Source of the DNA: a virus
Lineage: Duplodnaviria > Caudoviricetes
IMG/VR virus record: IMGVR_UViG_3300028805_000109
Span: 2,478 to 66,477 of that record
Length of the DNA: 64,000 nt
Reading direction: 5' to 3' (one strand)
Below are positions 1 through 64,000 of the stretch, piece by piece. Each line of letters begins with the position of its first letter. Positions within the stretch are counted from its first letter, which is position 1. Under the pieces are notes generated by a model. The model was not told the DNA's origin. It did no database searches and saw only the letters and a program-made list of their open reading frames with translations. Both the position numbers and the translations under genes were made by a program.

Positions 1-207
1 GAACGTGATGAAATGAAAGTAAAATCTATCAGAAAAGCGAATGAAATGTTTGGGTTAGATTTAAATTTATCTTTTACCAAAAGTGGAAAATATAATCCAA
101 AAAAGTCAGACGATGATATTAGTGATAGTATTTTAGTTTACGCAAGTACGTTAGATAAATATAAAAAAGAAAATAAATTGTTGAAAAAATATAAAGCTAA
201 GAAATAA
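1..207 (+). CDS. 3' end of a gene running in from the left edge; probable RuvC-like Holliday junction resolvase
   Basis: Frame is open from position 1 (ERDEMKVK...). The C-terminal DDDISDSILV resembles the last acidic catalytic helix (DxxDAIxI) of phage RuvC-like proteins. Partial gene. Confidence 0.5.
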   Translation, partial: ERDEMKVKSIRKANEMFGLDLNLSFTKSGKYNPKKSDDDISDSILVYASTLDKYKKENKLLKKYKAKK

Positions 208-225
208 TGGGGAAAGGGGGATTAA

Positions 226-3200
226 ATGGCAAACGGATTTAATATGATGATTGGTAGTAAAGTTGATACTGCTCAACTTAATACTGCTATCGGAGATATT
301 ACCAAAAGTGTGCAGACTGCTATTAACAATGCTACCGCAGGTAAATTAACCAAAACTGTTAGTACATATGTTAGGAATATAGCTAATGCAGATGGTACTA
401 CTACGAAATATATTAAAACCCTAACAAGTTATACTAATGCGCAAGGGCAGAGTGTAGATGCTACGGGTAAGGCTGTAAAACAAGGAACTGCATTTTTAAC
501 TAATCAGAAGAGTCAGATTACAAGTACTAATAAGGCTACTCAGACCATAAAGACTAATACAACCGCTGTAGAGAAAAATGCAACGGCTGTACAGAATGGT
601 AGTAATGCTATGAGTAAGTTCGTTACTACTATTAGTAGAGTAGCTTATGTTAAATTAGCGGCAGATGCATTATCTTTATTTACTACGGCTTGTAATGAGG
701 CTAAAGAGGCTATATTTGATTTAGACGAAGCTATTACTGAATTTAATAAAGTAAGTGACTTGTCTGAAAGTGGAAATCTACAAGAATATATAGAACAGTT
801 GGGTGAACTAGGTGAAACTGTGGCAAGGACACGTTCTGAAATGCTAGAGGGCGCGACAATGTATGTTAAGAGCGGTTTCACAGAAGAAGAAGCGGCTACT
901 TTAGCACAAGTTAACGCCTTACTACAAAACGTTGCTGATAGTGAATTGTCAGCGTCAGAAGCATCTAATATACTTATTAGTACAATGAAAGCGTTTAATA
1001 TAACGGCAGATGAGGCAGTACATATCGTAGATGCCATAAATGAGGTTAAATTGTTTGTGACCTCTTTAAACAGGGTGAATTGCGGGGAACTTTTTAAAAA
1101 TTTATCTACTAACTTATAATGGTGACATTATAAGGGTTTAGACTAATCATCTAAAGAATAGTAAAAAGGATAAATAATTAGACAATCCGCAACCAAGATT
1201 CTATTGAAATATAGAATAAGGTTCAACGACTATCGAAAACAATCAAGATATAACTCTTGACAAATATAACTACCTTATGGTAGAATAAGCTGTAATAAAA
1301 CAGACGAAGTGAGTAGAGTAGGAGAAATCCAAAGTGCCCTGCCCTTATTATATATAAGGTGAAGATATAGTCTATTATAATAATAAATTTATAGTCAAAC
1401 AATTTCGCAGTATCATCCACAGATATATCGGATGGTTTAGCAAACGTAGCATCAACAGCTAGTGCGGCTGGAAATAGCCTCGAACAGACCGAGGGTATGT
1501 TGACTGCTATGGTTGAAATAACCCAGAGCGCAAGTAAAAGCTCTCGTGGACTTAAATTTTGTCTAGGTGCACGTTAAAATATAGTGAATTATGGGGAAAC
1601 CCTGCTAAGTTCCATTTACTAAGATATAATATAAGCAAAAATGTGAAATTTATATTGGCATAATGTAATGATTATGGTATAGTAATAAGAGTGGAAATAG
1701 GGGCAATCCGTAGCCAAGCAACCTAAAGTAAGGTTGAAGGTTCAGAGACTATCCTTTATGGAGTAGGAACAAGTGTTCCGAAGTGCTATAAATTATATAT
1801 TTAATAATATATAATTAAGATATAGTCCGAACTTCTAAGAGATTAGAAGGAGTTGAATAAAATTAAGATAGAAATCCTCAATTTTATAGAAACCGTCAAA
1901 GTGTAACGAACTTTGATGAACAAAATTTTGTAGACAGATTATTGCTCGTTTAACACAGACGCTAGATTCATCTAGCTCTACGGGTAACAAACTTAAAGCT
2001 ATATATAGTGAATTGGGTATATCATTAACTGATTCAGAAGGACAATTAAGAAGCACTTATGATATATTAAAAGACCTTTCAGAACAGTGGGAAAGTTTAG
2101 ATAGTAATACACAACAGTATATAGCACTTACATCAGCGGGGTCTAACCAAGTTAACAATTTCCTCGCCCTTATGGAAAATTTTGATGCCGCTATCGATGC
2201 AACAGCAACAGCCTATGGGTCAGCTAATTCAGCAATGAACGAAAACGAAGCCTATATGGAGTCGTTAGCCGCGAAACTCAATTTATTAAAAGCTCAGTTT
2301 GTTGAGCTTGTAACAGGTGATGGTGGTTTATCTAGTTTTATTAAATTAATCATAGATGCCGCTACAAAATGCCTTGAATTTGCTAATAGCGGTGTCGGTC
2401 AAGTTACTATCGCTATGGGATTAGCCACTGCCGCAGTTGCGGCATTTTTAAGTGTTATCAAAGCAAAAAGTGAAGTAAGTCTATTCGCTTACGCAATTAC
2501 TGAGTTAATAGCTGGTACAACAACACTTACAGAAGTAGTTTCGGTATTAACCGCTGAATTGCTTGCTAACCCTCTATTTTGGGGTGCGGCAGTTGTAGCG
2601 GGAATTGTCGCTATAGTAAAAATTGTAGATAAACTTACAGTCTCACTTGAAGAACAAGCCGAGGCATTATCACAAGCTAATGAAGAATACGAAAATGCTA
2701 AATCTGAAATTGAGAGTTTAGAATCGCAATTAGCGACTGTAAAAGAACAGATTGATGATATTAATAAAGCTAAACTTGAAATTACCGACCAAGATGAACT
2801 AAATGCACTACAACTACAGTCAGAAGAGTTAAAAGACCAAGAAGCTACATTAAGAAATCAACTTGCAATACAATTAGCTAAAGAAGCGTCAGCTAAAGAA
2901 GAAGCTAAAACACTAGCTAAATCATTAAAATCAAGAGATGATTTTAGCGTATATGGAACGGCAACAGATATTGATGATAACCTATATGGATATTATAGCG
3001 GTACTACAGGTGATATTGGTAGTTCAATTCAAAGTGCCATAGATACATATAAAGAATTAAACGAAGAATACGAAAAGAATTCTGAGCAATTAACTTATTT
3101 AGAAGAACGTGGACAAAAAGCTAGTAAAACATATGCTGAATTAAGTGAACGTAATGAGGAATTAAGAGAGTCTATGGCTGACCTTAATTCCGAAGTCACA

Positions 3201-5366
3201 ACTACAGTAGAACAAGCCGAGGATATTAGACAAGCAGGTGAAGATACTGATGGAGTACTAAAAAATTTAATTGACAGTTGGTTTGAAGTAACAGGTATCG
3301 CTGATAAAGTAGAACAAGCCATAAGCGGTGTAGAAGATTCTGAGAGTGATACTACAGAGACAACAGAAGAAGCGGTATCAGTACTAGAAAGTCTTTCCGA
3401 TTCTCTCAATTCTATTAGTTCCGCTTATGATGCTTTATCAAGTGCAGTAGAAGAGTATAATAAAAAAGGTGCTTTATCTGTTGATACATTAACTAGCCTA
3501 TTAGAAAACTATCCACAGTATATACAATATCTTTATGATGAAAATGGTGAGATTAACCTTAATTCAGATGCTTTACAGACTTTAGCAGACGCTCGAAAAC
3601 GTGATGCCTTACAACAAGTAGCACAAGCAGAAGCGGCTGATTTACAAGCATATGCAGAAGGTAATCTTAATGAAGTTTCTGAAACAGGTAAAGCTATACT
3701 TAGCGCATATGGTAGCGAAATAGAAAACGTTGGAAATAAGGCTTATGATGCAAGTAATGGCATTGTAGCTTTTGCTTACGCCAATGCTTTAGCGACAGCA
3801 CAAGAGAATAATGTAGATTTAAGTGGACTCGAAGCATTGAAAAATGGTTGGGATTCCATTAGAAAATCTATACAAGATACAGATACCACAGTAAATAAGT
3901 ATTCTAGTTCAAGCTCTAAAGCGGCTAGTTCAAGTTCTGACGCATGGAAAAAGGCTTTTGAAAAAGAGAAAGACGCTCTTGACCACTTACTAGCTATGGA
4001 AGAAATCTCAGAGGAAGAGTATTATAAGAGATTATCAGAGCTTAATGAGAAATACTTTGGCGAAGCTAGTGGTATGCATGAAAAGTATCTTGAAGAATAT
4101 CAAGAGAACGAAGAAGCTATCTATAAAGGACTAGTTTCAGCATACAAAGATAAAGTCGAAGAAGAAAAAGATGCCGCTTTAGATGCTATAGACGATGTTA
4201 TAGACGCTCTTGAAAAGGAGAAAGATGCCGCTCTTGACGCTATTGATGACCAAATAGACGCTCTAAAGAAAGCGCAAGAAGATGCTTTAGATGCAATTGA
4301 CGCAGAGATTAAAGCTCTCGAAAAGGCACAAGAAGCACAACATAACTATTATCAAGAAAAGATAGATGCTCTTGAAAAAGCACATGATTTACAAGAGCAG
4401 ATAAATCAGCTTGAAGAGTATGAAAATCAATTAGCACAAGCTAAAGCAACTAAAGTATGGGTAATGAAAGATGGTCAGTTTCAACTTTCAGAGGATGAAA
4501 GTTCTGTATCTACAGCAGAACAGCAGTTATCCGACTACAAAGATGAAATGGATTACGAACAGCAGTTACAAGAGTTGCAAGACCTACAAGACTATTGGGA
4601 TGAATATTATGATAATCTTATAGAGCAGAAAGAAGAGTATCGTGATTATATCGAAGAGTATTACGAAAGTCAAATTGAAGCTCTCGAAGAATATCGTGAC
4701 CAAGTAGAAGAACAATACGAAGCTGAAATCGAAGCATTAGAGGAACAGAAAGAAGCTCTTGAAGAATACTATGACGAGATGCTTGAAAATTACAAGAGTC
4801 ATGTTGATAGTATGATGGATGAGTGGTCTAGTTTTATTTCTGAAAGCGACTCTAAGTATTCAGAGTCTTTAGCTGGATTATCCGAATATGTAAGCTCATG
4901 GAATTCTTTAGTATCATCTATGGCTACACCTACAGCTAGTGGTGGTGGAGCTTATAATGAAGCAAGTCATACTGCCTCAGTATCATTAATGAGTAGTGGT
5001 AATGCAGAAATTGGAGCTTACGCTAGTGGATATGGTAGCGCAGTAAAGGATTCTGAAATCGCCCTTGTTGGTGAAAGTCCTAACACAGAAATGTTAATCG
5101 GTTCAAAGATTAATACAGGTGTGGTAACTAGATTACAAAAGGGTAGCGGTGTAGTTAATGCAGAGTCCACTAAGACATTAGCAGGAATACTTAATTCATT
5201 AGGTAAGAACTCTTATGTCGGTGGTGGAAGTGGCAGTACAACTACACAGAATTTCTCCTTTGGTTCAATATCATTACCAAACGTTACCGATGGTAATAGC
5301 TTTGTAGAAGCACTGAAAAATACTTTTAGTTCATACACGATTCAATATGCTAATGCAAAAGCGTAA
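226..5366 (+). CDS. Tail tape measure protein, spliced: join(226..1047,1395..1552,1931..5366), 1471 aa
   Basis: TP901-type TMP motifs (LDEAITEFNKV...ADSELSASEASNILISTMKAF). The exons join in frame as ...VDAINEV|SNNFAVSSTDISDGL...SKSSRGL|RQIIARLTQ.... Total 4416 nt = 1472 codons. Long acidic coiled coils follow. Confidence 0.92.
1048..1394 (+). ncRNA. Group I intron 1 (ORF-less, IA-like) in the tape measure gene
   Basis: 5' exon ends in U1047 and the intron ends in G1394. P1 is GAGGUU/GACCUC with the U.G wobble at the splice site. Core elements: P AAUUGCGGGGAAC, Q AAUCCGCAACCAAG, R UUCAACGACUA, S AAGAUAUAGUCU. P3 CAGGGU/GCCCUG. Confidence 0.93.
1553..1930 (+). ncRNA. Group I intron 2 (ORF-less, IA-like) in the tape measure gene
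   Basis: 5' exon ends in U1552 and the intron ends in G1930. P1 pairs CGUGGACU with GGUGCACG (U.G at the splice site). Core elements: P AAUUAUGGGGAAAC, Q AAUCCGUAGCCAAG, R UUCAGAGACUA, S AAGAUAUAGUCC. P3 UAUAGU/GCUAUA. Splicing rebuilds codon CT|T (Leu). Confidence 0.92.
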
Positions 5367-5457
5367 ATTTTGACATTTTAGCCACTTATTTTATTTTAAT
5401 GACAAATTGTCCATTGAAGTAATTTAAGTGGCTTTAAACGTCAAAATTCGCAGAAAT
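5367..5457. repeat. Dispersed ~90-bp imperfect hairpin element, copy A
   Basis: TTTTGAC...GTCAAAA and GCCACTTA/TAAGTGGC arms with tail CAAAATTCGCAGAAAT, which is shared with the copy at 16628-16719. Confidence 0.75.
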
Positions 5458-5472
5458 ATAGGTATATAAATT

Positions 5473-5751
5473 ATGGCAGACCAAAATAAAGAAGCAATGG
5501 GTGAAATCATTAAAGGTATGTCATATCTTGTTGATAAAAAATTTAATGATTCAGCCACTTTAATCTATACGGGAATTATCACGCAAGTATCTGAAATAGA
5601 TAGTGTTCATTATTACAGTGTAAAAATCAATGGTAATACATATCAAAACGTACAGTCTATTACTAGTGCACTATCAGTTAATCAGATAGTTAAAGTTGTA
5701 ATTCCACAAGGTCAATATAATCAAATGTTTATATTGGGATATTTTCAGTAA
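5473..5751 (+). CDS. Small tail/baseplate protein (OB-fold spike/hub-like), 92 aa
   Basis: Follows the TMP. The pattern YTGIITQV...YSVKING...VKVVIPQGQYNQMFILG is typical of post-TMP tail proteins. Confidence 0.6.
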   Translation: MADQNKEAMGEIIKGMSYLVDKKFNDSATLIYTGIITQVSEIDSVHYYSVKINGNTYQNVQSITSALSVNQIVKVVIPQGQYNQMFILGYFQ

Positions 5752-5765
5752 GAAAGGAATAAATC

Positions 5766-5969
5766 ATGTATTCAATACTTATTTTAGGCAGTAACTCAAA
5801 GTACTCATACTATCTTAATGCAGATGGTACAGTATATACTACAGATAATCTTGAAATAGTTGGCAATAAGATAGTAGAGTTACTTGCTACTTATACTCTA
5901 TCTCAGTTATCAGTAGTTAAGAATTGTGTTATCACGAGCACAATTACAGTAGAAGAAGTAACAGCTTAA
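5766..5969 (+). CDS. Hypothetical protein, 67 aa
   Basis: AAAGGA RBS and ATG; lies in the tail operon. Confidence 0.65.
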   Translation: MYSILILGSNSKYSYYLNADGTVYTTDNLEIVGNKIVELLATYTLSQLSVVKNCVITSTITVEEVTA

Positions 5970-6103
5970 TTATATCGCTAATGGTACAAGCGAACTAAAT
6001 ACCAAACGTTTAATTATATATAAGTTCCGCAATGATATATAATAAATACAACGTATCTTGCCGTTTCATGCGTTTTAAAATAATTGAACCGATTGACAGG
6101 TGC

Positions 6104-6142
6104 GCATCTAAAAGTGGGGTCGGATGTAAAAGAGAACCCCAC
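6104..6142 (+). ncRNA. Possible H-type RNA pseudoknot in an intergenic leader
   Basis: S1 GCAUCU/GGAUGU, L1 AAAA, S2 GUGGGGU/ACCCCAC, L3 AAAAGAGA. GC-rich island in an AT-rich spacer. Confidence 0.4.
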
Positions 6143-6175
6143 AAACAATAAAATTTGAAAGGAAATAAAGCGGTT

Positions 6176-6601
6176 ATGGTTATTGCAGATTTTAGCAATA
6201 CTAATGACGTTACTATATACACTAAAACGCCTTTATTTCAATATGATAAGGGTCAACATTTAAATATATTAGGTCTAAGCTCAGATAATTTTTATCAAGC
6301 TGAGTTTGTTACCGATATATCAGATACTATAGTAAATGATTGTGAAGATATAGATAACGGATTTAGAATATCTATTCCCGATACTATATTATCCGAAAGT
6401 GGTCATTATAAAGATTATTGGATTAATGTTTATATTAGTTTTTCAGACGGAGATGATATTGTCAACGTAATCAGAGCCGTTAAAATATACGTTAAATTTA
6501 TATCCGATAAAACGTCATCTCTTACAACAAGTAACAGCGATGGTATCAATGTTAGCGATGATGATAACGGAAATGTAATTATAGATGGGATAGGTGGGTG
6601 A
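6176..6601 (+). CDS. Baseplate upper/BppU N-terminal-like protein
   Basis: TKTPLFQYDKGQHLNILGL...IPDTIL...VYIS pattern; RBS AAAGGA favours the ATG at 6176. Confidence 0.55.
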   Translation: MVIADFSNTNDVTIYTKTPLFQYDKGQHLNILGLSSDNFYQAEFVTDISDTIVNDCEDIDNGFRISIPDTILSESGHYKDYWINVYISFSDGDDIVNVIRAVKIYVKFISDKTSSLTTSNSDGINVSDDDNGNVIIDGIGG

Positions 6602-6608
6602 GTAGCGC

Positions 6609-8684
6609 ATGAAACAAATGAGTACATTACAGTTAGGTAAGAACATCTATGAAATTAATGATGCTACCGCTCGTAAGTTAATCACAGAATTAAGTAAAAA
6701 TTTAGATAATGTTAAAGTCGTTGATGGTAAATCAGCCTATGAGATTGCTGTTGAAAATGGATTTGTTGGCAGTGAAGCCGATTGGTTAGCAAGCCTTAAA
6801 GGTGAAAAGGGCGATACAGGTAATGGTATATCTACTATCACCAAGAAATCAACTACTAATAATATAGATACTTATACTATCACATTTACCAATGGAAACA
6901 CAATAGATTACAATGTAACTAATGGTGTTGATGGTGTAGGAATATCAGATATATCCTATAAAGAAACTGATAGTAATGGTAATTATATTTACACGATAAC
7001 CTTGACGGATGATGGTAGTTATGATATAATCGTACCAAAAGGTGATATCGGAATACAAGGAATTCAAGGTGAAGTAGGTGAAACGCCTAATATATCAATG
7101 ACAGCAGAGGTCAATGATACTGTTGGTACTCCATCTGTTACAGTTACTAAGTCGGGTACTAATGAGAGTCCATCTTTTAATTTGGCTTTTAGTAACTTAA
7201 AAGGAATACAAGGTATTCAAGGAGAGCAAGGCGAAAAAGGAGATAAAGGAGATAAAGGGGATAAGGGAGATAAAGGAGATACAGGTGCACAAGGTATTCA
7301 AGGCGAACAAGGCATACAAGGAATACAAGGCTTATCCGCATATGAAGTAGCAGTACAGAACGGATTTAGCGGTACAGAGTCAGAATGGCTTGAAAGTCTA
7401 AAAGGCGAAGAATATGATGATAAACCAATATGGAAAGTACAAGGAGAACTAGGTGCTAAGAATTTACTTGTATATCCGTATAGTACTAAATCGGTATATA
7501 GCTTAAATGGTATAACATTTACTGATAATGGAGATGGCAGTGTTACAGTAGAGGGAACACCAACAAGTTATTCACAGTTTTATTTTATGAGTAACGTTAC
7601 TCTTAAAAAAGGTTCATATATTTTAAGTACAGTTGATTTATTGCCATCATACACTTATGTGCAAGTAACAGAAGTTTCTACTACAACAGTAATTAGTAGT
7701 GTTGGAAACAATACAACTAAAGAAAATACGTTTACAATTGATGAAGATAAAATCGTAAATGTAAAAATTTACATATCATCATCCGCAAGTGGTATTCCTT
7801 TGGATATGATAGTATACGGAATGTTACGCAATGCATCCGATACGGATGATACATGGCAACCTTATGCACCAACAAATAAGACATTAAAACAAGAACTAGA
7901 TAATGATATAAATGGTATTTGGGCAATTCAAGGTAAATTTGGTGCAAAGAACCTTTTAAAGACACCATATGCTAACCCAACACCATATTATTCAGCGGGT
8001 ATTACTTATTCCGAAAGTGACGATAGTGGAATTGTTATCAATGGAACATCAACGGCTTACAGTATATTACAGATAATACGTGAAGCTAATGCATTACCTC
8101 ATGGCGAATATATCTTATCAACACAAGGAATTTTACCTAGTGGTGTATCAGTGCAGTTTGGTTATGTCACACAAGGAGAAACAGTTGCTTTTGTACAAAA
8201 AGGTTATAATAACACATCAACATCTAGCATGGAAGTTACTATTGATGATAGTTTTGATGGAAGTTTAATAAATATTAGAATAGGAATTAGTAGCGGAATA
8301 ACAGTAGATAATCTTGAAATACATCCAATGTTGCGATATGCAGAAGATACAGACAGTACATGGCAACCTTATGCAATGTCGAACAAACAATTAACTGATG
8401 CTATAATGAGTAATGGAGAAGAAATAGCCAACGAAAGCACAGTATCACAAGAATTAAAGCCTAACTACTTCCATCTGTTCACTAATGCAGTAGAGAGTCT
8501 TACAATCACACTTCCATCTAATCGCCGCCCTTGGAATGAGTTTAATTTTGCATTTACCACATCATCAAGCGGTTGCAATTTAGCTCTGCCTAGTGCAGTA
8601 ACATGGATAGGCGATACTCCTACTCTTGATGCTAACACATATTATGAAGTATCAATAAAGAACGATAAGGCGGTGCTAGGATGA
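6609..8684 (+). CDS. Collagen-repeat tail fibre / receptor-binding protein, 691 aa
   Basis: Gly-X-Y runs (GEKGDKGDKGDKGDKGDTG), two SAYExAVxNGFxGxExxWLxSLKG motifs, and two tandem GAKNLL...TWQPYA beta-sandwich-like modules. Confidence 0.85.
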   Translation: MKQMSTLQLGKNIYEINDATARKLITELSKNLDNVKVVDGKSAYEIAVENGFVGSEADWLASLKGEKGDTGNGISTITKKSTTNNIDTYTITFTNGNTIDYNVTNGVDGVGISDISYKETDSNGNYIYTITLTDDGSYDIIVPKGDIGIQGIQGEVGETPNISMTAEVNDTVGTPSVTVTKSGTNESPSFNLAFSNLKGIQGIQGEQGEKGDKGDKGDKGDKGDTGAQGIQGEQGIQGIQGLSAYEVAVQNGFSGTESEWLESLKGEEYDDKPIWKVQGELGAKNLLVYPYSTKSVYSLNGITFTDNGDGSVTVEGTPTSYSQFYFMSNVTLKKGSYILSTVDLLPSYTYVQVTEVSTTTVISSVGNNTTKENTFTIDEDKIVNVKIYISSSASGIPLDMIVYGMLRNASDTDDTWQPYAPTNKTLKQELDNDINGIWAIQGKFGAKNLLKTPYANPTPYYSAGITYSESDDSGIVINGTSTAYSILQIIREANALPHGEYILSTQGILPSGVSVQFGYVTQGETVAFVQKGYNNTSTSSMEVTIDDSFDGSLINIRIGISSGITVDNLEIHPMLRYAEDTDSTWQPYAMSNKQLTDAIMSNGEEIANESTVSQELKPNYFHLFTNAVESLTITLPSNRRPWNEFNFAFTTSSSGCNLALPSAVTWIGDTPTLDANTYYEVSIKNDKAVLG

Positions 8685-9043
8685 GTGAGTTTAGAAGAAG
8701 ATTGTTAGTGAAAAACGCCAATAAAGGCGGTATAAAGTTACCTACATATGATAAGGCTACTTACCCATATACCGCCTTGCTAAAAGGCACATTTATAAGT
8801 GGCATAGCAAACAGTACAGGAATTTCAAGCGGATATGCGTTTTGTCTTAGTAATTTGACAATTTCGAGATTTAAATACAATGTAGCTGGTTATCTATGGG
8901 GTTCAAGAACAAATGCTCATGGAATTGTATATGCGTCCTCAGACGGTATCACATGGCAAAGTATCTATGAGGGTGATAACTATGTAAAAACGGGTTTAAG
9001 TACAATTGAAGAAACGATATATGATACTATTACTAGCACATAA
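8681..9043 (+). CDS. Hypothetical tail-fibre-associated protein
   Basis: ATGA overlap with the fibre stop; N-terminal FRRRLL motif seen in fibre-associated genes. Confidence 0.65.
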   Translation: MSEFRRRLLVKNANKGGIKLPTYDKATYPYTALLKGTFISGIANSTGISSGYAFCLSNLTISRFKYNVAGYLWGSRTNAHGIVYASSDGITWQSIYEGDNYVKTGLSTIEETIYDTITST

Positions 9044-9054
9044 TGGAGAAAAGT

Positions 9055-9357
9055 ATGACATACGGAAAATTAGTAAACGGGGAATTTATTTCAGCACCAA
9101 AACAGTTTACCGAGGAAATTACCCATACTCATACAGAAACGTATTTTGATGAAGAAACAAACGAAGAAAAGACAATTACATATGAAGATACCGAAGAGGT
9201 AACAGTGATTGGATTTACCGAGGAATATCTAAAATCTAAGGGATATAAACCATTACAGATTACAGATAACACAACAGATAATGCAATAAATATAGTTAGA
9301 ACATATACAGAAGATGATAATTATATTTATTGTGTTATATCAGACTCAGATGAGTAA
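9055..9357 (+). CDS. Hypothetical protein (possible fibre assembly chaperone)
   Basis: GGAG RBS before MTYGKLVNG; position after the fibre genes. Confidence 0.6.
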   Translation: MTYGKLVNGEFISAPKQFTEEITHTHTETYFDEETNEEKTITYEDTEEVTVIGFTEEYLKSKGYKPLQITDNTTDNAINIVRTYTEDDNYIYCVISDSDE

Positions 9358-9381
9358 TTATAAAAAGAACGGAGGTAGAAA

Positions 9382-11745
9382 ATGAGTTTAGCAACACCTG
9401 TTGCATTGTCAGTCAATTCATTTGATGCAACCAATTCACAATCATTTTCTTTCACTTGCACAGGTGGTAATCAAGTAGTTGCCAATAGAATTACAATTGT
9501 TAATGCAACAACTTCGACTATTGTTTATCAGAATAAAGCTACCACCTATTCATATAATCAAACAGTTCCGAGTGGAACTTTAACCAATGGTATAAGATAT
9601 TATTTTTATTTTAACACCTACGATGTAGATGATAATGTTTCAGCGAATAGTAATAAAGTGTACTTCTATTGCTATTCTCAGTCAACCATATCTTTTACTA
9701 ATATTCCTACGAGTGGAGTAATTAATTCAGCAAGTTATACATTCACAGCAACATGGAATCAAGAGCAAGATGAAACATTATCTAGTTTTCAGTTCTTATT
9801 ATATGATAACACAAGAACATTAATAGATTCAAGTAATAAATTAACAAGTTCAAATACACCACCAATTACATTTAGTCATATGTTTGATGGTTTTGACGAT
9901 GATACTACATATTATGTATCAGCAACAGCTACAAGCTCAAATGGTATTACAGTTACTACAGATTTATATCCTATCAGTATCAATAATGAATTTAGCGGAG
10001 ATTATTTCTTAATTAAAGCTACAAATAATTGTTTAGAAGGTTATAATGAAATAGTTAATAACGTACATGAAATTGATGGTACTACAGACGGAAAATTTAT
10101 AGACGATGAAAAATTATTACTTGAAGATGGAGCTACTGTAGTATGGGATAGCGGATTACAGTTTTTAAACGACTCTTTCGTATTCGTATTATGGTGGCGA
10201 CCTATATTACTAGGTAAAATAGCCAAGATAGAATCAGAAGATGGTAATACATGGTTTGATATAACATTCAAACGTGGAGTTCCAAGTAGCGGTGCTGTAA
10301 TTGCTAAAGATTATATCTTAGTTGAAGGATATTATAATAACAATCAATATGTATCAAAATTATCTAATCAAATAACTCAGATAAATAATAATACAGACGT
10401 TATTACTTATCTCAAAGTGGTTGATAATAATTTAACTGTATATTTTAACAAATTAAATGCTGTTGGAACTACATTGACTTGGAACACTCCTTATTTTGCA
10501 TGGCTGAAAAGAAGTGATTCTATAAATTATTATACATTATCCGAAACTCCTAGTAGTGGAGATACAATTTATTATTTATCTAACTCAGAATTTGACCCTA
10601 CAGCTTATACAGTAAATGTATATGATTCTACAGCGTTAACGATTACTGATAATAATACCTCAACATACGATAGAAACTCTACAGCAGATAATTCACAAGA
10701 TGGTGAAAGTAACGTAATTTATGGTACTACAAGTGGTATCGTATGGGAAGATGAGGCTAGTTCCGAAGATATTAACTATCTCTTATGGGATGGTTCTACA
10801 AATGTAGAATATAATAGGATTACTGATTTATGGTACGAGGATGAAAGTCAAGGCGGTCTTATTACTGATACTGATTGGGTATTAGAAGATTACAGTCCAA
10901 CTTATATGACGAAACTTACGTTAATGAACAGTATAGTTGATGCTGTATATATCACTAGAGATACATCTTATGAATATACATCTGAAAAGCCTACATGGGA
11001 TAATTATACTGTAATGTATTGCGAATTCCAAGGTAACGTATTGGCAGGTAACGTATCATGGGTAACAAGTAATATTACTAAGGTTAAACTGAAACGTAGA
11101 CTTAAAGGCACACAAAAATGGCTAACATTGTTAGAGAAAGATATTAACAGCGTTGACGATTTAACTATCGAATACACTGATTATCTGTGTCCTAGTGGAT
11201 ATACATTTGAGTATGCCTTAGTACCATGTACAAATGAGGAAGAATGGGATTACTCAATTACTACAGTAGATACTCAATACGATGGACTCTTCTTGATAGA
11301 TTCAGAATCGGAATGTAAAAAGTTATATGGTGGTGTAATCTATAATAGCGACACAACTATAAATGGATTGGCTACTTTACAACCATATAATAAACAATAT
11401 CCTGTAATTATCAGAAATCCTAATATCAATTATAAGCAAACAAATATTAGTGGTTATCTATTGAATGAGTCTGATTATTCTGATATAATGAGTTCTGAGG
11501 CTAAAGTTAATATGACTCTTATTCAAAAGGCATGGTCAGAATATTTAGCTAAAGGTAAATCCATTATTATTAAGGATTGGAACGGCAAGATATTGATGGT
11601 ACAGATTACTACAGCGCCAAGTTATACATATATGGAAAATACAGGTAATGCAGTACCATACATTACATTCACTACAAGTGAAATTGGTCAATATAATGAC
11701 GCTACTGATTTATATGAACAAGGATTTTTAGCGGTGGAGGCTTAA
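9382..11745 (+). CDS. Minor tail/baseplate protein with Ig/FnIII-like domains, 787 aa
   Basis: GGAGG RBS; Thr/Ser/Tyr-rich beta-strand pattern; C-terminal IIIKDWNGK motif of distal-tail-like proteins. Confidence 0.7.
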   Translation: MSLATPVALSVNSFDATNSQSFSFTCTGGNQVVANRITIVNATTSTIVYQNKATTYSYNQTVPSGTLTNGIRYYFYFNTYDVDDNVSANSNKVYFYCYSQSTISFTNIPTSGVINSASYTFTATWNQEQDETLSSFQFLLYDNTRTLIDSSNKLTSSNTPPITFSHMFDGFDDDTTYYVSATATSSNGITVTTDLYPISINNEFSGDYFLIKATNNCLEGYNEIVNNVHEIDGTTDGKFIDDEKLLLEDGATVVWDSGLQFLNDSFVFVLWWRPILLGKIAKIESEDGNTWFDITFKRGVPSSGAVIAKDYILVEGYYNNNQYVSKLSNQITQINNNTDVITYLKVVDNNLTVYFNKLNAVGTTLTWNTPYFAWLKRSDSINYYTLSETPSSGDTIYYLSNSEFDPTAYTVNVYDSTALTITDNNTSTYDRNSTADNSQDGESNVIYGTTSGIVWEDEASSEDINYLLWDGSTNVEYNRITDLWYEDESQGGLITDTDWVLEDYSPTYMTKLTLMNSIVDAVYITRDTSYEYTSEKPTWDNYTVMYCEFQGNVLAGNVSWVTSNITKVKLKRRLKGTQKWLTLLEKDINSVDDLTIEYTDYLCPSGYTFEYALVPCTNEEEWDYSITTVDTQYDGLFLIDSESECKKLYGGVIYNSDTTINGLATLQPYNKQYPVIIRNPNINYKQTNISGYLLNESDYSDIMSSEAKVNMTLIQKAWSEYLAKGKSIIIKDWNGKILMVQITTAPSYTYMENTGNAVPYITFTTSEIGQYNDATDLYEQGFLAVEA

Positions 11746-11746
11746 T

Positions 11747-13462
11747 ATGGACGTACAGATTACACAACTAGAGTATAACGCCGCCAAACAAGCAGTAAGA
11801 CAACTACATTGCAAGGTGCAATTGTTAGATACTAATTATAACGTTGTTGATGAACTAAGTGGCGTAGTAATAAGTTATTCATTTTCTATGTCTACTAGTA
11901 GTAATATCCGTAGGACAGGCACTTTATCCTTAACACCATATGGTCAAGAAGATTATTATAAAATCCAAGTTGGTTCAAAAATTTGGATGGATAAATATTT
12001 AAAAATATATATGGGAATAGAAGAAATCCATAGTGGTGAAATAGCATGGACTAATATGGGTATATATTTAATTAATAATCCATCTCATGTAATTTCGTCC
12101 ACAGATAATACCATTACTCTTGAACTTGTTGACTTAATGACTAAGTTAACAGGTTTAAGAAATGGTTATCTTGATGGGTACGCACATGAAATTCCCGAGG
12201 GAGAAGATTTAAAATCAGCTATTATAGCTATTCTTGCCAAAGGTGGGTTTACACAGTACGATATCGAATTTGAAGATGGTGATTATACCGAATGTCAATA
12301 CGATATTACTGTAGACGGAGATAAGACGTTATATGATTTATTAACGGCGATAAATGAACAGAATATCAATTATCAGATGTATTTTGATGTTGAAGGAGTA
12401 TTTCATTATAATCGTATTCCAGACAGTCAAAATGAGCCGATAATGGTTACTGATGACTTATGGGATAAAGTTTATATTTCACATCAGCAAGATACACCAT
12501 ATGATGAATTGAAAAATCATATTATTGTGTTAGGCAAAACACATGAAGTTAATAACTATTGTAATACTCTTACTGTAGATAATCCACCTACTTTAGAGGG
12601 TACGTGTTCTACTGTTACCAAAATGAGAAACCATATTAAAATAGGATTTACTACGCCTAGTGATATGACAACTATTGATAGTTCTACACAAGCATATTTT
12701 AACCTTAATGAATATGGTTCATATCCTATTAAGTACTCTAGTGGAACGTTGCCTAAAATCAATGCCGATACGTATTATGTATTAAAATCACAAAATTATA
12801 ATAAATGCTATGAAAACAATTGTATCATAAGTGGTGATGCTGATGCAACAACTTATAACTATACATTTATATCCGACACCGATAATATCGTTGGTGCTTA
12901 TATATATGCATATGATGATAAAGATGGAGCTATTATGTTTGCTACCACTGTTACAGCATTAGATACTACTAATAAGACGATTACAGTAGAATCTACGCTA
13001 GATGCTGATAATGCGATAGAAGATGTTACATATTATTTATTTTATATTTATGACGTAGATAGTGACGCATATTGGCAGTTCATGGGAGAATTACAACCTA
13101 GAGCAGAGGTTCAAGATAACAACGAAGATTCTCCGTTTTATGTAGGTGGAGATATTGGAGATATAAAAATTGTATTAAGTGGTGATGATTACGACAATAT
13201 TACCACAAGCGATTTAGCATTGGAACGTGCGCAATGGGAGTTATATACTCGTTGTAAGTTTTGGGATTCGGTCACCGTTAATTGTGTTCCTGTATATTGG
13301 CTAGATGTGAATTGGGTTGTTGAGATTACTTTACCTAATGAAGAGAAAGCACAGTATATAATTAAAAATATAGAAACAGGTGGTGGAATTACGGGTACGC
13401 AAACTATCACTATGACGAGATATTATCCTTATTACGATAGTTCTGATGACGTAGTAGAATAA
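11747..13462 (+). CDS. Tail hub/Tal-like structural protein, 571 aa
   Basis: SSNIRRTGTLSL...KYLKIYMGI...DLMTKLTGLRNG motifs of phage tail hub proteins; operon context. Confidence 0.7.
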   Translation: MDVQITQLEYNAAKQAVRQLHCKVQLLDTNYNVVDELSGVVISYSFSMSTSSNIRRTGTLSLTPYGQEDYYKIQVGSKIWMDKYLKIYMGIEEIHSGEIAWTNMGIYLINNPSHVISSTDNTITLELVDLMTKLTGLRNGYLDGYAHEIPEGEDLKSAIIAILAKGGFTQYDIEFEDGDYTECQYDITVDGDKTLYDLLTAINEQNINYQMYFDVEGVFHYNRIPDSQNEPIMVTDDLWDKVYISHQQDTPYDELKNHIIVLGKTHEVNNYCNTLTVDNPPTLEGTCSTVTKMRNHIKIGFTTPSDMTTIDSSTQAYFNLNEYGSYPIKYSSGTLPKINADTYYVLKSQNYNKCYENNCIISGDADATTYNYTFISDTDNIVGAYIYAYDDKDGAIMFATTVTALDTTNKTITVESTLDADNAIEDVTYYLFYIYDVDSDAYWQFMGELQPRAEVQDNNEDSPFYVGGDIGDIKIVLSGDDYDNITTSDLALERAQWELYTRCKFWDSVTVNCVPVYWLDVNWVVEITLPNEEKAQYIIKNIETGGGITGTQTITMTRYYPYYDSSDDVVE

Positions 13463-13479
13463 CAGAAAGGAAATAATAT

Positions 13480-14055
13480 ATGGCAACTACAAGAGTTTTG
13501 CTTAAATTTACTGATGACGATAATTATTATCGCTGTGAGGTACAGAGAATGTCAGAACATATGATTAAGGTTATTGGACTAATTCAAGACCTTAGTGGAT
13601 TTCAGATATTCTCTGATTCATTAGTAATGATTGGTGATTATTCCGCATACACTTATGAATACGCTAATCCTTATCTCGATTCAAACACATATGAATACAC
13701 AGATAATGGAGCAGAATATCCTAGCGAGGGAGCGGATAAATCGCAGAAAGAACAGATAAAAGAAGAGTTAGAGGCTTATACAGATACTCTAATCTCTAAA
13801 GCAAAAAAGACATTAAACGACACAGTTACGGAAGTACAGACTGAAATTAATAAGTCTATTACTGAATTAAATGAGTCAGCAACTACTCAAATTGATGAAA
13901 TACAAGCTAGTTTGCTAGAAGTATATGAAGCAGTTATGGAGTTAGTAGATACTATTAATGCAACAGTTAACACAGATACAGAAACAGAAACTACTGATAC
14001 TGAAACAACAGATACTAGTACAGGAACAGATACAGAAACGGAAACAGCTGTTTAA
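13480..14055 (+). CDS. Hypothetical protein with coiled coil and T/E/D-rich tail
   Basis: AAAGGA RBS; C-terminal TDTETET low-complexity repeats. Confidence 0.7.
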   Translation: MATTRVLLKFTDDDNYYRCEVQRMSEHMIKVIGLIQDLSGFQIFSDSLVMIGDYSAYTYEYANPYLDSNTYEYTDNGAEYPSEGADKSQKEQIKEELEAYTDTLISKAKKTLNDTVTEVQTEINKSITELNESATTQIDEIQASLLEVYEAVMELVDTINATVNTDTETETTDTETTDTSTGTDTETETAV

Positions 14056-14083
14056 TTTTTAATAAAAAAAAGGAAGGTACAAA

Positions 14084-14257
14084 ATGGTGACATTCGTGAT
14101 TACATCAATCGCAAAAATTTACGCAAGACAGATTTATAAAGGCAACAAGACTATTGCTGACGTTAAGCCAGAGTCTTTTCAAGATGTAGTAAGAGAAGCA
14201 TATCTTGAACTGTATGGAGTTCCTTGTCCAGAAGTTGAAACAGACGAAGAGGAATAA
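14084..14257 (+). CDS. Small XkdX/CD1375-like protein, 57 aa (missing from the ORF track)
   Basis: MVTFVITSIAKIYARQIYKGNKTIADVKPESFQDVVREAYLELYGVPCPEVETDEEE; AGGAAGG RBS; typical position between tail and lysis genes. Confidence 0.7.
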   Translation: MVTFVITSIAKIYARQIYKGNKTIADVKPESFQDVVREAYLELYGVPCPEVETDEEE

Positions 14258-14260
14258 TAT

Positions 14261-14719
14261 ATGATAGCAGAAAGTCCGAGGGATTATAAAGAGCCTAAAT
14301 TTCAGTATTCAAAAATTTTACCGATAATTTCTTTGGTACTTTTCTGTATAGTTCTTGCCAAAACTATGTGTGTTGATTATACCGATTATTTTGATACCGC
14401 TGTTTACGTGTCAGCAGTCACCGTAAGTGGCGGTATTTTCGGTATGATTGTAAAATCATATAATTCAAAAGCAAAAGCTGAAAATGTATCAAGAATTCAA
14501 CAAGCTATGTATCATGATACAATGAAAACAAGATTATGGTATAATGAGCAAATGTGTAAGATTAAAAAAGAATACGGATTAACTGATTCTGATATTCAAG
14601 AGATAGAAGATAAATCTCCTATAGACGATATATCAGAAGAACAAGTAAATGAAATGAAACAGACATTAGACAATTTCGCATCTGATTCTAAAGAAGAAGA
14701 TGACGTTCAATATTTTTAA
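14261..14719 (+). CDS. Two-TM membrane protein (holin-associated)
   Basis: Two hydrophobic segments followed by a charged tail; lysis-cassette context. Confidence 0.6.
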   Translation: MIAESPRDYKEPKFQYSKILPIISLVLFCIVLAKTMCVDYTDYFDTAVYVSAVTVSGGIFGMIVKSYNSKAKAENVSRIQQAMYHDTMKTRLWYNEQMCKIKKEYGLTDSDIQEIEDKSPIDDISEEQVNEMKQTLDNFASDSKEEDDVQYF

Positions 14720-14738
14720 ATATACGGAGGATATAAAT

Positions 14739-15080
14739 ATGGATAAGATTAAAACATTTATTTCAGAACACAAGGCACAGATTGTTACTGTAATTACAGG
14801 TATTGTTTCACTGCTAGTGGCTATCAACACTAATATCGCTACAAGCACAAAGGTAGGATTAGGAATTACATTTATTACGGTTGCACTTTCAATCTTGCTT
14901 ACTGTTCTTAAAAACGGATTTACAGACGAAACAATTGACTTAATCGTAAAGGCAATTCAGATTATACAGGAGATTATTGCCACAAATACTACAGAGAAAA
15001 CTACAGAAGTAGTATCAGCAAAGAAAGTTACTAAGCTCACAGCAGAAGAAATTAAGGAAAGACTTATTACAAAGGACTGA
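14739..15080 (+). CDS. Putative holin
   Basis: GGAGG RBS before MDKIKTF; two TM helices; charged C-terminus; directly upstream of the hydrolases. Confidence 0.6.
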   Translation: MDKIKTFISEHKAQIVTVITGIVSLLVAINTNIATSTKVGLGITFITVALSILLTVLKNGFTDETIDLIVKAIQIIQEIIATNTTEKTTEVVSAKKVTKLTAEEIKERLITKD

Positions 15081-15087
15081 TAAATTA

Positions 15088-15966
15088 ATGGACGCAAAAA
15101 CATTTAAAAGTGGATTAAGAAAACAGCCAAAAGATAAACGAGATTGGAAATTAGAAAGCCTTATACCTATGGGAGCTATTCAGTTACCTAAAGAATACGC
15201 TCCCGATAGAACGGACGTTCCTGTATTTGACCAAGGCGATAGTTCTGAATGTTGTGCGTGCGCATACTCAACTATTAGATTTATCCAAGAACAGAAACAG
15301 AGTGGTTTAACCGAACCATTCGCCCCATCTTTTACCTATGCAAATAGAGCTAAAGGTGAAGATTACGAGGGGATGCTGTTGCGCAATTGTTGCAAGCAAG
15401 GTAGATACGGCTCTGTATTATGGCGTGAAATGCCGTTCTTTGGTTCTTTATCAAAATGTCAGAAGTATTTTAACTTACATAAAACAGACTTGCTTAATAA
15501 AGCTGAAAATTATAAAATAGATAGCTTTTATGTAGCAAAGACCGATGAACAGATTAAGACAGCAGTTTATTTAACAGGTGCAGTTTTAATTGGTGTAGAG
15601 TGTCAAGACAGTATTTTCTCACCCGATAAAGATAATATAGTTAAATATATTCCTAATGGTAAGAGCTATGGGGGTCATGCTTTGACGGTCATTGGTTTTA
15701 AGTATATCAATGGTGTAGAACATTGGATTATTAGAAACTCATGGGGCGAGAGCTATGGCGATAAAGGTAATTTCTATATCTCATTTGATGATTTAAGAAA
15801 GATTCTCATGGATGATGCTTATGTACTTGTAGATTCTGATACTAAATATATCTTTGAGGAATATAAACAGAAATTTTATGATACTAAATCATCAAATAAG
15901 ACAATAAAGGAGATGATAGTATCATGGCTACACAAACTCAATTTATTAAGGAAATTGGAACTTTAA
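15088..15966 (+). CDS. Papain-like (C1) cysteine peptidase
   Basis: PVFDQG..SECCACA (oxyanion Q plus catalytic C), GGHAL (His) and IRNSWG (Asn). Confidence 0.88.
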   Translation: MDAKTFKSGLRKQPKDKRDWKLESLIPMGAIQLPKEYAPDRTDVPVFDQGDSSECCACAYSTIRFIQEQKQSGLTEPFAPSFTYANRAKGEDYEGMLLRNCCKQGRYGSVLWREMPFFGSLSKCQKYFNLHKTDLLNKAENYKIDSFYVAKTDEQIKTAVYLTGAVLIGVECQDSIFSPDKDNIVKYIPNGKSYGGHALTVIGFKYINGVEHWIIRNSWGESYGDKGNFYISFDDLRKILMDDAYVLVDSDTKYIFEEYKQKFYDTKSSNKTIKEMIVSWLHKLNLLRKLEL

Positions 15967-16628
15967 TACAGAAATATATTAAAATATATGAATATCCATA
16001 TGCTAGTCCAATTATAGCGCAAGCGTGTTTAGAGAGTGCTTATGGAACTAGTGAACTTGCTACTAATGCTCATAATTATTTCGGTATTAAATATACTACA
16101 TCTACAAGAGTACCTAGCGCAAGTGGATATTATTACAAAGTTGGCTCAGAGCAAAACGCAGATGGTAGTTACACTAGCTCGACTATGAAGTGGTGTAAAT
16201 TCGATTCTATGGAAGATTGCGTAAAGGGTTACTTTGAATTTCTTAAAAATGGATATGGCAGATATGACAACTTAAAATCAGCTACAAGTCCTAAGAATTA
16301 TTTAGAACTAATTAAAGCTGATGGATATGCGACAAGTTTATCATACGTCAATAATAATTATAAAGTAATCACAGAAAATAATTTAACTACATATGATACA
16401 GCTAAGACTACTTATTATGTTGTAAATTGTGGTTCATATTCTGTATATCGTAATGCAATTGAATTACAAGCTGAATTAACTCATAATTATATTGGTGCTT
16501 ATATCCGCAAGGTAGATAACTTATATAAGGTGCGTGTTGGAAAATATAATAGTAAATCGGTAGCAGAATCAAAAATGAAAGAAATCAAGGCTAAAGGTTT
16601 CGATTGTTTTGTTACTGAATATAATTGA
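15924..16628 (+). CDS. Endolysin: glucosaminidase (GH73-like) plus SPOR domain
   Basis: IIAQACLESAYG, AHNYFGIK, GYATSLSY; C-terminal VNCGSYS...YKVRVGKY SPOR pattern. Confidence 0.88.
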   Translation: MATQTQFIKEIGTLIQKYIKIYEYPYASPIIAQACLESAYGTSELATNAHNYFGIKYTTSTRVPSASGYYYKVGSEQNADGSYTSSTMKWCKFDSMEDCVKGYFEFLKNGYGRYDNLKSATSPKNYLELIKADGYATSLSYVNNNYKVITENNLTTYDTAKTTYYVVNCGSYSVYRNAIELQAELTHNYIGAYIRKVDNLYKVRVGKYNSKSVAESKMKEIKAKGFDCFVTEYN

Positions 16629-16719
16629 TTTTTGACGTTTTAGGCAGTTATTTTTATGTTTATGGTAAATTGGTCATAAAATAAATTTAACCGCCTAGAA
16701 ACTCAAAATTCGCAGAAAT
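16628..16719. repeat. Dispersed hairpin element, copy B
   Basis: TTTTGACGTTTTAGGC...ATGGTAAATTGG...GCCTAGAAACTCAAAATTCGCAGAAAT. Confidence 0.75.
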
Positions 16720-16741
16720 TTTAATATACTTGGAGGTAAAT

Positions 16742-17269
16742 ATGGCAAGTATAAACATACACGGTGGTCACAATCCAAAAGGCAAAGTTGCTTGCGGTGC
16801 TGTCGGACTACTTGATGAATCAGAACAAGATAGAATTATTAAAGATAAGGTAATGACCATACTTAAAGCTAAAGGTCATACTGTATATGATTGTACTGTC
16901 GATAACGGCGTATCTCAGTCGGATGTATTAAAGAAAATAGTTACTAAATGTAATGCACATACTGTTGATTTAGATGTATCTATTCACTTTAATGCTAGTA
17001 ATGGTAGTGGAAATGGAACTGAGGTGTGGGTATATTCTACTGCTAGTAAAGCATTGACAGCGGCTAAAAATATCGTTAATTCTATTGCATCATTAGGATT
17101 TAAAAATAGAGGGGTTAAATATTCTAAGAGCTTATACGTATTAAAGAATACTAAATCTCCTGCTCTGTTAATTGAATGTTGCTTTGTAGACTCAGAAGTG
17201 GATTATAATAAATATGACGCTGATAAAATGGCTACAGCTATAGCTAATGCAATTATCAAGAGCTTATAA
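16742..17269 (+). CDS. N-acetylmuramoyl-L-alanine amidase (Amidase_3), catalytic domain only
   Basis: HGGH...E zinc ligands, VSIHFNA, LLIECCFVD. Confidence 0.9.
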   Translation: MASINIHGGHNPKGKVACGAVGLLDESEQDRIIKDKVMTILKAKGHTVYDCTVDNGVSQSDVLKKIVTKCNAHTVDLDVSIHFNASNGSGNGTEVWVYSTASKALTAAKNIVNSIASLGFKNRGVKYSKSLYVLKNTKSPALLIECCFVDSEVDYNKYDADKMATAIANAIIKSL

Positions 17270-17299
17270 TATATTTAAATAAATCATAATGAAATAATA

Positions 17300-17340
17300 T
17301 AAAGGGATATAAGATTGATTTCTTATATCCCTTTTTTTGT
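17300..17340. terminator. Bidirectional intrinsic terminator between the late (+) and replication (-) blocks
   Basis: AAGGGATATAAG...CTTATATCCCTT followed by a T-run. Confidence 0.85.
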
Positions 17341-17904
17341 TTAATTCTCTTCTATTATCTTTCTACACTTTTCAACAGCCATTTTAATTATGTCACCATA
17401 ATCGGCTACACGTTTTATATCTACTACTTTAAGTGCTTCTTCTTTACTCATAGGAGTCCATCTAGTTGAAATCCAACTTCTATCATCATTTATATCATAT
17501 GTCCTATAAATAGAGCTTGTAATAAGACTCAAAGATAGTTTAGTATCACCATATAAGTCGTTTAGTGTTAGATTATATGTTTTGCCGTTGTATTTAATTT
17601 GTAAATCCACTGTACCTATAAACCAATCTTTAAATACTCTTACGCCACCTATAAGTGTATAATAATCACTAAATTCACCACACTGAGAAAAGATATAATG
17701 ATTAATACCATTTATAGCGGATATTATATCGTCCATATCATTATCAAAGTAGCCATAGCGGTCACTGTTTTCCATACGCACTCTGTCATGAGTATAGTGG
17801 ATATGTGGTATGTCGCCATATAAAACAGCTACAATATCACCGTTATAAGAGTTGCTAGTATTCCAAGGATATTTCTTTAATAACTCTTCTTTAGTTAATC
17901 TCAT
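17341..17904 (-). CDS. Hypothetical protein, 187 aa
   Basis: AGGAGG RBS and its own promoter. Confidence 0.75.
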   Translation of the reverse strand: MRLTKEELLKKYPWNTSNSYNGDIVAVLYGDIPHIHYTHDRVRMENSDRYGYFDNDMDDIISAINGINHYIFSQCGEFSDYYTLIGGVRVFKDWFIGTVDLQIKYNGKTYNLTLNDLYGDTKLSLSLITSSIYRTYDINDDRSWISTRWTPMSKEEALKVVDIKRVADYGDIIKMAVEKCRKIIEEN

Positions 17905-17917
17905 AGTTCCTCCTAAA

Positions 17918-17974
17918 AAAATAAGACTGTTTTAACTTAGATATATAATATCATAAATCAAAACAGTCAGTCAA
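17918..17974 (-). promoter_or_regulatory. SigmaA promoter overlapping a terminator-like hairpin
   Basis: TTGACT-18-TATTAT; the GACTGTTTT/AAAACAGTC arms enclose the -10. Confidence 0.6.
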
Positions 17975-17982
17975 GGGTTATT

Positions 17983-18267
17983 TTAAAACTTACCTTCTTT
18001 TGTATCTAGTACACTGATAATCATTACTTTTGTAGAAGGGAATTTATCTTTAATCTCTTGGTATGTTAATTTTGTATCGCTTTCTGTAGAATAAAACTCC
18101 ACTTTACTAGTTGGCGATTTACCCAAAATAGTATATATATAACGTTTTGTCGATTCGTCCGTATCTCTTATTACTTTATTTGCAGACCTTATATCCGCAA
18201 TCATCATTATGACACATATTATTATAAGCAATAAGATTACAAGAGGTACTATTATTATATCTGTCAT
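17983..18267 (-). CDS. Small membrane-anchored protein
   Basis: N-terminal TM segment; ATGA coupling to dut. Confidence 0.65.
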   Translation of the reverse strand: MTDIIIVPLVILLLIIICVIMMIADIRSANKVIRDTDESTKRYIYTILGKSPTSKVEFYSTESDTKLTYQEIKDKFPSTKVMIISVLDTKEGKF

Positions 18268-18713
18268 TTTCCGCTACTGCCAAATCCTCCCGTTCTTTTA
18301 TCTGATAGAACTATATCGTTATCAACTGTCAGATACTTAGTAAAGACACCTTGTCCTATTCTATCGCCTATATGAACAGTTTGTACCTCATTGGATATAT
18401 TCTTTAAAAAGAATCCGATATTGCCCTCGTTGGACTCATTTCCATAGTATGTCGAGTCAATAACCCCAATCGTGTTAGCCAACATGAATTTTCCACCCAT
18501 ACTTGAACGAACATCAAGTAACAATACCTCATCTTCTCCCATATAAGCCTTTATGTCAGTCCATATCTTAACAATCTCATTAGGTTGAATTTCTTTATCG
18601 ATAGTACAGTAAAAATCATAACCTGCTGACCCTCTATCTGCTCTTGTTGGTAAATGAATTTCTACATCTGTCTTTCTTTTGTTAACTACTTCAAATCCAC
18701 GTAATTCTAACAT
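18264..18713 (-). CDS. dut: Trimeric dUTPase
   Basis: Motifs SAGYDF, RSS, GVIDSTY, GDRIGQG, RTGGFGSSG. Confidence 0.95.
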   Translation of the reverse strand: MLELRGFEVVNKRKTDVEIHLPTRADRGSAGYDFYCTIDKEIQPNEIVKIWTDIKAYMGEDEVLLLDVRSSMGGKFMLANTIGVIDSTYYGNESNEGNIGFFLKNISNEVQTVHIGDRIGQGVFTKYLTVDNDIVLSDKRTGGFGSSGK

Positions 18714-18716
18714 ACC

Positions 18717-19292
18717 TTACCTCGTCTTATTCCATATTTTAATATCGTGATATATATGATTTAAAGTCGAACCTATATCACCATTGTTATCTATTTTGAA
18801 ATTACAATACTTAGCAACTTCACTCTCTCTAAAATCGTAATTATCTGCTTTTAATCTACGTTCCCATTCCTCATTATCAAATCCACCACGCTTTTTAGCT
18901 CTTTCAGTACGATTATATTTACTTGCTGAGATATAAAATACTATACAGTTTTCAGCACCATAATAATCCTTTAAAGCTCTTACGCCTTGTAAATCAGAAA
19001 TGGTTACGTATTTATTGTTGAATAAATCTATTTCAGATTTACCTAATCCATAATACCATTTACCATCTACCGTATCATATTCTCGATATTCTACAAATCC
19101 ATCGTTCTTAATAAGATTAAGGAAAGTAGCACGTTTAATAAAATGGTAATCAACGTGATTTTTTTCGTTTGGTCGCATAGGTCGAGTTGTATAAGATACA
19201 GCGACTTTATATCCGTTTTTCTTTAAGTTGTTAAGAATAGCATTTTTCCCACAGGCAGATTTACCACATAATATTACGATTTTGTTTTTCAT
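18717..19292 (-). CDS. gmk: Guanylate kinase-like protein
   Basis: GKSACGKN P-loop; SYTTRPMRPNEKNHVDYHF GMP-binding motif. Confidence 0.9.
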   Translation of the reverse strand: MKNKIVILCGKSACGKNAILNNLKKNGYKVAVSYTTRPMRPNEKNHVDYHFIKRATFLNLIKNDGFVEYREYDTVDGKWYYGLGKSEIDLFNNKYVTISDLQGVRALKDYYGAENCIVFYISASKYNRTERAKKRGGFDNEEWERRLKADNYDFRESEVAKYCNFKIDNNGDIGSTLNHIYHDIKIWNKTR

Positions 19293-19449
19293 TAATATTA
19301 TTCCTCCTATCAGTAGTATTGTCGTATTCCATTTCCATAACTAACCTCTGATGCCTAATATAAGGATTATTTCTACCACGCTTTTCATATGCATCTATCT
19401 GCCAATCTTGCGTTCCTCTTGACATATTATTACCATACATTACACACAC
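19261..19449 (-). CDS. Hypothetical protein, 62 aa
   Basis: AGGTAGG RBS; fills the gap between neighbours; 32-nt overlap with gmk. Confidence 0.45.
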   Translation of the reverse strand: MCVMYGNNMSRGTQDWQIDAYEKRGRNNPYIRHQRLVMEMEYDNTTDRRNNINEKQNRNIMW

Positions 19450-19461
19450 CTACCTTTATTT

Positions 19462-19806
19462 TTAATCGTTAAGTTCATCGATTTTATCTATAGCGTAATC
19501 AATCAATGATTTAACATCTTCTTTAGCCACTTCTACATTGTCATACGTAACTACGCTTGCAACCATCATTTCTTTAACAGTTTCACTTGTCGGTGTAAGA
19601 GTTGCGATAATAAGAGATATTGCTCCAATTGTTACCAACTTTTTAATTGGATAGTTTTTTCTATCATCTTCACTCCCCATATCGTCAATAAGATACAAAC
19701 ATAATGCTATCATCCAACCAAATATAACTATTATTACTGTAAGTGCCTTAACATCATCACATAAACCCATAAAGTAAAACCATATAGGATTAATATAATA
19801 TTTCAT
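19462..19806 (-). CDS. Two-TM membrane protein
   Basis: GGAGG RBS before MKYYINPIWFY; two hydrophobic helices. Confidence 0.75.
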   Translation of the reverse strand: MKYYINPIWFYFMGLCDDVKALTVIIVIFGWMIALCLYLIDDMGSEDDRKNYPIKKLVTIGAISLIIATLTPTSETVKEMMVASVVTYDNVEVAKEDVKSLIDYAIDKIDELND

Positions 19807-19808
19807 TT

Positions 19809-20102
19809 TCAACCTCCAATTACGTAAACCACAATACTTTCTGCATATACTTTGTCTTTTGGTACAACAAGGGTAATATCTACAATAGAATAACATTCTT
19901 CTACTCTTACACCATAGTCATTATCATATCTTAACGTAATATTTCCATAATCACTGTTTTTATCGTTCTGTTGCATTAGATATAATAACTTAGCGTATTC
20001 TGTATAATCAGCGTGTTCTACTGTACATAAATATCTTGCATTATCGAAATCGTATTCATTACTGTTATCTAAAAAATTAACTGCCTCAAATCTGATATTC
20101 AT
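19809..20102 (-). CDS. Hypothetical protein
   Basis: AGGAGG RBS before MNIRF; promoter overlaps the recD2 stop. Confidence 0.7.
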   Translation of the reverse strand: MNIRFEAVNFLDNSNEYDFDNARYLCTVEHADYTEYAKLLYLMQQNDKNSDYGNITLRYDNDYGVRVEECYSIVDITLVVPKDKVYAESIVVYVIGG

Positions 20103-20161
20103 ATCGTCCTCCTTTCGTGTTGTCTTGATAATAATAGTATATACAGAGAGATTACTTTTTG

Positions 20162-22444
20162 TCAAGCAATCTCTTTTAATGTATTTTCGCTAGTTAGTAA
20201 GTCTAACAGCCATGTATTACGCCTTTCTACGCCATCAAGTCTTAAAGAATCCTTATACGCTTGTACCGACCCAACATTAATATGGTGCATTTTAGCTCTT
20301 GTGTTACCTACATACATCAGATTACGTGTCATAAGTCTACTTTGATTAGGCGATACAACACCAATGACATAGCCACATTCAGCGCCTTGACTTTTATGGT
20401 AAGTGATACAATAAGATAATAATAAATTATATACTTGTAACTTATCAAATACTATAAGCTGTTCATCAAATTTTACTACCATTACCTTATCAAGAATATC
20501 TACAACATCTCCACGCTGACCATTATAAATAACTGTAGTTTCTACATCGTCTGCTGTTAATAATCCATCAGATTCTTCAATTTGTTTCCATACGTCATAA
20601 GTTAATGCTGAGTAATTATTTTTAGTATTTATTACTCTATCACCTATTCTAAATACAATTTTACCAAAACCATTTACCTTGCGTTCAAAAACCTTTTCAT
20701 CTTTTTTAGGTGGATTCCAAGTTTCTTGTATAAGTTGATTAATCAAATTTACACCACAATCACCGTTATTATAGGCAGATAAAATTAATATATCATCTTT
20801 TTTAACGTGGTTATTACGTATTTTACCATATAAATCAACAACGGTTTTTGTAATATCTTCGTCATTATCACATTGATAAAAATCCCAATCTTTCATAATG
20901 GTAATTTTGCCATCAATGTTTTTTACCTCTTCATCGTTAAAGAAATCTCTACCTTGTCTTGTATTGGCTCCTGCAAAAGCGATACCACTATTACCATATC
21001 TAAACACTTTGTCAAGAACTGTTGTCGGTACAATATTTGACATAAGTATATCGGCATATGGAGTACCATAATTCACAGGAACTAATTGGTTAGCATCTGC
21101 TACAAATACGATTCTAATATCGGGATTATTAATACAACCTATCATCATATGAAACAAATCAGTATCTATCATGCTACATTCATCCACCAATAAACAATCA
21201 GTATTAATTTCTCCATCTTTCAAACATTTTAAATGAATAGTACTTGCGGTCTTATTTGTTGTTTCTGATAATCTTAATGCTGATGCTCCTGTAGGCGCTA
21301 GTAATGTGATTGATAAACCTAAGTTATAGCATACATCTACAATAGCTTTAGCCGATGTAGATTTACCACAACCTGCCGCTCCTTGTAATAAACTAATTCT
21401 GTAATTTTTAAAATTTTCTACAGCTTTTAACTGTTCGTCTGTAAGAACAATACCATTACTAAGAATACGATAATCTTCAACATTAAAATCCAAAGGAACA
21501 CATTGATTATTTGCTTTTATAAAACTTGCGACACCTACTTCTTTCATATATGTAGTAAACAGTGATAAGTCTTTTGTAGGTTCATCATAATAAATATTAG
21601 AGCTATTATTACATACGTTAACAATGCGATTTTTAAAATGTTCACAATTGTATTCGTCTTTCATAATGTGATAACAGGTATTACCATTTAGTCTGGTATT
21701 TCCGTCATATTGGTTACGAGTTAAAATATCTACCACTACAGCTTCGCATCTTTCATCGCTATCTATTAAATCGGGTCTAATCTTTTTTAATAAAGTATCA
21801 ACCTTATTAAAACTATGACCACATACATTTATCAATACATCATATGGGTTCTTTTTAATGTTATTAATAATCTCGTTAGCATCCGACCATTTTTTGAATA
21901 ACATTTTAGCATCATCAATTGACAAATCGTACTCTTTAATCTGTGAGTCTTGTATAAAGAAAATATATTTATATTTTTCTCTAAGAATACGTTTATAACA
22001 ATTATAGTAGACTGTACCGATTCCTTTTAAGCGTTTTAAATCAATGATAGAATCAAGCTCTTCATCAGATTTAGTAATAACATCTTCAATAAAGTTTGGA
22101 TAGTTTTGGAGTATGGTATGAGCTAATCTATCGGAAGTTGTAGCCATTTTCATAATCGCAAACTTTTCTTCCATAGATATTTTACCTAAATCCTTTTTAC
22201 TTAAAGACGGTACATCACAGACCTCGTAGTTTAATCCGTATTTAGTTACTTTACCCTCTTTTAAAATCATTTCATAGGTATTGTCAACAGTAAGATAACC
22301 TAGACTACCTACTAATGAAAAGCCGCCCCACTGATTTAATTTAATATCCCTATTACTTTCAACTAGTTCGGCAGACAGAATATAATAATCGTCCTTATGA
22401 AATAACTCTCTTGTAATTCTGACCTTTGCTTTAATTCCGTTCAT
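20162..22444 (-). CDS. recD2: RecD2-like SF1B helicase, 760 aa
   Basis: N-terminal OB and HhH (LKGIG) domains; Walker A QGAAGCGKS; LVDECSM; QL.PV; FRYG; YHKSQGAE. Confidence 0.92.
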   Translation of the reverse strand: MNGIKAKVRITRELFHKDDYYILSAELVESNRDIKLNQWGGFSLVGSLGYLTVDNTYEMILKEGKVTKYGLNYEVCDVPSLSKKDLGKISMEEKFAIMKMATTSDRLAHTILQNYPNFIEDVITKSDEELDSIIDLKRLKGIGTVYYNCYKRILREKYKYIFFIQDSQIKEYDLSIDDAKMLFKKWSDANEIINNIKKNPYDVLINVCGHSFNKVDTLLKKIRPDLIDSDERCEAVVVDILTRNQYDGNTRLNGNTCYHIMKDEYNCEHFKNRIVNVCNNSSNIYYDEPTKDLSLFTTYMKEVGVASFIKANNQCVPLDFNVEDYRILSNGIVLTDEQLKAVENFKNYRISLLQGAAGCGKSTSAKAIVDVCYNLGLSITLLAPTGASALRLSETTNKTASTIHLKCLKDGEINTDCLLVDECSMIDTDLFHMMIGCINNPDIRIVFVADANQLVPVNYGTPYADILMSNIVPTTVLDKVFRYGNSGIAFAGANTRQGRDFFNDEEVKNIDGKITIMKDWDFYQCDNDEDITKTVVDLYGKIRNNHVKKDDILILSAYNNGDCGVNLINQLIQETWNPPKKDEKVFERKVNGFGKIVFRIGDRVINTKNNYSALTYDVWKQIEESDGLLTADDVETTVIYNGQRGDVVDILDKVMVVKFDEQLIVFDKLQVYNLLLSYCITYHKSQGAECGYVIGVVSPNQSRLMTRNLMYVGNTRAKMHHINVGSVQAYKDSLRLDGVERRNTWLLDLLTSENTLKEIA

Positions 22445-22535
22445 AATAAATAAACCTCCAAAATTAAATTTAATAATAATTATCTAACTGACAATTAATA
22501 TATTAAACCTAATCTCAGAGGTTGTCAAGTACTTT

Positions 22536-22895
22536 TTATTCAAATTTTACATCAAGTTCTTCTAGTGTATATTCTCGGTCTGGTTTCATATTGGAATACA
22601 TTTCACTATTAGCATTAAACGTAGGAAAACTCATGTATTGCTGTATTCCACCTTCTTTGTACGCTATAGATATATAATAGCACCCATAAATATCTGTTAT
22701 TTTCTTTATGTATTCTACTTTTCTCCAAAATGGTGCAATTACATTCCTAATATATCTCTTTTCCGTCTTATCGAGAATCTGAGGTGTCTGATTAAGATAT
22801 TTAACAAGTTCTTCGACAGTAAGTATTTTTACATCTGCTCCATTACCATGTAATGTAACTATATTCTTCTTTAATCTATCATAATTTGTTGCCAT
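22536..22895 (-). CDS. Hypothetical protein, 119 aa
   Basis: GGGAGG RBS; common phage C-terminal YxxMxxxxxYTLEEL pattern. Confidence 0.7.
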   Translation of the reverse strand: MATNYDRLKKNIVTLHGNGADVKILTVEELVKYLNQTPQILDKTEKRYIRNVIAPFWRKVEYIKKITDIYGCYYISIAYKEGGIQQYMSFPTFNANSEMYSNMKPDREYTLEELDVKFE

Positions 22896-22907
22896 AATAT
22901 TCCTCCC

Positions 22908-23081
22908 TTATCTAAACATATCAAAAAATGAATAGTAATCCATTTTAACTTTATGCTGTCCTTTTGAGTTTCTATACACTTTATAACCCGATTTCTTAAC
23001 ATTATCTAAACTCTGTAGATATAACTTAGGATTAGTATAATACAGTTTATCGAGTCGCTCTTCTATTTCCGCAGTTGTCAT
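22908..23081 (-). CDS. Hypothetical protein, 57 aa (missing from the ORF track)
   Basis: MTTAEIEERLDKLYYTNPKLYLQSLDNVKKSGYKVYRNSKGQHKV...; GAGGGTG RBS. Confidence 0.65.
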   Translation of the reverse strand: MTTAEIEERLDKLYYTNPKLYLQSLDNVKKSGYKVYRNSKGQHKVKMDYYSFFDMFR

Positions 23082-23084
23082 ATT

Positions 23085-23981
23085 TCACCCTCTCTTATTA
23101 TTCTGCAAGATTATACCAAACATTTCATCCATAGTTAAATCTCCAATAGGATAATGAATTTGTGATAGCGAATTTTTAGCAAAATAACCATCTACAAGAT
23201 TGATAAAAAATGTAAATGTACCATCATCACCACCATAAAATTCATCCCACTGTTCTTCTGATAATAACCTTCTAACATATAATTGGTCTAATGATAAGTT
23301 ATCGAAACTTATCACCTTGAAATGCGGTATAATATCCTTTAAGTTGCCATATAGCCAATTCCGATTTCTTTTAAGGTCGACACTCTTATTTATCTGATAG
23401 CTTAAACCTCTACCAATCGTCTTATATCCTAGAATCAAAATTTTAAGATTATGGTCTTTCAAAATTCCATACTGCTCCTTAGTAAAGATACCATTAATCA
23501 CATGGATTACAGCGTTTGGATATTTACTAATTCTCTCGATAAATTCCTCAGTAGGATTAGATAATGAAACGCCAATACCATATATCAAATTTTCCTTATA
23601 CATCTGCTGAATAACTTCTTCGTGTTTCATAAAATGATTCTGATTGATGGTTACGTTTGTAATAATATTCTTTGATTTAAGAAATCTAAGAAAATCAAAG
23701 AAATCATTAGGAATTGGAAAGTTTAAGTTTAAAGCCATTTCCGTACCTTCATGTAATGTATCAAGAAATTTCCAACCATTCAACTTACCAAACTTACCAT
23801 TCACTGTGCAATTAGCGTAACACATTTCACATCCATTATCGCATCTATTAGATACGTGAACATCGACATTTTCAGCAAACGATGGCTCAAAAAAATCATC
23901 TTCTGTTTCACGAATTCTAGTACCATCTGAATATAAAGTTGTTATTAAATTTCCATTCTGATATTTTGCTATTGGTCTCAT
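23085..23981 (-). CDS. Radical SAM protein
   Basis: CX3CX2C cluster motif CDNGCEMC; no obvious SPASM tail. Confidence 0.88.
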   Translation of the reverse strand: MRPIAKYQNGNLITTLYSDGTRIRETEDDFFEPSFAENVDVHVSNRCDNGCEMCYANCTVNGKFGKLNGWKFLDTLHEGTEMALNLNFPIPNDFFDFLRFLKSKNIITNVTINQNHFMKHEEVIQQMYKENLIYGIGVSLSNPTEEFIERISKYPNAVIHVINGIFTKEQYGILKDHNLKILILGYKTIGRGLSYQINKSVDLKRNRNWLYGNLKDIIPHFKVISFDNLSLDQLYVRRLLSEEQWDEFYGGDDGTFTFFINLVDGYFAKNSLSQIHYPIGDLTMDEMFGIILQNNKRG

Positions 23982-24015
23982 TATCTTAATCCTCTCTATT
24001 TTTTATTTTTTAATC

Positions 24016-24378
24016 TTAATCGTGTCCGTAATATCCAAATGCTATCATTTCATCACCACTTGGCGTAGTGAATGTTTCATCAAAATCTTCAAACCAACCA
24101 TCGGCGTTATACTCATCATACTTATAAATACCTTCGCTATTTAAATACTCTTCAAAAGTATCATACCACTGATAGGCTTCTTCATTGTATTTTGCTCTTA
24201 GTTCTTTGATTTTTTCGTCATCTGTTGTTATGAACTGTTTTTCTTTCCCATTTCTCCACTTATTAAGCAGAGTTTCTCCATTCTGCCACTTATCATACTC
24301 TTCTTGTGTACAAATAGTCAAAGCATGAGTCATTGAGCTGTTTGTTTCAAATACGCCCATTCTAATCTGTTTCTTCAT
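24016..24378 (-). CDS. FETNSS-motif protein B
   Basis: MKKQIRMGVFETNSSMTH. Its SD appears displaced by the TnpB element; an in-frame GTG lies at 24417 inside the element end. Confidence 0.8.
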   Translation of the reverse strand: MKKQIRMGVFETNSSMTHALTICTQEEYDKWQNGETLLNKWRNGKEKQFITTDDEKIKELRAKYNEEAYQWYDTFEEYLNSEGIYKYDEYNADGWFEDFDETFTTPSGDEMIAFGYYGHD

Positions 24379-24385
24379 TATGATT

Positions 24386-25763
24386 CTGCTACTCAAAATG
24401 TGTGTAAATATACTCACATTGAGAAAATTCCTACTTCTTCCTATATGCTTTCGTTAATCTTCAACTACTCACAAGTTCTTGTATAGTCCATAGGCGTTAC
24501 TTCCCGACTTAGCCATCGGTAGTTTTGTATTATTTAAGCTATCTTATAATCTTTACAATCTCTTAAATTAAGACTTGCATTATAATCTCTGTCTGCTACA
24601 TATCCGCAAGTACAGATATACGTTCTGTCTGATAACTTTAAATCTTTCTTTATATTTCCGCAACAATGACAGATTTTAGAACTTGGAAACCATCTATCCA
24701 CAATTCTTAACTCAATATTGTTCTGATGGCACTTGTTGGTTAATTTAGTTCTAAACTCATATAATTTCTGTTGACTTATTGCTTTTGAAAGATGTCTATT
24801 TTTCATCATTCCAGATATATTCAAGTCCTCAATAGTTATGTAAGATAGCTTGGCTTTCACTATCTTTGCTATTGTCTTATTGATATAGTCTGTTCTAATG
24901 TTATCTAGCCTATGATATATCCTTTGGACTTTTCTTTTTTGCTTCTGTATATTCTTTTGAGTAGACTCTCCTTTCTTTTTATTCTCATACATACGTGACA
25001 GACTTCTCTGTTCACGCTTTAATTTCTTTTCAAGTCTTTTAACCTCTTTAGACTTATTTATATTTGCAAAGACTTGTTTATCACTACAGATTGCTAAATC
25101 CTTTATTCCTAAATCAATTCCTACCCCTTGATTAGTATTTTTCTCAACTTCTTTTTTAGGAACATCTATCAGCACAGATACATAGTATCTTCCTGCCTTT
25201 TCAGATACAGTTCCGCTTTTGATTACTAAACCGCTTTTAGTTGTAGGGATATAACCTTTTTCTTTGAGCCTTACCCATCCAAGTGTAGGTATCTTTATCC
25301 TGTGTCTTTCACAATAGATAATTGCTTTAGCATCCGTTTTTACAAAATACATCTTTACATCTGAATTCCCCTTTTTCTTGAATTTGGGAAATCTGCTTTG
25401 CTTTTTGAAAAACTTTTGATAAGCACTATAAGCGTTTGTAATACTTTGCTTTACGGATTTGCTACTAACTTCTTTTATCCAAGACAGTTCTTCATGTTGT
25501 GGTAAATAATCATTATTTAGCCACTTACTAAAATCCATAGCAGATTGAAGTTTTTCTCCATGCTCATGCCTTTCTTTTTGTGTGGCAAGATAAAAGTTAT
25601 ATATGTATCTGCAAGTGCCTATTGTTTGATTTATCTTTTGTATCTGTGTTTGCGTAGGATTGATTTCAGTTTTGTAACTTACAAACAATTAGCATCACCA
25701 TCCTTATACACATTCGTCTATGTTTACTCACATATTTCTATGTTTTCGATTGCTTAACAGTCA
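24386..25763 (-). mobile_element. Non-autonomous IS607/IS200-605-family element carrying only tnpB
   Basis: Removing 24386-25763 restores TAA-AGGAG-aatcata-ATG. Repeated TGTGAGTA motifs lie in both ends, and a structured ~150-nt 3' region (omegaRNA-like) follows tnpB. Confidence 0.8.
24534..25688 (-). CDS. tnpB: RNA-guided endonuclease TnpB
   Basis: N-terminal HTH (TEINPT...IGTCRYIYN); RuvC-I GIDLG, RuvC-II IEDL, zinc finger CHCCG...CTCG, RuvC-III DRDYNA. All catalytic acids are present. Confidence 0.95.
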   Translation of the reverse strand: MFVSYKTEINPTQTQIQKINQTIGTCRYIYNFYLATQKERHEHGEKLQSAMDFSKWLNNDYLPQHEELSWIKEVSSKSVKQSITNAYSAYQKFFKKQSRFPKFKKKGNSDVKMYFVKTDAKAIIYCERHRIKIPTLGWVRLKEKGYIPTTKSGLVIKSGTVSEKAGRYYVSVLIDVPKKEVEKNTNQGVGIDLGIKDLAICSDKQVFANINKSKEVKRLEKKLKREQRSLSRMYENKKKGESTQKNIQKQKRKVQRIYHRLDNIRTDYINKTIAKIVKAKLSYITIEDLNISGMMKNRHLSKAISQQKLYEFRTKLTNKCHQNNIELRIVDRWFPSSKICHCCGNIKKDLKLSDRTYICTCGYVADRDYNASLNLRDCKDYKIA

Positions 25764-25768
25764 CTCCT

Positions 25769-26320
25769 TTAATTATATTTATAAAATTCTCTATGTGGGT
25801 AATCCACATTAATTACGGGTACAATATCTTCATTATCGTTACCTGTCTGAATATAGCTCTGTTCTGAAAATAAATAATTCATTAAGATATCCTCGTCAGA
25901 ACAAACTGTATTAACAAATTCCTCTAATTCTCCTACATGGTCAATTCCGCTTTCGTCCAAACAATCAGTATAACACACTATCTTCTTTTCCCAGTTAGAT
26001 ACAGTCACACCGAAATCAGCGAAATATACGTCAATATTGTGCTTCTTTAGTGTATCATTAATGAACTGTAATCTCTTAATCATCTGACTGTACTGTGGTT
26101 TCTTTAGAACTCCACCAAGCTGTATAATGGCTGTGTATAAATAATTAGCTCTATCAAATCGGCTAGTATATTTATCTAACTCCCAACCATAAGAGCCAAA
26201 TTCAAAAGAAACCGAACTAGGTAAGTTTTTAATGTGGTTTAACTCTTGTGACGCTACACAAATTGCATGAACACTTGAACTATTGGTTTCAAAACAACCT
26301 TGTCTAATCTGCCTTTTCAT
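25769..26320 (-). CDS. FETNSS-motif protein A
   Basis: MKRQIRQGCFETNSSSVH; paralogous N-terminus to 24016-24378; AAGGAG RBS. Confidence 0.82.
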   Translation of the reverse strand: MKRQIRQGCFETNSSSVHAICVASQELNHIKNLPSSVSFEFGSYGWELDKYTSRFDRANYLYTAIIQLGGVLKKPQYSQMIKRLQFINDTLKKHNIDVYFADFGVTVSNWEKKIVCYTDCLDESGIDHVGELEEFVNTVCSDEDILMNYLFSEQSYIQTGNDNEDIVPVINVDYPHREFYKYN

Positions 26321-26336
26321 ATTCTCTCCTTTCAAT

Positions 26337-26386
26337 AAAATAATCGTTTACAATACTTATTGTATCATAAACGATTACTTTGTCAA
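26337..26386 (-). promoter_or_regulatory. Promoter/terminator overlap at the dnaE stop
   Basis: TTGACA overlaps the TGA stop; TG-n-TACAAT lies in the loop of a TAATCGTTTA/TAAACGATTA hairpin followed by a U-run. Confidence 0.65.
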
Positions 26387-29300
26387 GCTATTTCTTCTGT
26401 TTTTGCAAAATATTTAATTATGTGTTCAAATTCACCTGTATTATACCATTTGCCATCTTCGTTCAATCTCTTCTTTGGCTTCTTCTTAAAGGCTATCTGA
26501 ATTATATTACCTTGCTCACACTTATACTCATCCCACCATTTGTAATCTACTTTAAACGCACCTTGTTTAGTCTTATCATTTAATCTCTGTACAGTGAGAA
26601 TCGGTGTACCATATTTATTAGTATCTGTTTTTAATACCACATAATACCTATTATCCTTACAAGCATATTCTTTATCAGTATATCCAAGATAAGTAGCTTC
26701 ATATCTAATATGGTCAAGGTTTGATATAGGCTTAATTTTATGCTTATTTGCCTCATATAGGGCGTTAATTAAGCCGAGGTTATCAATTCCCCTTAATTGT
26801 TTTTCTGTGACGTTCTGAGTGTATTTTTTAGCGATTTCAAGGGTATCTAAATCTAATTTAGGTATAGATAACACTTTCGCCGCTCCGAACTGTATATATA
26901 AATTTCTAAGATATAGTAGTTCATTTACAGTACCAAACTCACTGAAAAAGTCTATATGTATTAAAATATCAAGTACCTTACTGTTTACTATTTTCTTATT
27001 GTTATTATCCTTTAAAGACATAATATCTTTTAATAATTCAATAAAATTATTATAATGATTGTCTTTTAATGTATATAAAGCACTACCTACATTTTTACCT
27101 ACATCTTTTATAGATGATAAGCCTTTATATATACTATTATCATCTTTATTAATTGTATAATCGTTAGATGAATACCTAAATTTTGGGGATATTATTTTTA
27201 TCCCCTTAAATGTAGCCAATTTAGTTCCATTTAATATATCTTCATCTGACTTAGAACAATTTAAAAATGCACATACAAATTCCAGCGGATAATAATATCT
27301 TAAATATGCACAAGTATATGTAATCATAGAATAGCCTGTCGCATGGTTGAACCCAAACATATAACTAGATGCATCTTCAATAATTCTCAAAAATTCTTTT
27401 GCTTCTTCTTCTGCTGTATTTCTATCTTTATCGGACTTATTACAATATCCTTCGAGAATACTCGGCATTGCCGCATCTAATCTATCCTTTTGTTTACGTC
27501 CAATGGCACGTCTTACATTATCAGCTTCGCCACCACTAAGACCACATATCTGCTGTAAAAACGCTATAATATCTTCTTGATATACAAGATACCCATGATT
27601 ATGTTCAAGTAGCTTATCAATAAGTTCTGATGGATTTTTATGTTCTTTAAGGGCGATAAGGTCATCTCTATAAGATGCTCCACTAGGACGTATTGCCGCA
27701 TTACAAATTGTAACATCATCAAGTGTAAAATCCATACCTTGTGACTTAATATTGTGATAATACTGTTTAAGTGTATTAAATGCATAATCACCCTCGAACT
27801 GAAATACTCCAATAGGATTACTTACCATATCAGCATACACATTTTGGTCATTAAAATCAATCTGATATGATTTAGGATATTCAATATTGGCATATTGGCA
27901 AGCATCTCTTATAATACCCACATTCCTCAAACCCAAAATATCATACTTAACTAAGCCTATTTCATGTACTTCTTCCATGTTAATAGGTAATATTCTTTGT
28001 CCGTCATCTCCTAAGAACATACCATAATTCTCAACTAACGGAGATGGATAACAACAAATAATACCTGCGGGATGCTGTGATTGGCTAATAGCACAACCTA
28101 ATAATCCATCAAAATAATAAAATAATTCACTATACTGTTTTCTTGCTTGCTCTTTAGAGTTATCATATAACTCTTTTATTTCTGCTACTTTTGTTAGATT
28201 ATAAGGATTTTCATTATCATATTTTTTATCGTCCTTAGATAAGCCATTATCTAATCTCCATTTAATAGCTAATGCTCTACCAATATCGTCTATACAACCT
28301 TTGTCTGCCAATGTTCCTATAGAAAGTATATATGCAGTATGTTCTAATCCAAAACGATTAATAATATAATCATATACAGTCTGTCTTTGGTCATCATATA
28401 CATCAATATCTATATCTCCGATTTCCTTTCTGTATTCATTGGCAAATCGAGAAAATATAGTATGATGTTTTACAGGGTCTACATCGATAATATCAGATAT
28501 ATACGCAACCGTACTTCCCGAACAACTTCCTCTAGCATATCCAAATTTAATGCCATTAGCTTTATTATCAGATACAAGTTCTGACATAAATAGCATAAAT
28601 CCTATCATATCAGTTTTTTTGAATACACGCATTTCTTCTTTAATATTATCTATATATTTCTGTTTTTGAGATTTATCAAGTATTCCTTTATTATACTTCT
28701 CTTTAAAATTCTTTTTTAATTTATCCCATAGTACCTCTTCATCGTTAGGATAAAGATACGGATATTTGATTTTTTTATCTAATACCATATCATAAACACT
28801 ATCTGCCATTACATTTGTATTATCAATAGCTTGTAGTATTATATCCATCGGTAAAGAATCTTGCTCGGTAAATTTCTTAATTAAACCATCATAAGACTGA
28901 TATGTTAAATCACAATCTTCTTCATATGAGTATGTAATCCCCTTAGATAACATAAGTATCATACGACATTCGGCTTTATAACTATCTAAGCTATGAGTAT
29001 CAGTACCTACAATCAATGGTTTATTATATTTCAATGACATTTGATATAAGAACTTATTAAACGCAATCTGTTCATCAAAATTATGATACTGAATTTCGTA
29101 ATAATCATAGTGCTGTAATAATTCATGTAATCTCTTGCCTTTATACTGATTTAATGGAGATTGTACGCAAGCTGAGATTTTTATTACGTTATCACTAATA
29201 CCTAAAAATTCATCAAATGTCAATCTTGGCTTATAGTAAAAATGGTCTTTTTGATTGGATAGAAATACAAGGTTATTAAGTTCCTTAAAGCCATTTTCAT

Positions 29301-29721
29301 TTTTAGCAATAAGTATAGTATGGTAATTATCTCTAATCTTTTCATCTAATGTTTCTGTTAGATAACATTCAATACCATGTATATATTTAATACCCTTTTC
29401 ATCACAATATAATTTCTTTTCTACCCAATTAAAGATATTACCATGTTCTGTAAAACAAATAGCCTTTTGCCCTAATTCTACTGCCCTATCAACATATAAC
29501 TTATAATTAGTACAACTATCAAGCAAACTATCTTCGGTGTGTAAGTGATATGTTACATAGTTTTTACCATAATGTTTTACAGCCTCAATATCAGTATCTA
29601 CATTTTCGCTCTTTAGTTCAAAAACAATCTTCTTTGCTTCTGATTCTGTGTCTACGTGTAATATTGGTTTATTATCTTGTGTTATTACAAAATGGTCATA
29701 AAATTTTTCGTAAGAAAACAT
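26383..29721 (-). CDS. dnaE: DNA polymerase III alpha-like (family C), 1112 aa
   Basis: PHP motifs HLHTEDS, TEHG, GTDTH; ARGSCSGS; catalytic GDIDID; SQHPAG; KYDILGL; YMFGFNHA. No intein seen. Confidence 0.95.
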   Translation of the reverse strand: MFSYEKFYDHFVITQDNKPILHVDTESEAKKIVFELKSENVDTDIEAVKHYGKNYVTYHLHTEDSLLDSCTNYKLYVDRAVELGQKAICFTEHGNIFNWVEKKLYCDEKGIKYIHGIECYLTETLDEKIRDNYHTILIAKNENGFKELNNLVFLSNQKDHFYYKPRLTFDEFLGISDNVIKISACVQSPLNQYKGKRLHELLQHYDYYEIQYHNFDEQIAFNKFLYQMSLKYNKPLIVGTDTHSLDSYKAECRMILMLSKGITYSYEEDCDLTYQSYDGLIKKFTEQDSLPMDIILQAIDNTNVMADSVYDMVLDKKIKYPYLYPNDEEVLWDKLKKNFKEKYNKGILDKSQKQKYIDNIKEEMRVFKKTDMIGFMLFMSELVSDNKANGIKFGYARGSCSGSTVAYISDIIDVDPVKHHTIFSRFANEYRKEIGDIDIDVYDDQRQTVYDYIINRFGLEHTAYILSIGTLADKGCIDDIGRALAIKWRLDNGLSKDDKKYDNENPYNLTKVAEIKELYDNSKEQARKQYSELFYYFDGLLGCAISQSQHPAGIICCYPSPLVENYGMFLGDDGQRILPINMEEVHEIGLVKYDILGLRNVGIIRDACQYANIEYPKSYQIDFNDQNVYADMVSNPIGVFQFEGDYAFNTLKQYYHNIKSQGMDFTLDDVTICNAAIRPSGASYRDDLIALKEHKNPSELIDKLLEHNHGYLVYQEDIIAFLQQICGLSGGEADNVRRAIGRKQKDRLDAAMPSILEGYCNKSDKDRNTAEEEAKEFLRIIEDASSYMFGFNHATGYSMITYTCAYLRYYYPLEFVCAFLNCSKSDEDILNGTKLATFKGIKIISPKFRYSSNDYTINKDDNSIYKGLSSIKDVGKNVGSALYTLKDNHYNNFIELLKDIMSLKDNNNKKIVNSKVLDILIHIDFFSEFGTVNELLYLRNLYIQFGAAKVLSIPKLDLDTLEIAKKYTQNVTEKQLRGIDNLGLINALYEANKHKIKPISNLDHIRYEATYLGYTDKEYACKDNRYYVVLKTDTNKYGTPILTVQRLNDKTKQGAFKVDYKWWDEYKCEQGNIIQIAFKKKPKKRLNEDGKWYNTGEFEHIIKYFAKTEEIA

Positions 29722-29724
29722 ATA

Positions 29725-30513
29725 TTATCCCTCACAATTATTAATTCTGTCTATACTATATTCGCACTGAGCTTTACTAATCTCACTACCAAAATAATTC
29801 ATACCTAATTTCTTACAAGCTACACCCGTAGTTCCAGTTCCATTAAAAGGGTCGTAAACTGTATTGCTCTCTTTGCCATATAATGAAAGCAACTGCATAC
29901 ATAAATCACTGCTGTAAGTAGCTTTATTTAATTTACACGAACCATCATTATTTTTAGCTTCGATAAAGTTGTAATAATTCTTATAAAACTGTTGTCCGTT
30001 TTTACCTATACTACTAACCTCTTTATTGCAGTTAAATGTCTTATACTCGTTCTTTCTAACAAATACAAATATATCCTCAACGATTCTTGTTAACTTATTT
30101 TTACTTACATTGTTAGGTAATGCCGAACTCTTTTTCCATATAATTCTGTCTGCTACTGTGAATTCTGTATTTCTAATAATATCAGCGATAGCAAGCCAAA
30201 TTAAACCAATGGATTCTGTATTAACACTTGCGTCTGAACCATAAGATACATTCCACAACACTACACCATTTTCAGACAGAATATTATTAAAGTGATTAAA
30301 TAAATCAACACACCAATTACAATACTCATTCTGTGACATAGTATCTAAGTGTACATCATAACGACCCTCGTTATTTTCTCGGCTTCTTTCAGATGTACTT
30401 GGTCTACCTGTATTATAAGGTGGACTCGTCAATACAATATCTACCTTATGATTGAATTTCTGCATCTTTTCCATTGTTGCTATGCAATCTTCATTAAAAA
30501 TTTTGTAAGACAT
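29725..30513 (-). CDS. Orphan DNA methyltransferase, beta class (probably N4-cytosine)
   Basis: Motif IV TSPPYN precedes motif I DPFNGTGTT; no cognate restriction gene nearby. Confidence 0.88.
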   Translation of the reverse strand: MSYKIFNEDCIATMEKMQKFNHKVDIVLTSPPYNTGRPSTSERSRENNEGRYDVHLDTMSQNEYCNWCVDLFNHFNNILSENGVVLWNVSYGSDASVNTESIGLIWLAIADIIRNTEFTVADRIIWKKSSALPNNVSKNKLTRIVEDIFVFVRKNEYKTFNCNKEVSSIGKNGQQFYKNYYNFIEAKNNDGSCKLNKATYSSDLCMQLLSLYGKESNTVYDPFNGTGTTGVACKKLGMNYFGSEISKAQCEYSIDRINNCEG

Positions 30514-30603
30514 ATCATTTTCCTTTCTGTTATTATAATAATTCTAAACAATATTATTATAATAATAAAAGAGAGCTTTGTCAAGCTCCCTTTTAATGAT
30601 TTA

Positions 30604-30783
30604 TCAATATTTATGATAAGTACGGAAAAATATTATTATACTTATAATATCAACAATAATAGCTACTATCATTGGTAAGAATACAATCCACCATGACCAA
30701 CTAATCAAGTCCATTGTTTTTAAAATCAGCAATATAAACCATGCCGCCCATAAAAATTTTGTATCAACACTAATGTTCATCAT
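30604..30783 (-). CDS. Small two-TM membrane protein, 59 aa (missing from the ORF track)
   Basis: MMNISVDTKFLWAAWFILLILKTMDLISWSWWIVFLPMIVAIIV...; GAGG RBS. Confidence 0.7.
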   Translation of the reverse strand: MMNISVDTKFLWAAWFILLILKTMDLISWSWWIVFLPMIVAIIVDIISIIIFFRTYHKY

Positions 30784-30784
30784 A

Positions 30785-31207
30785 TTATTCCTCGTTATAA
30801 TTTACGTTGTCTAAATAATAGGTTTCAATATAACTCAATAAGTCATACAGTGTATTAAATACCTTAACACCACTATTATCAATCCAAGGATGTAATTCTT
30901 TATCTGTATCGTTTAATATAAAAATCGGAATTCCTCTTTCTTTGGCTACGCCAATCTCGATTGCTGTACCGATTGAGTCATAATTCCAATTAACTATCAT
31001 AAGGTTAGACTGTCTAAGATGGTATAGGTCAAACTCCATAGCCTCTTTTTCAGTCATATCATCATTGAAATAATCGCATGGATTAAATACACTAGGAGAT
31101 ACCTTATACAGTTCATGGAAGTACTCAATAATATCATCTCTCCATGTTGTAGCTTCACTCCAATCAATGTTGCTAATTGCTCCTGCTAAATAAATTTTCA
31201 CGTTCAT
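30785..31207 (-). CDS. Nucleoside 2-deoxyribosyltransferase-like protein
   Basis: KIYLAG...VFNP...D...SIGTAIEIGVA pattern with the family Glu. Confidence 0.8.
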   Translation of the reverse strand: MNVKIYLAGAISNIDWSEATTWRDDIIEYFHELYKVSPSVFNPCDYFNDDMTEKEAMEFDLYHLRQSNLMIVNWNYDSIGTAIEIGVAKERGIPIFILNDTDKELHPWIDNSGVKVFNTLYDLLSYIETYYLDNVNYNEE

Positions 31208-31213
31208 TCCTCC

Positions 31214-32899
31214 TTAATCAAATACGTTACTTATTACTTCATAGTCTTTTACTAGAATCTGATTAGTTTTCTTTTCTCTATAAACATTTACTCCTAGTTG
31301 ACCTACTACAGTAATATTTAATTCACTATTGTCATTATAATTGATAGTTCCATCATCGTCAAGTACAATATGGAAATCTTTTGTAAGTTTCTCACGACTT
31401 ACTTTAAAGAACAATACATCTTTATCGCCAAGTGTAAGTTTTACTGTATCTAATTTCTTACCAATGACTTTAATTTCTCTTGGCTTAATTCTTATGTTCT
31501 TAATGCAAAAATCAGTGGTAAGCATACCCTCGCCTAAAATGCCGTTTAAAGGCTCAAATACGCCGAATAAATCTTTAGGTATATTATTTACCATCATCGT
31601 CTGTATAACGTCTAATTTAGTCGAATAATCAAGTTTTAAGGCGTTAATACTATCAAATAGTTCATTGGTTTTTGTACCATCAATATTAACAGCAAATGCA
31701 TTATCATCATGACCTTTCGCCCAATTAACACCGACCATCTCTTTAATAGTATTTCTACTGATAAATCCACCATCTCTAAATGAACCGATTGCTTCATTAT
31801 CTTTACCTAACTTAGCTACAATAGTAGGTTTATTATTATATCTACCACTAATTGAACCTGCAATCAATCCACTATAACTTCTTTTCATTTCGCTAGATAG
31901 GAGTAATATAATGTTTTCACCTATCATTGCATTATCAATATTGTTATCAACAAACGACTTTACATATTCATATTGTGACTGATGATACTTACCACACTCT
32001 TTAGCAACTGCTTCAAAATCATCACTCCTACCACAGAAAGCTAATAGCATCTTTTGTTTAAATTCTGTATTATCTGAGCGTATTACTGCATTTATCTTTG
32101 GGATTATAGTCCAACTTACATCCTTAGTTGTCAATTCGTCCTTATTGCAATACATATAAATCAATTCATATAATAATGGATTCTTAATGTCTTGTAATTT
32201 AAGTAACTTATAAACATAATATCTATTTTCATAATCATTTAATGGCATAGAATCGGAAAGTACACTCAATCCTACTAAATCAATAAAATCATCTGAAAAT
32301 TTTACACCTAGTTCTTTATCCATAGCTGATAGAAATTTATATGTAACTCCACAGCCACTTAAATTTCTATCTATATCAATATTGTCCTCTAGTCTATTAT
32401 TAATCAATACTCCATGTTCAATATATTCATCTGCATCATGATGGTCTAACACTAATAAATCAGTGCCTTTATCTAATAAAACCTTTTCTCTGTCAGTCTT
32501 TTCACTACCTGCGTCTGGTATGATTAATAAATCAAGATTATCTTTTAAAACCTTATTATAGACCTTATCATCAGCTAATCCACGTTCCTTACCATCGTGT
32601 AAATACAGTTTGATTTTTATAGTCTTATCATACCTTTTTATGTATCTATAAACAATACTAGCACTTGTAAACCCATCATTATCCCCGTCCGTCAAGATAC
32701 CAATTAAACTATGATTTAATAAATGATACTTGAATAAATTTATTCCTTCATGGATATTTTTAAAACCATAAGGATTACAATTATATTTACCACTTGGATT
32801 CAGATATTCTCTTACATCTGTAATACCACAATGCCTAAAGTAATTATATAAATCAATGTTTTCATATTCATCAAAAATATTGTTAATTTTTAAACTCAT
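31214..32899 (-). CDS. recJ: RecJ-like ssDNA exonuclease (DHH family)
   Basis: DGDNDG, IPDAG, LDHH, NLSGCGV, DHHA1 GSFR...GH. Confidence 0.9.
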   Translation of the reverse strand: MSLKINNIFDEYENIDLYNYFRHCGITDVREYLNPSGKYNCNPYGFKNIHEGINLFKYHLLNHSLIGILTDGDNDGFTSASIVYRYIKRYDKTIKIKLYLHDGKERGLADDKVYNKVLKDNLDLLIIPDAGSEKTDREKVLLDKGTDLLVLDHHDADEYIEHGVLINNRLEDNIDIDRNLSGCGVTYKFLSAMDKELGVKFSDDFIDLVGLSVLSDSMPLNDYENRYYVYKLLKLQDIKNPLLYELIYMYCNKDELTTKDVSWTIIPKINAVIRSDNTEFKQKMLLAFCGRSDDFEAVAKECGKYHQSQYEYVKSFVDNNIDNAMIGENIILLLSSEMKRSYSGLIAGSISGRYNNKPTIVAKLGKDNEAIGSFRDGGFISRNTIKEMVGVNWAKGHDDNAFAVNIDGTKTNELFDSINALKLDYSTKLDVIQTMMVNNIPKDLFGVFEPLNGILGEGMLTTDFCIKNIRIKPREIKVIGKKLDTVKLTLGDKDVLFFKVSREKLTKDFHIVLDDDGTINYNDNSELNITVVGQLGVNVYREKKTNQILVKDYEVISNVFD

Positions 32900-33033
32900 T
32901 TAAACAAATCCTTTTCTATTAGATTGTATTCGATAATGTCATTTGTAGTAGGCTGATTATCATTATTATCGTCATTATCGTTCTTTAGAAATATATAAAA
33001 TATAACTACTCCTAACACGCATAGAAAAATCAT
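32896..33033 (-). CDS. Small membrane-anchored acidic protein, 45 aa
   Basis: MIFLCVLGVVIFYIFLKNDNDDNNDNQPTT...; its stop overlaps the recJ ATG. Confidence 0.55.
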   Translation of the reverse strand: MIFLCVLGVVIFYIFLKNDNDDNNDNQPTTNDIIEYNLIEKDLFK

Positions 33034-33037
33034 ATAA

Positions 33038-34120
33038 CTACTCATAAATTACCTCTCTTTCTTTATATAAATTCAAATAAAAATCTTTACCATTGTCTGT
33101 AGGACTATCTTTAAGGTGGTGTCCTTGATAACTAACCAAAGCCGAAACTTTACAATATCCTTTACACATATCGGCTATCTTCAATACATTATCTCTAAAT
33201 GTATTAAACTCTTCATTATCTCCCACTTCTAAATAATCAAAATCCAATCCTATGATAATTTCATCAACGCCTAATTCAAGTATAGTGTTTAACTTTTTCT
33301 TACTAAACGCTTTACCAAACAACGCTACTGTAAAATTATCCTCTCCAAAATACCCATCAGCTTGTAATACGCTCTTTTCAGCTTCTACTAATAGACACTT
33401 CTTATGTTTTCTAATACCTACTTTTGTTTTGTCGATACCATATAGAAATTCATTAGTCGGAAACTTATAGGACGTTCCATTTAACATAGTGATAGGTAAA
33501 TATTTTATATCTTCCTTACCGAAAAATCTACCTCTAATTCCTATAATATTTCCATCTATATCTCTACATGGAATAACCACAGCGTTTTTATATTTATAGT
33601 ATTTAATATCGTATTTATCCATTGTATCAAAAGTAATATTATCATTAAGCCAACTTATATGATATAGATTATCAAACTGCAATAATACATCATCTTTATA
33701 TTTTTTATCAAATGTCGCTGTTTTCTTAGTTCCTTTGACAAATTGTACTAAATCTGATTTCCAATTATATGTATTTGTTTTAACAAACATATTACCATAA
33801 TCAAAATCAATTCCTATTTTACCACAAATATATTTAACGCAACGTGGAAAATTATATTCATATCCAAGTATCTTTGCTCTACGTTTAACTAATTCATATA
33901 TATCAAATGTTTCGTTACCTGTATGATATTCTACAAAGCTACAAGTTTCAATATAATAATATAATTTAGCCTTATGTTCATATGCGTCTTTCTTGTAGGT
34001 AATGCTTGTAAATATTAAAGTATCAATAGTCTGCTGTCTTAACTCACCTCCTAAAGATATTACAATCTTTATTACGTCATCTTCTGATAAATTTTCCTTA
34101 ATCTGTTTTGCATCAATCAT
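33038..34120 (-). CDS. dnaG: DnaG-type primase
   Basis: VIPCRD..G.IIGIRGR, KY; TOPRIM motifs LVEAEKS and LDFD. Confidence 0.85.
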   Translation of the reverse strand: MIDAKQIKENLSEDDVIKIVISLGGELRQQTIDTLIFTSITYKKDAYEHKAKLYYYIETCSFVEYHTGNETFDIYELVKRRAKILGYEYNFPRCVKYICGKIGIDFDYGNMFVKTNTYNWKSDLVQFVKGTKKTATFDKKYKDDVLLQFDNLYHISWLNDNITFDTMDKYDIKYYKYKNAVVIPCRDIDGNIIGIRGRFFGKEDIKYLPITMLNGTSYKFPTNEFLYGIDKTKVGIRKHKKCLLVEAEKSVLQADGYFGEDNFTVALFGKAFSKKKLNTILELGVDEIIIGLDFDYLEVGDNEEFNTFRDNVLKIADMCKGYCKVSALVSYQGHHLKDSPTDNGKDFYLNLYKEREVIYE

Positions 34121-34136
34121 TGTGCCACCTCAATAT

Positions 34137-34188
34137 AAAAAGACTTTATCTTAGTATCTATTATACCAAGATAAAGTCTTTAAGTCAA
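34137..34188 (-). promoter_or_regulatory. Promoter with its -10 in the loop of a 14-bp terminator hairpin
   Basis: TTGACT-17-TATAAT; arms AAAGACTTTATCTT/AAGATAAAGTCTTT; the -35 overlaps the helicase TGA. Confidence 0.7.
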
Positions 34189-35747
34189 GCTATTAAATTA
34201 ACTTCCGTTTTAGGAATATTAATCGGATTAAAGTTCTTATCAGTAACAAACATTTCAATCTTACGCATATTACCTAAGTCGTAATAACTGAATATCTTAC
34301 ATTCTTTAGGATATTCACTAAATCTACTCTTATATACAGTTTCTACAAAGTTAGGCTCTAAGCGGTTAGTTCCCATCTTTTTATGTTTATTGATAGGACA
34401 TTCATCTATTAGTCCGTCTACAAGTTTCTTTTCCATTAATGTAATTGGCATTGATATTGAACCGCCCGTACAAGTATCTGCAATCTGTTTTGAACCACGT
34501 AATACTTGATAATCTCTAGCTTTATAATCTGATATACCACTATTTACCTGTGTAGCTGTTAATAATCCTACGTCATATTTCTTGGCTAGATTCTTTAATG
34601 CCTTTGCTAATTCACCTAGGATTTCATCACCTCTAGCACCAACTCCGCTACGACCTCTACTTTCTACAAACTCTTTAACAAGCTGATTATTTAAAAGGAT
34701 ATAGTCAAAAGCTACATACTCAATATCATACTGCTGTTTGTATTCCTTAATCTTATCTTCAACCTTGCGTATATTAAAACTAGGCATATCAACAAGCCAT
34801 AAACACTTATCATTAACTATGTCAATAGCTTCTTGCACCCTTTTATATTCTGTTGGTGTACATTTGTGGTGTATAATTTTACTCGACTCTACACCACTAA
34901 TATATGACCAAAAGATAGGGTCTACTTCAAAATCAAGTTCCATCTCTGAGCCGATATATAATCCTCTGTGTTTACCATTAGGGTTATAATCCCAAGTATT
35001 TGTCGTAAGATTGTAAATCTTTTCACAACATAACGTACTTAAATCGCCAATCAAACTACGAGATTTTCCACTACTTGTATCACCACTACGGATATATACT
35101 TGCTTTTTATTAATTCCACCCCATAGTGTAGTTAGGTATTTTGACTCTAATCCTAATCCCATTGTTATATCTTGCTCAAATGCATCTAATATTGCTTGAC
35201 CATTATCACCTGCTTGTTTCTCAGTAGTATCTTCATCAATGACAAATTTGTTTTTTAAACTTGCACATATCATATCGAATTTATCCACAATATCAGCAAT
35301 AGTGTATTTATTAAGGTTCTTTTCATTTTCTTCGTTATCTTTATCTACGTTCCAAAAGTCCGATATGTCAAAACCATTATCTCTAAATGCTCTTAAACAG
35401 CTTCTTTTCTTTACCTCACTCCACCAATAACTATAGTTGTGGTTATCGTCTGTTAACTCTTTTAATGTTTTTACATATCCAACTATATCTCCATCGTTCA
35501 ATTCCTCTTGTAAAGAATTTAGCTGTTCGGGATAATCATTTAAATAATTAACAATCTCAATTGGTTCTACCTTTTCTACACCTTTATCCGCTAACTGTGA
35601 AATACAAACATATATTATTTTATGTATTAAAAATGGTTTAAAATCGCTCTTTTCTAATGGATAAGTACTGTTATAAATCAAACTAGTATTATTCATTAAC
35701 GTACCTAATACAAAGTTACTAGCACTAATGCTATATATCTTTTCCAT
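34185..35747 (-). CDS. dnaB: DnaB-like replicative helicase
   Basis: Walker A SGDTSSGKS; GSEM; FDYI; TATQVN; RGSK; KSR. Confidence 0.85.
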   Translation of the reverse strand: MEKIYSISASNFVLGTLMNNTSLIYNSTYPLEKSDFKPFLIHKIIYVCISQLADKGVEKVEPIEIVNYLNDYPEQLNSLQEELNDGDIVGYVKTLKELTDDNHNYSYWWSEVKKRSCLRAFRDNGFDISDFWNVDKDNEENEKNLNKYTIADIVDKFDMICASLKNKFVIDEDTTEKQAGDNGQAILDAFEQDITMGLGLESKYLTTLWGGINKKQVYIRSGDTSSGKSRSLIGDLSTLCCEKIYNLTTNTWDYNPNGKHRGLYIGSEMELDFEVDPIFWSYISGVESSKIIHHKCTPTEYKRVQEAIDIVNDKCLWLVDMPSFNIRKVEDKIKEYKQQYDIEYVAFDYILLNNQLVKEFVESRGRSGVGARGDEILGELAKALKNLAKKYDVGLLTATQVNSGISDYKARDYQVLRGSKQIADTCTGGSISMPITLMEKKLVDGLIDECPINKHKKMGTNRLEPNFVETVYKSRFSEYPKECKIFSYYDLGNMRKIEMFVTDKNFNPINIPKTEVNLIA

Positions 35748-35761
35748 TCAAACCCTCCTAG

Positions 35762-36178
35762 TCAGTCAAAAGTTTCGTTTTTTCTATTAAAAGTAATAGA
35801 ATTACTATGTTTAGTAACCTTGTTTACATCTTCTGTGAATTGAAAATTTTTAGCATTTTGTTTCTTTTCTTTATACTGTAGCATATAATTTCTTGCCTTG
35901 TCAAGATAATATGGTACTAATCCTAATGTATCTACATCTGAAATATCTTTACCTTCAAATGTTATCATATACTGTATAGTGTTCTTAATGTCAGTATATG
36001 ATATATGGTCTTTATTCATATTCTTAATCTGTGATACCAACAAAGTCCAAGGTATATCATCATTAGTATATCCTTTTGCAAAATATAATGCTTGTATCAC
36101 ATCTGTAAGTTTGCGATATTCCGTAGTAGTAGTTGACTTTGGTTTTTCTGTCTGATATTCTGTTTTCTTTTTAGCCAT
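35762..36178 (-). CDS. Hypothetical protein (replication-associated)
   Basis: AGGA RBS; contains LGLVPYY; sits before the helicase. Confidence 0.7.
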   Translation of the reverse strand: MAKKKTEYQTEKPKSTTTTEYRKLTDVIQALYFAKGYTNDDIPWTLLVSQIKNMNKDHISYTDIKNTIQYMITFEGKDISDVDTLGLVPYYLDKARNYMLQYKEKKQNAKNFQFTEDVNKVTKHSNSITFNRKNETFD

Positions 36179-36194
36179 AAATCGTCCTATTGTA

Positions 36195-36228
36195 AAAAGG
36201 GATAGGGTATTGTTATCCCTATCCCTAG
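36195..36228 (-). terminator. Intrinsic terminator
   Basis: AGGGATAGGG/CCCTATCCCT stem with a T-run on the minus strand. Confidence 0.75.
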
Positions 36229-36235
36229 TTATTGT

Positions 36236-36586
36236 TTAATCTATATTTAATTCATACCATGTATGTTCAAACATATCTTCAAATGTTGGGATGAATACCT
36301 CATCTACAGGTACACATAAATCATCATTTTCCATATATGTCTGCACTAAATGTCTGTCATACTTAATATTGCTCAAATGAACAAATAAGTTATAATGTGA
36401 AAAATAATGGTCATCTCTGATAAACCAACGCTCAAATACGTCCTTATCGTTATCAAGTTCACAATTGTCTTTTGACCAAATATTAAGCAAATCCCCAAAA
36501 GTAAAAGTATTTTTAATGTCTACGTGTGGATTCTGACCACCGTACTTTAATAACTTCTTGCCCTTATTATAAGTTAGTAAATTCAT
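36236..36586 (-). CDS. Hypothetical protein, 116 aa
   Basis: GAGG RBS; ATGA coupling to the HNH gene. Confidence 0.7.
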   Translation of the reverse strand: MNLLTYNKGKKLLKYGGQNPHVDIKNTFTFGDLLNIWSKDNCELDNDKDVFERWFIRDDHYFSHYNLFVHLSNIKYDRHLVQTYMENDDLCVPVDEVFIPTFEDMFEHTWYELNID

Positions 36587-37347
36587 CCTTCTACCTCAGT
36601 ATCTTTTCTTCTAAGATATTCCTCTCTTGATTCATATTTCTTTCTTTCAAATGCTTCTTCTGTACTCATACCTAATGCTAATCTTGCTTTAGTAGAACTA
36701 TAATCTAAATGTAGTTCTCTTACCCAATCTGCCAAAGACTGTGTTTTACCCTTATAGTTCAATATTTTATTCCTACGTGTATTATTATGTTGAACGTCCA
36801 TATCTACCCATCTGCAATTGCTAGGTTCATAATTTCCATTGGAATCAATTCTATCTATGGTTAATTCTGAATTCCAATTATTTTTTAACGCCCATTCTTT
36901 AAAATTATTATAATCTAGCCATTCTTCCGTAACTGTTATTCCTCTGCCACCGTAATATTGATAATGTACATCATTGCTATTCAAACAACGATGACACATT
37001 GCGTGCCAAGAGTTATATAAATTATTATATATGCTACTAGTTTGGCTGTCCGAATCTTCGTATTTTTTATTTTCACGATTCATCTGTGCTAATCTTTGTG
37101 CTTTTTCACAACCACAAGAATGAACCTTATCTGATAATAATTGCAATCTATTAGCATAATAATAATTACCACAATCACATTTGCATTTGAGTATGTATTT
37201 ACGTTTGTGTATATCAATTTCCCCATTTGCATCTCTGATATCTTCAACATACACTATTGGTAAAACTGTCAATTTGCCATATTTCTTTCCAAACATGGAT
37301 TCAATATCTTCATACTGAATTCCACGTTTGGATTTTTTATTACTCAA
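36583..37347 (-). CDS. Free-standing HNH-type homing endonuclease
   Basis: CKCDCGN...SCGC zinc module; YYGGRGITV; LTIDRIDSNGNYEPSNCRWV. Confidence 0.85.
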   Translation of the reverse strand: MSNKKSKRGIQYEDIESMFGKKYGKLTVLPIVYVEDIRDANGEIDIHKRKYILKCKCDCGNYYYANRLQLLSDKVHSCGCEKAQRLAQMNRENKKYEDSDSQTSSIYNNLYNSWHAMCHRCLNSNDVHYQYYGGRGITVTEEWLDYNNFKEWALKNNWNSELTIDRIDSNGNYEPSNCRWVDMDVQHNNTRRNKILNYKGKTQSLADWVRELHLDYSSTKARLALGMSTEEAFERKKYESREEYLRRKDTEVEG

Positions 37348-38389
37348 TATCTATATCCCTATCGGATGCAAGGTCAGTTAGGTCTGTAAGCAAATATTCA
37401 AGAGTACGTACATCTTCAATTTCTGATACTTTACCATTCTCGGTTTCAGCTATATGGTCATTGATAATCTCTTTAGCTCTTTCTTTCGCCGATGTACCAA
37501 ACAAGATTTTACCAATTCTTGTTACTTCATCAACTAACTCATCGTGTGACATATGCTTAGTAACTTCTTCCTGCTTTTCTACTACTGTAGTATAATCAAC
37601 GCCCTTCTTCTTAGCAAGATTAATACCACACTTTTCTACATAATCCATAACGGATTTTGCGTTGAAATCTACATCAAAAGTTTCAGCACCTTCTCCGTAT
37701 CTATTACGACCAAAATGTTTACTAGTATCGTCACAATAAGCTCTTGAATAAGCCTTAGAGCCATCATCGTTAGTAGGACGCTCTACATAAAAAGCGTAAT
37801 CGCTGTTATCTCTGATATACTTACAAATTACGCCCGTTCCACTATCTTTTCCACTACCACTTGGAATAACACGACCTGTATCAGCATCTTCAATTTCATC
37901 ATGATAGATAAAGAAGATAGTAACACCTGTCAATGACATTAACTTAATAAATGGTGTATCTGTATATGACTTATAAATATCATATGCTTTACCATAGCCA
38001 AGGTCGCCCAAAGTTTCAATGTCTTTCTTCTTTGTTACATAGTTCTTAGCAATGGTAGGAATCTTCTCTACACCATCAATAATCAATACAGGAGTATTTT
38101 CAAGTATATAATCTCTATTCTTTTCATTTGTAAAATCAGAAAGAATCTCTCTTGTATTCTTATAATCAGTACCATCTACAAGATAGAAGTCGTCAGCCGC
38201 ATTTGTACCATTTTCAAAAGCAAGGACTACAGGAGCGGCATCGGGATTCTTTGATACCTTCTTACAAATCTCTTTTCCAAGTTCCAGTGCTACAGTTGTC
38301 TTACCTGTTCCATTATCGCCATAGATTACTACTTTCTGTCCTACTAATCCTATTGCCATTTTCTGCTTCTTTAATTTCTTTAGTAACAT
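37340..38389 (-). CDS. AAA ATPase, Sak4-like single-strand annealing protein
   Basis: YGDNGTGKTT Walker A; IIDG; GYGKAY; adjacent to the SSB-like gene. Confidence 0.78.
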   Translation of the reverse strand: MLLKKLKKQKMAIGLVGQKVVIYGDNGTGKTTVALELGKEICKKVSKNPDAAPVVLAFENGTNAADDFYLVDGTDYKNTREILSDFTNEKNRDYILENTPVLIIDGVEKIPTIAKNYVTKKKDIETLGDLGYGKAYDIYKSYTDTPFIKLMSLTGVTIFFIYHDEIEDADTGRVIPSGSGKDSGTGVICKYIRDNSDYAFYVERPTNDDGSKAYSRAYCDDTSKHFGRNRYGEGAETFDVDFNAKSVMDYVEKCGINLAKKKGVDYTTVVEKQEEVTKHMSHDELVDEVTRIGKILFGTSAKERAKEIINDHIAETENGKVSEIEDVRTLEYLLTDLTDLASDRDIDIE

Positions 38390-38486
38390 AATATCCTCCG
38401 TTTAATTAAATCAAGTTCAAGTAATTAAATTATCATATCGGCAATTTTTTAATTATTTGCCGATATGATATAAAGATTAGATTGGA

Positions 38487-39455
38487 TTAAGCGAATGGGT
38501 CATCTTCGATATCATCTTCCTCTGTAACCTTACTAGGTCTATTTCCAAGTCCTAATCCCTTCTTACTAGTGGTATTATCAGAGCTACCATTACGAGCTTC
38601 TTCCTTCTTGGCGTTAATCATAACCTCTCGGTCTGACATTGCTTTCTTAAACTTATCAATGTCGATATAATACTGATTTTCATCGTCATCGATAGCTTCT
38701 TCTCCACCGAATACAGAGATTTCTACTGTAGTATATCCTTCTACTACCTTACTCTCTCTCTTACCGAAAGCTCTCTTAGAATCTGACTTCTTAGCTCCTA
38801 CTGTTTTAGTTTTCAGTTCAACATCAAGTACTACAGAGTCGCCCTTTGAATATAAATCTTCAAAGTCACCTGCAAGCTCTTCACTTACTACAAGATTGAT
38901 AGGGAATACTGAGCCATCATAGTTTACGCTGTAAAGCTCTACTAAGAGTCTACCTGTTTCTTCATCATTAACAGTTTCTTCCTTAATGTTCTTAATAATT
39001 CCACTAATCTTACCATCAGTAGAATCTTCTGTTGGAACATTTGATGAGCTAATACTAAAGCTCTGTACCTGTGTACGTGATGACCATTCTCCCTGCTTAT
39101 TTACATATCCGTTTTCTGTAAGAGAGCCATTAACAATTACTCTAGTACCCTTTTCATAACCCATTACAGTTTCAAGAGCCTTAAAACGAGGATTATCCTT
39201 TAGACCGCCGTTTTCTTTATCTTCAATCTGTGAATAAGTTGGAATAATCTCAACTTCATAGATTTCACCATTAGCCTTAATTGTAATAGCTGGACTCTTT
39301 GTATCAGCCTTTACAATTGCACCTACAATGTCGGCGTTATTCTTGTTTTTTCTCTTCTCATCGAATGTAAGATTGATTTCCTCAATAGTTCCTACAAGCT
39401 GTACTCTGTTCTTGCTCTGTGAGAGATTCTTTGTTTCCTTTTCCTTTTTACTCAT
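38487..39455 (-). CDS. SSB-like tandem OB-fold protein
   Basis: NRVQLVGTIEE OB start, a second OB (KISGIIKN), and an acidic tail EEDDIEDDPFA resembling the SSB C-terminal peptide. Confidence 0.7.
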   Translation of the reverse strand: MSKKEKETKNLSQSKNRVQLVGTIEEINLTFDEKRKNKNNADIVGAIVKADTKSPAITIKANGEIYEVEIIPTYSQIEDKENGGLKDNPRFKALETVMGYEKGTRVIVNGSLTENGYVNKQGEWSSRTQVQSFSISSSNVPTEDSTDGKISGIIKNIKEETVNDEETGRLLVELYSVNYDGSVFPINLVVSEELAGDFEDLYSKGDSVVLDVELKTKTVGAKKSDSKRAFGKRESKVVEGYTTVEISVFGGEEAIDDDENQYYIDIDKFKKAMSDREVMINAKKEEARNGSSDNTTSKKGLGLGNRPSKVTEEDDIEDDPFA

Positions 39456-39638
39456 TAGTAAAATTCCTCCATTTAATAATATTATTTTTTCAATGTTCTT
39501 GTCGCTAATCTCACTCGCAACTTGTTATCTCTGTCTGACATTATGTATCATATCACATATAAAATCATATGTCAAATGTTTTTTATCATTTTTTTTGTTT
39601 TTTATTTTTTATTCAAATCGATTTTATTCAAATTGATT

Positions 39639-40070
39639 TTATTCAGACCAATTAACAATTACGCTATAATACTGCTCAAATCTATGCTGAATATCTTCAA
39701 TACTAAGATTTTTATTCTTGTCATAAAACATATAATAATCACCCTCATGTGAATCTGCTTTAGCTTTATGAGCCAACATAGGTTTAATTGACACAATATA
39801 ACTTGCATTTCTATTATGTAACTTTACTAAATATCTATAATAAAGTTCTTCATCATGGTCTATTGTACTATTAAAATAAACATAATCATCGATTGTGAAT
39901 TCTTCTATATAGTACTTATGCCAATCGACCTCTCTACTTCCTTTAGCGTCTTGAAACTTCTCATAACAATGAGCAATGTATCTTTCTGCATTATCTCTTG
40001 TACTGAAAATACTTTCAATATTTCCATCAGTGTCAATTTCATCACCTAATAATACTACATATACTTTCAT
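39639..40070 (-). CDS. Hypothetical protein, 143 aa
   Basis: GGAGG RBS; KVYVV...IESIFSTRDNAE phage motif. Confidence 0.75.
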   Translation of the reverse strand: MKVYVVLLGDEIDTDGNIESIFSTRDNAERYIAHCYEKFQDAKGSREVDWHKYYIEEFTIDDYVYFNSTIDHDEELYYRYLVKLHNRNASYIVSIKPMLAHKAKADSHEGDYYMFYDKNKNLSIEDIQHRFEQYYSVIVNWSE

Positions 40071-40084
40071 TGTTTTATTCCTCC

Positions 40085-40555
40085 TTAATCATAGTAATCT
40101 ATTTTAATACTATAAATAATATGACTATCTGTTTTTCTTGTAGTAATTTCATCTACGACAAAACCACCATATGCATTAATGAACTTCTTATATAATGTAA
40201 TGTTTTTATTACTACAACCTACTATTATTTGAAATCCATAACGCGGGCAACGTATCTCAATTAATTCATTACTAGATATATTTGTCTTATTCAACAAATC
40301 TAATACAGTCATAGGTTTCTTACAATCATTATTTTTATTATACCAACAAGAACAATCATTAGTTATAAAATCTAAAGATTTATCAAAATTAATATGACCA
40401 CAATACATATACCTATCATCTACGGTATCGAATTTTAATTTAGCTGTAGTTAAATAATTAGTAATAACATGATAATATCTTTCATCATAGTTTACTTTTA
40501 ATATTGTGTACGTTGTTATGCCATTACATACTTGGTCGCCTACTGTTAAATTCAT
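40085..40555 (-). CDS. Hypothetical protein, 156 aa
   Basis: AGGAGG RBS; promoter TTGACA at 40615-40620. Confidence 0.75.
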   Translation of the reverse strand: MNLTVGDQVCNGITTYTILKVNYDERYYHVITNYLTTAKLKFDTVDDRYMYCGHINFDKSLDFITNDCSCWYNKNNDCKKPMTVLDLLNKTNISSNELIEIRCPRYGFQIIVGCSNKNITLYKKFINAYGGFVVDEITTRKTDSHIIYSIKIDYYD

Positions 40556-40559
40556 TATT

Positions 40560-41207
40560 TATCCTCCTTTATAATTATAATTTATAATATGATATTATCA
40601 GATTATTTTTCGCTTGTCAACCCCCTACGTTAAACCTCTCCCAAACTCTCCCCCCACCCTCAATCTAATCAAATATACATAGGATAATAGATATAGATGA
40701 TAATATATAGATGATACATACATATACATATACATAATATACATATAATAAATATAGTTAATAATAGGGAATATATTTAAATAAATATAGGGGATAGATT
40801 TAAATACAATAGGGTAGATATATTTAAATATATGTATTCAATATAATATAGCTTGTAGCACAGAAATAGATTGTGAAAAATATGATTATGAATGATTAAA
40901 TTTTAATGAATTATATGGGATAAATGGTAGTGATTGTGAAATTTTTGTAGGGGAATGTGAATTTTTTACAAAGGTGGTTGACAGTAAATGTAACTATCCC
41001 AATCTCCCATATCATTATCAATTATCCACAAAATCAACCCAATCCTTTTATGCAATTTGCACAATTGTAATTTTATCCATCTTCTGATATTATTAAGCCA
41101 AAACTAAAAAATTAAACGATATGAAAAATTTGTACCTCTTTTTGATAATATATATATCCTATTATCAAATTTAGGTACAAAAATTTAAAATCATAGAAAG
41201 GAGTACA
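40560..41207. other. Long divergent intergenic region, possibly an origin or control locus
   Basis: Contains a G/C-run island (40621-40659), ATATTTAAATAT at 40820 plus two variants, an AT-rich tract, and a long hairpin at 41130-41180. Confidence 0.45.
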
Positions 41208-42182
41208 ATGGACGACATATATAACAAACCTTTAAAATATAAAGAAATCTGCGACATAATGAATGAACCAATCTCTACAAGTGGCTCAAAGGGTAGACAA
41301 TTACAACTAGCAAAATGGCAACAGTTTTACGATATTGATAAGATAGGCACTAAATACTACATTAAGAAAAAATATTCAACAGAAGAATTAAACCTCATTG
41401 AATGTAGTGGTAAATACGCCTCTTATATTGCAGATAAACTTTTATATTACTTTGACCTAATGCAAAGAACAGAACTTACAATCAGCTATTACGATATATA
41501 TGAAATTACTAATATGGTAAATATCAATTATCACGTTGGTAAAAACAACATATATACAGACAGAACTAAAGAAATTATCAAATTCGACACAATAGAAGAT
41601 AATATATTAGAATTATCTAAGGACGATATTATCTTTTCAAGCCTTAATAGTTTCTTTGAAATATCTAATAAATTATTAAAGCAGAATGTTGATAATGCAA
41701 TTAAATCAATGGCACAAAAAGGTTTGATTACTTATAATGAGTCATTTATACTATACAAAAAGCCTATCAAGCAAGGTGATATTTATGTATCACAGCCTAA
41801 ACATATTTGTAATGTCGATGAAATCTCGACTATGTTAGATATTAAAAATGAGTCCTTGAATAGATTAGGATTATCAAAAAAACAATTATATTTTGCACCT
41901 AGGATAATAAAGAAAGAATATCATGATTATATATTAGATAAAGTAAAAGAAACTTTCGGATATGATTACTACACCAATGCAATCCATTTTATTGTAGGTA
42001 AAAAGTCTGTTAAACACGAATTAAAGTTTCATAAGAGCAACAAGATTAATAAAAATATTCAGACTCAAATGTTAGAGTCCAAGGAAATAAGTAAGAAGAT
42101 TACGGCTTATTTAAATAAGCAATTTGTTAAAGAATACATTGATAATCTAGGAGGCAAGAATGAACATCAAACAATTATGTAA
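41208..42182 (+). CDS. Hypothetical Lys-rich protein (putative DNA-binding), paralog 1
   Basis: AAAGGAG RBS; layout similar to the next gene. Confidence 0.75.
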   Translation: MDDIYNKPLKYKEICDIMNEPISTSGSKGRQLQLAKWQQFYDIDKIGTKYYIKKKYSTEELNLIECSGKYASYIADKLLYYFDLMQRTELTISYYDIYEITNMVNINYHVGKNNIYTDRTKEIIKFDTIEDNILELSKDDIIFSSLNSFFEISNKLLKQNVDNAIKSMAQKGLITYNESFILYKKPIKQGDIYVSQPKHICNVDEISTMLDIKNESLNRLGLSKKQLYFAPRIIKKEYHDYILDKVKETFGYDYYTNAIHFIVGKKSVKHELKFHKSNKINKNIQTQMLESKEISKKITAYLNKQFVKEYIDNLGGKNEHQTIM

Positions 42183-43014
42183 TCAATATCAGATAGAATA
42201 TGACGCTAATCATCCTAATCGTAGTCTATCTAAATTACAGAAACAATATCTTATAACTAAAGTCGGTAATAATCAATATGAGGTAATCCGTCCATTAACC
42301 ATAGATGAAAAAGCCGATTTAACCCAATTAACAGATTGCCCCAAGCTCTTACGTTCTATTATATGCAATCAGTTAGCACAGTCGCCAACTAATTCTATAA
42401 GAACGGACACTAAAGGTTTTTTAGAAATGTTTTATTTAATCAATTCTAAATATAAATACTTTGCATATAATGAGATGAACGAGGAAAAGTCTAAAATACT
42501 ACAGTCCACAACTCTGCCTAAAACTGTACTAGAAGGCTTTTATTCGGACGTTTACCCTCTACTTAATGATATGCTTAAATCGACATTTAGACAGCTAGAA
42601 AGCGAGCTTTTAATCAAGAAAACCGATATAATGATGTATGGTATAATAACTAAAGCCGATAACGGTAGATTATGTACTACTAAATATCAAGCAAGTAATG
42701 ACCAAATAGAAACCTATTTATCTATAGCACGTAATATAATGAAAAATAAATACAATATATCTAAATGGGAAGATTGTAATTATTTTCAGCGCAAAGCCAT
42801 TAATAGAGATGCGTGTAAAGAAATAGGATGGAGTTTCGTATATAATGATTATGAACTGATTCTTAATCGAGAGGGATTAAAGAACGAGGTTCAACTACAA
42901 GATATGAATAAAGAGGTCTGCAAGAAGATTAAGAACTCTAAGCGTGGGAATCTTAAAGACTATGATAAGAACCTTTTATCAGATTGTATAGATTTTCTCA
43001 TAAAAATATCTTGA
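42160..43014 (+). CDS. Hypothetical Lys-rich protein, paralog 2
   Basis: AGGAGG RBS; shares FxExxxxxNxxY and LLxxxxxxxxxxLxxxxLI patterns with 41208-42182. Confidence 0.75.
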   Translation: MNIKQLCNQYQIEYDANHPNRSLSKLQKQYLITKVGNNQYEVIRPLTIDEKADLTQLTDCPKLLRSIICNQLAQSPTNSIRTDTKGFLEMFYLINSKYKYFAYNEMNEEKSKILQSTTLPKTVLEGFYSDVYPLLNDMLKSTFRQLESELLIKKTDIMMYGIITKADNGRLCTTKYQASNDQIETYLSIARNIMKNKYNISKWEDCNYFQRKAINRDACKEIGWSFVYNDYELILNREGLKNEVQLQDMNKEVCKKIKNSKRGNLKDYDKNLLSDCIDFLIKIS

Positions 43015-43103
43015 CATATCTCTTTAAGCAATATATAATAACAACATAAGGATTCGTCACCCTTATAAAATCGTCAAATATATAATGATAGGAGGTAGAT
43101 AAT

Positions 43104-43301
43104 ACGAAGCAAAAAATAGAAGAGTTGTTATTAAAGTATGAAAATGATTTAAATGAGTGCAATAAGCAACTTACTACTGATTTCGCTGAATATAGGTCAG
43201 ACCCAAGTAATCTTGACCTTAGAGATTCAGTAAGAATGTTGCAAGGGCAAATAGGTGTGTATGAATGTATAATTGAACAACTAAGGAGGATATTAAAATA
43301 A
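43104..43301 (+). CDS. 65-aa coiled-coil protein beginning with ACG (non-canonical start or mutated ATG)
   Basis: AGGAGG-8nt-ACG, then 65 open codons, then TAATG coupling to the next gene. Confidence 0.55.
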   Translation, partial: TKQKIEELLLKYENDLNECNKQLTTDFAEYRSDPSNLDLRDSVRMLQGQIGVYECIIEQLRRILK

Positions 43302-43585
43302 TGCTTAAAATTTCTACCGCAGAAGCCGTTCTTAAACTTAATAATCAGCAGTCCAAAGAGCTATGGGAATATATCACTAACTCAAATATCGACTATAAGT
43401 TTGTAGATGGCTCAGACTTCGATTATATTATAAAGAAAAGGGATTTAGCTCTTTTAATTGATGAGATTTTTTCCGATGTTGAAAGAGATATTGAAATGGT
43501 CGAAATCTTAACATTGACATTAACAGAGCTTGTAATTAATAAAGAGAAATCGGCTATGTTTTGTTATGTGGAGGACGATGAATGA
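43301..43585 (+). CDS. Hypothetical protein
   Basis: AGGAGG RBS; translationally coupled to neighbours. Confidence 0.7.
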   Translation: MLKISTAEAVLKLNNQQSKELWEYITNSNIDYKFVDGSDFDYIIKKRDLALLIDEIFSDVERDIEMVEILTLTLTELVINKEKSAMFCYVEDDE

Positions 43586-43788
43586 GGAAGATAATAGATT
43601 ATAACAATCCAAGTAATCCGATATTTATCGAAGCCGATTCAGCTCTTGAAGCATTAAAGAAGCTAAATAAAAAAGGTAAGATTACTAAAGCACCACATGG
43701 TCATGCTTATCACTTGAACACTAAGGATAACGTATATTCTTGTGTTATAGAAGGAAGTGAGGAATGGAGTGATAATGAAACACTATAA
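43582..43788 (+). CDS. Hypothetical protein
   Basis: GGAGG RBS; ATGA overlap. Confidence 0.65.
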   Translation: MRKIIDYNNPSNPIFIEADSALEALKKLNKKGKITKAPHGHAYHLNTKDNVYSCVIEGSEEWSDNETL

Positions 43789-44038
43789 ATATCATTTAAT
43801 TAAGATTAAGCATAAAGATAATACTAGTTTAACTAAACTTGATAAAAATCGCATTAATAGAGATTATTTAATTGCCGAGGTCGAATTTAATCAGCCGTGT
43901 ATTGTTTTGTGTCAAGATGATGATTATAGTGGATTTTTCACAAGTAATGTGGTGGCAATAGATAACAATGATAATCACCTAACATTAGGAACGATGAATA
44001 CAACTTATTATTTCACAAAGAAGGAGATAGCGGAATGA
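43775..44038 (+). CDS. Hypothetical protein
   Basis: GGAG RBS before MKHYKY. Confidence 0.65.
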   Translation: MKHYKYHLIKIKHKDNTSLTKLDKNRINRDYLIAEVEFNQPCIVLCQDDDYSGFFTSNVVAIDNNDNHLTLGTMNTTYYFTKKEIAE

Positions 44039-44400
44039 CACGACAGTATATTATTGAAATCGATGATGCAGATATCATTAAGCTCAATAACGGTCATAAA
44101 GTATATAGAGCTAAAGGATTCGATACTCTCGTATTTAACGAAAATGGACTAAAACAGTTAAAAACCGTTAGTAATAGTAGTAGCAATAATAGTGGCAGAG
44201 AAGAGGGTTATAAAGAGGCTATGGACACATTTGAAATCTATAGTCAGATTGTACTTAAAACCCTTACAGAAAGAGAACGATTTGACTTATTCGGAACTGC
44301 GGATATTGCGTCTATATTCTCACAGCCTTTAGGTGATAATCTTACTAAGGTTAATGATTATCTTTTAAAGAGGATTGGAACTGATGATACTAACGCATGA
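44035..44400 (+). CDS. Hypothetical protein
   Basis: AAGGAG RBS; ATGA overlap. Confidence 0.7.
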   Translation: MTRQYIIEIDDADIIKLNNGHKVYRAKGFDTLVFNENGLKQLKTVSNSSSNNSGREEGYKEAMDTFEIYSQIVLKTLTERERFDLFGTADIASIFSQPLGDNLTKVNDYLLKRIGTDDTNA

Positions 44401-44761
44401 AGAGATTTGTCAATTAGACTTAGAACGAGCTAAGAGTCACAATCTTGAAAATCCGAGTTTCGATTTTAGAAATCTAGGATATAAAAAGGGCGATATTATA
44501 TATTGGGTTCATGTGGTAAATAATCCGTATGCCGATAGGATAGAAAAGGAATTAAAGGTTTTAACGATTCAGTCAGTCTATCCTAGAGTAATTACGGCTT
44601 ATTTGCCTAAATCCATTTGCTACACGCTCTTTTATAAAGACCGAGATAATATTTATACGGACAGGAAGTTAGCTCAAAAAGCATTTAAGAAATTAAAATT
44701 TGATATAGTAACAGAGGAAGTAGATAATAATGATAGAGATACAGCCACAGACAACGATTAA
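44384..44761 (+). CDS. Hypothetical protein (SH3/KOW-like pattern)
   Basis: YKKGDIIYWV; operon context. Confidence 0.65.
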   Translation: MILTHEEICQLDLERAKSHNLENPSFDFRNLGYKKGDIIYWVHVVNNPYADRIEKELKVLTIQSVYPRVITAYLPKSICYTLFYKDRDNIYTDRKLAQKAFKKLKFDIVTEEVDNNDRDTATDND

Positions 44762-45404
44762 ACCAATTACATTAATGGGATATGAAGCAGGAGTTTGCTA
44801 TAACTCTAATGTTGGAATTGAAGAAAAGAATTATAAGAGAGGGATTCACTGTATAGAAACTAATCATGGTCGTGTATTAGAATTTCCACAAGTTTATATG
44901 ACGATTAGTGGATATTCAGCACGAATGATGAGGGAATTATATACTCATATTGCAGGAGCGCCTACTAGGGTTCAAGCATCCACACGTTATATTGATTATA
45001 ACGACTTTAAATATATCACACCGCCTAGTATCGATTCTAATATCGAGGCTAAGACATTGTATGACGAAATAATGGAAGAAATTAGATTGTGTGCAACTAG
45101 ATTGGAAGAAATGGGAATTGCAAAAGAAGATGTTGCCAATCTTTATCCTTTAGGTATGGAAAGCACAATGGTATTGCGTACTAATCTAAGACACTTGATT
45201 GATATGTCGCATCAGAGAATGTGTACTAGAGCATATTGGGAGTATAGAAAATTTATGAATGAGTTGATAAAAGCTCTTGACGAATACTCTTGGGAGTGGC
45301 ATAATATAGTAAAGATGAATGTATTTCAGCCAAAGTGCGAACTGTTTGGTTATTGCACTGAGCAGAAATCTTGTGGAAGAAAGGAAAAGAAAGATGAAAT
45401 TTGA
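44730..45404 (+). CDS. thyX: Flavin-dependent thymidylate synthase
   Basis: HGRVLEF; RELYTH...QASTRY (variant of the RHR...SQRY signature); NLRHLI...R...RAYWE. Confidence 0.85.
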   Translation: MIEIQPQTTIKPITLMGYEAGVCYNSNVGIEEKNYKRGIHCIETNHGRVLEFPQVYMTISGYSARMMRELYTHIAGAPTRVQASTRYIDYNDFKYITPPSIDSNIEAKTLYDEIMEEIRLCATRLEEMGIAKEDVANLYPLGMESTMVLRTNLRHLIDMSHQRMCTRAYWEYRKFMNELIKALDEYSWEWHNIVKMNVFQPKCELFGYCTEQKSCGRKEKKDEI

Positions 45405-46062
45405 TTTTGCAAAAGTAAAAGAAATTATGAAAAATAGTGGAGTATGTTTGATTGTTAAAGTTAAAAATGCTGACGAGCATCTATTTTTACTACATGGATT
45501 CGATATTACATATGATGATGATAATACTTTCAACTTTAGATATCCATGTTATTTGTATATTCGTAAAAATAGTTACAATGATAAATATAATCGTAGTTTC
45601 GATGATAATGATGTATATGATGGTATGACAAAGGATTGTTGGGGTTATAAGATTATACGTAAACAAATAATTAGTGATTTTTTTACACCTAAAAAGATTT
45701 TGCTTAACGCAATCAATGAGTGTAAGTTAGGTTATGCGGCTTGTGTTGTAGTTGATGACGGAGAGCATTATTTAGCCATTGATGATAATACTTTGGTCGG
45801 AGATTACGGCTATATTAACATTGATGGCGACCTTGACGATGAGTTAAATCTTCTCGGTTCAAATGGTGAGCCAAACGGTGAGAGAATTGTAAAGATATAC
45901 ACAGCTAAGATTGTAGCACTCGATAATTGGGTAGGTAAAAATACAGTTTGGGAGTATGACGATAAGGATGATGAGTTGGCTAAATATTGCAACGAGCATA
46001 ATATCACTCCCGAGGATTTAGTAAAATATTTCGGTATGAAAATTGATGGTATTAATTGTTAA
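45394..46062 (+). CDS. Hypothetical protein
   Basis: AAAGGA RBS before MKFDFAK. Confidence 0.7.
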   Translation: MKFDFAKVKEIMKNSGVCLIVKVKNADEHLFLLHGFDITYDDDNTFNFRYPCYLYIRKNSYNDKYNRSFDDNDVYDGMTKDCWGYKIIRKQIISDFFTPKKILLNAINECKLGYAACVVVDDGEHYLAIDDNTLVGDYGYINIDGDLDDELNLLGSNGEPNGERIVKIYTAKIVALDNWVGKNTVWEYDDKDDELAKYCNEHNITPEDLVKYFGMKIDGINC

Positions 46063-46137
46063 ATAAATATTGACAAATGAGAAAATAGCTTATATTATAT
46101 TTATATAAGCTATTTTTTATTGAAAGGAAACGACAAT

Positions 46138-46404
46138 ATGTTAGTTGAATTATTTGACGAGAGTAAAACAGTTAAATTAGAAAACATGAAGAAAGGAGAT
46201 ATATTTTTAACCGAATACGGCGACTATGGTAATTATATCTACGTAGTATTTGATAGTTATGAGATAGATGGAAGTTGGGTTAGAACTAAGGGTACTCATA
46301 TTAGTCGCAATGGTGATGTATTTGATAAAGAGTGGGTAGGTAATAGTTTAACATTACTTGGTGGTGATTATTATTATGATGTTATAGGTAAAGTAATTGT
46401 GTAG
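46138..46404 (+). CDS. Hypothetical protein
   Basis: Own TTGACA promoter near 46070; AAAGGA RBS. Confidence 0.7.
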   Translation: MLVELFDESKTVKLENMKKGDIFLTEYGDYGNYIYVVFDSYEIDGSWVRTKGTHISRNGDVFDKEWVGNSLTLLGGDYYYDVIGKVIV

Positions 46405-46420
46405 AAAGGAAAATTTTGTT

Positions 46421-46576
46421 ATGAGGGAGATATATAAAACTATTATTAGATTCGTTCTAGCTATAGTATTTGTATGCTGTGGATTTGTTCTGTTAGGTAA
46501 GGACATATTTACAACAGTGGGCGTTTTGTATCTTGGAGTTGCGGCAAATATTGTTTATGATGAAGTGAGGAATTGA
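46421..46576 (+). CDS. Small two-TM membrane protein, 51 aa (missing from the ORF track)
   Basis: MREIYKTIIRFVLAIVFVCCGFVLLGKDIFTTVGVLYLGVAANIVYDEVRN; AAAGGA RBS. Confidence 0.65.
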   Translation: MREIYKTIIRFVLAIVFVCCGFVLLGKDIFTTVGVLYLGVAANIVYDEVRN

Positions 46577-46578
46577 AT

Positions 46579-46788
46579 ATGAAATATGAATTCGGTGATA
46601 TTGTAAGAGATGAATATGATGATGAGATATTTGTTACTATCGGATATGATGGTGGGAACTTTGAGGGCGTGGTAATTAAATCTGATATGTATAGATTTGG
46701 AGCTACGGCAAAATTCAGAGATAAAGAAACGTTGAAGAGAATTGTAAAGATTGGTAAGATGGAGGCATTGACGAATGAAGAAATATAA
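46579..46788 (+). CDS. Hypothetical protein (KOW-like start)
   Basis: YEFGDIVRDE; GAGG RBS. Confidence 0.65.
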   Translation: MKYEFGDIVRDEYDDEIFVTIGYDGGNFEGVVIKSDMYRFGATAKFRDKETLKRIVKIGKMEALTNEEI

Positions 46789-46865
46789 TGATAAAGAATT
46801 GTCAGAAATATTGGATAAATTATCTGACGAAACTAAGAATTATTTAATGCGGAGGAAATAGGGTT

Positions 46866-47267
46866 ATGAGATATAAAGCAGGAGATGAGGTAAGAATTAG
46901 AGCAGATTTAAAAGAAGGAGATAGAGAACTATATAAAGCCACAGTTGTATCAGAGATGATGAAATATGCAGGGAAAGTTACTACTATTAGACGTGCTTAT
47001 GATGATTGTTATACTCTTGATATTGATGATGGTTATTGGACGTGGGTAGATAGTATGTTTGAATCAGACGTAGATATTCCACAGATAGTCGAACCTAATA
47101 AAACAATCGATGTTGGATATAAACTTGATTGTGGTCGTAGAGGAATATTAAAAGATGTAATTCAAGGCGATACAAGTGCAAAGAGGCTTTATTATACAAA
47201 AAATTATGAATTTCAGTATATATTGCCTATTGAGTGTATTGAGTGGATTGTTCCGCATGAGGATTAA
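46866..47267 (+). CDS. Hypothetical protein (SH3/KOW-like phage family)
   Basis: YKAGDEVRIR...MMKYAGKVTTI...W.W.D.MFE. Confidence 0.72.
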   Translation: MRYKAGDEVRIRADLKEGDRELYKATVVSEMMKYAGKVTTIRRAYDDCYTLDIDDGYWTWVDSMFESDVDIPQIVEPNKTIDVGYKLDCGRRGILKDVIQGDTSAKRLYYTKNYEFQYILPIECIEWIVPHED

Positions 47268-47280
47268 AAGGAGAGATAAA

Positions 47281-47454
47281 ATGAGTGATTTTGATAGACG
47301 ATTGTATAAAGCGTTAACAGGTGACACTGAGAGAAGTGCTGAATTAAATTATGAGTTGTTTGGTGATAATGAGTGGAGTGGAGTTGATAGAACTAAATAC
47401 TTGGAGGAATTAAAAGATAAGATTGATGCTGATTCTTGGGGCTATGGAGGTTAA
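47281..47454 (+). CDS. Hypothetical protein, 57 aa
   Basis: AAGGAG RBS before MSDFDRR. Confidence 0.65.
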   Translation: MSDFDRRLYKALTGDTERSAELNYELFGDNEWSGVDRTKYLEELKDKIDADSWGYGG

Positions 47455-47457
47455 TAG

Positions 47458-47649
47458 ATGTTTGAAGATGAACCCTATACTTATGAAGATGTACAAAAAG
47501 CCGAAGCCATATTAAAAAATGTGGTTAATGATTATGATGGTTTGGTATGGCAATTCGGAAGTGTATCTGAGATAACTGTTAATAAAGCGACAATTGAAGC
47601 TATAAGAACAGCAATAAAAGTTATTAGAGATTATGAGAAGGAGAGTTGA
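47458..47649 (+). CDS. Hypothetical protein
   Basis: GGAGG RBS. Confidence 0.65.
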   Translation: MFEDEPYTYEDVQKAEAILKNVVNDYDGLVWQFGSVSEITVNKATIEAIRTAIKVIRDYEKES

Positions 47650-47650
47650 A

Positions 47651-47848
47651 ATGGAAACCGATATTGTTATTAAGACTATGTGGGAAGAAACAATGGATGG
47701 AACTGATGAAGTAGAAGTAACTACAGAAATTCATTGCAAGGAGTGTGGTCGTAAATTTGATACGTATGATTATGATAAGGAAATGATTGAGGATATGAAT
47801 TATTGTCCGTTCTGTGGAAATGAGATTAGAAGAATAGTGTACGAATAA
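47651..47848 (+). CDS. Small zinc-ribbon protein
   Basis: CKECG...YCPFCG. Confidence 0.75.
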   Translation: METDIVIKTMWEETMDGTDEVEVTTEIHCKECGRKFDTYDYDKEMIEDMNYCPFCGNEIRRIVYE

Positions 47849-47876
47849 AGAGAGTTGAAAGACTCTCTTATTTTGT
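47846..47876 (+). terminator. Intrinsic terminator
   Basis: TAAGAGAG/CTCTCTTA stem plus a T-run. Confidence 0.75.
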
Positions 47877-48335
47877 TATATGGGTGAAATTGGCTTTGGG
47901 AGCTATCCCTGTATCAGCTACACCTCGTTATTTAAAATATTTTTAAACGTAAATTTGAAAAGTGGTGGGAGGGGCACCAGCTCTGCATCTCAAGCCTCCC
48001 ACTCTAAGCAATCCCACTGTTTATGCGCCTTTCAAGTCTTTACATAAAATCATAAAAATTTTTATCGTTTTATCGTTTATCAATATGGAAACTATTTTAT
48101 CTAATATCGTTTCCTCATTTTTGCGTTTTAAGCGACTTTAATTTATCCATGATAAAATACACAATAAATATATTTTAATTTATTCTATGGGTAAAAATAA
48201 GCGAAAAAAGACTATATTTAGTCTTTAGTTAGTTAGTGTCATACAAGCGTCATTGTATTACTTTAATAGTACAATTATATTGTATGTAATACGTTTATAG
48301 TGCTATTATATTGCATACAATTATATAGATAATAA

Positions 48336-48372
48336 AAAAATAGAGTGCTATTATCCAGCACTCTATTTTTAA
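48336..48372 (-). terminator. Intrinsic terminator ending the leftward early block
   Basis: AAAAATAGAGTGC/GCACTCTATTTTT. Confidence 0.8.
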
Positions 48373-48380
48373 ATCATATT

Positions 48381-48932
48381 TTAGATTTTAGTTAGATATA
48401 TATTGCTTGTTACCGATTGACGATATCTCGCTTGTAAACTTTTCACTATATCGTGATAATCATTTAAAGACTCAATTGTTTTTTTGCCTTTATTATCATA
48501 GTCAATTAAACTATATTTCGTATCTACATTGTGGCAGAGGGTTTTAAATAATTGGCTCAAATAACTAAAATTGTTCGGTATATCGTTTTTGTCGATATAC
48601 ATTGATACGACTAAGTTATTTAATTGTTTACTACATATCATATTGTTTTGTTCGATATATGCCAGACACCATATTTTTTCTGACTCCGTCAACTTGCTAT
48701 AATTAAAAGTCGCGTTGACTTCAATCAATTCTTTTTTATCTTTAGCATAAATGTGAAGCAGATTGTTATAAATTGTTTTTTCGTCATTGATATAAATCTT
48801 ATAACTCCCATGATTGACTTTATCACATTTGACCATTGATAAGCCGTCGTAACTTGTTAAATTGCTAGTTGCGTTACCATCGTAAACCTTTGCAATCTTG
48901 TGTGTTGGGTTGTAAATTGTTGCACTCTTCAT
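48381..48932 (-). CDS. Early hypothetical protein, 183 aa
   Basis: AGTAGG RBS; promoter TTGCAA...TATAAT near 48990-49020. Confidence 0.7.
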   Translation of the reverse strand: MKSATIYNPTHKIAKVYDGNATSNLTSYDGLSMVKCDKVNHGSYKIYINDEKTIYNNLLHIYAKDKKELIEVNATFNYSKLTESEKIWCLAYIEQNNMICSKQLNNLVVSMYIDKNDIPNNFSYLSQLFKTLCHNVDTKYSLIDYDNKGKKTIESLNDYHDIVKSLQARYRQSVTSNIYLTKI

Positions 48933-49079
48933 ATTATACCTACTTTCTGCGCCTTGCGCTATTGAAATATTGAATTGCCTTACGAGTATTATTATACATA
49001 TATTTTAATATATTGCAATACTTTTTTTCAAAAAATCAAAAAAAATTTTTCTTTCTATATAATGTGAAAAAATCATTTT

Positions 49080-49620
49080 TTACTATGTTACTTTAACGTA
49101 CTAAAGAATACATAAAATTATTTTTGTCAAGTGATTTTTATAAATGTTAACAATTTATTCATATTTTCAGATAATAAAAAATATTGTGTACACAATTTAA
49201 GTCTGATCCAGAAAAAATCGAAAGTTGTATAGAATTGTTTACACAATTAAATAAACTTATTAAATTGTAAGACAATCGCTTTATTATGATAAAGCGGTAA
49301 AGTCAAGAACAATTGTTCGATGATATATTTAAATCTATCTCTTTATTATGATAAAGTATTAACGTGATAACGCTGTAAAATTATGCCACTTTACCGCAGT
49401 AAAGTCCGAATAAATGTTCGGATATATTTAAATATATTTTTTCCGATTCTGAGATTTCTGTAAAAGCGCGCTCGTAAATTTGGGGGCATATGGACGATAT
49501 AGTGTACAGCTGATGCCTTAGTATATATATAATATATATTTAAATAGTTAGTTAATTATATATATTTATATATTATAGTTATTATTATATAGTTATTATA
49601 ATATAGCTTTATTTCCTTTA
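49080..49620. repeat. Operator-dense module M1
   Basis: CTTTA-N6-TAAAG at 49091, 49279, 49341 and 49389; GAAC-N4-GTTC at 49307 and GAAT-N4-GTTC at 49408; the 49470-49620 core aligns with 58978-59148. Confidence 0.7.
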
Positions 49621-49758
49621 TTTTTGGCTTTTAAGACACTTTAATCATTCAGTCGGTCAACTTTACCATTTTAGATTTTAGATGGCTAGAATCGGCTAAT
49701 AAATACAATAAAAAAATAATAGGATAAAGCCGTTTGACCTCATCCTATTATCTTATGT

Positions 49759-49941
49759 TTATTCAAGTGTATCATCAATCCAATCATTAAACTCTGTCAG
49801 CTCGTTAGCGGTCATATAAGCCTCAATATGAATCATGTCACCGACTTGGCTAGGCTCGTATTTGATACCCTTGGTTTTAAGATACATCTTTACTGCACTT
49901 GCATCTGCCTTGCTGAATTCTCCATTAACCCATGTTCTCAT
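49759..49941 (-). CDS. Early hypothetical protein, 60 aa
   Basis: Own promoter, AGGAGG RBS and terminator. Confidence 0.75.
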   Translation of the reverse strand: MRTWVNGEFSKADASAVKMYLKTKGIKYEPSQVGDMIHIEAYMTANELTEFNDWIDDTLE

Positions 49942-50040
49942 TTTTCTAATCCTCCTAAATGTTTGTTGTTTGTGGTATTTCTTTTGAACTGATTACATGA
50001 TAGCATGGTTTTTATTTTATGTCAATAGGTTTTAAAAAAT

Positions 50041-50230
50041 AATTTTAGATTTTAATTTTAGATTCTGATTTTAGATTTTAATTCTAATTTTAAAATCTAA
50101 TTTTAATTTTAAAATCTAAATTATAAAACATATATTTAAATCTAATTTTAAAATCTAATTTTAAAATTTAAAATTATAATTAGAATCAAAAATCAATTTT
50201 GATTTTAGATTTTAGAATCTGATTCTAAAT
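50041..50230. repeat. Low-complexity tract with 6-bp period (TTTTAG/ATTCTG/AAAATC units)
   Basis: Read directly; related tracts at 59521-59721 and 63903-64000. Confidence 0.7.
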
Positions 50231-50365
50231 GTATTTATATTTCTTTGAATTTTGACCTTTAAGACGGTTTTAATTATTCACTAAGGGATTTTATTATCTA
50301 AATTAAAATAACACGCCTGCTGCCTAAAAACGAAATAAATATATAGATTTAAATATAGAATCATA

Positions 50366-50586
50366 TAAAGAAATAAAGCGTACCGAATCAAAGTCGATAC
50401 GCTCTATTTCTATTTCATAGGAGGTGAAGGGTGTCGCAAGTTGTTGTCACGCCCTCTACAAATATAAGTATAAATACTTGAATGAGATTACATAAGGATT
50501 CAATATTTATTCAAAAGAGGTTTATCACATTATCAGAAAGGGATGGATTGTATAACCTCATTCAAGTATATCGTTAACAATGTTCT
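50366..50586 (-). ncRNA. Probable ~220-nt small RNA with anti-SD motifs
   Basis: Tandem promoters (TTGACA-17-TAATAT with extended TG; TTGACT-17-TAATAT); a 13-bp perfect stem; CACCUCCU and CCCUUUCU tracts; an intrinsic terminator; no RBS-led ORF. Confidence 0.55.
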
Positions 50587-50883
50587 ATAATTATATTATC
50601 ATAGTTTGTTTATGTTGTCAACTATGATTTTTCATTTAGTTCTTAAACAACTAAATAACTAACTATATGATTATATTATAATAACTAACTATAAAAGTCA
50701 AGTACTATTTTAATCATCAGCTATATATTATATATATCATATTGCCCCAAAATATTCAAGTCCTTTATAAGCCAATTTTAAACGAGAATGTCAAATAGAA
50801 AAAATAAAATAGTTTTCAAAACTTTAACGTGATAAAGCGATATATTTAAATATATAGTTCATCAAATAAAAAAAGGAAGTGGA

Positions 50884-51168
50884 TTACTCCACTCCCTTTA
50901 CATATATAAGCTGTGGCTTTATTTCGCCGCACTCTTCATGCCAAATACAAACACGATAAGCAGTTACTTTAGTTTCATTTTGTCTGTATGCTTCTAAGTC
51001 GGCTATGTTACTAAAGAATCCTTTAGGACTAGACCAATAACGGCGATTAGTAACTTTATCGAATATTAGCGACTCTTCAAAATAATAAGGACGCTCTGTA
51101 GCACTATTGAACGACATATCATACTCTTTTAAACATCTCTTGATTCTAGCAACTCTTTCAGCTTTCAT
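50884..51168 (-). CDS. Early cassette hypothetical protein
   Basis: Own promoter, GAGG RBS and terminator. Confidence 0.72.
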   Translation of the reverse strand: MKAERVARIKRCLKEYDMSFNSATERPYYFEESLIFDKVTNRRYWSSPKGFFSNIADLEAYRQNETKVTAYRVCIWHEECGEIKPQLIYVKGVE

Positions 51169-51299
51169 AATTAACACCTCTCTTGAATTGATTTATCTTA
51201 TATAATTATAATACACCTATTATATTTATTTGTCAATACTTTTTTTAAAAATATTTATAGGATATATATTTAAATATATAATCTAAAAAGAGGGTTTGT

Positions 51300-51590
51300 T
51301 CAACCCTCTGTTGTAAATCCGCTGTATTGCAATTTAACAATCTTATCATCATAGATTATATCTGTCTGATTGTCATACATTAAGCAATCAACTACATCAC
51401 CAACGCCTAAGTCCTCAATGCCTACATATTCCCATCCGTTGCCGTTTGAGTCAGTAAGATATAATATATCATATTCTCTGTCTACCTCATAGACTAACAT
51501 TGATTTAGCATACAGATTATCAATATCACAAGTATTGATATTAGCTGTATCAATTAACATCATAACGCCTAATAAAATTCCTCTAATCAT
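51300..51590 (-). CDS. Early cassette protein with an N-terminal signal/TM segment
   Basis: MIRGILLGVMMLI; GGAGG RBS. Confidence 0.72.
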   Translation of the reverse strand: MIRGILLGVMMLIDTANINTCDIDNLYAKSMLVYEVDREYDILYLTDSNGNGWEYVGIEDLGVGDVVDCLMYDNQTDIIYDDKIVKLQYSGFTTEG

Positions 51591-51754
51591 ATAAATAACC
51601 TCCATTTGTTTTGATAAGACAATTGTAATACTATTAGATTATATTGTCAATATGTTTTTTAAAAGTTTATAAAATAATTTTAAGACAATATATTTAATTA
51701 TATCTCTAACATATATTTAATTATATCTCTAAATAATAAAGAGTAGGTTTTACC

Positions 51755-51964
51755 CTACTCTATTCCATAAATATATTTTAGGTGCTTATCTAATCTGTCC
51801 TCATCTGATTCATTAAGACACTCAATAAACCAACCTAAATCCTCATGTATAATCTTCATTGGTATGCGCTCTTCATTGGCGATGTCGCAATTAGCGTTTA
51901 CCATATCAATAATTTCACTAACAGTTTTCCAACTATAATCACCTACTGCAAATTGTTTACTCAT
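51755..51964 (-). CDS. Early cassette hypothetical protein
   Basis: GGGAGG RBS; second gene of a two-gene unit. Confidence 0.7.
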   Translation of the reverse strand: MSKQFAVGDYSWKTVSEIIDMVNANCDIANEERIPMKIIHEDLGWFIECLNESDEDRLDKHLKYIYGIE

Positions 51965-52175
51965 TGTCATCCTCCCATTCATAACTAAAGAAATCTTCTA
52001 ACTCTTCAATAGCGTTGTTAATATCTGCTTCATGCATTTCACTTGTTAACTCATAAAGAAATTCAAGTGCGATTCGTTCAAGCTCTTCTTTACTCATGTT
52101 CTGGTAATTGTTAGCAAGATAGTCATAACCTTTATCCTTCTTTAATGCTTCGATAAAACCTTTAATAGTATTCAT
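51957..52175 (-). CDS. Early cassette acidic helical protein
   Basis: GGAGG RBS and own promoter. Confidence 0.72.
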   Translation of the reverse strand: MNTIKGFIEALKKDKGYDYLANNYQNMSKEELERIALEFLYELTSEMHEADINNAIEELEDFFSYEWEDDNE

Positions 52176-52407
52176 AATAAAACCTCCATATGATAGTTAA
52201 TAAGTAGCTCTGTATATACATTATCATAGTTATAAGTATATGTCAACAAAAACTTTTAAAATAATTGTTTAAAGTTTTTTAATTAAGTTAGATTATTTTA
52301 GATTATATATATTTAATTATATCTATACTATATATTTAAATATACCTTCTTGCTCAAATAAAAAGTGGTTTTCTGTTGCCACGTTTACCACTAACGCCGA
52401 ATCTCAT

Positions 52408-52746
52408 TCAGATTAAACCTGCTTCATGACAAGCTCTGTAGTTAGAACTATATTCTAATCTACTTGTGCGCTCATCCTTGCCGTTTGCAAGAACTACAGT
52501 CCATTGTGGTTTATCCATGTAAGATGATTCAAACTCACATTTAACAGATTCAACAAGGAACTGTTTGAATAAGTTTTCATCTGCCATAGCATCAAGCCAA
52601 TTCATAACTCGATGATTACCACAACCATCTTGCATACGTATAGGATTGTCCGTTTCTCCAATACCGTACACTGTATATGATGATAACAGAACCTTTACAT
52701 TGGCAGTTGTATGAAGGTCGCCTAGAACGTTTTCAAGAAATAACAT
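52408..52746 (-). CDS. Early cassette hypothetical protein
   Basis: AGGAGG RBS and own promoter. Confidence 0.72.
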   Translation of the reverse strand: MLFLENVLGDLHTTANVKVLLSSYTVYGIGETDNPIRMQDGCGNHRVMNWLDAMADENLFKQFLVESVKCEFESSYMDKPQWTVVLANGKDERTSRLEYSSNYRACHEAGLI

Positions 52747-52871
52747 GATTAAATCCTCCTATGTATTAAGTTTTCAATGTGATATGTAAGACGTAACCGC
52801 CTTACAAGTATTATATTACTACTAAATCATTTTAATGTCAACAACTTTTTTAAAAATAATTATAAAATTAA

Positions 52872-52960
52872 AAATCTGTGATTTTGGCGATTTAAGCGCA
52901 TTTTATTCGTTTATGGTAAATTGTACTATAAATCAACTTCATACGCCTAAAACGTCAAAT
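52872..52960. repeat. Dispersed hairpin element, copy C
   Basis: TTTTGGCGATTTAAGCGC...ATGGTAAATTGT...CGCCTAAAACGTCAAAT. Confidence 0.7.
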
Positions 52961-53116
52961 AAACAATAAAATCGAGTATGTTTTACTTTATACTTATTGA
53001 TACAAGATGTAAACTGATACGATGACGATATATTTAAATATACACCATAAGATATAATTAAATATATATCACCATGCAAAAAATGAGATAGAGAAATAAT
53101 CTCTATCTCATCTGTA

Positions 53117-53749
53117 TCACACTGCTAATCTATCTGCAACTTCATACTCAATAAAGTCTTTATATATCTCAACTTGATTATTCTTAAAGTTATCTATGAG
53201 ATTATATACAGTGATAATATCAGCTAACGCATCCTCTATTTCAGAGTATATACATTTAGTGATAAACAACATTTCTTCTACTTCGGTTTCACTTATATTA
53301 TTCTCATCTTCAAAACGTATCATATAGGTTTCAATATCAGCAACATATTTAAACTGTAAACTACTTTCACCTAAAGCGCAAGAAAAATCTTGTAATACGT
53401 CCATATATGTTGTATCATCGTGTAAAATACCTAAATAAAAACTGCTAGTACGTCCAACATTATCACGCAACTTGTTAAAATCTATTCCTTCCTCACTGCA
53501 ATCATCTAAAAACTGTTGATACTGTACATCGCAAAATGTACTAAAAAATGTTTCATACACATTATTAACAGTGATTTTGATACCATTCTTTTCAATCTCT
53601 ATATTATCGACTGCGGCACAATTATGTAACTTTAAATCCATGTATTCATTCCATTTATCCTCATTGTCTTTCAATAATGTTATAGTTCTTGCAATTTCCT
53701 TTTCGCATAACTCTTTTGCTAATTTTACGATATCATCTGTGCTTTTCAT
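53117..53749 (-). CDS. Early cassette acidic protein, 210 aa
   Basis: GGAGG RBS, own promoter and terminator. Confidence 0.75.
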   Translation of the reverse strand: MKSTDDIVKLAKELCEKEIARTITLLKDNEDKWNEYMDLKLHNCAAVDNIEIEKNGIKITVNNVYETFFSTFCDVQYQQFLDDCSEEGIDFNKLRDNVGRTSSFYLGILHDDTTYMDVLQDFSCALGESSLQFKYVADIETYMIRFEDENNISETEVEEMLFITKCIYSEIEDALADIITVYNLIDNFKNNQVEIYKDFIEYEVADRLAV

Positions 53750-53911
53750 ATTATCTACCTCCAAAGTGAATAAATATTGTTTACATTATCTATTATAATC
53801 ATTTATAAACATTTGTCAATAGGGTAAAATAAAAAAAGTTATAGACTAATATATTTAAATATAATAATCAACAAAAAAAGAAAAGCGGCGATTAAACCGC
53901 TTTTCTAAATC

Positions 53912-54190
53912 TCAATTAGAAAATGAAATTGCACCTTTGATTTTGATGTATTTATTCCATTTTTCTTTATCTATATATTTACGATTGATTACAAGAGTAT
54001 CAAACACTTCATTAAACCTTGCAAATGACTTGTTGTCTTTACGGTCTTTATAAAACGTATTGCCGTTCATAAAGATAACCTTAAAGCTAGTTGGAACGAT
54101 TACCGATTCAATCATATCACAAGCAAAATTAAAAGATAAACCATGCACAAGCACTCTATCGTGTTTGTATTCAACTTCAATATTTAACAT
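53912..54190 (-). CDS. Early cassette basic protein
   Basis: AGGAGG RBS, own promoter and terminator. Confidence 0.72.
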   Translation of the reverse strand: MLNIEVEYKHDRVLVHGLSFNFACDMIESVIVPTSFKVIFMNGNTFYKDRKDNKSFARFNEVFDTLVINRKYIDKEKWNKYIKIKGAISFSN

Positions 54191-54376
54191 ATTGAAACCC
54201 TCCTATTAAGTTGTATTGTTTGGAACTAAGTATATATTAACAAATATAAGTTATATTGTCAATAGGTAAATTGAAAATATTTTTATAAAGATATATTAAA
54301 ATATATAGTAGGTTATATTTAAATATATATGCATAATAAAATAAAATAGGGATAGATTGACTATCCCTATTTAAGA

Positions 54377-54922
54377 TTACTCTTCAATATCTAAGTATTC
54401 TTTTAATCCGTAATTATTGATAAAATCTTCAAGCTGATTCTGTGCGTCTTTCATGCCCTCTTCGTCATCCTCTTCAATGTCTGCAAAAAGCTCTTCAAGG
54501 TCATCGAGTTCTGTGCTTGCACAATCTTCATTGTCAAAAATAACCTCTAAATCCTCATTATCAACTTGATTGATATTATCTTTAATCTGCTCTGTGATTT
54601 CAGATGCACCAAGTAAAGAAACATAATCACGGCTGTCAGTGGAACTAATACCATAGATACCATACTGAAAATAATCATCGTCTAAATCAAAGTCACTCGC
54701 GAACATATCAAGAACTTCAAGAACTGACTTACCTTCAATGCTGACAAGCTCATCAATTTCATCCATAGGATAATATCTATCATCACCCAAAAATCCATTG
54801 TAGCTGTCAATCTGTTCGCAAACGTCAGCAACTTCATCCTCATCACCATTTACGAATTTTCCCAATTCATAGTCGAACTTGTCCTCAATTGCTCTACTTA
54901 AAGCGTCATAATCAAATAACAT
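54377..54922 (-). CDS. Highly acidic early protein; candidate DNA mimic (anti-restriction-like)
   Basis: About 58 D/E versus 9 K/R in 181 aa (hand count); YYPMDEIDEL and DDDYFQYG patterns. Confidence 0.6.
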   Translation of the reverse strand: MLFDYDALSRAIEDKFDYELGKFVNGDEDEVADVCEQIDSYNGFLGDDRYYPMDEIDELVSIEGKSVLEVLDMFASDFDLDDDYFQYGIYGISSTDSRDYVSLLGASEITEQIKDNINQVDNEDLEVIFDNEDCASTELDDLEELFADIEEDDEEGMKDAQNQLEDFINNYGLKEYLDIEE

Positions 54923-55107
54923 AATATTTACCTCCTAGGTTTAAAAGATTTATTTATCTTACATATATTATATTACTCTTGTTTATATCATTTGTCAACA
55001 CTTTTATTCAAAATATTTTTATTTAATTTTATTCTTATATATTTAAATATATCTATATATAATAAAAAAAATCAGAGAACGATTGTTAGTGTTCTCTGAT
55101 TTATCTT

Positions 55108-55377
55108 TTAGAACTGTGAAACATCAATGCCTATCTTTTTAGCATCCATACCAACCATATCATCGCAAATATGTGGCATTGTGTCTTTTCTGCCTTCATA
55201 GTAGGCATATATTAGATTATCCTTACCAACAACCACGTAATCTCTAGTAGCTGATAGCTTCATTCCTGCCATTCTTAGCATTGGTACGTTACCTTCAAGA
55301 GTCTGAATGACCTTGCCGCTCTTACGATTAAAAGTAAAACCATAACCATTTACACCTACACCACTTAATTTACTCAT
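55108..55377 (-). CDS. Early cassette hypothetical protein
   Basis: AGGAGG RBS, own promoter and terminator. Confidence 0.72.
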   Translation of the reverse strand: MSKLSGVGVNGYGFTFNRKSGKVIQTLEGNVPMLRMAGMKLSATRDYVVVGKDNLIYAYYEGRKDTMPHICDDMVGMDAKKIGIDVSQF

Positions 55378-55544
55378 TGTTAAATCCTCCTAGAATTTAT
55401 TATTGATTTACCTTACATATATTATTATAGCACTTTGATTTCATTTGTCAACTATTTTTTTTAAAAAATATTTTAGACATATATTTAAATCTATTCTATA
55501 CTCAAACAAAAAGACCGATAAAAATCTATCGGTCTTTCGTTAAC

Positions 55545-55958
55545 TCAATTAATCTCTCTCAGCTCATCAAGGCAATCGTCAAACATACGTCTAACATTGT
55601 ACCATTCTTTCACACAAGCGTTATATAGCTTCTTGTTTGCTCTGTTGATTCTGCCATAATCATCGGTCATAGGATAACCAAACTCACAACAAAAATCTTC
55701 AAAATCTCCGATTTCGTACTTTTCAAGACAAGCAAGTATGTCATAGTTTGTAGGTTGTAGACCATACACTTTATTATGAAAACTATCTGAAAAATCAAAA
55801 CTATACTGTCTTAATTTACCATTTACAATACGCTTAATTTTAACTCTATAACCTAGACCATCTGTAATTGGTGGCTTGTGGTTCTCTCCTTGTTTAATGA
55901 TGATTGAAACTCCATGCTTAGTGCAAAAATCATCTGCCATCTGTGTGTATTCTGACAT
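55545..55958 (-). CDS. Early cassette protein (PTxYDILACL...FEDFCxEFGY phage family)
   Basis: Recognisable conserved phage early-gene motif; function unknown. Confidence 0.78.
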   Translation of the reverse strand: MSEYTQMADDFCTKHGVSIIIKQGENHKPPITDGLGYRVKIKRIVNGKLRQYSFDFSDSFHNKVYGLQPTNYDILACLEKYEIGDFEDFCCEFGYPMTDDYGRINRANKKLYNACVKEWYNVRRMFDDCLDELREIN

Positions 55959-56150
55959 AATTACGTCCTCCTTAATAAAAAGTTATTATTTAATTCTCTT
56001 TTATTATATATGATAAATAATTTAATGTCAAGAATTATTTTGAAAAATTTTAGTACGATAAATTGGATATATTAAAATATATCTTAGCTTATATATTTAA
56101 ATATATGATTACTGATAAAATAAAAAGGGATATTTCTATCCCTTTTATAT

Positions 56151-56675
56151 TTATTCTAATATGTGATTAAATACATCTCTTACATTACAATTGATAGGAA
56201 GTATAGCCACTCCACTTATCAGTTTATCATTAGCATCAAAATCAGCGTGTATCATAGGCACTTTAATCTGTTCGCTAGTAGTGTTTACTGTCATACCATA
56301 AACAAGATAATCAGCGTGTATAGTATCACGTACTACATCTAAAAATTTTTCGTTGAATACTCCAAGAGAATCACTAGCCTTAAAGACTCTTGTTAACTTA
56401 TCACCACAATATATAGCGGCGTTAGTCATTTCACACTGTACACCTATACCGTCCTTATTATCATAAAAGATTTTTCTTAATGCATCATTCTGTGATAGTT
56501 CATTCTTTTTAAATACAGCGTCAACACCTTCAACTAGTTCCTGCCATTCTGCATATGGTACACTGATAATAAAATGACTTTCAGATACAAGCACTACACT
56601 GTCAAGTGTATCAAAGTATATTCTCTTTTCCATTTTAGCCATTGCTTTTAAAGCTCTTTTGTAATTTGTTTTCAT
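56151..56675 (-). CDS. Early cassette hypothetical protein
   Basis: GGAGG RBS, own promoter and terminator. Confidence 0.75.
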   Translation of the reverse strand: MKTNYKRALKAMAKMEKRIYFDTLDSVVLVSESHFIISVPYAEWQELVEGVDAVFKKNELSQNDALRKIFYDNKDGIGVQCEMTNAAIYCGDKLTRVFKASDSLGVFNEKFLDVVRDTIHADYLVYGMTVNTTSEQIKVPMIHADFDANDKLISGVAILPINCNVRDVFNHILE

Positions 56676-56817
56676 ATTGAAATCCTCCATAAAATTAAGA
56701 TATATTTAACTTACAAGTATATATTAGCATAATGATATATGATTGTCAACTAGTATTTTAAAAATATTTTTATAGATATATATTTAAATATATGTTTATA
56801 GTATAAAGAATAGCGGC

Positions 56818-57018
56818 TCAATTGTCGCTATTCTTTAAATTCTCTAAGTGTTTTCTTGCTGGTTCGCAATTTTTCCATCTTTTAGCCAATGAATAATCCG
56901 CTGTAAAATCATAACTACCATCTTTATGAACTGTACGCACGTATAATTTTTTATCATTATTGTCATCAGCCACACAAACAGCATAACCCCATGCACTACA
57001 ACTTAAATAATAAAGCAT
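56818..57018 (-). CDS. Early cassette hypothetical protein
   Basis: AGGAG RBS, own promoter and terminator. Confidence 0.7.
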   Translation of the reverse strand: MLYYLSCSAWGYAVCVADDNNDKKLYVRTVHKDGSYDFTADYSLAKRWKNCEPARKHLENLKNSDN

Positions 57019-57169
57019 TGTTTTAATCTCCTATGAATAATATATTATTGATACTATAATTATAATATACCATATTGATACAATTGTCAAGTATAAATTT
57101 TAAAATGATATATTTAAATATATCATTAAAAGATAAAAAAACAGAGCCTTTACGACTCCGTTTTTATTA

Positions 57170-57394
57170 TTATCTCACATCATAGATGTTAGTATATTTA
57201 TAGATACTATAACCGTTTAAATCGGCTATCTCTTCCTTTTCTACTCTATAGGATAATAGAGTTAACATCCTTGTGAAACCTTCGATTTTACCTTCATGGT
57301 ACTGAACCATTGCATTGTTGTTTTCTTCAACGGCTCTTTTTAATCTAAGTTCCTCTCTGTTCATTTCTGATAAAATTTTCTGTTCTCTTGTCAT
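57170..57394 (-). CDS. Early cassette coiled-coil protein
   Basis: AGGAGG RBS; TTGACA-17-TACTAT promoter. Confidence 0.72.
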   Translation of the reverse strand: MTREQKILSEMNREELRLKRAVEENNNAMVQYHEGKIEGFTRMLTLLSYRVEKEEIADLNGYSIYKYTNIYDVR

Positions 57395-57566
57395 GATTAA
57401 ATCCTCCTAAAATGTATTGAATTACCTTATGTATATATAGTATCATAATCTGAATAGTTTGTCAATATATTTTTTAAAATATTTTTTAGCATATATTTAA
57501 ATATATCACTCTATCATATATTTAAATATACCATCCTACAATAAAATAAGAGCGGATAAACCGCCC

Positions 57567-57716
57567 TTATTCTTTACGACATACAACAATTAACGTAATA
57601 ATGATAACACATATAAACGTACCAAAATATTTGATATATGGATTATTAGCCATAGGAAAAATGAACAACCAACACAATGCAAACGCCCCAATAAAGTAAT
57701 TAACAAAACTTTTCAT
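57567..57716 (-). CDS. Small two-TM protein, 49 aa (missing from the ORF track)
   Basis: MKSFVNYFIGAFALCWLFIFPMANNPYIKYFGTFICVIIITLIVVCRKE; TAATG coupling. Confidence 0.68.
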   Translation of the reverse strand: MKSFVNYFIGAFALCWLFIFPMANNPYIKYFGTFICVIIITLIVVCRKE

Positions 57717-58024
57717 TATCTGATTATCCTCCATCCGTTTACTTCTCCATCTTCAAGAGCTTTCATTATATCCTTTTTAGTAGATAAACAGCTCTTTAAT
57801 TCATATGGAAGATAGTCGGCTACAAACTGATTTCTGTATTTGCTTGTAGTTACTGAATAATCCCAATTGCTACCAATATATAAAGTTTTCTTATTTCTGT
57901 CAAGCTCCATAATTCTACTAGAGTAACTCTGAAATGTAACTTTGTTGTGTTCCTCATCATGAATAACAAACTGATTAGCGACTGCAACTCCTGTCCTAGG
58001 ACTGTAAAGATTTTCAACGTACAT
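57716..58024 (-). CDS. Early cassette protein (FQSYxS...WDYSxTTxKY phage family)
   Basis: Conserved phage early-gene motif; ~110-nt leader; function unknown. Confidence 0.78.
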   Translation of the reverse strand: MYVENLYSPRTGVAVANQFVIHDEEHNKVTFQSYSSRIMELDRNKKTLYIGSNWDYSVTTSKYRNQFVADYLPYELKSCLSTKKDIMKALEDGEVNGWRIIR

Positions 58025-58301
58025 AAATAACCTCTTTTCTACCTATTGCATATTGAATAGGATTTTATAATATTGTTATTGTTTATCAATAAAACAGTAG
58101 CGGCTAAAAGGCTCTTGTGAACTGCTGTCCTTATCGACAAGATAATGATATCAAATTATAGATAGATTGTCAACACCTTTTTTAAAAATATTTTTGTAAC
58201 CAATATGGATATAATATATTTAAATATATCCATATTGGTTATATTTAAATATATCATCTGCCTATAATAAAAACGGAGATGTTTGACCATCTCCGTTTAG
58301 T

Positions 58302-58643
58302 TTAGAACTTCTCGTAAAGGTGCTTGCGTTCTTCCCATGGTTTCTGTAAGTTATCCATGTAGAACCATGCCATTTCTACAATTCTATTAATATCGGATTC
58401 TTCAACTACCAACTCCCAATCTCTAGGACATAAGCTCTGCCAGCTTTCCTCCGTGTCGGTGTCTATAGTGATAAAAGCTGTATACTTCCAATCTTGCCCC
58501 ATATCGAAGTATGTAGTTTTAACTACAATTTCGTATTTAAAATTCTTGTTCTCAACGCACCACTGTTCACAAGCCTCTGTGAATACTCTCATAGCCATGA
58601 GATTGTTAAAATTCTCGATTGTTGTTAAAATTTTTGGTTGCAT
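58302..58643 (-). CDS. Early cassette hypothetical protein
   Basis: AGGAGG RBS; TTGACA-17-TATAGT promoter. Confidence 0.75.
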   Translation of the reverse strand: MQPKILTTIENFNNLMAMRVFTEACEQWCVENKNFKYEIVVKTTYFDMGQDWKYTAFITIDTDTEESWQSLCPRDWELVVEESDINRIVEMAWFYMDNLQKPWEERKHLYEKF

Positions 58644-58764
58644 AATGTTTCCTCCTATGAATTAGATATGATTTATTTGGAACATCTTAACTATATCAAA
58701 TTATTATATAGTTGTCAATAGGTTTTTTCAAAAATATTTTTTCTATAGAAGGATTGGAGTAAGA

Positions 58765-59150
58765 TGATATATTTAAATATATCATAAACACTTGTTCGGT
58801 CATATATTTAAATATATCACTTTACTACACTAACGCAGTGTAGTTTTACTACACTACTACACTAACGTATTATCACTTTAAAAAGTCGCCACGTTATCAC
58901 TTTACATTGTTAAAGTATTTGCAAAAACTTTAATTTGTGAAATTACGTATTTTTGCCGATTTTGGCTTTATAGCGAATCCGTAATTTTGGGGCGATGTGC
59001 ATATATGTAGTACAGATGGTGTCTATTATATTTAAATATATATATAATTAGTTAGTTAATTATTATTATGATATAGTTAAATATATTATATTATATATTA
59101 TTATTGTTATTATATATTATCATATAGCCATATATTATATTCCTTTAGGC
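58765..59150. repeat. Operator-dense module M2 (diverged direct copy of M1)
   Basis: CTTTA-N6-TAAAG at 58900 (variant at 58820); AAAC-N4-GTTCG; shared CGTAAWTTTGGGG, GTACAGMTGRTG, TAGTTAGTTAATTAT and TTCCTTTA blocks. Confidence 0.7.
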
Positions 59151-59191
59151 TGTTCTATCAAGCTATCGTTATCGCTTTAGGATTGCATATC

Positions 59192-59284
59192 TTAGGTTGA
59201 TTGTGTAGGTTGTACAATCAACCTAATCTCTATGCAATTGGAAAACAAAAACAACAACAGTATGGATATAAACAATAGAATCAT
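59192..59284 (-). CDS. Possible 30-aa hydrophobic peptide (or structured ncRNA)
   Basis: MILLFISILLLFLFSNCIEIRLIVQPTQST behind TTGACA-16-TATAAT; a long hairpin covers the 3' half; weak RBS. Confidence 0.35.
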   Translation of the reverse strand: MILLFISILLLFLFSNCIEIRLIVQPTQST

Positions 59285-59419
59285 TATATCATTATCCCAA
59301 CAGATATAATCCCTTTGTCTATGAGTCTATTATATCACATGAGAATTGGTTGTCAAGTACAAATTTTGATTATTTTTATTTGGGATTGTCAAGCGGTCAT
59401 TGAATGGATAACATAGTCA

Positions 59420-59515
59420 AATTTCTGCGATTTTGGCTGTTTAAGGCATGGTAAATAGGTTAATGGTAAATTGGTTAGGTAAATAGTTTTTAAGGGATTT
59501 AAGGGGATTTTAAAA
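59420..59515. repeat. Dispersed hairpin element, copy D (degenerate)
   Basis: ATTTCTGCGATTTTGG (reverse complement of the A/B tail) and ATGGTAAATTGG. Confidence 0.6.
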
Positions 59516-59623
59516 GTAATTAAGATTAGGATTAGAATTGAAATTAGAATCTAAAATGAGAATTGAAATCGAAAATCTAAAATGGGAAATAGATTTAAAT
59601 ATAAGAATCCAAAATGAAAATTA

Positions 59624-59721
59624 AGATTGAAAATTAAAAATCCATTTTCAAAATCAAAATTGAAATTCAGAATTGAGATTCGGAATCAGAATTGAAAATC
59701 AAGATTGAGATTGAAAATGGA
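59624..59721 (+). repeat. Left arm of a perfect inverted repeat (at least 98 bp)
   Basis: Exact reverse complement of 63903-64000. Confidence 0.93.
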
Positions 59722-59738
59722 GTAATTATATTCAAATA

Positions 59739-59954
59739 CTACTCATTATAATATTCAGCTAAATCTAATGCATTATAGTATGCATCATCCGCACCACTTA
59801 CATCTCTCATGGCATCTTTTATTACGTTTTCGCTCATTCCACAATGGTTAGCGTAAAAATTATACATATCCAAGTCAGTATCACACTTATCATAAATGTA
59901 TGAATCTGTTACCATTCCTTCATCATATTTTTTTAAATCTTTTGCACTATACAT
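59739..59954 (-). CDS. Acidic hypothetical protein, 71 aa
   Basis: AAGGAGG RBS; ends next to the inverted-repeat arm. Confidence 0.72.
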   Translation of the reverse strand: MYSAKDLKKYDEGMVTDSYIYDKCDTDLDMYNFYANHCGMSENVIKDAMRDVSGADDAYYNALDLAEYYNE

Positions 59955-60002
59955 TTATTTATCCTCCTTTATTATTTTCATTTATTCAATCCCTTCATGC
60001 AC

Positions 60003-60200
60003 TTAAAAAATATAACTACTTGATAAATACTTTGGAAATCTCTTTACAAATCTTTGATTTCCAAAACGTGTTTCTATTTCGCAACCTTGTTTTTGCAACC
60101 TCCTTATTTTTCTTTTTATGCCGCTATATGAAAACGCCCATATTCCTACAAAACAATATTCTTTTGGTGTTGACATTGTGCAAACAAATCTTTTAATCAT
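60003..60200 (-). CDS. Basic hypothetical protein, 65 aa
   Basis: AGGAGG RBS. Confidence 0.65.
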   Translation of the reverse strand: MIKRFVCTMSTPKEYCFVGIWAFSYSGIKRKIRRLQKQGCEIETRFGNQRFVKRFPKYLSSSYIF

Positions 60201-60363
60201 TTTTATCCTCCTTTATGATTGTATAAGTATATTCTTTGTACCCATCCTCATTATTCCAAATTTTTAAAACCTTACCTTTTCTGTCAACATCAATTGATAA
60301 TTCTACACTTTCGCCACTATGTTCTATCATTTCCTTATCCGATATATTGATTACTATTTGCAT
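60193..60363 (-). CDS. Hypothetical protein, 56 aa (missing from the ORF track)
   Basis: MQIVINISDKEMIEHSGESVELSIDVDRKGKVLKIWNNEDGY...; AAGGTGG RBS. Confidence 0.65.
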   Translation of the reverse strand: MQIVINISDKEMIEHSGESVELSIDVDRKGKVLKIWNNEDGYKEYTYTIIKEDKND

Positions 60364-60379
60364 TTTTTCCACCTTTGCT

Positions 60380-60574
60380 TTATAAACTATCTATAAATTC
60401 CTTTGCATCTTCAAGTGTTGCAAATTCTTCGCCTATGTAATCTTCGCCATCAGATACATTGTAGAAAAAAGGATATTTCTTAATTCTGTTTCCATCTGAA
60501 TCAACTTTCCAACACTTATCAATTCCATATCCTTTGTAGTTTTTTAATTCCTTGCTATCAAAATCGTAAAACAT
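60380..60574 (-). CDS. Hypothetical protein, 64 aa
   Basis: Own TTGACA-17-TATAAT promoter; FATLEDAKEFID motif. Confidence 0.7.
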   Translation of the reverse strand: MFYDFDSKELKNYKGYGIDKCWKVDSDGNRIKKYPFFYNVSDGEDYIGEEFATLEDAKEFIDSL

Positions 60575-60637
60575 ATTGTGTACTTCGCTTTCCTTTGATG
60601 ATTATATTATATTGAATGTTTATATAAATGTCAATAC

Positions 60638-61279
60638 TTATTTTATCGGTCTTATTGCTTTAATGGTTACAGTTTTATAAACACCTTTATTGGTTTCATA
60701 ACGTACAGTGTATTCAAGTCCACTATTACGATGAGTAGGTACTACCGATAGTATGTTTTCAAGATGTATAGTTTTTGTCTTAGGCATCTTTTTAACAATT
60801 CTCAATCCTATTCTAAGGCGGTCAATATCTGTATATTCAATAGGATAATGCTCATATTTTCTATTGATACGTGAATTTGATACATCAATCCAATGCTTTA
60901 CAGTATCAATATCATCTGTAATAGCACCACCATCGTATTCACCACCAATCACATAATAAACGTGTTCGTAAAATACTTCAAGGTCGTCATTCCATACTAT
61001 ATCTGTATCAATATGTTTTAGCGTTTTATGACCTAATCTTAGTACGAATACATAATTATGATAATTATAATCCATTGCTAAGTTTTTATTGTAGTGATAT
61101 GCGGTTTCTTTTTCTATCCATATTCTAATAAAATCATGATTCTTTCGCATATCTATATGTCTAGTGCCGTTTGAACCGCTCATAGTTATCGTGTTTAATA
61201 CATATCCTTGATTGTAATATGCATTAACAAATTCTGTTATTTTAGTGTCAAGATAATTTGATTTAATATTATATACCAT
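60638..61279 (-). CDS. Hypothetical protein, 213 aa
   Basis: GGAGG RBS before MVYNIK. Confidence 0.75.
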   Translation of the reverse strand: MVYNIKSNYLDTKITEFVNAYYNQGYVLNTITMSGSNGTRHIDMRKNHDFIRIWIEKETAYHYNKNLAMDYNYHNYVFVLRLGHKTLKHIDTDIVWNDDLEVFYEHVYYVIGGEYDGGAITDDIDTVKHWIDVSNSRINRKYEHYPIEYTDIDRLRIGLRIVKKMPKTKTIHLENILSVVPTHRNSGLEYTVRYETNKGVYKTVTIKAIRPIK

Positions 61280-61307
61280 TGTATTTACCTCCATTTTAAA
61301 AAATTTT

Positions 61308-61490
61308 TTAGAAAATATTACATTCTTTCTCTCTGTATTTAATACCCGATATACTCTTTAGATATTGCGTCCAATGTGCGGCTAATTCTGTCCATGAATC
61401 TTTTTTAATAATATCTGTTTCCTTTTCTGCACAATCTAAATAATAATCTATATAAGATTTAATAATCTGAATTCGTTCTTGTTCTTTCAT
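61308..61490 (-). CDS. Hypothetical protein
   Basis: AGGAG RBS. Confidence 0.65.
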   Translation of the reverse strand: MKEQERIQIIKSYIDYYLDCAEKETDIIKKDSWTELAAHWTQYLKSISGIKYREKECNIF

Positions 61491-61492
61491 AA

Positions 61493-61750
61493 TCAATCTC
61501 CTATACTATAATAAGTGCTAACAAATTCACCATTAGGTGTAATATAATAATTCCAATCACCATATGCCGCTTGTTCATAACCAATTGTGATACTATCTTT
61601 TGGTGCGAATTTTACCTCTTTAAAGTGCTTAGTGCGATAATCAGTTCTGCTACTAATCAGATTGATTACTGCATCAAACTGTGCCTTAGTCAAAGTTACT
61701 GTAGCATTTTCAGTGTCATAGTTGTTGAATAATTCATCTAAGAAATCCAT
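61493..61750 (-). CDS. Hypothetical protein, 85 aa
   Basis: AGGAGG RBS and own promoter. Confidence 0.72.
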   Translation of the reverse strand: MDFLDELFNNYDTENATVTLTKAQFDAVINLISSRTDYRTKHFKEVKFAPKDSITIGYEQAAYGDWNYYITPNGEFVSTYYSIGD

Positions 61751-61913
61751 GTTATATACCTCCTATGTATTGGCTGTTTCTTAACTACAAGTATAATATA
61801 TCATATATATATTAAGTTGTCAACACTAAAATTAAAAAATATTTATGGTAGTTACATTTAAATATATTGCTCTATCACATAAAAAAGAGCCGCATAAAAA
61901 CGGCTCTTAATGA

Positions 61914-62291
61914 TTATTCGTTTATAAACTTATAAATCATATCAATCTTAGATTGTGAAATACTATGTGAATTTGATAAGAACGTTGTGATTGTACCAAT
62001 AGAACTTATATTTCTATCATGACAACGCTTTGCAAATTCAGTCTTAGTAATATTGTGTTTGCGTATATACTCTAAACAATCTTTTCTCAATGTGATTGCT
62101 TTAAGTTCCTTATTAACAAACGTATTACTCTTATTATCAAGATATGATTTATAATCGTCCAATGTTTTACCATAACGCTTGATAACTTCATTTATATACT
62201 GTCTAGTACAGCCAAGAGTTTCGGCTGTAATAGACTGATTATAATTATTAAGTTCTAAAGTTTTGTACACGTTTATAATTTTATCATTCAT
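61914..62291 (-). CDS. Double HTH DNA-binding protein
   Basis: QSITAETLGCTRQYINEVIKRY and ITKTEFAKRC...SIGTITTFL HTH patterns; GGAGG RBS favours the ATG at 62291. Confidence 0.72.
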   Translation of the reverse strand: MNDKIINVYKTLELNNYNQSITAETLGCTRQYINEVIKRYGKTLDDYKSYLDNKSNTFVNKELKAITLRKDCLEYIRKHNITKTEFAKRCHDRNISSIGTITTFLSNSHSISQSKIDMIYKFINE

Positions 62292-62354
62292 TTCAATACC
62301 TCCAAGTATTATATTATCATAACATTTATATTGCGTCAATAGGTTTTTAAAAAA

Positions 62355-62951
62355 TCATACTACTTGTAGTTTACCTAAAGATGACTTACCACATCTCTTA
62401 CAATAATAATCTTTAGTATGTTTAATCCACTTAGGTTCTCTTTGCCTATACACATCGGTTATAATACGATTACAACAAGGACATTTTAACCTATAATGTT
62501 TCTGTTTTGATTTATTTTTCTCTATACGCTCTTTATTAACATCGGCGTTTAATCTTTCACTAAAATCCGAGCATCTAACAATATTCATATTGTAGCAATC
62601 ATTAACCAATTCAGCATATTCTAACCATTTACCACCATGATGAGCACCTACACATTCATTACATGAATGAATCAATTCGTGCATCACCGTGGTACGTACA
62701 CTATTAATATCATTTCTGTCATCCAATAAGAATGAACTAATGTTAATACTCATAGTTGCTGATATTGGTTCACGCTTTAACGTTATTGGATTATATCTGT
62801 ACTGTACATTACGATATTTACATTGACCATATCTTGTTTTTGCTCTTGTATTTACTGTAAATTCATTTTCAGTAATATTGGGATAAATACCAATAGCGTT
62901 TAATTCAGCTATACACTCTTTTGCAATTTTCTTTAAGTCATACATTCCCAT
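62355..62951 (-). CDS. SprT-like zinc metalloprotease with a C-terminal zinc ribbon
   Basis: RAKTRYGQC, HELIH (HExxH), HHGGKW; CPCC...CKRC. Confidence 0.85.
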   Translation of the reverse strand: MGMYDLKKIAKECIAELNAIGIYPNITENEFTVNTRAKTRYGQCKYRNVQYRYNPITLKREPISATMSINISSFLLDDRNDINSVRTTVMHELIHSCNECVGAHHGGKWLEYAELVNDCYNMNIVRCSDFSERLNADVNKERIEKNKSKQKHYRLKCPCCNRIITDVYRQREPKWIKHTKDYYCKRCGKSSLGKLQVV

Positions 62952-62984
62952 TTCTTTATTTCCTTTCGTCTTTTGATAAATCAA

Positions 62985-63175
62985 CTATATCAAATTATAT
63001 TTAGTTTGTCAAGCATATTTTTAAAATTATTTTTCTTTCTATTATACATAGAAAAATTGTGTGCATGATTAGTAGTAATTATATTTAAATATAAACGTGT
63101 ATATATAATTCTTATATAGAAGAAAAATTTTTTCAATTTATACTTGACAAATAAAATTCTATATGTTAATCTATC
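62985..63175. promoter_or_regulatory. Divergent sigmaA promoter pair around one ATATTTAAATAT
   Basis: Minus strand TTGACA-17-TATAGT (63012-62984); plus strand TTGACA at 63144; palindrome at 63081. Confidence 0.75.
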
Positions 63176-63211
63176 ATTGTAAACGATAACAAACATAAGA
63201 GAGGTAATAAT

Positions 63212-63472
63212 ATGACTTATCAAGATATTATGGAAATCTTAAAAGATTATGGACGTACTAAAGGACACGTATGGCTAGTAAAGGGATATTGTAATGATGC
63301 TACTATAGTACAACTTAAATATGATACTACAAGGCGTTATTTTATGACACGCATTTACGCATTATCTGAAACAAATGAATATTGCGATATTCCATTACAG
63401 AGAGTGCCACAAGATGTATTTCAGAACAATGTAGAATATTTATTATCACAAGGATATACAATTTCTTTTTAA
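63212..63472 (+). CDS. Hypothetical protein, 86 aa
   Basis: GAGG RBS. Confidence 0.72.
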   Translation: MTYQDIMEILKDYGRTKGHVWLVKGYCNDATIVQLKYDTTRRYFMTRIYALSETNEYCDIPLQRVPQDVFQNNVEYLLSQGYTISF

Positions 63473-63487
63473 TAGGAGGATAACAAA

Positions 63488-63895
63488 ATGAAAAGATATG
63501 TATATTATCAGCCAAACGACAAGGATTTAAAAGATGAAGTAGGAGATTGTCAAATAAGAGCATTTAGTAAAGTACTAGGACTTAGTTGGTTAGAGGCTTT
63601 TGATTTAACAACGCCACTTTGTAGAGAATTACAGACATATACAATATTCGGTTGTGATTTAAAGAAAACAAAAGAGGCTATGAGTAAGTTAGGATTTGAA
63701 TATACAGGTATATCTAACAAAAAGGGTAGTAAAAGACCGACAGTTGATGAGTTCGCTAAAAAGCATCCAATAGGAAAATATATTCTAAGTGTAGCAAACC
63801 ATGTTGTAGCTTGCGTTGATGGAAAATATTACGACACTTGGGATAGCGGCTATAAATGCTTATATGGTTATTATGAGTTAAAGAATGAACAATAA
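63488..63895 (+). CDS. Putative Cys-His-Asp peptidase-fold protein
   Basis: GDCQIRA...NHVVACVDG...DTWDS; common phage early family. Confidence 0.6.
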   Translation: MKRYVYYQPNDKDLKDEVGDCQIRAFSKVLGLSWLEAFDLTTPLCRELQTYTIFGCDLKKTKEAMSKLGFEYTGISNKKGSKRPTVDEFAKKHPIGKYILSVANHVVACVDGKYYDTWDSGYKCLYGYYELKNEQ

Positions 63896-63902
63896 CCCCC
63901 TA

Positions 63903-64000
63903 TCCATTTTCAATCTCAATCTTGATTTTCAATTCTGATTCCGAATCTCAATTCTGAATTTCAATTTTGATTTTGAAAATGGATTTTTAATTTTCAATCT
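63903..64000 (-). repeat. Right arm of the inverted repeat (runs off the window edge)
   Basis: Exact reverse complement of 59624-59721. Confidence 0.93.

Follow-up and report, generated by a model that had tools for sequence, protein, structure and literature searches.

The locus analysed here lies in a 64-kb stretch of rumen-phage DNA (the window), which is held in a 66.5-kb virus record. Every gene of the locus is on the minus strand, and in the direction of reading it consists of a 183-aa gene, the pentamer AGGAG, 75 nt of non-coding DNA, tnpB, 148 nt of non-coding DNA, the heptamer AATCATA and a 120-aa gene. A 1378-bp element, present as a single copy in the record, separates the pentamer from the heptamer. 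The features are as follows, with the evidence for each in brackets.

26359..26386, minus strand: promoter-like site upstream of FETNSS-A, TTGACA-16-TACAAT with TG (a consensus match only, 11/12)
25769..26320, minus strand: FETNSS-A, the upstream gene, 183 aa, ATG at 26320, its TAA stop abutting AGGAG (ORF list; 183 aa in the empty alleles too)
25764..25768, minus strand: AGGAG, outside the insert; Shine-Dalgarno (SD) sequence of the downstream gene in the empty alleles and left-flank TAM (10 empty alleles; TAM of PMC11061315)
24386..25763, minus strand: tnpA-less IS607-family TnpB/reRNA element, 1378 bp (filled against empty alleles; the skip in run X3; L003/L004)
25689..25763, minus strand: left end, 75 nt, non-coding (aligned with the left ends of L003/L004, L115, L116 and L118)
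25699..25694, minus strand: GGTGAT, 5 nt before the tnpB start (motif position in the left end)
24534..25688, minus strand: tnpB, TTG start, 384 aa plus stop (Pfam; phmmer against 8iaz_A)
24386..24533, minus strand: predicted guide-RNA (reRNA/omegaRNA) scaffold, its 3' end a terminal stem-loop plus ...TTTTGAGTAGCAG (conservation in about 100 relatives; 24-sequence alignment)
24428..24494, minus strand: RAGATH-18 motif within the scaffold (Rfam RF03064)
24366..24385, minus strand: predicted 20-nt guide/target AATCATAATGAAGAAACAGA, spanning the spacer (7 nt), the ATG and 10 further coding bases (first 20 nt past the conserved right end; 20-nt optimum in PMC11061315)
24016..24378, minus strand: FETNSS-B, the downstream gene, 120 aa (ORF list)

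The element runs from 25763 to 24386. Its left junction reads TAA-AGGAG^TGACTGTTAAGC (the caret marks the joint), with AGGAG at 25768..25764, and its right junction reads GAGTAGCAG^AATCATA-ATG, with the right end of the element at 24386 and the ATG at 24378. Because the left flank ends in ..GGAG and the element in ..GCAG, AG is shared by both junctions and the boundary has a 2-bp ambiguity. An exact-protein look-up placed the identical 120-aa downstream protein on 15 public contigs; 10 of these were fetched, of which nine are empty (L082-L086, L088-L091) and one, L087, is filled. A scan of metagenome contigs added the tenth and sole further empty allele, L225. All ten empty alleles read ...AATATAATTAAAGGAGAATCATAATGAAG, that is TAA-AGGAG-AATCATA-ATG, with AGGAG directly preceding AATCATAATG, and in the flanks they share 97.6-99.7% identity with the window. 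Filled and empty alleles cease to be homologous at 25764 and, at the opposite junction, at 24390/24386, and the same comparison reveals no target-site duplication: the empty site is the left flank plus the right flank, with AG alone in common (..GGAG and ..GCAG). A contig of the public run X3 passes directly from 24385 to 25764 and is thus without exactly the 1378 bp. An earlier reading made from the letters alone (the sequence-only reading) had described both junctions in this way and had predicted that the rebuilt site would be AGGAG-7 nt-ATG, which is the exact joint in the ten empty alleles; the empty-site homologues that it had proposed to look for therefore exist and agree with it on the junctions. 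The span that it gave, 24386-25768, is right at its right end and too long at the left, where five flank bases, AGGAG, were included.

Outside the window the sole filled allele is L087, which matches the window at 100% identity over 4497 nt and probably represents the same assembly. Empty alleles account for 10 of the 11 recovered at the site outside the window, and the element, being this rare (10 empty against 1 filled), has therefore not swept at its site in this small sample of alleles. A megablast search of the INPHARED phages with 23000..27500 gave no match, and the viral contigs scanned with the downstream protein held no relative.

TnpB carries the Pfam domains HTH_OrfB_IS605, OrfB_IS605 and Cas12f1-like_TNB and matches 8iaz_A with an E value of 3.6e-170 over residues 3-384 of both proteins (phmmer). 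We take 8IAZ, which is cited in PMC11061315, to be the cryo-EM structure of ISFba1 TnpB from that paper because the residues of the chain match the paper's numbering with a 3-residue offset. All three acids of the RuvC triad are intact, as had been noted from the letters; the residue table gives them as D192, E287 and D366, equivalent to D194/E290/D371 of ISFba1. Most aligned relatives also keep the triad, exceptions being L005, with N at the third position, and L012, a 158-aa fragment. The TAM contacts N58, N59, K77, K80 and Y114 correspond to N61, N62, K80, K83 and Y117 of ISFba1, whereas two contact positions are changed, T118/D119 here against N121/N122 in ISFba1; relatives that carry T/D still have (A/G)GGAG flanks.

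A tnpA is absent from the element, again as first described, the left junction lying 75 nt from tnpB. Many relatives in viral contigs and bacterial genomes (e.g. L005, L006, L014, L034 and L040) have a tnpA with MerR-HTH and Resolvase domains immediately upstream of tnpB, which places the family in IS607 and not in IS605. The locus itself shows the hallmarks of IS607, namely no target-site duplication, no terminal inverted repeats and the same 2-bp core, AG, at both junctions, and the earlier assignment to this family thus holds. Since the upstream tnpA is missing, the element is a non-autonomous, tnpA-less derivative of the ISFba1-type IS607 family and not an autonomous IS.

Several other identities were considered and ruled out. 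The virus record also contains an ORF with a Resolvase domain (G000:C1:302-598), whose catalytic domain is N-terminal, so that it is not an IS607-type TnpA. Membership of IS200/IS605, with a Y1 TnpA, fails on the Resolvase/MerR tnpA of the autonomous relatives and on their AGGAG flanks. An IStron is discounted by the Rfam scan, which finds no group I intron, and by the left end of 75 nt, and a TldR, that is a nuclease-dead TnpB-derived repressor, by the intact RuvC triad.

The region between tnpB and the right end matches RF03064 (RAGATH-18) over the full model, 1-71, at 66 bits against a gathering threshold of 44.9 (E 2e-12); nothing besides RAGATH-18 was found in the Rfam scan of 24000..26000 at E<=1. 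An alignment of 24 scaffold sequences contains 22 pairs in two helices, 14 of them with compensatory changes. A fold of the single sequence was not better than shuffles (z -0.52), and it is covariation, together with the Rfam model, that supports a structure for the predicted scaffold. On its 3' side the scaffold has a flanking part of 42 nt, against 64 nt for ISFba1 in PMC11061315. Near-invariant to its last base at 24386, the scaffold finishes in the conserved right end ...TTTTGAGTAGCAG, and similarity among about 100 relatives stops there, which coincides with the guide start at 24385 that had been predicted from the junction.

The same early description pointed to TGTGAGTA repeats at both ends. 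There are three copies in the window, all inside the element and on the same strand (25732..25725, 24473..24466 and 24418..24411); the window-wide count is not above chance, with 2.48 expected, and our own estimate for one strand of the element is about 0.03 copies (2.48 x 1378/64000 / 2). The first of these copies lies in the left end, together with a second ATGTG motif. Left ends were placed by pairwise homology within subfamilies, and those of L003/L004, L115, L116 and L118 align with the window to give the consensus AGGAG^(A)AAC(T)GTTAAG; by BLAST against other loci, the left end of the window retrieved L003/L004 only. The promoter scan yielded no more sites than shuffles did and no convincing promoter in the left end, no terminator-like site was found in 24000..26400, and in the RNA runs X15-X20 a fraction of 0.12-0.17 of the sampled words was present.

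A TAM of 5'-AGGAG has been measured for the TnpB/RAGATH-18 family (Ren et al. 2024, Cell Res, PMC11061315). In that paper, AGGAG is given for 18/22 strains and GAGGG for 4/22, cleavage by ISFba1 is lost upon any single change in the TAM, and IS607 TnpBs bind RAGATH-18-derived RNAs and work with a 20-nt guide. The TAM (A)GGAG proposed for the window is thus the measured one, and it is kept in the ten empty alleles. Given that AGGAG is the TAM of the family, the SD sequence serves as TAM; the claim that the TAM is the ribosome-binding site (RBS) is correct, yet it follows from published data. That empty alleles retain AGGAG also shows that the pentamer is part of the target sequence, not of the element. 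Two further filled/empty pairs were found, AAAGGAG^AATAATG in a phage with an 89%-identical tnpA-less copy and AAAGGAG^GTACAAATTATG in a gut phage with a full-length copy. The tally of upstream flanks among related elements, which had been put forward as a check, gives (A/G/T)GGAG at the end of the left flank at more than 20 independent sites, and in the multi-site subfamilies (C. difficile, Clostridium sp. KNHs214, Proteiniclasticum, Butyrivibrio, Ruminococcus) homology always starts at (A/G/T)GGAG.

The position of the element between an RBS and its start codon is a habit of the whole family. Right ends were counted at 101 distinct sites in phages and Clostridia, 75 of them bacterial and 26 viral; at 80 (79%) the start codon of an ORF of 50 aa or more follows at a distance of 3-13 nt. 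As background, all AGGAG on that strand of those loci give 27% (binomial P 5.6e-28) and random positions in the loci 12%, the latter from an earlier count on 63 of the 101 sites; in the window, 28/77 AGGAG are in SD position. The expectation that an SD-like TAM would put insertions at gene starts is thus borne out well beyond this locus. The simplest explanation for this excess over AGGAG in general would be that insertions into AGGAG inside genes are lost. At individual sites, look-ups with the downstream proteins of L034 and L060 gave no record, and for L014, which has the odd left flank TTTTGGAA, only filled alleles were recovered.

Much of the underlying biochemistry is already published: PMC11061315 and PMC10690162 describe the TAM, the RNA and the structure, as well as the role of IS607 TnpB in retention. 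Novelty is less than the sequence-only reading assumed because the TAM and the RNA were already known. In the literature searched, with subscription journals outside its scope, no paper links the AGGAG TAM to the Shine-Dalgarno sequence or to the RBS-splitting habit, and neither 'ribosome' nor 'Shine-Dalgarno' occurs in the text of PMC11061315.

The empty alleles of this phage population are susceptible in the sense that they combine the TAM with the target. In 9/9 empty alleles tested by program, AGGAG is followed by 20 nt that match the predicted guide perfectly, and L225 shows the same by eye. The filled allele, on the other hand, has AGCAG at the TAM position before the target. Over the 101 sites the right-end tip is AGCAG in 83, GGCAG in 15, AGCAA in three and AGGAG in none; a filled allele therefore presents its own guide with a mutated TAM, and AGCAG should, judging by the letters, protect it from its own predicted nuclease. 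A parallel for such self-protection is reported in a C. botulinum IS607 IStron, with TCGG against TGGG, and retention of the IS607 element is driven there by TnpB (PMC10690162).

A separate observation concerns a human-gut phage site upstream of TTGATAGATATG, where alleles of equal length differ in the nine bases that precede the target. The pristine form, A(T/A)GGAGGAG, is present in 13 of the 26 empty viral contigs, AAGCAGGAG in four contigs and TAGCAGGAG in six, and TAGTAGCAG occurs in L109 and L111. Thus (T/A)AGCAG or TAGTAGCAG replaces (A/T)GGAG in 10/26 empty viral contigs and in L109 and L111, and these AGCAG forms repeat what the filled alleles have at their right-end tip. Homing that remained incomplete could have left them as scars, excision at an offset AG could have produced them, or they could have been selected for resistance to TnpB, and the site is a possible natural example of drive-resistant alleles in which the TAM has been converted to the right-end tip. 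At the window's own site there are susceptible alleles only.

Insertion separates FETNSS-B from its SD sequence while leaving its coding sequence, spacer and ATG intact, AGGAG being exchanged for AGCAG. By reasoning from base pairing, AGCAG would break the middle of the SD pairing and translation of the downstream gene would be reduced. FETNSS-B has 278 homologues, none of them named, and no Pfam or PHROG family was found for it. FETNSS-A belongs to phrog_28997, for which the function category is not assigned, and the two proteins have in common their N-terminal 26 residues only.

The element has moved recently, since gut metagenome runs, sheep and goat among them, have copies at least 98.8% identical at other sites; the near-identical copy in a goat-gut contig reads AGGAG^...^AAGTTTAACATG. 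More distant is L003/L004, at a different site, with 89% nucleotide identity along the full element. Among bacteria, the closest copies belong to Butyrivibrio sp. INlla21 (95% at the amino-acid level) and to a Lachnospiraceae MAG (92%), TnpB of L115/L116 being 95%/92% identical in amino acids. Butyrivibrio sp. INlla21 also contains full-length IS607 copies whose left end resembles that of the element. Run X3 holds both an empty phage allele and near-identical element contigs, and no X3 contig joins the element to the phage flanks.

These data lead us to a reading to which we assign a probability of about 0.85, namely that this is a tnpA-less member of the ISFba1-type IS607 family, with a short left end, an intact TnpB, a RAGATH-18-type scaffold and the right end ...GAGTAGCAG, acting by the following mechanism. 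A serine recombinase (TnpA) acting in trans would have moved the element into the phage, the likely source being a Butyrivibrio/Lachnospiraceae host with a full-length IS607 copy. The crossover would have taken place at the AG that ends the AGGAG SD sequence of the phage gene. Transcription from the phage promoter-like site at 26386..26359 may read through into the element, and an RNA that crosses the right end would take up the following 20 nt, comprising spacer, ATG and first codons, as its guide. TnpB with this guide RNA, provided that this copy is an active nuclease, would then cut alleles in which AGGAG abuts the target, either in related empty phages or at a donor site from which the element has been excised. 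With a filled copy as the template for repair, the element would be restored or spread, and the filled allele, with AGCAG at the TAM position, would escape cutting. Homing between co-infecting phages is plausible.

Other explanations have to be weighed against this mechanism. The element could be an inert relic that landed once and no longer moves or cuts, its TnpB being intact merely from youth, and the absence of tnpA, together with its presence in 1/11 alleles recovered at the site, fits such a history. It is hard to reconcile, however, with a full-length ORF that keeps the catalytic triad and most TAM and RNA contacts, with a scaffold conserved to its last base and with the fact that the tnpA-less form has itself spread (L003/L004, L115/L116 and the contigs at least 98.8% identical in several ruminant metagenomes), so that we consider a relic improbable. 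Somewhat better placed, though still unlikely, is the notion that the phage itself gains, as TnpB cuts co-infecting relatives without the insert in a form of interference competition, for which some homing endonucleases of phages provide a demonstrated precedent. Empty alleles with perfect TAM and target in phages 98-99.7% identical would be the victims, run X3 has an empty allele alongside near-identical element contigs not joined to phage flanks, and a review takes up the concept for OMEGA systems and homing endonucleases (PMC13565253). The rarity of the element at the site nevertheless speaks against such a weapon, and in the present data a benefit to the phage is indistinguishable from a benefit to the element.

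It might also be asked whether the right end acts as a translational switch, supplying a replacement start for the downstream gene or otherwise regulating it. GTG 24417 and TTG 24397 are indeed in frame with ATG 24378, with no stops between, GTG 24417 has AGGA 11 nt upstream, as the sequence-only reading had pointed out, and L004 happens to have the same frame. The suggested role of this GTG as a rescue start found no support in the comparison of relatives, which do not conserve an upstream start in frame: 7/16 sites have the phase that it would need, with about five expected, counted by hand from right-end distances. Several in-phase reads run into stops (e.g. in L014), both codons fall within the paired terminal stem of the guide RNA, and the AGGA is as much as 11 nt from the GTG. 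The paired stem, the chance-level phase and the stops leave little weight on a rescue start, and we regard a switch as very improbable. The least tenable alternative makes AGGAG the element's own first five bases, an SD-like end instead of a host target motif. Homology between sites always begins at or before AGGAG, as it would for an element end; the proposal is refuted, to near certainty, by the empty alleles at three independent sites, which keep AGGAG.

The preferred reading, a tnpA-less IS607 element that uses the SD sequence as its TAM, describes in itself an ordinary object, a transposase-less copy of a published TnpB/reRNA family. Its interest lies in the placement, since about four-fifths of the insertions in phages and Clostridia fall between RBS and start codon, sparing the coding sequence and stripping it of its RBS, because the measured TAM is a ribosome-binding sequence. 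The locus moreover provides a clean natural pair of filled and empty alleles, 98-99.7% identical and with each empty allele a perfect target, which is suited to a direct test of TnpB-driven homing between co-infecting phages. A tentative extension, which we think rather less likely to be true than false, is that an SD-pentamer TAM makes the element a gene drive on ribosome-binding sites that would cut empty alleles of co-infecting phages, convert the SD sequence to AGCAG, lower translation and thereby select resistant alleles.

Comparison with known systems places the element closest to the ISFba1-type IS607 elements (PMC11061315; PDB 8IAZ). The two are alike in TnpB length with a full-length match, in the RuvC triad, in a RAGATH-18 motif that follows tnpB, in a guide taken from the right flank, in a left-flank TAM of 5'-AGGAG and in a Clostridia/Lachnospiraceae background. 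The window element, on the other hand, is without tnpA, resides in a phage, has T/D in place of two TAM-contact asparagines and has a shorter 3' scaffold flank; RBS placement is counted in the present analysis. The CboIStron and the C. botulinum IS607 elements (Zedaveinyte et al., PMC10690162) follow the same serine-recombinase logic, with a TAM that equals the transposase target, a 2-bp core, scarless excision, a right-end tip one base off the TAM and a TnpB that promotes retention. They differ in their TAM (TGGG), in their core (GG), in the presence of a group I intron and in inserting inside genes, whereas the window element has no intron and insertions of its kind use the spacer between SD sequence and start codon, avoiding coding sequence.

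IS200/IS605 elements such as ISDra2 (PMC8612924) also combine TnpB with a 3' omegaRNA, a left TAM and a right-flank guide, and tnpB-only derivatives are common among them. Their TnpA is a Y1 (HUH) enzyme, however, and they transpose as single strands, with AT-rich TAMs (TTGAT) and subterminal hairpins, whereas the relatives of the window element have a serine recombinase instead. Finally, the homing endonucleases of phages, such as Seg and Mob of T4 (PMC13565253), resemble the present arrangement in that two conserved phage genes flank a nuclease gene, which is polymorphic in close relatives, and in that an allele without the nuclease gene is expected to be cut in co-infection; that review also considers, as a concept, homing to co-infecting phages. 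The window element differs from these in its predicted mode of recognition, which would be by a guide RNA and a 5-nt motif, with self and non-self distinguished by whether the insert is present or absent.

The window genes that flank the tnpA-less IS607-family TnpB insert resemble each other at their N-termini only, the likeness being confined to the first 26 residues (MK.QIR.G.FETNSS..HA, 62% identical), and it is the longer of the two that matches phrog_28997. A promoter-like site lies just upstream of the gene preceding the insert, and no terminator-like site was found between it and the gene downstream of the insert. The features of this region are as follows.

26386..26359 (-): promoter-like site, TTGACA-16-TACAAT with TG, the best-scoring in the region
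26320..25769 (-): gene upstream of the insert, FETNSS-A
24378..24016 (-): gene downstream of the insert, FETNSS-B
23981..23085 (-): 298-aa protein with a CxxxCxxC-like motif, matching phrog_16999 'Fe-S oxidoreductase' (E 3.7e-30)

The 298-aa protein is probably a radical-SAM-type enzyme. In some relatives carrying the empty allele (contigs L084 and L088), an extra N6_N4 DNA methyltransferase gene stands between the 298-aa and 57-aa genes, which is absent from the window at the corresponding place (23085..22908), and this presence or absence shows module-level mosaicism among phages that are 98–99% identical.

At a site in human-gut phages (contigs L019/L031/L107-L114 and L196-L224), the TAM/Shine-Dalgarno block upstream of TTGATAGATATGGCAG forms an allelic series of equal length. 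The pristine block reads A(T/A)GGAGGAG. Two variants of it, (A/T)AGCAGGAG in 10 empty viral contigs and TAGTAGCAG in two contigs, are copies of the right-end tip of filled alleles; they may be scars left by homing, products of offset excision or alleles that resist TnpB. The element itself occupies this site in two registers, its positions in L206 and L107 differing by 3 nt. Left junctions also vary: the filled locus L104 reads AAAGGA-T, whereas its empty counterpart L105 reads AAAGGAG, so that the final TAM base is altered beside the element's left end. A similar variant, TTTTGGAA, occurs in the related element of L014, and the change may have arisen through core mismatch during integration or by subsequent mutation.

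Two loci encode TnpBs close to that of the window, L002 (92% aa) and L115 (95% aa), and in both a start codon is absent after the right end. In L002, moreover, unrelated sequence replaces the left end and reaches the tnpB start; the two may be decayed or captured copies of the element.

A recombinase gene is present in the same virus record, outside the window.

G000:C1:302-598 (L195): 307-aa open frame, Resolvase domain (76.6 bits) at its N-terminus

It was considered as an IS607 TnpA and rejected because the Resolvase domain is N-terminal; its product is a serine recombinase/invertase of the ordinary type.
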